Of a stretch of DNA of 27,359 nucleotides, positions 1 through 27,359 are shown piece by piece. Location of the stretch: assembly GCA_964621445.1 (NCBI GenBank), contig CAZUNO010000029.1:5186-32544 (forward strand), written 5' to 3'. The stretch is from Candidatus Hadarchaeota archaeon (GTDB lineage Archaea; CAYQAE01; CAYVLA01). Position 1 is the first letter of the stretch. Each line of letters starts with the position of its first letter. The translations under genes were made by a program, and so were the position numbers. The notes below the pieces were generated by a model. It was given only the letters and a program-made list of their open reading frames with translations, searched no databases and had not been told where the DNA came from.

Positions 1-59
1 ATCTCCTCTTCCATGACCCGCCATCTCCCGTTTTCCTATTACCTTTAATCATTATTCCT

Positions 60-70
60 AATTTATAACC
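60..70. promoter_or_regulatory. AT-rich, probably divergent promoter region with TATA-like box (TTTATAA)
   Basis: TTTATAA at 62-68 in an AT-rich intergenic stretch upstream of the first operon; a possible divergent ATG lies at 14 on the minus strand. Confidence 0.35.
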
Positions 71-217
71 CATTTTCATAGGTATGGGGACAAGATTTTA
101 TTTTCCTTTCCACGAGGGTAACCCTGGCTGGAGGTCCGTAGTGATGAGAAAAGTTTTTTCAGCTACAAAGACCGACCGAGATGGATTGTACTCCAGCTGA
201 CGGAAGGTTCTCTCCAC

Positions 218-802
218 ATGGAAGACTATGGCCCCATGGACGATGGTGAAGAAGAGGAATTCGAAATCGACGAGCTCGAGCTGGAAAACCTGGAGGAAAT
301 GGAACTTAAGGGAGAGGGAGGAGGCAAGTCCGAGCCCATCAGCCAGACGACCGAAGCTAGCTCCCTGGAGGAACCCCCCGACATACAGGATCACGCCGCC
401 AAGGTATATGCAATGGAACTGGTCAGCGGCGAGTTCGTTCGGGGAGCGAAATCCGATAGGAGTTTCCTCCGAATGTGGAACGGTCAGGACATAGAAAAGG
501 CATGGATAATGGGAACCATAGTCCAGGCCTTTCTCTCTAATGACGGCAATTACTGTGCCCTCACCATAGACGACGGCACGGAGACCGTCAGGGTCAAGGG
601 CTGGAGGGAGGACGCCGAGTACATGTCCTCCTTTTCACCGGGACAGATCGTGGACCTCATGGGGCAGGTCCGTGAATACAATGGAGAGGTATATCTCGCA
701 CCCAGGTCCATAAACCACATATCGGACCCCAATTGGGAACCATTAAGGGAGCTGGAGATATACAATTTACGCGGGGTAAAGAAAAATGACTTACAACTAT
801 GA
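218..802 (+). CDS. RPA32/RPA2-like OB-fold single-stranded DNA-binding protein with acidic N-terminal extension
   Basis: OB-fold pattern IMGTIV...LTIDDGTETVRVKGW...GQIVDLMGQVREYNGEVYLAP...DPNWE typical of archaeal RPA32-like proteins. Confidence 0.8.
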   Translation: MEDYGPMDDGEEEEFEIDELELENLEEMELKGEGGGKSEPISQTTEASSLEEPPDIQDHAAKVYAMELVSGEFVRGAKSDRSFLRMWNGQDIEKAWIMGTIVQAFLSNDGNYCALTIDDGTETVRVKGWREDAEYMSSFSPGQIVDLMGQVREYNGEVYLAPRSINHISDPNWEPLRELEIYNLRGVKKNDLQL

Positions 803-1196
803 TGAACTCCTGAACAGGGCAAGATCACAGCTTCCCAAGGAGGTATTCGAGGAGAAGAGGTATGACATACCGGATCCGAGGATAATAACCGTGGGCAAAA
901 AGACCATAATCCGTAACTTCAGCGATATTGCCAACGCCCTCAACAGGGACCCGGACCACGTTATGAAATACCTAACCCGGGAGCTGGCAACTGCCGCGGA
1001 TGTCAAGGGTGGAAGGGCCATCTTCAATGGCAAATTCCGGGATAGCAAGATCATGAACAGGATGGAAGCCTACGCCAAGGAGTACGTATTCTGCCACGAG
1101 TGTGGCAAGCCCGACACCCGCCTGGTCAAGGAGGGCCGGGTCAACCTGCTGAAGTGCGAGGCCTGTGGAGCCAGATCCAGCATACGAAGCATCTAG
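786..1196 (+). CDS. eif2b: translation initiation factor 2 subunit beta (aIF-2beta)
   Basis: YDELLNRA N-terminus, TIIRNF..IA..LNRDP.H, C-terminal Zn ribbon CHECGKPDT...CEACGA. Confidence 0.96.
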   Translation: MTYNYDELLNRARSQLPKEVFEEKRYDIPDPRIITVGKKTIIRNFSDIANALNRDPDHVMKYLTRELATAADVKGGRAIFNGKFRDSKIMNRMEAYAKEYVFCHECGKPDTRLVKEGRVNLLKCEACGARSSIRSI

Positions 1197-1205
1197 GTCG
1201 ATCCA

Positions 1206-1526
1206 GTGACGGAGAAAAAGCCAAGCAGAGTATTCATGAAGGTACACAAGACGCAGGGGGAGACCATGGTAGCCCTCTGCGATCAGGACCTCCTGGGCAA
1301 GAGCTTCAAGGAGGGGGAATTACGGATCAAGGTAACCAAACAGTTCTACGGCGGCAAGCTCCTGGACCCCGACGACTGCGACCCATATCTAAAGGAGGCC
1401 ACCATCGCCAACTTCGTGGGAAAGGAGTCGGTATCAAAGGGACTGGACCTGGGCCTCATAGAGGAGAAACGGGTCATGAGGATACGGGACATTCCCCATG
1501 CCCAGATGATCAAGGTGTTCCTATAG
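1206..1526 (+). CDS. DUF424 family protein
   Basis: VALCD.DLLGK.F.EG...V...FYGG, ATIANFVG, IPHAQ motifs; usual neighbour of aIF-2beta and NMD3; GTG start. Confidence 0.9.
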   Translation: MTEKKPSRVFMKVHKTQGETMVALCDQDLLGKSFKEGELRIKVTKQFYGGKLLDPDDCDPYLKEATIANFVGKESVSKGLDLGLIEEKRVMRIRDIPHAQMIKVFL

Positions 1527-1534
1527 GCGTTGCC

Positions 1535-2629
1535 ATGTCACCTCCAGAAGGTCGAAGGAGCGAAGTTCAGTGCCCCAGATGCGGTCGCCCAGCCCACCGT
1601 CTAATCAGGGGAAAGTGCCCGGAATGCCTCCTGGAAACCGAGGACCTGCTAAACATAAAGGATATCGAAATAGAGATCTGCAAGCGCTGCCTGAGATACA
1701 AGCACAGGAGCGAGTGGAGAAGGGAGGGGGTTAGGCTCCTGCCCGTGGCCTATGCTGCCGCCAGGGAGCTGCTCCCACCCAAGATCAAGGTAAGACGTCC
1801 CGGAAATCTCGCCGACCTAAGGCTTGAAAGGCCCAGAATATCTGGGAAGAAGCTAAAGATGGATGTAGTCGCCGCCATCACCGGTTTGGACGAGGACGAG
1901 CAGAGGACGGTAAGAGACAGGGTTTCAATCCCCCTTAATTTCTCCATCTGCAGGGTATGTGAACTGAAGGAATCGCCTTTCTACGCCTCGATCGTCCAGC
2001 TGAGGGGGGAATCAAGGCCCCTTGAGGAGGACGAGATCGAGGCCGTCAGCGAGGTGGTCATCAACAAATCAATTCCCAATAGATTCGACTCCCTGGACTA
2101 CCTCTCCCGGATAACCGACGTCAATGAGGGGAGGAACTTCTACTTTGGCTCACTATCCATGGGAAGAGAGGTAGCCAAGGAGATAGCCTCCCGGTGGGGT
2201 GGAAGGCCCAAGGAGACCAGAAAACTGGTTGGAGTAGACAAGGGAAGCGGGAAGAAGCAGTACAGGTCCACTATTCTGGTCCGGCTTCCTAAACTAAGGG
2301 CCGGGGACATCGCAAAACATAACGGCCGATTTTACAGGGTCATAGGTCACTCCGGCTCCAAGACCTACCTGTCCGGGAATGAGGAAAACATAGTCGTGGA
2401 CAGGCGAAGGCATCCCGAGCTGGAACTGGTGACCACCCACGAGGAGGTGGGCCAGGCCCTAGTGCTGGAGGTCAGGCCGGATGGTATCCAGATCCTGGAC
2501 CCCAGGTCCAACAGGCCCTTTGATTTCAACTCCAAACCCCCGGGAGCCCGGGTAGGAGAGAAGGTAGAGGTGTTCTGGATCCATGATACGCCACAGCTAG
2601 CGCCCGAGAGGAGAGAGGTGGATGAATGA
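1535..2629 (+). CDS. nmd3: NMD3 family ribosome biogenesis protein
   Basis: CPRCG, CPEC, CKRC and CRVC zinc knuckles followed by FYASIVQLR; KLVGVDKGSGKKQYRSTILVR; ATG at 1535 just after the DUF424 stop. Confidence 0.9.
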   Translation: MSPPEGRRSEVQCPRCGRPAHRLIRGKCPECLLETEDLLNIKDIEIEICKRCLRYKHRSEWRREGVRLLPVAYAAARELLPPKIKVRRPGNLADLRLERPRISGKKLKMDVVAAITGLDEDEQRTVRDRVSIPLNFSICRVCELKESPFYASIVQLRGESRPLEEDEIEAVSEVVINKSIPNRFDSLDYLSRITDVNEGRNFYFGSLSMGREVAKEIASRWGGRPKETRKLVGVDKGSGKKQYRSTILVRLPKLRAGDIAKHNGRFYRVIGHSGSKTYLSGNEENIVVDRRRHPELELVTTHEEVGQALVLEVRPDGIQILDPRSNRPFDFNSKPPGARVGEKVEVFWIHDTPQLAPERREVDE

Positions 2630-3966
2630 GAAATGAGATGACAATAGCGGTAACCGCGGATTCCCACCTGGGCAGGAAATATCCAACCATGGAGTTCAGG
2701 GAGGATGATATCAACCGCGGATTCGAGATGTTCATGGACTCCATCATGGCTGACCGACCAGATATACTCATACATGGCGGAGATCTATTCGACACCGTCT
2801 TTCCCCCGGGCTGGTTCTTCGATAAGGGACTGGCCGAGATGCAAGCTATGCCCCTGCCCGAGGGCTTGACGGTTAGGGAGGAGGTAATGGGGGAGGAGGA
2901 CGCCTCAAATATCTTCATCATACACGGCAACCACGATGGCACGGCGGAGGCCAGAAGCGATAGCGGCTACTTCAGCATTCTCAAGTATTTCGACTCCATG
3001 TCCCTGGCAAATTACATGGATGTCAGGAAGAGGGACGAGCATATCTATTTCCCCAGATTCATCTGCCAGGGCGAGGAGGTATCCGTGGCCATCCAGGGTT
3101 TGGGCCACCGCTCGGTATCCCAGTTTGAAAAGCTTTTTGATAACCTCGAGCCGGCAAGCGGCGTTGACCACAACATCCTGGTGATCCATCAGGGGGTATC
3201 AGAGCTTACCACCACCTACACCAGGGGCGAGATACTGGACCTGGAAATGTTCCTGAATAGGGGTTTTGACCTGGTCATCGCCGGCCATACCCACAGACCA
3301 TTCGATGAATGGGTCCAGGGAACTCGCTTTCTGGTCCCCGGCAGCTCGGAGAGGATGGATTCCGGGGAGTTTGGGGAGAGAAGGGGTTACTACCTGGTCA
3401 GGCTAACCCCCGATAACCTGGAGTGCGCGTTCAGATTGGTGGATCTGGACAGGGTCAGGAAGATACGCAAGTACGAGCTCGATGTCGACGGCCTCTCGGG
3501 TAGCGAGATAACGGAAAGGTGCGTGGAGGAGGTAGCCGAACCGGATATAACCGATGCCCTGCTTTACTTCCTGCTCAGGGGGCAGACCCCCCACGGACAC
3601 AGGGATGTTGATCGCGAGGCGATCGAGGAAAGGTTCATGGAGATGGATGCCCGGGCGGTTAAGCTGAACACCCAGAAGGTATTGACCAAGGAAATCGGGG
3701 AGCTGGTTTCCGATGCCGAGTGGAGAAACGTAAGCATAACTCCCGAGACCTTCGGTAGGCTGTTCTCGGAACGAAACCTCAGGGATCTGAGCGGGAACCC
3801 CATAAGGGCCGAAAAGATGGTCTCCAGGCTCTCGGAGGTTGCCTACAAGATCTTCACTGCCTATGAGAGGGACCAGAAGGATGAGATCCCCACTATACTG
3901 GACAAGAACCTGATGAATATAGCGGAGTCCATTCACCCCACAACCGAAGAGGAGGAGGCAGCCTGA
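2626..3966 (+). CDS. mre11: Mre11/SbcD DNA double-strand break repair nuclease
   Basis: Phosphoesterase motifs DSHLG, GDLFD, GNHD, HQG, GHTH, PGS; directly upstream of Rad50; ATGA overlap with nmd3. Confidence 0.9.
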   Translation: MRNEMTIAVTADSHLGRKYPTMEFREDDINRGFEMFMDSIMADRPDILIHGGDLFDTVFPPGWFFDKGLAEMQAMPLPEGLTVREEVMGEEDASNIFIIHGNHDGTAEARSDSGYFSILKYFDSMSLANYMDVRKRDEHIYFPRFICQGEEVSVAIQGLGHRSVSQFEKLFDNLEPASGVDHNILVIHQGVSELTTTYTRGEILDLEMFLNRGFDLVIAGHTHRPFDEWVQGTRFLVPGSSERMDSGEFGERRGYYLVRLTPDNLECAFRLVDLDRVRKIRKYELDVDGLSGSEITERCVEEVAEPDITDALLYFLLRGQTPHGHRDVDREAIEERFMEMDARAVKLNTQKVLTKEIGELVSDAEWRNVSITPETFGRLFSERNLRDLSGNPIRAEKMVSRLSEVAYKIFTAYERDQKDEIPTILDKNLMNIAESIHPTTEEEEAA

Positions 3967-6629
3967 GGATCGAACAGGTCAAGTTGAGAAACTTCAGATC
4001 GTACGGAGATGACACCACAACCCTCGAATTCAAGCCGGGCCTGAACGTCCTACTGGGAAGGATCGGCAGCGGGAAGTCATCCGTCCTGGAGGCCATATTG
4101 ATCTGTCTATTCGGCTTCAACAGATCGGGAACCAGGAAGAAGGACGTGCTGAGAACAAACGCCACCTCCAATGACTTCCAGATAGAGCTGACCTTCTTTT
4201 TCGATGACACCCATTTCAAACTGGCCCGGGGGAACGAGATAAGGCTGGAGAGCTCCCCGGACGGTAATTCATGGACACTGGTTTCCGAAAATTCCCACGA
4301 GATTAATGACTTCATCCAATCGACCCTGGAGGTTTCGGCCAAGAAATTCCGTGATCTGTTCTACTCGGCCCAGGGTGAGCTGACTAAGGTGATCACCGGA
4401 AGTCCCGAGGAACGCCAGAAGAGCATAGACAAGCTACTGGGAGCGGAGAGCCTCAGGGAGACATACGAATACCTCAGCGAGTACGTGAAATACTTTGACC
4501 AGGATATAGGGAGCGCCAAGGGGAGGCTCTCTGAGCTTAAGTCCTACCTTAAACGGGTTGACCTCGACGAGCTCAGAGACCAGAAGAGGGAGGAACAGAG
4601 AGGGGTCATCGAGATATCGGATAGCATCGAGTCGCTGGGAAACGAGATATCATCCCTATCCTCCCAGCTCAAGGAGGCGAGGTCCGATCTCAAACCTCTG
4701 GAGGAGGCCAACAAGCAAATACAGGAGCTGAAAGCCCTTATCTCCGAGAAGCGATCGGATCTCAAGGCCAGGAGAGGTCGCGTAGAGGAGCTGGAGGAGA
4801 GCCTGGAGGAGATACGGGAAAACGAGTCCCAGACCAGATCCAAGATGGAGGAACTCCGCCCGAAAATCGATGAACTGCAACAACGAAAAGAACGGGTTGA
4901 ATCGGAATTCGAGGATCTGAACCAGAAAAAATCCAGGGCTTCAAGCCTCCTAGAGAAGAAGAATAATCTTGAGAAAAACATCTCTACCCTCAAACGCAAC
5001 TTGGAGCAGGAGGCCTCCCAGGAGGAGACCCTAGCTCAGAGAAAAAAAAAGGTCCAGGCCAGGATCGCCAACCTCCAGGAGAAAAAGGAGGATAAACTCC
5101 AGAGAATCGGGTCCCTGGAGGAGGCTATTGAGGATCTCAGGGAGAAGGTCTCGGAGAAGGAGAGGGATATCCGCGAATCGGAGATAAGATCCCGAACTCT
5201 CAAGCAGAAGATTCTGGAAATAGGGGATAGGATAGATGAACTTGATTCCCTCTCCAAGGGGGCCAAATGCCCATTCTGTGAGCAGGTCATCACCGCGGAA
5301 CACAGAAGCAAGGTATCATCCCGGCTCAGGGACCAGCTTAAGTCCCTAACCAGGGAGAGGAAATCCCAGGAGAGCTCGGCCAAACAGCTGAGAGAGGAAC
5401 TAGAATCATTGGAGGAAACCGCCAAGTCCTCCTCCCGGGAACTTGACCAGGCCAAGGAGGACCTGACCACTCTCAGGACCGGCCTGGCAAGGCTGGACCA
5501 GGAAAAAAGCAACCTATCCCAGAACCTGGAGGACTGCAGAGGGAGAAAGGAGTCCCACGAATCGGATCTGGAGGAGCAGGAAAAGAGTCTCCGAAACACC
5601 GAAAACCGGCTGCAGGAGATCAGGTCGGGGCTTGATATTGTCAGCGACGACTGGGTCCAGGTCCTGAACTCTAGAACCGAGGAGCTGTCCCAGCAGGTCA
5701 ACGAACTGAGAAACGACCTTTCCTCTTGCAGAGCACAGGTTGAATCATGCCAGAGCATGCTAGAACGTCAGAAGAGGCAGAAAAGGAGACAGCTAGAGCT
5801 CCGGGAAGAAAATGGCGAGGCCATATCCAAGCTGGAATCAGAGATAGCTTCGGCCGACGGTCAGCTAAAGTCGGCCTATGAGCCCCTAATTGGTTCCACC
5901 CAGCAGCCAGTGGTCGAGCTCACCCGCAGGATTGACCATCTCAAGGAAAGGATCGATACCCTAAACGACGGTATCCGGGAAAAGGAGGTCAAAAAGGCCC
6001 GACTATCATCCCAATTCAAGCAGAAGGAGGACAAGATATCGCAGCTCGCCCAGGATATAGAGGAGTACCTGCGGGACAAGAAGAAGGCACAGGAGGCAAA
6101 GAGGGAGTATACCATCTACAGCGAGGCCAAGAACATACTCCAGCAGATCCGGGATAAGTACAAGGATGCCCGGGAGATGATAAGGACCGATCTCATAAAC
6201 GTGCTCAGGGAAACCCTGCGCCGGGAATTCAACCGCCTCTACACCTATGAGGATTTCCACGATGTCGAGGTATCGGATGACTACCAGATATCCCTGCTGA
6301 GCCCCTCCCTTGGAGAGATCAGCGCCCACAACCTGTCCGCCGGCCAGAAGGCCATAGTGGCCATCGCCTTCAGACTGGCCGTGGCCAAGGCCATGGAGAT
6401 GAGGATCGGGTGCTGGATAATAGACGAGCCAACCCAGAATATCGGGGAGTCGGAGGTGGAAAAGCTAGGCGACGTGCTGGCCGACACCGAGGAAATACCT
6501 CAGATAATCGTTGCCAGCCATCATCCCTCACTGGGCAGGCACGGAAACGTCATAAATCTGGAGCTAGAGGGTGGGAAGACAATCCGAGACGAGGTAGATA
6601 TCGGTTACCAGCCGACCGAGGCTACCTGA
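3963..6629 (+). CDS. rad50: Rad50/SbcC SMC-like ATPase
   Basis: Walker A GRIGSGKSS, Q-loop SAQGE, long coiled coil with central CPFC zinc hook, signature LSAGQ, Walker B IIDEPT, SHH. Start placed at CTG 3963; the ORF track uses TTG 3984. Confidence 0.92.
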   Translation: MRIEQVKLRNFRSYGDDTTTLEFKPGLNVLLGRIGSGKSSVLEAILICLFGFNRSGTRKKDVLRTNATSNDFQIELTFFFDDTHFKLARGNEIRLESSPDGNSWTLVSENSHEINDFIQSTLEVSAKKFRDLFYSAQGELTKVITGSPEERQKSIDKLLGAESLRETYEYLSEYVKYFDQDIGSAKGRLSELKSYLKRVDLDELRDQKREEQRGVIEISDSIESLGNEISSLSSQLKEARSDLKPLEEANKQIQELKALISEKRSDLKARRGRVEELEESLEEIRENESQTRSKMEELRPKIDELQQRKERVESEFEDLNQKKSRASSLLEKKNNLEKNISTLKRNLEQEASQEETLAQRKKKVQARIANLQEKKEDKLQRIGSLEEAIEDLREKVSEKERDIRESEIRSRTLKQKILEIGDRIDELDSLSKGAKCPFCEQVITAEHRSKVSSRLRDQLKSLTRERKSQESSAKQLREELESLEETAKSSSRELDQAKEDLTTLRTGLARLDQEKSNLSQNLEDCRGRKESHESDLEEQEKSLRNTENRLQEIRSGLDIVSDDWVQVLNSRTEELSQQVNELRNDLSSCRAQVESCQSMLERQKRQKRRQLELREENGEAISKLESEIASADGQLKSAYEPLIGSTQQPVVELTRRIDHLKERIDTLNDGIREKEVKKARLSSQFKQKEDKISQLAQDIEEYLRDKKKAQEAKREYTIYSEAKNILQQIRDKYKDAREMIRTDLINVLRETLRREFNRLYTYEDFHDVEVSDDYQISLLSPSLGEISAHNLSAGQKAIVAIAFRLAVAKAMEMRIGCWIIDEPTQNIGESEVEKLGDVLADTEEIPQIIVASHHPSLGRHGNVINLELEGGKTIRDEVDIGYQPTEAT

Positions 6630-7605
6630 CCTTCACCGGCTCGTTCTTCTCGGAGCTCCTGTACACGGCTTCTAGAATCTTTACCACCGTCCAGCCCTGC
6701 TCCCCGTTGGATATTGGTTCCTTGTCCTCAATCACACAGTCCACGAAGTGATCGATCTCTGCCTGGAAGCTGTCCGCGTCCCTTATCTCGGGTTTCAGGG
6801 TAGTTGGCTTGCCGTTGATATCCTTGTATATCTCCAGGGGATACCTTGAAGCTCCTCCCTCGTCCCCCATCAATATGCTCATTATCTCGCTCTTCCAACC
6901 CGAGTACCAACTGGCCCCCACGTGTACTATCTGCCCCTCCTCAAAGGTTATGGCGGCCATGGCCATGTCCTCCACCGCGTTCTCCTTATCGGAGCCGACG
7001 GCCCGGCCAAGACAGTACTTTGGCTCCGGGCAACCCATCAGCCACCAGGTGAGGTCCAGGAGATGAACCCCGATATCCAGCATGGGGCCTCCTCCCGAGA
7101 GGTTCTTCTTTGCAAACCACCTTCCGGGGTCGCCGCTGTGCCTGAGCCATGAACAGCGGGCGAAGTTAATGTCACCCAGGAAGTCGTCCTCGACCAGCTC
7201 TTTAAGATAGACGCTGGCGGGGTGGAATCTCCTGCAAACCGCGACCATCAATTTCGTTCCCCCTTTTTTTGCGGCTTTCACCATTCTCCTCCCCTCGTCC
7301 GAGGTGGTGCACATGGGTTTTTCGGTGATCGCACTTATTCCCCTCTCGGCCGCGGATATTGCTATGGGGGCATGGAAGATGTTCGGCGTGCAGATGCTGA
7401 TGGCATCCAGCTTCTCCTCCTCGAACATCTCCTCCGAGTCGTAATAACCTTTCAGTTTGTGAAGGGATGAGATCTTGTCGGTGGTCTTCTCCGCAGGGTC
7501 GGCAACGGCCACCACCTTGGCGTGTGAATTCTCCAAATATCTCTTCAGGTGTTCCTTTCCGGCCCATCCAAGGCCCACTACTCCCACCTTTATCTTCTTT
7601 TTCAT
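6622..7605 (-). CDS. Gfo/Idh/MocA family NAD(P)-dependent oxidoreductase
   Basis: GVVGLGWAG Rossmann motif, CTPN..H, EKP, GGGPMLDIGVHLLD. Confidence 0.93.
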   Translation of the reverse strand: MKKKIKVGVVGLGWAGKEHLKRYLENSHAKVVAVADPAEKTTDKISSLHKLKGYYDSEEMFEEEKLDAISICTPNIFHAPIAISAAERGISAITEKPMCTTSDEGRRMVKAAKKGGTKLMVAVCRRFHPASVYLKELVEDDFLGDINFARCSWLRHSGDPGRWFAKKNLSGGGPMLDIGVHLLDLTWWLMGCPEPKYCLGRAVGSDKENAVEDMAMAAITFEEGQIVHVGASWYSGWKSEIMSILMGDEGGASRYPLEIYKDINGKPTTLKPEIRDADSFQAEIDHFVDCVIEDKEPISNGEQGWTVVKILEAVYRSSEKNEPVKVR

Positions 7606-7615
7606 GATATATCCC

Positions 7616-8152
7616 TCAATTATCGGGCTCGTCCGTTCCTGAAAGCTGCCTTATTCTGTCGACACCGTCGATTTCCTCTATGTAATCGGCAACGCTCTCG
7701 GGTACATTCTCCTCCCAGTTCCCGGCCTCGATCATGCTCTGCCGGATGGTGGTTCCCCAGAACTTCTCTCTCTTAAACTCGTTATGTTCACGTACCTCGT
7801 AACCCGCCTGCTGGAAAAGGGTCTTCACCAATGGATTGCGCGTGTACACGACCTCGAATTTAGGGCAGTAGGTCTTGACCTGCGAAACGTAGATCGAGTG
7901 ATGATTTGGGGGCAGGGTATCGGGAACGGCCACGATGGTCACCCTGGACATGGGTATATCGGATTCCAGAAGGGCCCGTCTCAACATCTCGATTCTCTCC
8001 CCGGCCGTAAATGGATTTCTGACCGAGAATGACTTCAGGGCGCTTCCAACCACCAGTATCAACTCCTCGGTTTCCTTGAGCATGCTCTTGATGCTCTGGA
8101 TGTGACCCTTGTGAACCGGCTGGAATCTGCCCAGGAAAAGGGCCGTGGTCAA
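7616..8152 (-). CDS. nadM: nicotinamide-nucleotide adenylyltransferase
   Basis: GRFQPVHKGH, NPFTAGERIEM, GTTIR, WEENVP. Confidence 0.93.
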   Translation of the reverse strand: MTTALFLGRFQPVHKGHIQSIKSMLKETEELILVVGSALKSFSVRNPFTAGERIEMLRRALLESDIPMSRVTIVAVPDTLPPNHHSIYVSQVKTYCPKFEVVYTRNPLVKTLFQQAGYEVREHNEFKREKFWGTTIRQSMIEAGNWEENVPESVADYIEEIDGVDRIRQLSGTDEPDN

Positions 8153-8248
8153 TTCGGGGCCTCCAGAATCCTGAATTGGGGTCCATCTATCATTCCTTTA
8201 CATTTTTCGCTCTCTGTTGGCAACTCATGTACCCTCTTCAGCGTCTCC

Positions 8249-9052
8249 TTAAAAGGCGCCAGGCTCCACGGAAAAGTCTTTCCTCGTATGGGAGAGGAGT
8301 TCCTTGAAAATATCCTTCTGGTAACCCATCTCGCTGACCCCGGAACCTTCCTCCAGCTCCAGGCATCTGACCAGCACCACCGGAATCCCCCGTCCCGCCT
8401 CACCCATCACCAGGGTAGCCGCGCTTGCTATCATATCGGCCACCGATATCTCCGTGGTCTCCAGCTCCCTCCCCATCAGGTCCCTCTCCCCGGAAAGCGA
8501 CCTTACCGGGGCCAAACCGTGAACTCCCACCGCCACCCCGATCGCCCCCCTTCTGAAGGGTCTGCCCTGGGAATCGGATATTATGACCGGGACCTCCACC
8601 CCGGTTTGGGCGCGGAGGGATCCGGAGATTCTCTTAGCGGAGGAATGCGGGTCCAGGGGCAGCTTGGAAACCACGCCGGGGTCGTTGTTCGACCTATCAA
8701 CCCCGGCATTGGCACAGACAAATCCGTCCCGGGTCTCACACAACATGAAACCTGGGCAGGATGTTATCACCCGCTTCGATTCCTGGACTATGACCTCAAC
8801 CAGGCGTGGGTCCTTCCCGGTAATCCTGGCCAACTCCTCCGCCTCCCGCCCCGGAGATACCTCGTCAAGTCCGACCACCCTGCCCTCCGATTTGGAGACG
8901 ATGGTCTGGGCCACCACCACCAGGTCACCACCCTTCAGGGACAGGCCGGACTCCCTCAAGGACAGGGCAATTAGCTCGCCCAGATCGTCTCCTTCCGAGA
9001 CAAGTGGCATGTTCTCTATTCCCAATATCCTCAGCATCTCAACATGCTCCAT
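8249..9052 (-). CDS. cofE: coenzyme F420-0:L-glutamate ligase
   Basis: PLV..GDDLG, IVSKSEGR, CANAGVDRSN, LP.DP..SA, ISDSQGRPFRRG, DLMGREL, MGEA; start at 9052 or 9037 to avoid overlapping the USP gene. Confidence 0.92.
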   Translation of the reverse strand: MEHVEMLRILGIENMPLVSEGDDLGELIALSLRESGLSLKGGDLVVVAQTIVSKSEGRVVGLDEVSPGREAEELARITGKDPRLVEVIVQESKRVITSCPGFMLCETRDGFVCANAGVDRSNNDPGVVSKLPLDPHSSAKRISGSLRAQTGVEVPVIISDSQGRPFRRGAIGVAVGVHGLAPVRSLSGERDLMGRELETTEISVADMIASAATLVMGEAGRGIPVVLVRCLELEEGSGVSEMGYQKDIFKELLSHTRKDFSVEPGAF

Positions 9053-9069
9053 GGACCGGAGATGAATAT

Positions 9070-9948
9070 CTATCCGGTTTCCTCGCGATACAGAAGAATC
9101 GAACAGGGCATCTTTTGTACTATCTCCCACAGGCGACGGTTCCTATCCACAAGCCTGTCCAGGGCACCCGAAACTGGCTTCTCCAATACCAGGAGCTCGG
9201 TCTCGGTCTCCTCTATCTGCTCCTCCAGATCGCCGACCTCATCCCCATCAAATATCCTTCCCTCCCGGGACAATCCAGCGTCCGATGCCACCTGAAGCAG
9301 GGTCCTTAGAAGCTCCTCCGCCTTGGCCTCCCCTTCCTCATGGGGTACCACCACATCCAGTTGGGAGTCAAAGATCTCGGCCATCTCCAAACCTGTCCGG
9401 AAAGCTGCCGAGTTCTCATCCCTTGCTAGAACGGATATGTTGGCCAAACCGGTGGTACGCTTCACCACCAGAACCGATGTGAGGGCTTTCTTCACCACCT
9501 CCATGGCCACCGACCCCACGGTGTCCATCTCCCAGCGGTCGTCCTCCCCGTTTCCCATCACCACCAGATCCATATCCCCCTGTTTAGCAAGATCGATCAG
9601 GACCTCGGAGGGCTCCTTGAACCTGATTATATCCGTTTTTGCCTCAACCCCCTCCGAATCGAGAACCGATCTGGCATCGGCGATCACCGCCTCAGCTCTC
9701 TGTTCAAGGCCCGAGCTTATGGACTCCTCGACCTCCGAACCCCCGGTCTCCGTTTCAACCGCTATGGTGCGGTATGGGGAGCCGGCATAGCTGAACTCGG
9801 AGGACTGGGGCACCTCGGGTAACGAGGGGATGACGTTTACCACCTTGACCGGCGATCCCATTTCCCGTGCCAGAACTGCCGCCAGGTTCACCGCTTGCAG
9901 GGAGGCCCGGTACTCATCGGCAGCGATGAGGATCTTTTCAAAAATCAA
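9070..9948 (-). CDS. universal stress protein (tandem USP domains)
   Basis: FEKILIAAD N-terminus, DLVVMG...VGSVA..VV....SVLVVK; degenerate second domain ending PCSILLYR. Confidence 0.88.
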   Translation of the reverse strand: MIFEKILIAADEYRASLQAVNLAAVLAREMGSPVKVVNVIPSLPEVPQSSEFSYAGSPYRTIAVETETGGSEVEESISSGLEQRAEAVIADARSVLDSEGVEAKTDIIRFKEPSEVLIDLAKQGDMDLVVMGNGEDDRWEMDTVGSVAMEVVKKALTSVLVVKRTTGLANISVLARDENSAAFRTGLEMAEIFDSQLDVVVPHEEGEAKAEELLRTLLQVASDAGLSREGRIFDGDEVGDLEEQIEETETELLVLEKPVSGALDRLVDRNRRLWEIVQKMPCSILLYREETG

Positions 9949-10075
9949 TTAAACGCCCCTTCCGAGGATCCTAGCATACCTTAATTTTCTTTCTGAATCA
10001 CCATGCAAGGACCATTATCCGCGTATAAATCGAAACATATTTTGCCCGACATCTCAACCTACCAGGCGAGAGACC

Positions 10076-10546
10076 ATGGATATCGAAAAGAAGCTTCTCG
10101 ACATGGGCATAGAACTGCCCCAACCGCCTAAACCCCTGGGTGCTTACGTTCCGGCAGTGGTATCTGAACCCCTAATATTCGTCTCCGGAGAAAAGGCATC
10201 GGTGAAGGGAAAACTGAAATTCAGGGGAAAGGTCGGCGGAGACCTGTCCCTGGAGGAGGGATATCAGGCCGCGCGGATCTGCGGCATAAACTGCCTGGCC
10301 TGTCTCAAGTGGGCGGTCAAGGACCTGGACAGGATAGATCGCATATTGAAAGTTGTGGGGTATGTGAACAGTGCTCCAGGATTCAACCAACAGCCCAAGG
10401 TGGTAAACGGGGCCTCCGAGCTTTTACTTGAACTCTTCGGTGACAGCGGACAACACGCGCGGGTCGCTGTGGGGGTCAACGAGCTACCGGACGACTCGCC
10501 GGTCGAGGTGGCCCTAGTGGCAAGAAAGGTCAGCAAGAAGCCCTAG
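10076..10546 (+). CDS. RidA/YjgF superfamily protein (Rid1/2-like)
   Basis: LP.PPKPLGAYVP, GKVGGDLSLEEG, VVNGASELL..LFG..GQHARVAVGV.ELP...PVEV. Confidence 0.9.
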   Translation: MDIEKKLLDMGIELPQPPKPLGAYVPAVVSEPLIFVSGEKASVKGKLKFRGKVGGDLSLEEGYQAARICGINCLACLKWAVKDLDRIDRILKVVGYVNSAPGFNQQPKVVNGASELLLELFGDSGQHARVAVGVNELPDDSPVEVALVARKVSKKP

Positions 10547-10567
10547 GAGGCCAGGAGAGCGAAGTGG

Positions 10568-11665
10568 ATGTCGAGAATCAAGATCAAGTCCACCATATCC
10601 GAAATCGAACCCTATGTACCGGGAACATCCAGCCATGACACGGGACGACCCCTGACCAAGATGTCCTCGAACGAGAATCCCTACGGTCCATCCCCCCTGG
10701 CGGTGAGGGCCATAAGGGAACACTCCACCGAGGTCAACCGATATCCGGACAAGCAGGCCAGGGATTTGAAGGAGGCCCTCTCGGACCTACTGAAAACCCC
10801 CCAGGATTGTATTTACGTGGGCAATGGGTCCGATGATCTTCTACAGAACCTAGCCAAGCTATTTCTCTCCGAGGGACAGAACCTAGTGACCCACTCCCCC
10901 TTTTCCACTTACAAGACCATCGCGGCCAGCATGGGCGCTGAGAGACGCCTGGTTGGTCGTCCCGGCGACCTCGGTATCGACGTGGACTCCCTCATGGATG
11001 CATGCGATAAGGAAACGAGAATACTACTGGTATGCACTCCCAACAACCCCACCGGCACCATTCTTGGCCCTGATGATGTGGACAGGCTGGTCTCATTCAC
11101 CAGCGAGAGGAGAATGCTACTGGTGGTTGACGAGGCGTATTATGACTTCTCGGATCAATACCAATCCCCGGCCAACAGGATAGTCCCCGACCAGCTGGAT
11201 CTGGTGGTGACCAGGACCTTTTCCAAGGCCTACGGCCTTGCCGGTCTCCGAATCGGCTACGGCATAGCCACCTCGGAGATAGTTCGCTACCTGGACCTGG
11301 TCCGGATGCCCTTCAATGCCAGCTCCCTGGCCCAGGAAGCGGCCATAGCGGGCATAAAGGACCGGGAGCACTTCGATTCAACGGTAAAGAAGGTCAAGGA
11401 ACAGAGAGATCGACTTAGCCGGGATCTGGAGAGTATCGGTCTTGAGCCCGCGCCATCGGAGGCCAACTTCCTGCTGGTTTCCCTGGAGGGCACGGGCATG
11501 ACCGCATCGGAATTCACCCGGGAACTCCTCAACCATGGTTACGCCATCAGGGACTGCACCAGCTTTCAGCTACCTCGGCACGTCAGGATCACCGTGGGCA
11601 CCCCGGAGATGAACCAGGGGCTGGTAACGTCCATGGAGAAGGTGCTATCCGCTAATCATCGATGA
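10568..11665 (+). CDS. hisC: histidinol-phosphate aminotransferase (class II PLP enzyme)
   Basis: SSNENPYGPSP, NRYPD, GNGSD, PNNPTG, DEAY, RTFSKAYGLAGLRIGY. Confidence 0.85.
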   Translation: MSRIKIKSTISEIEPYVPGTSSHDTGRPLTKMSSNENPYGPSPLAVRAIREHSTEVNRYPDKQARDLKEALSDLLKTPQDCIYVGNGSDDLLQNLAKLFLSEGQNLVTHSPFSTYKTIAASMGAERRLVGRPGDLGIDVDSLMDACDKETRILLVCTPNNPTGTILGPDDVDRLVSFTSERRMLLVVDEAYYDFSDQYQSPANRIVPDQLDLVVTRTFSKAYGLAGLRIGYGIATSEIVRYLDLVRMPFNASSLAQEAAIAGIKDREHFDSTVKKVKEQRDRLSRDLESIGLEPAPSEANFLLVSLEGTGMTASEFTRELLNHGYAIRDCTSFQLPRHVRITVGTPEMNQGLVTSMEKVLSANHR

Positions 11666-12401
11666 ACCGCGATAGGTCGCTCTGGGGCGTTTTCCTCCGG
11701 AGCTTGAGAGGGTCGATCCTCTTCAGTTCCAGGTTATACCTGACCAGAAGTCTTCTGGCCTTGCTCGACGATGAGGGCGCCACCAGGACACCCCTCACCT
11801 TACCCTCGGTCTTTTTCTTCAGGGTCTCCACATATCGCTTAAGCTGCTCAACATCATGGGGCGTGGCCTTGGACCTCTTAACCTCCACAGCCACCGGGTT
11901 ACCCTCGGAATCGACCCCGCTTATGTCGATCCTCCCTGCCAGGGTAACCCTCTCATTCTTGCTCAGCTTGAACCCCTTCTCAATCAAGGAGGGATCGCTT
12001 ATCAGGTCCCTGACGAAATCCTTTTCGGTACCATGTAGATCTATTCTCTCGTAGTCCTCGAGGTCGAAGCTCTCCAGAATCTTTACCGAATGAACGGTGA
12101 TCTCCATTCTTTCCCGGCGACGGTGCTTAGTGCTCACCATCTTAAGGGCTCCATCGACCATCTTCAGCCTGGTCTTGGACCTGGGCGGCATCCAGTTCAC
12201 CGGATTTCTCCCCATTTTCTGGTGAACTATGACCGTGCCATCCCTCTTGAGGATGAGTATTCTCTCACCCTTGCCAAGCCTGGATTTGGCCCTTCCCTTG
12301 TAATCTATCTTACACTCACAAACCAGGAAAATCGTCTTCCCGGCCCTCATCCTCTCCAGAAGCTCTTCCTTAACCGAGCTTAATTCGCGTTCGAACGGCA
12401 A
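11652..12401 (-). CDS. nucS: endonuclease NucS/EndoMS
   Basis: Y.GRAKSRL..GERI.I.K.DG.V.VH, PVNWMPP, GRIDI...D......VEVKR, QLKRY; start placed at TTG 12401. Confidence 0.93.
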   Translation of the reverse strand: MPFERELSSVKEELLERMRAGKTIFLVCECKIDYKGRAKSRLGKGERILILKRDGTVIVHQKMGRNPVNWMPPRSKTRLKMVDGALKMVSTKHRRRERMEITVHSVKILESFDLEDYERIDLHGTEKDFVRDLISDPSLIEKGFKLSKNERVTLAGRIDISGVDSEGNPVAVEVKRSKATPHDVEQLKRYVETLKKKTEGKVRGVLVAPSSSSKARRLLVRYNLELKRIDPLKLRRKTPQSDLSRFIDD

Positions 12402-12484
12402 ACAACACCAATGGTTCCCCGGGTTCTTATATTTGATAGCCCCGGGATGTAAAGGATTATATCCCCGGATTCGTATCACCCAGC

Positions 12485-13024
12485 ATGCTGGAACCGCAGG
12501 ATGTCTCTCTACTGGTAGTAGATTTACAGGGCAAACTGGTCTCCCTTATGAGCGGAAAGGAGCAACTGATTGAGAATGTTCGCCGTCTCATAAAAGGAAT
12601 GAAGATCCTTGAGGTCCCAATAATATGGGTGGAGCAGAACCCCTCGGGGCTTGGACCTACCGTGACTGAGATAGCGGAGCTGATGCCCGAGCTGGACCCC
12701 TTGGAGAAGATGACCTTCAGTTGCTGCGGCAACCAGAGGGTCCTGAACAGTATACGGGCCACCGAACGCAAACATGTCCTTCTATCGGGCATTGAGACCC
12801 ACGTTTGTATCTACCAGACGGCCATTGAGCTTATGGAACTCGGGTACGGGGTGGAGGTAGTGGCCGATGCGGTGTCATCTCGCCGGGAGAGTGACAAGAG
12901 GGTCTCCATCCAGAGGATCCTGAGCCAAGGGGCTGGAATCACCTCTACCGAGATGGTTTTATTCGAGCTTCTCAAGATTGCCCAAGGGGATAGGTTCAAG
13001 AGCATACTCAAGCTAGTCAAGTAG
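12485..13024 (+). CDS. isochorismatase family hydrolase (YcaC/ISOC-like)
   Basis: LLVVDLQ, EQNP.GLG.TV, EKMTFSC, GIETHVCIYQT, DAVSSR. Confidence 0.92.
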   Translation: MLEPQDVSLLVVDLQGKLVSLMSGKEQLIENVRRLIKGMKILEVPIIWVEQNPSGLGPTVTEIAELMPELDPLEKMTFSCCGNQRVLNSIRATERKHVLLSGIETHVCIYQTAIELMELGYGVEVVADAVSSRRESDKRVSIQRILSQGAGITSTEMVLFELLKIAQGDRFKSILKLVK

Positions 13025-15161
13025 TCCTTTCCAATTTGCGGAGCACGGATCCTACCAGGATTCCCACCATCAGGACCGATACTAAAAAGGTAATTCCCTC
13101 GGAAATCGATTCCCTGAGCCTGAGGGGGTACTCGGTGAACTTCCTGGCCGGTCCCAGCTGACCCTCGTCGAAGAACTCCCGGGCCCGTTCCAGGAAAATC
13201 TCGTGCCTGGAGGTATCTATGCCCTTGTCCTTTGCCATCTCGATGGCCTCGGCGGCGGAATCGATCAATTTGGACACGATATCCCGTTCAATTTGGAAAG
13301 CAATGTTCTCCGCCTGCTCCAACTGGTGGGCCAGGGTTTCCCCGTCAATATGTACACCCAGTTGGGCCTCCAGATCCCTTGCATTCTCCGTCCAGTTCCC
13401 CACGCTAAGGTTCAGGCCACGTGCCTCTTCCAGCTTCTCCTGCACCTGGTCCAGGGTTAACATGATCTCTGCCAAGGTTCCCACCGGGGCCTTGGTCAGG
13501 TTCCATTCCCCAAACTTGTCAATGGCCAATAGATATCCCTGAAAGACGTCATCGGCCATGGCCTGGCTGACGTTTAGAAGCAGAGAATAACGTCCATCGC
13601 CCGAAAACCGGTCGGGTCCCGTGCCATCATCCCTCATCTCCATCTTCAGACCACCCTCGATCCTGGGATTGAGCCTGAAAATGACCCCCGATATCTCCTT
13701 TCCCGCGGGATGATTTACCTCCAGAGAGATCAATAATCCCTGCTCGGTTGAATTCATCGACAGCTCCCCGAAAGAAGGCACCTGGGGAGGTGATCCGCTC
13801 CAGTTACGGTACTCAAGATAGTCAAGCAGTGTATCCATGTTCCTGTGGAAGGTCCGGGAGATTATCCAACCGTCATCGACCCATCTACCCCATTCGTCCA
13901 GAGCATCGATGACCGAATTCACCTCGTCCTCCATCTCTTCGGCCCGCTGCTCCTTCTCTTGCTCGGTAAGTTCACGGTTCCGCCAGGCCAGGTAATCCTC
14001 CCGGCCCTTGTCCATGACCATCTGATACATCCTTATCGCTCCCTTTCCGTATCCCCCCTGCCAGCCATATCCGTATCTGCGCTCATCACCAAGATCGGAT
14101 ATATTGTAGGTGAGCTTCCTGTCCCTATCACAGTAAATGGGTATGTTCGTCCCCAGTTCGTAGAACCGGGCCCATGTGTCCTCTCCTATCCTTGATCGAT
14201 TGAACCATTCTATGGCCGCTGGTATCGGTTCCAAGTAGGTTTCGTTACCGGTGAAAAGGTAAAGCTCGAGGAGCGTTTCGATATTATCTCCCGTTACACG
14301 GCTGCAGACCGCCGGAGGTTCAAATGATCTCGCCCACGCGGGATTCATGTCCCAGTCGTATTGTTGTGCCCAGCCGGGTTGAGGCTCCTGGAGCTGGGAC
14401 TTTATTATGAAATCCCCGGCCCTTTCCGCGCTCTTCAGATATCTATGGTCACCGTAGAGTTCATAGGCCTCCATCATGGTGGAAATACAGTCGTTAATGA
14501 CCTGATCATTGAAGGTGTAGTAATCCGAATACCTGTCGGGATAATCCCCTGATAGCGGATATACCTGGGGCCACGCCCCGTTCGGGAACTGGCTCTCCAT
14601 CATGAAATCCAGGGCGTACATGGTCGCCTCTGTGTAGGGATCCCTCTCCATTATCTGGTCCACGCCCATAAGTAGCCGTATAGCACTCTGGCTCACATCG
14701 TCGTCGAAGGTCACCCAGTTATCATCGTCGGGATCACCATCTGCCTCGTGCCTGTACCTATAATTTCCCTCACCCAGAAAATCGATAACATATCGCCATC
14801 CGCCGCTCTCCATCTGCCCCCATATCAGGGAATCCGCTACCGCTACCGCGGCCTCCAGATACCTCTCATCACCCGTTACCTGGTATGCCCTGAGGTAGGT
14901 CTGGCCAAAGGTCGGAGTACCAGGCGGCTGGACCCAGATTCTGGTGGGAGCCTCCGTTCCCTCCCCTATCCACACGGTGAGATCCTCGCTGTATTCACCC
15001 AGGTATCCCCCGTGACAGGACAGATTGGTCCGGAAAAAACGGGTTGCATCCCTCATGGCACGGATAGCCCTCTGCGAGGTGTTGTCCGAGGCCATGGCCC
15101 CGGCCGAAGACAGGGTAACCATAATGATAGTAAAGATCGCGATTTCTGTGGCCGTGTTCAT
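13017..15161 (-). CDS. secreted, membrane-anchored polysaccharide lyase family 10 (pectic acid lyase/PelA-like)
   Basis: N-terminal signal peptide; PL10 motifs TFDD, QFPNGAWPQ.YP, TFND, GWAQQYD...PAWARSFEP, WARFYE..TN.PIYCDRD, ERRYGY.W; then a DDG..D...GDG.YS module, a helical stalk and a C-terminal TM with basic tail. Confidence 0.85.
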   Translation of the reverse strand: MNTATEIAIFTIIMVTLSSAGAMASDNTSQRAIRAMRDATRFFRTNLSCHGGYLGEYSEDLTVWIGEGTEAPTRIWVQPPGTPTFGQTYLRAYQVTGDERYLEAAVAVADSLIWGQMESGGWRYVIDFLGEGNYRYRHEADGDPDDDNWVTFDDDVSQSAIRLLMGVDQIMERDPYTEATMYALDFMMESQFPNGAWPQVYPLSGDYPDRYSDYYTFNDQVINDCISTMMEAYELYGDHRYLKSAERAGDFIIKSQLQEPQPGWAQQYDWDMNPAWARSFEPPAVCSRVTGDNIETLLELYLFTGNETYLEPIPAAIEWFNRSRIGEDTWARFYELGTNIPIYCDRDRKLTYNISDLGDERRYGYGWQGGYGKGAIRMYQMVMDKGREDYLAWRNRELTEQEKEQRAEEMEDEVNSVIDALDEWGRWVDDGWIISRTFHRNMDTLLDYLEYRNWSGSPPQVPSFGELSMNSTEQGLLISLEVNHPAGKEISGVIFRLNPRIEGGLKMEMRDDGTGPDRFSGDGRYSLLLNVSQAMADDVFQGYLLAIDKFGEWNLTKAPVGTLAEIMLTLDQVQEKLEEARGLNLSVGNWTENARDLEAQLGVHIDGETLAHQLEQAENIAFQIERDIVSKLIDSAAEAIEMAKDKGIDTSRHEIFLERAREFFDEGQLGPARKFTEYPLRLRESISEGITFLVSVLMVGILVGSVLRKLERTT

Positions 15162-15187
15162 AAAACCCAGTCCACCCTTAAAGGCAC

Positions 15188-16030
15188 TTAACGTTTTCCC
15201 TCTCCCTCCACCAGATTCCGGTGCAGGCGTATCTCGTTGGTCTGGCCCACCGGTATCTTCTCTATGAGATTCTTCCTCTGTAGCTCATCGGTTATTCGGG
15301 ACAGGGAAGACTTGGGTATATCGGATAGATGCCGGAGCTTCTTCTGGGAGACCTTGCCGCCCTCCTCGATCACTATGTCAATTATCTTTCTCTCCCTCTC
15401 GGTTAGGGTGGGCCTTATGGCCTCCAGCTTTGACTCCTCTAGTTTCAGGCCACCCTGCTCCTGCAGCCCGCTCTTGTATTTAGGCCAGAATATAATGGCG
15501 CTCACAATCACGAGGGCCACTATCCCCGCCGAACCCAAAGCCATGATGTACATATCGATTCCGGCGGACGAACCATCATCCAGGCGGTATTGAACGGTCA
15601 TGCTCTCCCCCGCCTGGACGGTACCCAGGAAGCTGATCACCAGGCCCTCCTCCTGCACAGATATGAGGGACCAGTTACCCCCCTGGGGATCTCCATAGAT
15701 CTTTCCGCCCTCCGGGAGGTAAACGTTGATGAACACCTCCGAGTACTCCTCCATAATATCCAGACTAAAAGTCCAGTTCCTACCAATTTTGCTGGTCAGC
15801 ATGTCGCTGGTATTTGAGAAATGTCCATCTTGAAAGACCAGCTCCCCCAGAGAGGGGTCCAATTTCCTGGTCTCGGAATTCGTTTCCCCGTAGAAAAAAA
15901 CCTCCCCGCTGGTATCCACGAAGAGATCCATCTGCAAGTAGGGACCCTGGTCCTCGGCCTGGACCGTTAGCGGAAATATGAGCAGTGCGACGAGCAGGAC
16001 CCAGGAAATCCTGCATGGAATTCCGGCCAC
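15188..16030 (-). CDS. membrane-anchored winged-HTH protein (COG2512-like): signal peptide, extracellular domain, TM, cytoplasmic wHTH
   Basis: Hydrophobic N-terminus ending VQA, TM IMALGSAGIVALVIVSAIIFW, C-terminal LTERERKII..GGKVSQKKL...IPKSSLSR...L..KNLIEK...GQTN. Confidence 0.85.
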   Translation of the reverse strand: MAGIPCRISWVLLVALLIFPLTVQAEDQGPYLQMDLFVDTSGEVFFYGETNSETRKLDPSLGELVFQDGHFSNTSDMLTSKIGRNWTFSLDIMEEYSEVFINVYLPEGGKIYGDPQGGNWSLISVQEEGLVISFLGTVQAGESMTVQYRLDDGSSAGIDMYIMALGSAGIVALVIVSAIIFWPKYKSGLQEQGGLKLEESKLEAIRPTLTERERKIIDIVIEEGGKVSQKKLRHLSDIPKSSLSRITDELQRKNLIEKIPVGQTNEIRLHRNLVEGEGKR

Positions 16031-16068
16031 GGCTCACGGTCCCGGCTCACCGGACAAATATCTTTTTG

Positions 16069-16731
16069 CTATTCTTCCCCCAATTCCGTTCCAATGGAGC
16101 TACCAAAATCACATAGGTCCTGGATAACGCAGCTCTCGCATCTCGGATTTCGGGGCCTGCATACCTTCCGACCGTGAGCTATGAGATCCAGGTGGAGCTG
16201 GTATCTAATCTCCGGTGGAACCAGCTTTTCCAGCTCCTCTCCAGCTCGCTTTCTGGGAACCGATTCATCTATCAACCCGATTCTCTGTGAAAGCCTGTAA
16301 ACGTGGGTATCCACCGGTAGAACATCCCTCCCCAGTCCGAACAGGAGTACGCAGGAAGCGGTCTTGGGACCGACCCCCTTAAGAGATTTTAGGTACTCTC
16401 GGGCCCTCGAATTGCTCATGGACTCCAGCTCGGGCTCCTGTTCTTTGAGTTCGGATGCCAGGCTGCTAATTATCCTTGCCTTCCTCCGATATAGACCCCC
16501 GGGTTCAATAGCCTTCTCGATATCCTCGACCTCAGCCTTCGCAAGTTCCTCAATGGTGGGATATCTATCCTTAAGCCTCCGGAAAGCCCTACCCGAGTTT
16601 ATATCGGAGGTGTTCTGGGAGAGAACTGTCCTTATCAGCACGTCCCCCACGTCCTCCCTGTCCCTTGACCTCTGGCCGTAGAGCTTCCGTAGCCTCCGCG
16701 CTATCTCGCGCACCCGTTTCGAATCCTTCAT
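16069..16731 (-). CDS. nth: endonuclease III family DNA glycosylase
   Basis: LSQNTSD, HhH LKGVGPKTA, PVDTHV, 4Fe-4S motif C-x6-C-x2-C-x5-C. Confidence 0.93.
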   Translation of the reverse strand: MKDSKRVREIARRLRKLYGQRSRDREDVGDVLIRTVLSQNTSDINSGRAFRRLKDRYPTIEELAKAEVEDIEKAIEPGGLYRRKARIISSLASELKEQEPELESMSNSRAREYLKSLKGVGPKTASCVLLFGLGRDVLPVDTHVYRLSQRIGLIDESVPRKRAGEELEKLVPPEIRYQLHLDLIAHGRKVCRPRNPRCESCVIQDLCDFGSSIGTELGEE

Positions 16732-16741
16732 CTCCCCATCC

Positions 16742-18121
16742 TCAGGGCACCAGGATGAATATCACGTCGCAGACATTGGTCCCCGTATAGCCCGTGAACA
16801 GGTGCCCTCCCAGCTGCTTCAGCAGCTCGTACTCGGCATTGTCGGCAATTGCCTGTTCGGGACTCATTCCCAGGTCCTCGGCCTCCTGGCAGGTCCTTTC
16901 GTCCACCAGGGTCCCCGCAGAATCGGTTGGCCCGTCCCTTCCGTCGGTGGCCAGACTAAGGAATAGACCCTTACCCTCGATCTTCCTGGACGCCGCCAGG
17001 GCCAGCTCCTGATTTCTTCCCCCGTCACCAGGTCCAACCAAGGTAACCGTGGTCTCCCCCCCTATGAGAACCAAGCATGGGGGTTTCATGGGCAGCTTCG
17101 AGAAGTTTATGGAGTTTAGGATGGTGGACGCGAATATCCCCACCTCCCGGGCCTCTCCCTCCATTCTATCGGTGAGGATGAGGCTCTGGTAGCCCCTCTT
17201 CTCCGACTCGCTCCGTGCTGCCTCCAGGGCCAACCTGTTATTCCCCACTATCAGGTTGGTGGTCTTCTCCAAGGCGGGGGCACCAGCCTTTGGCGTCTCC
17301 GGCACATTGCCGGCCAGTCCTCCCTCAAGCCTGGCCCTCACCCTTTTCGGGAGCATGTCCCGCATATCGTACTTCTCCACGATGGAATCGCAATCGTCGA
17401 AGGTCGTGCCGTCAGGCGAGGTGGGGCCGGAGGCAATGGACTGGATGGGATCCCCCACCACGTCGGACATTATCAAGCTTACCACGGTAGCCGGATACGC
17501 TGATTCCGCCAGCCTCCCACCCTTAATCCGGGAAACATGCTTTCTGACGGCGTTTACCTCGTTTATATTGGCCCCCGAGGCCAGAAGTACATCGGTTAGA
17601 TCCTTAAGGTCCTGAAGGGCTATGTCCCCGGCAGGCAGGGGGAGAAGTGCGGATCCCCCTCCGGATATGAGCATGATGAACAGGTCGTTCTCCCCGGCCT
17701 CCTCGGCCAGGTCCACGATCTCCCTTGAACCCTCAAGGCCGCCCTCATCCGGAGTGGGGTGGCCGGCCACATGGAAGACGAAGCGATCATCCAGGTCCTC
17801 CTCAGGCGCCTGGGGTACGTTGAAAATCCCCTTGCTGATCATGGACCCTAGAACCTCCCACATGCCGCGGGCCATGGGAAAACAGGCCTTCCCGCCCCCG
17901 GCCAGGAATATCCTATCGATACCGGATAGATCGATCGACTGGTCCCCAACGGACAGTACATCGCCCTCAAGGGCAACCGCCTTTTTTACCAGCGTGCAGG
18001 GATCGACTGCGGAAAGAGTGACCTCAACTATGTCCATGAGATCCCTTCTCGCCCTCTTCTCCTCCTCGTTTCGACCCTTGTCAATGAGTTGATCTCTATT
18101 CTTCACCATGTGGCCTGTCAT
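16742..18121 (-). CDS. glycerate 2-kinase (MOFRL/TtuD family)
   Basis: GKA..MA, GHP.PD, ISGGGSAL, RKHVSRIKGG.L, SDVVGD..IASGP, GGETTV, GGRNQE, TDG.DG, TGTNV.D. Confidence 0.93.
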   Translation of the reverse strand: MTGHMVKNRDQLIDKGRNEEEKRARRDLMDIVEVTLSAVDPCTLVKKAVALEGDVLSVGDQSIDLSGIDRIFLAGGGKACFPMARGMWEVLGSMISKGIFNVPQAPEEDLDDRFVFHVAGHPTPDEGGLEGSREIVDLAEEAGENDLFIMLISGGGSALLPLPAGDIALQDLKDLTDVLLASGANINEVNAVRKHVSRIKGGRLAESAYPATVVSLIMSDVVGDPIQSIASGPTSPDGTTFDDCDSIVEKYDMRDMLPKRVRARLEGGLAGNVPETPKAGAPALEKTTNLIVGNNRLALEAARSESEKRGYQSLILTDRMEGEAREVGIFASTILNSINFSKLPMKPPCLVLIGGETTVTLVGPGDGGRNQELALAASRKIEGKGLFLSLATDGRDGPTDSAGTLVDERTCQEAEDLGMSPEQAIADNAEYELLKQLGGHLFTGYTGTNVCDVIFILVP

Positions 18122-18185
18122 TTGTTAACTCCTCGGCCCCCCTCTGGGCCCTAATTTTCTTAAATATTCCCGAGATAACAGCACC

Positions 18186-18773
18186 CTATATTTCCATTAT
18201 CTCCTCGAGATTTTCACGGATTTCCCGCTCCACACTGGCGTGAATGCTCTCTCCCTTGGCGTCCATGGTCACCACCAGGGGCGAAAACCTCTCCACCTGG
18301 AGCTCGTATATGGCCTCCGGACCCATCTCCTCCCAGATAATCCGTCTCAATTTCCTGATGCTCCTGGTATAGAGGGTTGCACAGCCCCCGATAGCCGATG
18401 CGTAAACGCAGCCCGTTTTTCCCATCTGGGAGAGCACACCCTCGTCCATGCCCCCCTTGCCTATGATCATCCTTAGGTCCAGCGACCCTATCATTTCGGG
18501 GGTGATGGAATTCATTCTCGCCGATGTGGTGGGTCCTATGGACATTATCCTCACGTCCCCGCCCTCCTTCTTTACGGCCGGGCCGGCATGGAAGAGCACC
18601 GAATTGGCAAGGTCCACCGGCAAATCCTTCCCCTCCCTTATCATTTGAAGGAGGCGAAGGCAGGCCTGGTCCCGCATCGAGTAGATGGTTCCAGATATCG
18701 ATACCCTGGTCCCCACCTCCAGATCCGCCACATCCTTCCTCGACAGGGGGGTCTTCAGCTCCACGGTTATCAA
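18186..18773 (-). CDS. class I fumarate hydratase / L-tartrate dehydratase, beta subunit
   Basis: SGTIYSMRD, HAGP, GPTTSARM, IGKGGM, MD.KG.S. Confidence 0.92.
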   Translation of the reverse strand: MITVELKTPLSRKDVADLEVGTRVSISGTIYSMRDQACLRLLQMIREGKDLPVDLANSVLFHAGPAVKKEGGDVRIMSIGPTTSARMNSITPEMIGSLDLRMIIGKGGMDEGVLSQMGKTGCVYASAIGGCATLYTRSIRKLRRIIWEEMGPEAIYELQVERFSPLVVTMDAKGESIHASVEREIRENLEEIMEI

Positions 18774-19642
18774 TCCATCACCTCAAACCCCGTATCATCC
18801 ACAGCCGCGGTGGCCCTTCTATGGGCCCAGCAGCTCATGTTTACGGCGATGGGACTGCAGGTTATGTGGGTGTCCTCGGACTCAAGTGATACCCACAGGG
18901 CCGATGAGTCCCCTCCAAGCCCCATGGGGCCTATTCCCAGTCCATTAATCCTCTCCAACAGCCGGGCTTCCAATCCAGCCAGCTCCGGGTCCGGATTATT
19001 ACTCCCCAGAGGGCGGGTCAGGGCCCTCTTTGACAACACGGCCACCGAGTCAAATGACCCCCCTATTCCCACGCCGACCACCACCGGGGGACATGACTTA
19101 GCACCCCCGGAGGCCACAGTCTCCAGGATAAACCTCTCCATTCCCTCCCAACCCTTAACCGGATCCAGCATGGCCAACCGGCTCCTGCTCTCGGAACCCG
19201 AGCCCTTGGCTAGCAAGGTCATTTTGATCCCTTCATCCCCGGCACCGAATCTCGCGTGTACCATGGGGTAGCCTCGACCGCGATTATCCCCGGTATTGTC
19301 CCTGGTCAGGACATCCACGCAGTTCGCCCTAAGAGAATGATCCCTGGTCGCCCATGCCACACCCTCAGCAACCGCTTCATCCAGATCGAAATCCAGTACA
19401 CAGCCCGGGCCTACATCCACGAAGAATACGGGAAAGCCGGTATCCTGGCAAATGAGCTCCTTTTTTTCCTCGGCCATCTCGGCATTTTGAATCATGGAAT
19501 CGAGAACCGATCTGGCGTTGGCATCGGTCTCCCCCTCCCTGGCCTCTTTCAAACGCCTCTTAACATCTCCGGGTAGAACCCTCAAGGCCTTCCAGTAGAG
19601 GGAGGAGCTGCACTCAGCTATGGTCGAGAATTCAATTTGCAA
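18770..19642 (-). CDS. class I fumarate hydratase / L-tartrate dehydratase, alpha (Fe-S) subunit
   Basis: ICQDTG, KGSGSE, CPPVVVGVGIGG, GIGPMGLGG, SCWAHRR; start uncertain (TTG 19642 or GTG 19663). Confidence 0.92.
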   Translation of the reverse strand: MQIEFSTIAECSSSLYWKALRVLPGDVKRRLKEAREGETDANARSVLDSMIQNAEMAEEKKELICQDTGFPVFFVDVGPGCVLDFDLDEAVAEGVAWATRDHSLRANCVDVLTRDNTGDNRGRGYPMVHARFGAGDEGIKMTLLAKGSGSESRSRLAMLDPVKGWEGMERFILETVASGGAKSCPPVVVGVGIGGSFDSVAVLSKRALTRPLGSNNPDPELAGLEARLLERINGLGIGPMGLGGDSSALWVSLESEDTHITCSPIAVNMSCWAHRRATAAVDDTGFEVMD

Positions 19643-19710
19643 GTAGCAATACCTTGGTTCCACTCGCCTAAAAATCTGTTCAGTAGGCTAGAAACCAAAT
19701 GGAAAGACCT

Positions 19711-19717
19711 AAAAAAA
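19711..19717 (-). terminator. oligo-T archaeal terminator candidate
   Basis: T7 run on the minus strand shortly after the last GC-rich hairpin of the structured segment. Confidence 0.5.
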
Positions 19718-19761
19718 TAGATGGATTTGCGGGGAGACGGACGACAAGACATCCCGCCACA

Positions 19762-20102
19762 CCTCTTGTGAGGCTCGGCGTGGAGGTCTGCCTCTTAGCT
19801 GGTTCCTCAAGCCGATCACGATGGAAGAATCGGGATCAGCCGCGCCTCAGTGAGACCAGCTCCTCGAAAGGACACTGTTTCATCGAGTTTTCCCCGGAAA
19901 AGACGGCGAAAACACGAGCGTCTTCCACAGCAAGGTCTTGGCGTGCTGGAGCACGCTTGACCCTTCTGCCAAGAACAGGCAAAAAGCCCGGAGCTTCTTT
20001 CCGGCAGCATCCGTCCCCTGACCGCTCCTATGCCCCTCCAACCGACAGGTTTGCAGGGAGGCGAACAGGGAATGGGGTTACCAGTCCTCTTCTGAGGCTC
20101 GG
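19762..20102. repeat. 17-nt direct repeat CCTCTT(G/C)TGAGGCTCGG at 19762-19778 and 20086-20102
   Basis: 16/17 identity read directly from the sequence. Confidence 0.85.
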
Positions 20103-20406
20103 ATCTGGGAACCCCGATCCTTTGCTTGCTCCTTTACAGCCACCTTCCCGGGACGGGGGAGGCGACCAGACCTCAACGGAGCAAGATCCTCAACGGGTAG
20201 CCACATCTTGCCGGACGTTCTCGGGGAAAACGATCACGACCGGGGCAATCCCGTGGCCGACGATGCTGACCGTTTTAGGCTTGACGCCTGATATCGGTCG
20301 ACACCGGACACGAACCCTGGATCCAGAGGACCCGGGGTCTTTCCCGTGACGTTCACTTCCTATCTGCCCTGCCAGTCACGACGGGGATTAATGTAATGTC
20401 ATTGGC

Positions 20407-20416
20407 CTATAAAAGC
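20407..20416 (-). promoter_or_regulatory. TATA box candidate for the structured RNA
   Basis: CTTTTATAGG on the minus strand, about 25 nt upstream of where the GC-rich structured region begins; also readable as TATAAAA on the plus strand. Confidence 0.5.
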
Positions 20417-20575
20417 TTAACGATCGGCGTTAAAACAAGGCCTTAGCAGCTCTATTTTTCCCTTATCATGTAAAATTAAACGTCAGTTAATAAAGAAGCA
20501 TGTCAAATCATCTAATCTCGTGTTGTAAAACCCGCTGTTCCATCATAGATATAAATCCCCGGTTCCCCATTATGG

Positions 20576-20875
20576 ATGATGGGCAGAAAGGAGACCGCCT
20601 TCAGAGCGATCATAATATCAATATTCATAATAGGATCCATTCTTCTGGTATTGGAGCTAAGGCCAATCCTCTCCAAGGAGAAACTTCTCCACAGGGGGAG
20701 GCTGAAGAACCACTACCAGGCATCCGGCGATCACCTGTTCGAGTTCGAAAACAGAACCATCACCACTTCAGGCTGGCTCTGGAAAACGTACTTCCCGCTG
20801 AATGAGACCATATCGCTGTATGAAAGGGGGCCGGCCATCGTGGTTAGAACCGAGCCAGGGACCATGGCGGACTAG
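20576..20875 (+). CDS. small hypothetical membrane protein
   Basis: Single N-terminal TM (AIIISIFIIGSILLVL) followed by a short beta-rich domain. Confidence 0.6.
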   Translation: MMGRKETAFRAIIISIFIIGSILLVLELRPILSKEKLLHRGRLKNHYQASGDHLFEFENRTITTSGWLWKTYFPLNETISLYERGPAIVVRTEPGTMAD

Positions 20876-20956
20876 GGGCTGCCACTATCCGTATCTGGAT
20901 TTTGCCACGAAAATATATAAAAGATAAAAAATGCGAGTAGTTCCGGAGTTGTTCTG

Positions 20957-21298
20957 TTGGCCAGCAGGATTAAAGAAAAGATATCCGATTTCTTCCGTGC
21001 CACTGCAGTCCTAAGGGCAGAGATGCCGGAATGTAACGGATGTGGCATGCATTTCAACAAGGAGAAATACGGCCACGAATGCGAATATCCCGGATGCACC
21101 ACAATTCTGTGTCCGAAGTGCAGGTTCTGTTCCAAGCACGCCCAGTGCCCGGACTGCGGCAAGCTGTTCCTGGTCGATACCGGACACGCGTGCGGGGATC
21201 CATACTGCGACAAGCTTCTTTGCCCCAACTGTGGACCATACTGCGAGGAGCATGCAGAACAGGAAGATACCTACGAGGATGAACGCTTCGAGTACTAG
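20957..21298 (+). CDS. Cys/His-rich tandem zinc-finger protein
   Basis: Two repeats of C-x2-C-x9/10-H-x-C-x4-C-x4-C-x2-C-x2/3-C-x2-H and an acidic tail; alternative ATG at 21023. Confidence 0.75.
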   Translation: MASRIKEKISDFFRATAVLRAEMPECNGCGMHFNKEKYGHECEYPGCTTILCPKCRFCSKHAQCPDCGKLFLVDTGHACGDPYCDKLLCPNCGPYCEEHAEQEDTYEDERFEY

Positions 21299-21447
21299 CG
21301 TTTGCCCTTTCTCTGGTTCAGGGCCATGCAATCCCGTTACCTAGCCCTTGCTCTATGGGTTCAGACGACCGGCTAACTAAATAACCTCAAAATCTTGCTT
21401 GACCCAGTTTTTTTACCTGGCCTGAAGCAATATGGGAACTGGCTTGA

Positions 21448-22083
21448 CTACTCCTCTTCCAGCCAGGCCTCTACCTTCCTTACCCCCAGGACCGCGTCCC
21501 CTGCACAGGCATCTGCACCCATTTCCTTTGCGAGTTCATCGGTCGCTGCCGCTCCGCCCACGATTATCCTTACCCGATCACGGAGGCCGGCCTCCTCTAT
21601 AGCCTTGACTACCTCCTTGGTGTAGGTTATAGTGGTTGACAGGAGGGCGGAAAGGCCGACCACCTGGGCGTCCTCCTCCTTGATCGCTTCCACAAATTTC
21701 TCGCTGGAAACATCGACGCCAACGTCCACCACATCGATCCCGGCCGCCACCAGCAAGGAGACAACCAAGTCCTTTCCGATATCGTGTAGATCGCCCTTTA
21801 CGGTTCCTATGACGACCGTTCCCTTGGCCTCCACCTCATCCCCCTTCAGGGCAGGCTTTAGGATCTCCATGGCCTCCTTCATGGTCTCCCCGGCCATGAT
21901 CAGCTCGGAGAAGAAGAACTCACCGCTCTCGTATTTGTCACCAACGTCCTTCATTGCATCTCCCAATGTATTGACCAGTTTTATCGGTCGGACGCCATCG
22001 TCAAGGGCATTCTGGACGCTATCCTTAATCCCGTCAATGTCAAACTCAAGCAATTGATTCTTGATCTTCTGATCATATTCCAT
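21448..22083 (-). CDS. corrinoid (B12-binding) protein, MtaC/MttC-like
   Basis: Cap domain VG..YE.GEFF.SEL; B12 motif GDLHDIGK, SALLSTT, VGGA. Confidence 0.93.
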   Translation of the reverse strand: MEYDQKIKNQLLEFDIDGIKDSVQNALDDGVRPIKLVNTLGDAMKDVGDKYESGEFFFSELIMAGETMKEAMEILKPALKGDEVEAKGTVVIGTVKGDLHDIGKDLVVSLLVAAGIDVVDVGVDVSSEKFVEAIKEEDAQVVGLSALLSTTITYTKEVVKAIEEAGLRDRVRIIVGGAAATDELAKEMGADACAGDAVLGVRKVEAWLEEE

Positions 22084-22185
22084 TTCGCAAACTCTCCTGA
22101 CCTGAGAGATAGGCTTGACAAAAGCCTGATATACTCCTTATTAGTGTTTCATTCCTTGGCCCCTTCTTCTCCAAGGCCTTTCGCA

Positions 22186-23340
22186 CTAGACGTTTTCCCA
22201 GGCCCTGGATGCCAGGTCTCCATCGTACATATACTTTGAAAGCAGGCCTTCGGCCTTATTCTTCCTCTCCCGGTGGCCCTCCAGGAACTCAACCAATCGG
22301 TCGGTTAGCTCCTCCTTGCAGGCACCACAGAACCTCTCCCCGAGCCTGCATTCCCTGGCTCTTCTGTCCACCTCTTCATCCTCCCGCAGAAATAGCGTGT
22401 ATAACCACTGGAACACCACGCACCGGTCCGGGTCACCACCCCTCTCCCCGTGCTCCTTCCTGGTTGCCCCTCCCCCGGTGAAGGCATCCCATATCTTCTC
22501 CCGGACCTGTTCGGGAGTGTCCGAGAGGAATATCGCGGTCTCCGGTCTTGACGCCGACATCTTCCCCCCCACCTCCAGCAGGCCGCTGAGCAACCTGGAA
22601 TGAATTGCTCCTGGTTTTGGGTAACCGAGCTTGGGAGCAACATCGCGGGCCATCTTCAGGAAGCTATCCTGGTCAATTCCCATGGGGACTATGACCGGGG
22701 TTGGACCATCGACAAAATTTGCCAGTAAAAGATGGGCCGCCTGGATGGCCGGGAAGAAGCTCCACCCGATATTTCGGAGGACCGAGTCCCCGAAGGTGGC
22801 CTTTGCCGTGTTGAAGGTTATGTGTTTGGCTATTCTTGCCGCGGGGCGATATATGTTGGTGAACTCCAGATTGCTGAAAATAAAGGTCTTATCGGGATCG
22901 AATCCCACTGCGGCTATGTCCCTCGCATTTTGCTCTGCGAACTGCTGGGCTTTTTCGAAGGAAAGGTCCTGTTTTACGTAAAACTTCTCATCCGAGGTTA
23001 GCTGTATGTATACATCTGCATCGTACCTCTCCTGGAGCCAACGGGTTAACTCTAAAGGTATGTAGTGGGCTATGGTCATGTTTCCCGAGGGACCTCTCCC
23101 CGTGGACAGTGCAAACTTCCTTCCCTGGCCAAATCCATCGAGTATCCTGTCCAGGTCCCTGTGGGAAAAGAAGTATCTCCTCTTTAGATAGATATGAACC
23201 GGTTCCCGAAAACGTCCTAGTATCTCGGGACCTATTCTCTGCACACCGAATTCATCTATCAGCCTATCGTAGTCAACCTCACCCTCAACTTCCCATGGTG
23301 TAACAGTAAACACTGATTCATTAGATTCAGAACTCACCAA
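22186..23340 (-). CDS. trpS: tryptophan--tRNA ligase (archaeal/eukaryote type, divergent HIGH motif)
   Basis: VTPWEV.G.VDY..LI..FG, HRD, TGRGPS, DEK, FPAIQAA, IDQD, KMSAS, AFTGG. Confidence 0.9.
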   Translation of the reverse strand: MVSSESNESVFTVTPWEVEGEVDYDRLIDEFGVQRIGPEILGRFREPVHIYLKRRYFFSHRDLDRILDGFGQGRKFALSTGRGPSGNMTIAHYIPLELTRWLQERYDADVYIQLTSDEKFYVKQDLSFEKAQQFAEQNARDIAAVGFDPDKTFIFSNLEFTNIYRPAARIAKHITFNTAKATFGDSVLRNIGWSFFPAIQAAHLLLANFVDGPTPVIVPMGIDQDSFLKMARDVAPKLGYPKPGAIHSRLLSGLLEVGGKMSASRPETAIFLSDTPEQVREKIWDAFTGGGATRKEHGERGGDPDRCVVFQWLYTLFLREDEEVDRRARECRLGERFCGACKEELTDRLVEFLEGHRERKNKAEGLLSKYMYDGDLASRAWENV

Positions 23341-23382
23341 AACCCACCTTTCATCTTCTACGGACAGGAAGATGTAAGGGAA

Positions 23383-23595
23383 TTACCTCTTGGAGGTTCT
23401 TACCCTGCCACGTCTCTGGCCGTAGCATTCCGGACAGACTTCCCAACGAAGTCCTCCAGAACCCTCTAAATTTTTCGTGTGATCGTCGCAAATGGGCCTC
23501 CCACATCTCTTGCATTCCCTAATAGTTAGGGTTTCACAGAAGGCGCATTTCTTTTTTCTCTTCTTTGAGAGGCCGAAAAAGAGGAAGCTAAGCAT
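23383..23595 (-). CDS. small basic zinc-finger protein
   Basis: CAFC-x6-CKRC-x4-CDDH...CPEC. Confidence 0.65.
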   Translation of the reverse strand: MLSFLFFGLSKKRKKKCAFCETLTIRECKRCGRPICDDHTKNLEGSGGLRWEVCPECYGQRRGRVRTSKR

Positions 23596-23721
23596 TTTAC
23601 CACCCTAGGAAGGCGGACTCGGGTGCTATCATAGTCTTATTAATGTTTAGTGGGCCATAGCCAAAAGGAACGTTTTTGGCAGTATAAAAGTTATCAGATC
23701 ATGGTCATCCCTTAGAAATAC

Positions 23722-24471
23722 ATGGAAGTCGAGATAATAACCGTTGGCTATGAGATCCTGGAGGGGGACGTCCAGGACACCAACTCCAGCTGGATGGCCA
23801 GAAAGATATCATCCACGGGCAATACGGTGGCCAGGATAACCATAATTCAGGATCAACCATCGGTAATAGCCAAGACCCTCAGGGAGGCCCTATCGAGGAG
23901 GCCCTCCCTAATACTCGTATCCGGCGGTCTGGGACCCACAAAGGACGACTTAACCCTTCAGGGCCTATCACTGGCCCTTGACAGAGAGCTGAAAATAGAT
24001 CCCGGCGCTCTGGAGATGGTCAGCAACAGATATTCCAGGATACACCCCGAGGTTGCCCCTGATAATCTGATGACAGAGTCCAGAAGAAAAATGGCAAAGA
24101 TCCCCGATGGGTCAAAGCCGCTACCAAATCCCGAGGGAGCCGCCCCGGGCGTACTGATAAAGGAGGGCGAAACCGCCATTATCTGCCTCCCCGGGGTACC
24201 CGATGAACTCAAGTCCATATTTAAAGGCTCCGTGCTTCCCACGCTCTCACGGATCGATGCCATAAAGATTCATTGCCTGTTTGTGGAAGGGATCGGTGAA
24301 TCGGCTCTAGCTCCCGAGCTCAATCGTATAATGGAGGAAATGGGAGTGGAGATCCGGTCATATCCATCGAAGGGCAGAATTAGGCTCAAGATTTTAGGCG
24401 AAGAGGCGGATCAGGCGTCCCAACGGCTGGTTTCCAGGTTAGGAGAGGATGTCAGGGTCACGGAAATCTGA
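23722..24471 (+). CDS. CinA N-terminal-like / molybdopterin-binding domain protein (COG1058)
   Basis: GYEILEG...DTNS.W, SGGLGPT.DDLT, NP.G.APG, LPGVP.E, GIGES.LA. Confidence 0.9.
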   Translation: MEVEIITVGYEILEGDVQDTNSSWMARKISSTGNTVARITIIQDQPSVIAKTLREALSRRPSLILVSGGLGPTKDDLTLQGLSLALDRELKIDPGALEMVSNRYSRIHPEVAPDNLMTESRRKMAKIPDGSKPLPNPEGAAPGVLIKEGETAIICLPGVPDELKSIFKGSVLPTLSRIDAIKIHCLFVEGIGESALAPELNRIMEEMGVEIRSYPSKGRIRLKILGEEADQASQRLVSRLGEDVRVTEI

Positions 24472-24535
24472 CTTCACCCGCCCGAGATAAGATTGATATG
24501 CCCCACAGGGCGACATAACCAAAAGTGAACTCCAG

Positions 24536-25516
24536 ATGGACTACTCGACCGACGGCCTGATTAGTGACCGTTCCATACTGATCACCGGTGCCGCTGGTTT
24601 TATCGGCAGCAATCTGGCCGAGATCCTGAGCCGGGATAACTCAAATTCGGTTATCATGGTCGATGATCTATCTAAGGGATCTAGGTCCAATTTGGATTGG
24701 GCGGAGAAACGCCCTAATTGCCGCTTTCACAGGCTGGATATTCGCGATTCGAAATCCCTTTTCGAACTACTGGAGGATGCGGACATCCTCCTCCACCAAG
24801 CGGCGGTGGCCAGCGTTCCCGCGTCCCTCGAAGACCCCATGGGGACCAATGACGTAAACGTTGGTGGGACCCTATCCTGTCTTGAGGGCTGCAGAAGGGC
24901 TGACGTCGGATCCATGGTTTACGCCTCCTCCTGCGCGGTTTACGGCGAGGCATCCGAACCGCCTCTATCTGAGAGCGAACCCAGTGAACCCATTTCCCCC
25001 TATGGGGTATCCAAACTGTCCTGTGAGCAATATGGCCTCATGTTTTCCCGAACCTATGGCCTTCGAGTAGCCGGACTGCGCTACTTTAACGTCTACGGCC
25101 CCAGGCAGGACCCCTCCTCTCAGTATGCGGCCGTGGTTCCCAAGTTCATCGGTAGGATGCTGAAGGGCAAACCACCGATAATATTTGGAGATGGAGAACA
25201 GACCAGGGACTTCATCTATGTTCAGGATGTGGCCAGGGCCAACTGCATGGCCGCGGAAAAGGGTAATCAGGAGGGCTCGGTATATAATGTGGCCGGGGGA
25301 CGACCGGTGTCCATAAACAGGCTGGTCCGGGAACTAAACCGGGCCATGAAAACTGACCTCAAGCCAACCTACGGGGAGGAGAGACCGGGAGATATTCGCC
25401 ACAGCTGGGCCGACCTCGAACTTATAAAGAGTGAACTAGACTTTGAGCCCGTATTCAGTCTGGACGAGGGACTGCAAAGAACCGTTTCCTACTTCAGGTC
25501 ACGGAAGGTGAAATGA
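24536..25516 (+). CDS. NAD-dependent nucleotide-sugar epimerase/dehydratase (extended SDR)
   Basis: [48 protein letters not shown]. Confidence 0.93.
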
Positions 25517-27183
25517 TGCGAAGCGATGCTGTAAAAAAGGGAGTTGAGCGCATACCCCACAGGGCCCTGCTTAGAGCCTGTGGATTGAAGACCGAGGATT
25601 TCGACAAACCCCTCATAGGGATTGCCAATTCCTGGAACCAGGCGATACCCGGGCACGTCCACATGATGGACCTTCACCGGGAGATCGCATCCGGTATAAG
25701 GGAGGCGGGGGGCGTTCCCCTATCCTTTGGGGTGCCCTCGGTGTGCGACGGCATAGCGATGAACGTCGAGATGAGGTTTTCGCTCCCTTCCAGGGAACTG
25801 ATAGCCGATTCCATCGAGACAGTCGTCAGGTCCCACTCATATGATGCCTGGGTAGGATTGACCAACTGTGACAAGATTACCCCAGGCATGCTCATGGCCT
25901 CGGGAAGGCTTGATATACCCTCCATAATGGTCACCGGCGGCCCCATGGAGGCCGGAAAATTAGATGATGAGAGGCTGGACGTCATATCCTGTTTCGAGGC
26001 CGTGGGAGGGGTGAAATCCGGGGGCATGACGGAGGAAAAGGGGGAGAAGATATCCGAACTGGGCTGCCCGGGTGCCGGGTCATGTGCAGGACTATTCACC
26101 GCTAACTCCATGGCCTATGTAACCGAGGCCCTGGGCATGTCTCTTACGGGCTCGGCCTCGGTACTGGCCCTAGATCCCGAGAGGAAGAGGATCGCCAGGA
26201 GATCCGGGGAACGGGTACTGGAGTTACTGGAGGAGGGTATTACCCCTTCCAGGATCATGACCGAGAATGCATTCGAAAACGCCATAAGGATGGATATGGC
26301 CATAGGCGGCTCATCCAATACGGTACTACACCTCATAGCCATCGCCAGAGAGCTTGGAATAGAGATAGAGATGGAGAGGTTCGACGAGATATCCCGTGAT
26401 GCCCCCAACATATGTTCAATCAGGCCCTCCGGGCCCTATTTCATGGAGGACCTTCACAGGGCCGGAGGAGTCCCTGGTATACTCAGCAGGCTCAAGGATG
26501 ACATAAAGCCCTCGCCCACCGTTTCTGGCATCGACATAACGGAATCAGCCAAAAAAGGGGAGGTCAAGGACGTAGAGGTAATCAGAACCAAGGATAACGC
26601 CTTCCACCCAGAGGGAGGAATCGCGGTCCTCAAGGGAAACCTGGCTCCCAATGGCTCGGTGGTCAAGCAACCGGCAGTGCCCGACAAGATGATGGTCCAT
26701 GAAGGACCCGCCCGCGTATTCGATACCGAGGAGGACAGCATGGACGCCATCCTATCCGGAGATATAGACGAGGGCGATGTGATCATAATTAGGTTCGTGG
26801 GGGTCAAGGGAGCGCCTGGCATGCCGGAGATGCTCTCCCCGACCTCATCCCTAGTCGGAGTTGGAATGATAGAACATGTGGGTCTCATAACCGACGGACG
26901 CTTCTCCGGGGGCACCAGAGGATTATGCATAGGGCATGTGTGCCCTGAGGCCATGGATGGGGGGCCCATTGCCGCAGCTCGCGAAGGTGACACCGTTCGC
27001 ATTGACATCCCCTCCCGCCGTCTGGACCTCCTAATAGACGAGGATGAGATGGCTTCCCGGATGGACATGGTTCCCAGAAAGATCGAAGAGATGTCGCAGA
27101 GGGAAGTTGGGGGATGGCTGGCCAGATATGCCGAGGCTGCAGGGCCTGCAGATAAGGGCGCATCGCTATCCAGTCTTGAATGA
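25513..27183 (+). CDS. ilvD: dihydroxy-acid dehydratase
   Basis: [56 protein letters not shown]. Confidence 0.95.
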
Positions 27184-27218
27184 ACACTTTCCTCAGGACC
27201 CGGTCTAATGGATTAGGT

Positions 27219-27359
27219 TCAGGCCTCGGTTCGGTCGAAGAAGATCACTATGTCCTCCGAGTGAACGGCATCCAGACCAATACTCACCATGGTGGTGACA
27301 TTTGGGCTGCCGGGACCAAGCTTGGTAGGATTGAAGGTAAGCTCAATCGATATCAGGTC
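27219..27359 (-). CDS. 3' end of an unidentified CDS truncated by the window edge
   Basis: Open frame DLISIELTFNPTKLGPGSPNVTTMVSIGLDAVHSEDIVIFFDRTEA* converging on ilvD. Confidence 0.5.
   Translation of the reverse strand, partial: DLISIELTFNPTKLGPGSPNVTTMVSIGLDAVHSEDIVIFFDRTEA

Follow-up and report, generated by a model that had tools for sequence, protein, structure and literature searches.

The bulge-helix-bulge (BHB) motif is recognised and cut by the archaeal splicing endonuclease, and archaea use it to excise and circularise RNA; the tRNA-intron literature places the cut between the second and the third bulge nucleotide. Apart from the RNAs of the ribosome, RNase P and SRP we know of almost no large structured RNAs in archaea, and the ornate large RNA classes of unknown function with which we are acquainted (OLE, ROOL and GOLLD) are all bacterial, none of them being known to us as framed by BHB motifs or composed of two homologous halves. 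Viroids range from 246 to 401 nt in size. The participation of BHB motifs in archaeal rRNA processing is described in the available text of PMC7714728, from which the definition of the canonical hBHBh' motif used here is also taken, and rRNA and tRNA introns with BHB motifs persist as circles according to the available text of that source and of PMC3326292. The permuted SRP RNA of Thermoproteus is matured by BHB cleavage and circularisation, as recounted in the accessible part of PMC4731332.

The window, that is the whole stretch of 27,359 nucleotides of a Candidatus Hadarchaeota archaeon analysed here, carries on its minus strand a structured RNA that can be compared with each of these systems. 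As in the stems of archaeal rRNA operons, two large structured RNAs stand in tandem, each within a long helix with a canonical BHB, and their predicted fate is the same, i.e. cleavage by EndA followed by ligation to a circle, the layout implying equal amounts of the two products. Unlike those operons, the RNA shows no likeness to rRNA in sequence or by covariance model, and its two parts are homologous to each other and ~300 nt long. With the Thermoproteus SRP RNA, as portrayed in the part of the source cited, it would share the character of a stand-alone stable RNA, neither tRNA nor rRNA, made by the tRNA-splicing machinery, whereas it matches no SRP model and a normal SRP RNA is encoded elsewhere in this genome. 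The BHB introns outside tRNA (those of rRNA and of the HVO_1309 5' UTR) have the same recognition motif and an excised part that becomes a circle, as is also predicted here; the introns covered by these sources interrupt a functional host RNA, however, whereas here the flanks (31 + 21–31 + about 10–20 nt) form no recognisable RNA and the conservation sits in the excised parts. Like OLE, ROOL and GOLLD in the accounts given by bioRxiv 10.1101/2024.12.08.627333 and PMC9723947, as far as these were available, the RNA combines a precursor of similar size (theirs and its own lying at about 600–800 nt) with many helices, interspersed invariant nucleotides and a narrow phylogenetic range, and its tandem pseudo-dimer recalls the homo-oligomers reported there; those classes are bacterial, however. 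The predicted products resemble viroids in being non-coding, densely paired circles of ~300 nt, but the RNA is chromosomal, with a promoter of its own (predicted) and conserved synteny, its circularisation would be left to the host enzymes EndA and RtcB, and, in contrast to viroid-like RNAs, no hammerhead, HDV, twister or similar ribozyme was found in it by Rfam.

In a greedy ORF map, with a spurious plus-strand ORF at 19699–20349 set aside, the region 19664–20499 is the sole non-coding stretch of the window longer than 220 nt. An earlier note, made from the letters alone, had seen here the only long gap and had placed in it a highly base-paired RNA of ~670 nt; the predicted transcript does lie in this gap, and the motif coordinates which that note gave are all correct. 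The extent of the transcript was defined by the range of homology with the paralog in the same genome and five other full-length homologs. The main elements are as follows.

20408–20422, minus strand: BRE/TATA-like promoter, CGTTAA-GCTTTTATA, read from sequence
19711–20392, minus strand: predicted primary transcript of ~680 nt, comprising leader, domain I, spacer, domain II, trailer and T7 tract
20051–20361, minus strand: domain I, predicted circular RNA I of 311 nt; coordinates assume the cleavage rule given above
19727–20019, minus strand: domain II, predicted circular RNA II of 293 nt, homologous to domain I
19711–19717, minus strand: oligo-T tract, T7 on the RNA strand, read from sequence

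The BRE/TATA-like box, the predicted promoter, lies ~25–30 nt upstream of the first conserved bases of the RNA; the minus-strand TTTTATA remarked on earlier is present at 20408–20416. The box resembles the TATA boxes before tRNA genes of the same genome, and the motif is kept at a constant distance in 7 loci, the form CG(A/T)TAA-(G/C)TTTTTAAG occurring equally far from the RNA in the paralog, G001, G002, G003 (two loci) and L023. The T7 tract, which had likewise been pointed out, is likely to be an archaeal terminator. T-rich tracts after the RNA were seen elsewhere as T9 in L024 and T5 in L021, and they are weaker or more distant in other loci. With a BRE/TATA element around −25 to −30 and a terminal oligo-T tract both present, the gap reads as an independent minus-strand RNA gene.

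Nine distinct loci were recognised, the RNA occurring as a paralog in the same genome, in all the other genomes of the family (3/3) and on metagenome contigs. From the genome contigs the exact-pattern scan retrieved only those of G001–G003, and from the metagenomes 7 contigs; it gave 0 matches in viral contigs (IMG/VR), and a distant blastn search found no match in plasmid and phage collections. The covariance model R1, built on the 160-nt 3' core of the domain, matched in the 4 family genomes, whereas the one further genome that represents the phylum gave no match. Over 151 archaeal genomes, including the present one and its three family relatives, R1 gave weak matches in 9 genomes outside the family (E 7e-6 to 0.09); the top two (G077 and G106) are false, since they fall inside protein-coding sequence, and the other 7 all reach at most 14.9 bits. 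The RNA family was found only in one small lineage, which is recorded under the label Candidatus Hadarchaeota. Each genome has one or two loci in conserved synteny, and the two loci of a genome may evolve in concert.

The minus strand of the RNA has a minimum free energy (MFE) of −307.4 kcal/mol (z −6.06, 20 shuffles) as against −266.7 (z −2.39, 20 shuffles) for the plus strand, which bears out the claim of extensive base pairing. RNAalifold on the six full-length homologs yielded 194 consensus pairs, and 90.3% of the alignment cells at these pairs can be paired, compared with 83.4% in shuffles. Changes on both sides were seen at 69 of the 194 pairs versus 35.5±4.2 in shuffled alignments (0/500 shuffles reach 69) and 14–24 in slid-partner controls, the consensus structure having been drawn from the same sequences that were used to test it. 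When the 15 domain copies were aligned, 29 of 54 pairs changed on both sides, compared with 17.0±2.2 after shuffling (0/500). These counts were drawn from six full-length sequences and a few partial ones of a single family-level lineage, and they therefore partly reflect shared ancestry. The covariation, the lack of a conserved reading frame and the BRE/TATA motif kept across loci support a conserved RNA of the structured, non-coding kind that had been proposed earlier; the plus-strand ORF in particular does not keep its frame among the homologs. A naive column-pair scan of the domain alignment, limited by misalignment of the variable parts, gave no extra supported helix (pseudoknot). Two asymmetric loops that are conserved (GUUGAGG / A and AYCCGAG / A) were considered by eye as K-turns, but the tandem G·A pairs expected of these cannot be formed consistently, and the reading is not put forward.

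The earlier note had overlooked both the make-up of the RNA from two homologous domains in tandem and the BHB motif around each of them. Domains I and II align along their entire length as tandem copies of one ~300-nt domain, and the tree separates them with support of 100/99; judged by this alignment and tree, the RNA is a tandem duplication and the duplication is old. The consensus helices of domain I and two helices of domain II are given below.

20306–20351, minus strand: P2 of domain I, consensus
20271–20294, minus strand: P3 of domain I, consensus
20198–20259, minus strand: P4 of domain I, consensus
20188–20196, minus strand: mini-hairpin of domain I, consensus
20125–20185, minus strand: P5 of domain I, consensus
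20070–20120, minus strand: P6 of domain I, consensus
19799–19859, minus strand: P5 of domain II
19746–19794, minus strand: P6 of domain II

Several sequence blocks are conserved within the predicted circles (GGGAUUG, UGAGG, AGCAAAGGA and AGCCUCA..AGAGG), and the conservation of unpaired columns is 0.62–0.64 inside the circles as against 0.20 in the spacer.

Each domain is closed by a canonical BHB, with a 3-nt bulge, a 4-bp helix (H) and a 3-nt bulge on the opposite strand. The limits of the circles rest on a cut between the second and third nucleotide of each bulge, and the predicted circle I measures 306–316 nt in the six homologs. The two motifs are composed as follows.

20352–20380, minus strand: 5' strand of BHB I, with outer helix h 20368–20380, H GCAG 20364–20367, bulge AUA 20361–20363 and inner helix h' 20352–20360
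20027–20065, minus strand: 3' strand of BHB I, with h' 20057–20065, H CUGC 20053–20056, bulge AAA 20050–20052 and outer helix h 20027–20049, which doubles as the spacer between the domains
20009–20028, minus strand: 5' strand of BHB II, with outer helix GGA 20026–20028, H GCGG 20022–20025, bulge UCA 20019–20021 and h' GGGGACGGAU 20009–20018
19723–19742, minus strand: 3' strand of BHB II, with h' 19733–19742, H CCGC 19729–19732, bulge AAA 19726–19728 and outer helix UCC 19723–19725

The 3-4-3 geometry was found by alignment at 12/12 domain ends of the six full-length homologs, and in unconstrained MFE folds at 6/12 places versus 0/120 dinucleotide shuffles. BHB I keeps this geometry in 6/6 full-length homologs and appears in the unconstrained MFE as well; the window RNA, folded without constraints, also shows BHB II in its MFE. 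Over the 15 domain copies the central helix H (GCAG/CUGC in domain I, GCGG/CCGC in domain II) is 98.3% paired, 5 copies showing a compensatory exchange of GC for AU, and the inner helix h', 9–10 bp long in all copies, is 97.8% paired. The outer helix of domain I has at least 10 bp and shows compensatory changes; for example, in G002 the h and H helices of BHB I change from CAGG/CCUG to CCGG/CCGG and from GCAG/CUGC to ACGG/CCGC, respectively, the latter containing an A·C, and the MFE of this homolog is without BHB. The outer helix of domain II, only 3–5 bp long, overlaps that of domain I and is interrupted by a mismatch or bulge in G001 and L023. In these two homologs and in G003_C24 it competes with its counterpart in BHB I, and BHB II is missing from their MFEs.

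The enzymes that such a pathway would employ are encoded in the genome, two tRNA_int_endo frames of EndA type, each with two domains, being located on C2 and C9, and RtcB on C11 (609 bits). The explanation which we favour, with moderate confidence, is that a precursor of ~680 nt yields, by cutting and ligation, two circular RNAs (~311 and 293 nt) with a role in trans. RNA polymerase would start ~25–30 nt downstream of the BRE/TATA element and stop at the oligo-T tract, and the resulting ~680-nt precursor would fold into the two homologous multi-helix domains I and II. EndA would then cut in the four bulges and RtcB would join the ends, giving two covalently closed RNAs in equal amounts, together with a short ligated leader-spacer-trailer by-product that would probably be discarded. 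For the circles the likeliest mode of action is one in trans, in which they would form a stable pair and serve either as a protein-binding scaffold or as an RNA–RNA heterodimer. Transcription, cleavage, circularisation and action in trans are all inferred from the features described above. The framing of each domain by a canonical BHB makes two circular RNAs of ~300 nt the likely mature products, and the homology of the two domains so framed leads us to predict stand-alone functional circles rather than excised introns or intermediates.

The conservation and covariation would fit equally well a new structured RNA that works as a linear two-domain molecule of ~680 nt, its BHB-like geometry being structural or a site of trimming only. 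This reading gains from the very short outer helix of BHB II, from the absence of this motif from the MFE in 4/6 homologs and from the circles of archaeal rRNA maturation, which, as far as the sources available describe them, are only intermediates and are later reopened. We nevertheless consider it rather unlikely, since 6/6 homologs preserve the precise 3-4-3 geometry at each of the two domains, with compensatory changes, none of the 120 shuffles produces it, and the poorly conserved unpaired spacer matches the expectation for a discarded part. The position of the RNA, directly upstream of fumA (a Fumerase-family gene) and on the same strand in 6/9 loci, makes a cis role possible, namely as a leader of the fumA-fumB-glycerate kinase operon. 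The operon would be transcribed from the upstream promoter, and the two domains would either be removed as giant BHB introns or act as a sensor that controls read-through of the T tract, which is weak after the RNA in most loci; a BHB intron is known in the 5' UTR of Haloferax HVO_1309, according to the available text of PMC7714728. The whole block p99 - RNA - fumA - fumB - MOFRL kinase is syntenic, however, and therefore the adjacency may be merely inherited. The RNA stands in other contexts in 3/9 loci (G000_C11, G003_C24 and L024, the next gene being convergent in L024), the window has its T7 directly after the RNA, and a conserved GAGA(G/T)ATTTTT(C/A)AGG box between the RNA and fumA, ~27–32 nt ahead of the probable start codon, has the look of a separate promoter for fumA. 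An alternative terminator/antiterminator pairing was looked for in vain, and a cis role as leader or riboswitch of fumA is improbable. All riboswitch aptamers known to us are, moreover, far smaller than one ~300-nt domain.

Two loci of two domains per genome, assembly breaks that fall inside the RNA, and a predicted densely paired circle of ~300 nt, viroid-like in size, would suit a selfish or formerly mobile element, consisting of intron-like BHB-bounded or viroid-like circles that were duplicated and spread in these genomes. Such an origin is very unlikely, because the loci number merely one or two per genome in conserved synteny, each with a dedicated conserved promoter, and the strongly conserved sequence blocks are under selection; no host gene is interrupted, the joined flanks are not tRNA (ARAGORN), and neither self-cleaving ribozymes (Rfam) nor matches in the IMG/VR pattern scan or the plasmid and phage collections were found. 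There is hardly any probability left for a protein-coding gene or pseudogene, although the plus-strand frame is open for 216 aa and the paralog has an antisense frame of 193 aa. Neither frame matches Pfam, the alignment with the paralog goes through 23 changes of frame offset over the RNA (columns 1–674), the longest open frame switches strand and frame among the six homologs, and substitutions track base pairs and not codons. The two circles acting in trans, which we prefer, receive no functional clue from neighbours or known motifs, and the 392-aa neighbour of the second paralog showed no Pfam family and no usable Atlas match.

Known RNA families were searched with Rfam 15 over the entire window, and 0 of 4227 families matched at the gathering score. 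The set included RNase P, SRP, group II intron, OLE, ROOL, GOLLD, HEARO and the self-cleaving ribozymes; in E-value mode (19400–20700) nothing was obtained at E<1, the best being a miRNA model at E 1.6 with 19.1 bits versus a threshold of 99. SRP RNA and RNase P RNA were rejected as identities because both are located elsewhere in the genome, at G000:C16:48115-48423 (196.5 bits) and C17:11560-11900 (203.2 bits), respectively. A tRNA with giant introns was also rejected, ARAGORN finding 0/6 tRNAs in the joined flanks of the homologs; the large tRNA "introns" (246–2214 nt) given by ARAGORN -i are probably false, and the two inspected have poor cloverleaves. No description of the RNA came up in the literature searched, and comparable BHB-framed RNAs of other archaea may be contained in the supplementary tables of circRNA-seq papers. 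The RNA family counts as a new RNA class. The earlier proposal of an undescribed class of large RNA stands in so far as this is a new structured RNA family, but the molecule of ~670 nt probably represents a precursor from which the mature product is still to be made; the resemblance to OLE, ROOL and GOLLD which accompanied the proposal holds for size and for nothing beyond size, no covariance model of theirs being matched.

The family represents a covariation-supported archaeal large RNA whose biogenesis signal is unusual and can be read from the sequence. Real circles would add to the roles known for the tRNA-splicing machinery and would offer a natural scaffold on which stable circular RNA could be built, and the pseudo-dimeric design bears on the evolution of large RNAs via duplication. 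Somewhat more tentatively, the RNA may be the first large ornate class native to archaea, with the layout of a miniature rRNA operon; its homologous, viroid-sized BHB-cut circles would assemble into a pseudo-symmetric heterodimeric RNA machine, be it a ribozyme or the core of an RNP, and its two chromosomal loci would be kept alike by gene conversion, as in rRNA operons.

The individual helices proposed in the earlier note can be placed on the consensus. The pairing ggggttaccag/ctgggaacccc corresponds to P6 of domain I (helix 13) and agctggt/accagct to P5 of domain II (helix 23), the hairpin gcgtgc-tgga-gcacgc is helix 18, and GGUCGCCU/AGGUGGCU is helix 12. The helix GGCUGAUC/GAUCGGCU and its 4-bp stem occur in the single-sequence MFE, with a hairpin at that place in every homolog. 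Neither cgtgac 20345–50/gtcacg 20375–80 nor the gcggg/cccgc stem (19729–57) has a place in the consensus, because their bases are used in the long-range closing helices. The UCCU-UUCG-AGGA mini-hairpin matches the hairpin CCCG-UAAA-GGG, and its two pairs are standard in 16/16 and 14/16 domain copies. A ~92%-identical relative occurs in the sequencing runs of another study; of the 19 differences listed inside the RNA (27 more exist), 11 fall on paired sites, and in 9 of these pairing is kept or restored.

The stretch 19664-20499 proved to be the sole long non-coding one in the tightly packed 27-kb window, every other gap measuring at most 220 nt, as the earlier note had claimed, and its minus strand very probably encodes a conserved structured non-coding RNA of a new family (19711-20392). 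Folding of both strands, each compared with 20 shuffles, gave a minimum free energy (MFE) of -307.4 kcal/mol for the minus strand (z -6.06) versus -266.7 kcal/mol for the plus strand (z -2.39). Rfam 15 showed no family at gathering score in the whole window, which agrees with the undescribed class proposed in the earlier note, and in E-value mode the best match in 19400-20700 reached only E 1.6. The SRP RNA and RNase P RNA of the source genome (G000) were found elsewhere in it as full-length, high-scoring matches, so that the RNA is neither of these. A description of such an RNA was not found in the literature searched. The finding is real, and the note's central proposal, a structured RNA of a new kind, is supported.

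A 216-aa plus-strand ORF spans the gap, and the conservation of its frame, named in the note as evidence against an RNA, was looked for in homologs; the frame is not conserved. Since this ORF had no Pfam match and 23 frame-changing indels between the two G000 paralogs lie within the RNA (alignment columns 1-674), it was rejected as a conserved coding frame. Moreover, the longest open frame shifts strand and frame across six homologs.

The full-length paralog is located on contig C11 of G000 (3.2 Mb, 89 contigs), and its alignment with the window copy spans about 670 nt, in which conserved and divergent blocks alternate. The RNA was present in all three other genomes of the family, once in G001 and G002 and twice in G003, one of the G003 copies being broken across two contig ends. 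An exact scan with a 28-letter degenerate motif over one genome per species (185,579 species) returned only contigs of these three genomes, recorded as 'Candidatus Hadarchaeota archaeon' or, in one case, 'uncultured Thermococci archaeon'. The metagenome motif scan returned 7 contigs, with L023, L021 and L024 as new distinct loci (L025 has the same sequence as L023 and was counted once), and the distinct loci total nine. A covariance model, R1, built from the 3' core of one domain, found every domain in the four family genomes (114-158 bits) and had no match in the one genome that the phylum has outside the family. Over 151 archaeal genomes, including G000 and its three relatives, it gave only weak matches outside the family, the two best of which lie inside coding sequence and were discarded. 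Scans of viral contigs, a plasmid collection and a phage collection gave no match to the RNA. Several assemblies break within the RNA (contig ends L021, L024, L025, L013/L008 and L022/L020), and the first ~120 nt are identical in L021 and L024 and divergent after that. Breaks of this kind are usual where a repeat present twice collapses the assembly graph, and therefore MAGs may contain more copies than are counted.

The RNAalifold consensus of the full-length alignment (six sequences, 712 columns, mean identity 72%) comprised 194 pairs, with standard pairs in 90.3% of cells versus 83.4±0.6% when partners were shuffled. Both-side changes occurred in 69 of these pairs versus 35.5±4.2 in shuffles (reached in 0/500) and 14-24 pairs in slid-partner controls, counts which are strong but not independent proof, because the sequences are related and the structure was taken from the same sequences on which it was tested. 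A relative about 92% identical occurs in contigs of two runs of another study (X4, X5); of its differences, 19 inside the RNA were listed (8 unpaired, 11 paired) and 27 more fell outside the listing, and 9 of the 11 listed paired-site changes retain or restore pairing.

The consensus splits into two independently closed domains, in alignment columns 15-382 and 384-688, and domains I and II can be aligned to each other end to end. Common to both are:
the closing helix and the P2 hairpin
a GGGA(U/G) block and a CCCG-UAAA-GGG mini-hairpin
helix P5, CUCGCCCC..UGAGG..GGGGUGAG
the element AGCAAAGGA
hairpin P6, whose CCUC-NNNN-GAGG tip is invariant and whose AYCCGAG/A loop is asymmetric
Among 15 domain copies, 29 of 54 shared pairs showed both-side changes versus 17.0±2.2 in shuffles (0/500). 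In the maximum-likelihood tree all domain I copies stand apart from all domain II copies (support 100/99), and therefore the tandem duplication is older than the split between these species.

The closing helices of domains I and II share one order: outer helix, 3' strand bulge (3 nt), 4-bp helix, 5' strand bulge (3 nt) and a 9-10-bp inner helix, together a motif called bulge-helix-bulge (BHB). In the window these are:
BHB I, CAGG-GCAG-[AUA]-GGAAGUGAA paired with UUCGCCUCC-CUGC-[AAA]-CCUG
BHB II, GGA-GCGG-[UCA]-GGGGACGGAU paired with GUCCGUCUCC-CCGC-[AAA]-UCC
PMC7714728 describes the BHB as the motif that every archaeal splicing endonuclease recognises, in the introns of tRNA, the processing stems of rRNA and a few further RNAs. 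The 3-4-3 geometry was found by alignment at 12 of 12 domain ends, with compensatory changes, and at 6 of the 12 places it also forms when the MFE fold is left unconstrained, versus 0/120 in dinucleotide shuffles. Two features weaken the BHB reading: BHB II has a short outer helix (3-5 bp), which in three homologs competes with that of BHB I, and in G002 the 4-bp helix of domain I contains an A·C. The ligase RtcB and two frames of the splicing endonuclease (EndA) type are encoded in G000:
G000:C2:82920-83723, minus strand, 387-aa open frame, two tRNA_int_endo domains
G000:C9:29229-29699, plus strand, 512-aa open frame, two tRNA_int_endo domains
The presence of two EndA paralogs may bear on the substrate range.

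In tRNA splicing each bulge is cut after its second nucleotide, ahead of the third. On the assumption that the same rule holds here, the excised domain I part would measure 306-316 nt and the domain II part 288-295 nt, and in the window they would be:
20051-20361, domain I
19727-20019, domain II
Unpaired columns have a conservation of 0.20 in the spacer versus 0.62-0.64 inside the predicted circles, and all invariant blocks are within the domains or their closing helices. On balance, the mechanism that appears most likely, with a probability slightly better than even, is that of an rRNA-operon-like gene: processing of its transcript at the two BHB sites would yield a pair of homologous circular RNAs, each about 300 nt long. 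An intron-split tRNA was ruled out, since the joined flanks yield no tRNA (0/6). ARAGORN -i over the whole of G000 gave introns in 26 of 42 tRNA calls, mostly of 12-43 nt and differing in position; the six calls whose 'introns' measure 246-2214 nt resemble false positives, and the two inspected were poor cloverleaves.

A CG(A/T)TAA-(G/C)TTTTTAAG box, similar to the TATA boxes ahead of G000 tRNA genes, lies at a constant distance upstream of the RNA in the window, the paralog, G001, G002, both G003 loci and L023. T tracts follow the RNA, T7 directly at the window copy, T9 in L024 and T5 in L021, and are weaker or farther at the other loci. An A(A/T)TT(C/T)TACA motif, some 60-85 nt farther upstream than the TATA box, was observed in the window (~20478-20488, minus strand), L023, L007, L005, L006 and L013, with two copies each in L023 and G002. 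It may serve as a site for a regulator or as promoter for the divergent 99-aa gene.

The minus strand continues after the gap with a class I fumarate hydratase pair, fumA and fumB (PF05681, PF05683), and a MOFRL glycerate kinase. The block 99-aa ORF (divergent), RNA, fumA, fumB and glycerate kinase is conserved at 6 of 9 loci, and a cis leader of fumA was considered. This is improbable: at the other 3 loci the RNA has different surroundings, the next gene in L024 being convergent, and a conserved box resembling a separate fumA promoter stands between the two genes, some 27-32 nt ahead of the TTG at which fumA likely starts:
19668-19680, minus strand, GAGA(G/T)ATTTTT(C/A)AGG box, at the same place in L023, L021, G001, G003_C191 and G002
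This box is probably fumA's own promoter, giving a leaderless mRNA, and so the annotated GTG start (19663) may lie too far upstream. The adjacency of RNA and fumA is therefore read as inherited synteny rather than regulation.

A 392-aa protein is encoded 128 nt downstream of the second paralog (L050:137-1315, plus strand, equal to G000:C11:42536-43714), and its homolog in G003 (L016:1-673, minus strand; 43% identity) lies ~1.7 kb from the second paralog there, which indicates that the two RNA loci are old. The protein matched no Pfam family and had no usable Atlas match, and is a candidate RNA partner or a mere synteny marker. The G000 paralogs are each other's nearest relatives in both domains (support 87/87 and 97/95), a closeness between old loci which suggests gene conversion or re-duplication.

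The other flank of the gap carries:
20576-20875, plus strand, 99-aa ORF, divergent, with a hydrophobic N-terminus
It matched no Pfam family and is probably a real gene for a small membrane protein, transcribed divergently from the RNA. The ORF adjoins the RNA in G001, G003 and L023 (40-51% amino acid identity) and lies elsewhere on the contig in G002. A Cys-rich protein of 113 aa (20957-21298, plus strand), which has several CxxC pairs and no Pfam family, is adjoined by a corrinoid (B12-binding) protein (21448-22083, minus strand), and in L023 and G002 both are likewise conserved next to the RNA block.

Follow-up and report, generated by a model that had tools for sequence, protein, structure and literature searches.

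The 27,359-nt stretch of Candidatus Hadarchaeota DNA analyzed here (the window) raises the question of why a single 17-base motif, CCGAGCCUC-A(G/C)AA-GAGG, is carried twice on its minus strand with the two copies 324 nt apart, and what kind of gene would hold such an element in duplicate. The sequence-only reading of this locus had reported the repeat and had argued that it is no chance duplication, and the sequence confirms the repeat as it was described. The two copies lie at the following positions.

20102..20086, minus strand: motif copy 1, CCGAGCCTCAGAAGAGG (= CCGAGCCUCAGAAGAGG)
19778..19762, minus strand: motif copy 2, CCGAGCCTCACAAGAGG (= CCGAGCCUCACAAGAGG)

A repeated motif confined to copies of one RNA

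The two copies in the window agree at 16 of 17 core bases, with flanks that have diverged. When up to two mismatches are allowed, the motif pattern matches the 27,359-base window twice, compared with a chance mean of 0.07 (sd 0.26), and none of 100 shuffled windows contained two or more matches. Extending the search to the whole 3.2-Mb genome with a looser form of the motif, CCNANCCTCANNAGAGG, produced four matches, compared with none for a reversed-pattern control, and all four fall inside two copies of one RNA. The excess over chance in the window and the confinement of the genomic matches to the two RNA copies together dispose of a chance duplication, as the sequence-only reading had maintained. 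The bare hairpin CCTCANNAGAGG is by comparison at background level (17 genome matches, four of them inside the RNAs, versus 16 in the control), and the distinctive feature is therefore the hairpin together with its 5' flank.

Distribution of the RNA

The second copy of the RNA in the window's own genome (G000) is on another contig. A BLAST search of 41 genomes found the RNA, apart from the window's own genome, in its three family relatives and nowhere in the remaining 37. An exact-pattern scan of 185,579 species genomes matched four contigs, all of them from those relatives, and a metagenome scan matched seven stretches. After duplicate removal the collection comprises nine loci, six of them full-length and three cut at the 5' end, with an additional 5' fragment (G003 C95) that overlaps the cut locus G003 C191 and is counted with it as one locus. 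In that genome the end of L013 and the start of L008 (contigs C95 and C191) overlap within the RNA, and the assembly splits one locus at this point.

A covariance model of the 3' sub-domain of the RNA recovered exactly four domains in the window's own genome and had matches in four of the five genomes of the phylum; when applied to 151 archaeal genomes, it was positive in all four family genomes and gave nothing real in the 147 others. The sole match outside the family (G077, E 0.002) is without the module and sits inside a 391-aa ORF, and it was rejected as a chance match rather than a single-domain relative. Indeed, no monomeric (single-domain) relative was found among the archaeal genomes searched with the covariance model. 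There were no matches to the RNA in viral contigs, phages, or plasmids, and a mobile-element origin was rejected on this basis; a nuclease, transposase, or reverse-transcriptase neighbor of the type associated with mobile-element or guide RNAs (omega/reRNA, retron, DGR, group II intron) was likewise not found. The relatives are publicly labelled either Candidatus Hadarchaeota or uncultured Thermococci, indicating that the lineage, with five species genomes of the phylum, is poorly placed, and the family genomes, at 2.4-4.0 Mb, are larger than most archaeal genomes among those listed (0.5-2.2 Mb).

Two homologous domains in tandem

Alignment, RNAalifold, and pair counts delimit two domains, each closed by its own long-range helix P1 and each containing one copy of the motif.

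20053..20367, minus strand: domain A, closing helix P1 formed by 20367..20352 with 20065..20053
19729..20025, minus strand: domain B, closing helix P1 formed by 20025..20010 with 19741..19729

The two domains are homologous to each other. An HMM built from the B domains (nhmmer) matches seven of eight A-domain sequences with E values of 1.4e-23 to 6.3e-36, and the eighth, a 209-nt 5' fragment, with an E value of 3.7e-06; in the reverse direction the A-domain HMM matches all nine B domains (E 3.1e-13 to 2.8e-32), and none of 850 shuffled sequences (400 + 450) matched the domain HMMs at E<=10. The resulting domain alignment contains 15 half-units and 350 columns, 49 of which are invariant. In the tree, six A units are separated from nine B units by a branch with 100/99 support, a split that places the duplication before the divergence of all known copies. 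By these sequence comparisons the RNA is a tandem duplication of a ~320-nt domain, with a two-domain architecture.

This result changes how the repeat is to be understood. The sequence-only reading had seen the motif on two stems of unrelated sequence and had taken this as a sign of selection. The closing helices that it described are present, GGGGUUCCCAG/CUGGUAACCCC in copy 1 and CCACG/UGUGG in copy 2, but they occupy homologous positions and are not unrelated stems; in the alignment of the relatives, both module copies sit on CCAG/CUGG. The stems in the window look unrelated because the window RNA is the most diverged copy, with the longest terminal branches in the tree (0.69 and 0.71). The argument from the same motif on different stems is thus not supported, since the copies are homologous by descent and are the apical modules of two duplicated halves.

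Domain structure and a covarying pseudoknot

RNAalifold applied to the pooled domains gives 54 pairs in eight helices. In these helices 91.8% of 805 cells are paired, compared with 84.1% in shuffled alignments and 39-55% when the partners are slid, and 29 of the 54 pairs are changed on both sides; none of 500 shuffles reaches any of five measures, although the structures were counted on the alignments from which they were derived, and the 15-16 units come from nine loci of close kin, so that the shuffle controls overstate the support. The 3' sub-domain counted separately gives the same covariation picture. The P1 helix of domain B illustrates the type of change observed, with compensatory exchanges of GC to AU at 402:696 (GC in five, AU in three, GU in one) and at 405:693 (GC in seven, AU in two). 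The helices also carry a strand signal, in that 739 of the 805 cells are canonical when read on the minus strand (91 of these being G-U), versus 668 of 805 on the opposite strand. The RNA stretch of the window has a minimum free energy of -314.8 kcal/mol (z = -6.8), and none of 20 shuffles was equally stable.

A 5-bp pseudoknot, pseudoknot 1, is supported by covariation in both domains.

20248..20252 with 20154..20150, minus strand: pseudoknot 1 of domain A, GGGAU with GUCCC
19922..19926 with 19827..19823, minus strand: pseudoknot 1 of domain B, GGAAG with CUUCC

The pseudoknot pairs an invariant central GGGA(U/G) with the loop of an inner hairpin, (A/C)U(C/U)CC, and all 75 cells across 15 domains are canonical, a result matched by none of 2000 shuffles, where the loop strand was chosen by motif search from one or two candidates per unit. 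The exchanges are U-A in the A domains, G-C in the B domains, and A-U in domain B of the window, where a double change has turned GGGAG into GGAAG and CUCCC into CUUCC.

The module and its possible partners

The motif forms the core of a module at the tip of the last hairpin in each domain.

20081..20108, minus strand: module copy 1, CCAG-AUCCGAG-CCUC-AGAA-GAGG-A-CUGG
19757..19783, minus strand: module copy 2, CCAC-GCCGAG-CCUC-ACAA-GAGG-U-GUGG
20071..20119, minus strand: module stem-loop of domain A, outer helix 20119..20105 with 20084..20071
19747..19793, minus strand: module stem-loop of domain B, outer helix 19793..19780 with 19760..19747

The motif is retained in 16 of 16 aligned domain copies from the nine loci, and its loss from homologs would have counted against the proposal of a selected element. 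The module as a whole, 28 columns wide, holds 19 of the 49 invariant columns and is the part of the domain where they lie most densely, and its outer helix (helix 7) has 13 pairs, of which eight are changed on both sides, with 92.2% of cells paired. The claim that the motif is under selection is upheld on these grounds, and the combination of a strongly conserved module with a compensatory outer helix supports a selected docking or binding element, this being the pattern that such an element would be expected to leave.

The pairing adopted by the module is a separate matter. The sequence-only reading had described a one-sided bulge next to a 4-bp tetraloop hairpin, and RNAfold produces a CCUC/GAGG hairpin of 4-5 bp in eight of 15 module sequences, while the other seven, including copy 1 of the window, fold instead into an extended stem (YCC:GGR) with a 13-nt loop. 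The full-length minimum free energy structure also gives copy 1 of the window the extended stem and not the hairpin, and for copy 2 the prediction is a hairpin on a shifted outer register (CGCCG/UGGCG), which is without the one-sided bulge. All four CCUC/GAGG pairs are invariant in 16 of 16 units and hence show no covariation, which means that covariation neither proves nor disproves the hairpin. Some support for it comes from the flanking position, which is U-A in three cases, G-U in one, and A-U in one, beside G.A and G.G.

A blind scan for stacked, mostly canonical column runs suggested a different partner for the same bases, pairing the module's N'CCUCA with UGAGGN of an invariant GUUGAGG strand of the same domain.

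20170..20177, minus strand: GUUGAGGU strand of domain A, candidate long-range partner of the module GCCUCA
19844..19851, minus strand: ACUGAGGC strand of domain B, candidate long-range partner of the module GCCUCA

In this candidate pseudoknot 2 (6 bp), 92 of 96 cells are paired (95.8%), and the distal GAGG is invariant in 16 of 16 units. The variable end pair is CG in nine units, AU in three, UG in two, and other combinations in two, and 3 of 500 shuffles reach its covariation score, a figure that rests on one variable pair with probably one or two independent events and two mismatches. As to whether the pairing would be within or across domains, a comparison by eye shows three B domains that favor the within-domain partner and one locus, G000 C11, that favors the cross-domain partner. 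On the sequence evidence the GCCUCA:UGAGGC pairing would fit equally as well as the local CCUC/GAGG hairpin. When the bulge and loop bases were tested column by column for covarying partners, nothing specific emerged; the variable purine pairs canonically with any invariant U, which is uninformative.

Several known motifs were considered for the module and rejected. Kink-turn/L7Ae sites are common in archaea, and the module of this archaeal RNA resembles them in that its canonical helix and its short helix flank an asymmetric internal loop containing purines. A K-turn is defined by a 3-nt bulge followed by tandem sheared G.A/A.G pairs, whereas the module has a bulge of 6-7 nt, a single unpaired base opposite, and an A in place of the candidate first sheared G in six of 15 domains. 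A GNRA tetraloop has the form G-N-R-A, and the loop of the module starts with A in 15 of 15 aligned domains (AGAA, AAGA, ACAA, AGCA, and AAAA). In an archaeal bulge-helix-bulge, 4 bp lie between two 3-nt bulges, one on each strand, and the module has one 6-7-nt bulge only, with its 4-bp stem capped by a loop. In two loci the domain A module (L019:2868-2948, minus, and L022:8427-8507, minus) has a 6-nt loop, GGUUUG, that replaces the A..A tetraloop, with CCUC and GAGG retained.

The predicted transcript and its genomic context

The two domains occupy a gene-free stretch between the class I fumarase alpha-subunit gene fumA (18770..19663, minus), which adjoins the motif-bearing stretch, and small plus-strand ORFs.

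19711..20388, minus strand: two-domain structured RNA, predicted transcript of about 660-680 nt (inferred ends)
20406..20422, minus strand: promoter-like element, CGUUAAG + CUUUUAUAGG, ~20-25 nt upstream of the conserved 5' sequence
19711..19717, minus strand: T7 run, 12 nt past the last helix, likely transcription stop

The promoter-like element (CG.UAAG/C-TTTTTAAG) is found at an equal distance in six other copies of the RNA, and its CG.UAAG with a T-rich box is presumably an archaeal BRE/TATA promoter. Archaeal transcription terminates at oligo-T, and T-runs are found within about 20 nt downstream in five of nine copies. The promoter-like element together with the terminator-like T-run leads us to infer a stand-alone transcript of about 660-680 nt, with its transcription, ends, and strand predicted from these sequence features. 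A 216-aa antisense ORF on the plus strand (19699..20349) spans nearly the entire RNA, and gene callers are likely to label it as a hypothetical protein.

Six of the nine loci (the window, G001, G002, G003 C191, L019, and L021) are directly upstream of and co-directional with fumA, with a downstream operon composed of fumA-fumB and a MOFRL-type (glycerate) kinase gene. Across the loci the neighbors of the RNA encode fumarase, the MOFRL kinase, a B12-binding protein, a glycosyl hydrolase, a cupin, and a coiled-coil protein, none of which showed an RNA-binding domain. Between the RNA and fumA, at 19664..19680 (minus), there is a conserved TATA-like element, GAUUUUUAGG, with similar elements in four other loci, and it ends 4 nt before the predicted GTG start of fumA. 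The true fumA start is probably further downstream, which would make the mRNA leaderless or short-leadered. On the other side of the RNA, between it and the B12-binding protein gene, a 91-aa Cys-rich ORF at 21023..21298 (plus) has by eye several Cys pairs that give it a zinc-ribbon-like appearance, and it has no Pfam match.

The coiled-coil protein, of about 550 aa, adjoins the second copy of the RNA in G000 and G003 (40% identity, E 5e-84).

L002:147-1205, plus strand: coiled-coil protein with conserved C-terminal globular domain
L014:3524-5206, minus strand: coiled-coil protein with conserved C-terminal globular domain

It is encoded in all four family genomes and was not found in the fifth genome of the phylum, and in G001 and G002 its gene is not adjacent to the RNA. 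It may be a partner of the RNA, or the adjacency may be plain synteny.

Alternative explanations

If the region instead encoded a plus-strand protein, with the 216-aa ORF as its gene, the nucleotide repeat would be that of a repeated peptide, and long antisense ORFs are indeed present at several homologous loci. Such a protein is hardly credible, as the ORF is without a Pfam family, the lengths of 201 of 224 pairwise indel runs are not divisible by three, substitutions are even over the three phases with 3-base periodicity absent, and the compensatory base-pair changes and the 91 G-U cells match a minus-strand RNA; a coding reading was rejected on the indel and substitution patterns and the missing Pfam match. 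It is also very improbable that the identity of the two motif copies is a by-product of recent gene conversion and has no function of its own. Conversion between the halves does appear to take place, since a single indel is the only difference between the A and B modules of G003 C24 over about 45 nt (L005, about 1500-1550 and 1810-1860), which suggests that it is recent and occasional. In the window, however, the identity ends at the 17-nt core (16 of 17 bases) and the flanks are diverged, the A and B units form separate clades, and the core is kept in 16 of 16 units across lineages in which the outer helices have changed.

The remaining alternatives leave the RNA in place and differ in what it would do. 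It may be a long cis-acting leader, with two tandem sensor domains that control the fumA-fumB-glycerate kinase operon and with the modules lying within the sensing fold. Such a leader would be expected, in most members, to sit in the 5' UTR of the gene that it regulates without a promoter in between. The position of six of nine loci upstream of fumA in the same direction, the presence of one fumA-upstream copy in each of the four genomes, and the resemblance of two homologous tandem domains to tandem aptamers all speak for such a leader, but we consider it unlikely: three of nine copies (G000 C11, G003 C24, and L022) are away from fumarase, the T-run after the RNA is followed by a second conserved TATA-like element before fumA, and the upstream B12-binding gene is syntenic too, so that the linkage to fumA may be plain synteny among close kin. 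Each of the domains is also of a size that riboswitch aptamers are not known to reach. A trans-acting, stably folded RNA that would present two equivalent modules is favored on the sequence evidence, with the cis role at fumarase as its main rival. In a different type of explanation, the module would be a sequence-specific protein-binding site, composed of the bulge and the 4-bp tetraloop hairpin and present twice in order to bind two copies of a protein or a dimer. We regard this as possible, if somewhat doubtful. The apparently unpaired bases (CC.A of the bulge and the A at either end of the loop) are invariant in 15 of 15 domains and would make a typical recognition surface, RNAalifold on the pooled domains picks the hairpin, the hairpin-closing position shows the U-A, G-U, and A-U combinations beside G.A noted above, and the family-specific coiled-coil protein adjoins the second RNA copy in two genomes. 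Against a protein site stand the CCUC/GAGG stem without covariation, the 6-nt loop that replaces the tetraloop in two metagenomic copies, the failure of the module to follow the K-turn pattern, and the coiled-coil gene, which is away from the RNA in two of four genomes, with no RNA-binding domain seen in any neighbor.

Proposed explanation

The explanation that we prefer, to which we assign a probability of roughly 0.6, is that the two motif copies are homologous apical modules of a ~660-nt stand-alone ncRNA of no described family that arose by tandem duplication, and that the module is a selected docking element. According to this proposal, a pseudoknotted ~320-nt domain would have been duplicated in tandem before the known copies diverged, each domain consisting of a long-range closing helix, several covarying helices, the 5-bp pseudoknot, and a long hairpin tipped by the module. 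The module would be held by purifying selection as a docking element, with the role of locking or presenting the 3' sub-domain, which it could do in either of two forms. In one, CCUC would pair with the local GAGG to form a 4-5-bp hairpin on a purine-rich asymmetric loop, providing a surface for a protein or for A-minor contacts, and in the other, GCCUCA would pair with the invariant UGAGGC strand of the same domain in an intradomain pseudoknot; it is conceivable that the module alternates between its local and distal GAGG partners. Duplication of the domain would then have created two equivalent sites and with them a built-in pseudo-dimer.

A more speculative extension, which we offer only tentatively and with rather more doubt than confidence, is that the RNA represents the first archaeal class of large "ornate" ncRNAs, an intramolecular pseudo-dimer in which the two invariant modules serve as symmetric docking points, possibly switching between hairpin and pseudoknot or forming a bridge to a dimeric protein or to further RNA copies. 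Large, highly structured ncRNAs whose function is unknown are seldom found, and the ones that have been studied well come from bacteria. The present RNA would add an archaeal example of ~660 nt, in which the helices covary, at least one pseudoknot is present, and the two halves form a clean internal repeat; if the extension is true, it would have built in cis the kind of symmetric assembly that homo-oligomerisation gives OLE, ROOL, and GOLLD. It also provides a natural example of an RNA domain that was duplicated and then diverged, and as a compact molecule it would suit probing or cryo-EM, within the practical limits set by uncultured hosts and nine known loci only. The repeated module would provide a precise mutational handle for such work in the form of its three invariant strands, CCUC, the local GAGG, and the distal GAGG.

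Comparison with known RNAs

The large "ornate" bacterial RNA OLE measures about 600 nt. OLE, ROOL, and GOLLD form symmetric assemblies in which A-minor contacts and kissing loops hold identical units together (Kretsch et al., bioRxiv 10.1101/2024.12.08.627333). The RNA described here is similar to these three in its size class, in its many conserved helices with invariant unpaired bases, and in its narrow, environment-linked distribution, and it differs from them in its archaeal host, in having no Rfam match at E<=10, and in that its symmetry would be in cis, with two diverged domains in one chain. The tandem glycine riboswitch shares with the present RNA the arrangement of two homologous domains, each with its own P1, joined by a short linker in one transcript, but the domains described here are larger by a factor of about three, the RNA comes with a promoter-like element and a T-run of its own, and three of nine copies are not upstream of the same gene. 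Dimeric Alu is a functional RNA derived from two diverged tandem copies of one ancestral unit and is similar in this respect, although for the present RNA no monomeric relative was found, and it is not a mobile element.

A search with Rfam 15, whose families include RNase P, SRP, OLE, ROOL, GOLLD, group I/II introns, and riboswitches, gave no match in the window at gathering score, and at E<=10 there was no match on the RNA in the window or in four homologous loci. The passages returned by a full-text literature search on Hadarchaeota and on archaeal structured or large ncRNAs contained no description of such an RNA. A divergent RNase P or SRP RNA was rejected as an identity for it, since the genome encodes both of these, like its 23S rRNA, on other contigs. 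Mimicry of a 23S rRNA site by the module was also rejected, as the 23S rRNA contig has no copy of the bare hairpin. On one of these contigs (G000:C17) the RNase P RNA gene (11560-11900, plus) is about 120 nt from the 23S rRNA gene (12023-15055, minus), with the two genes on opposite strands.
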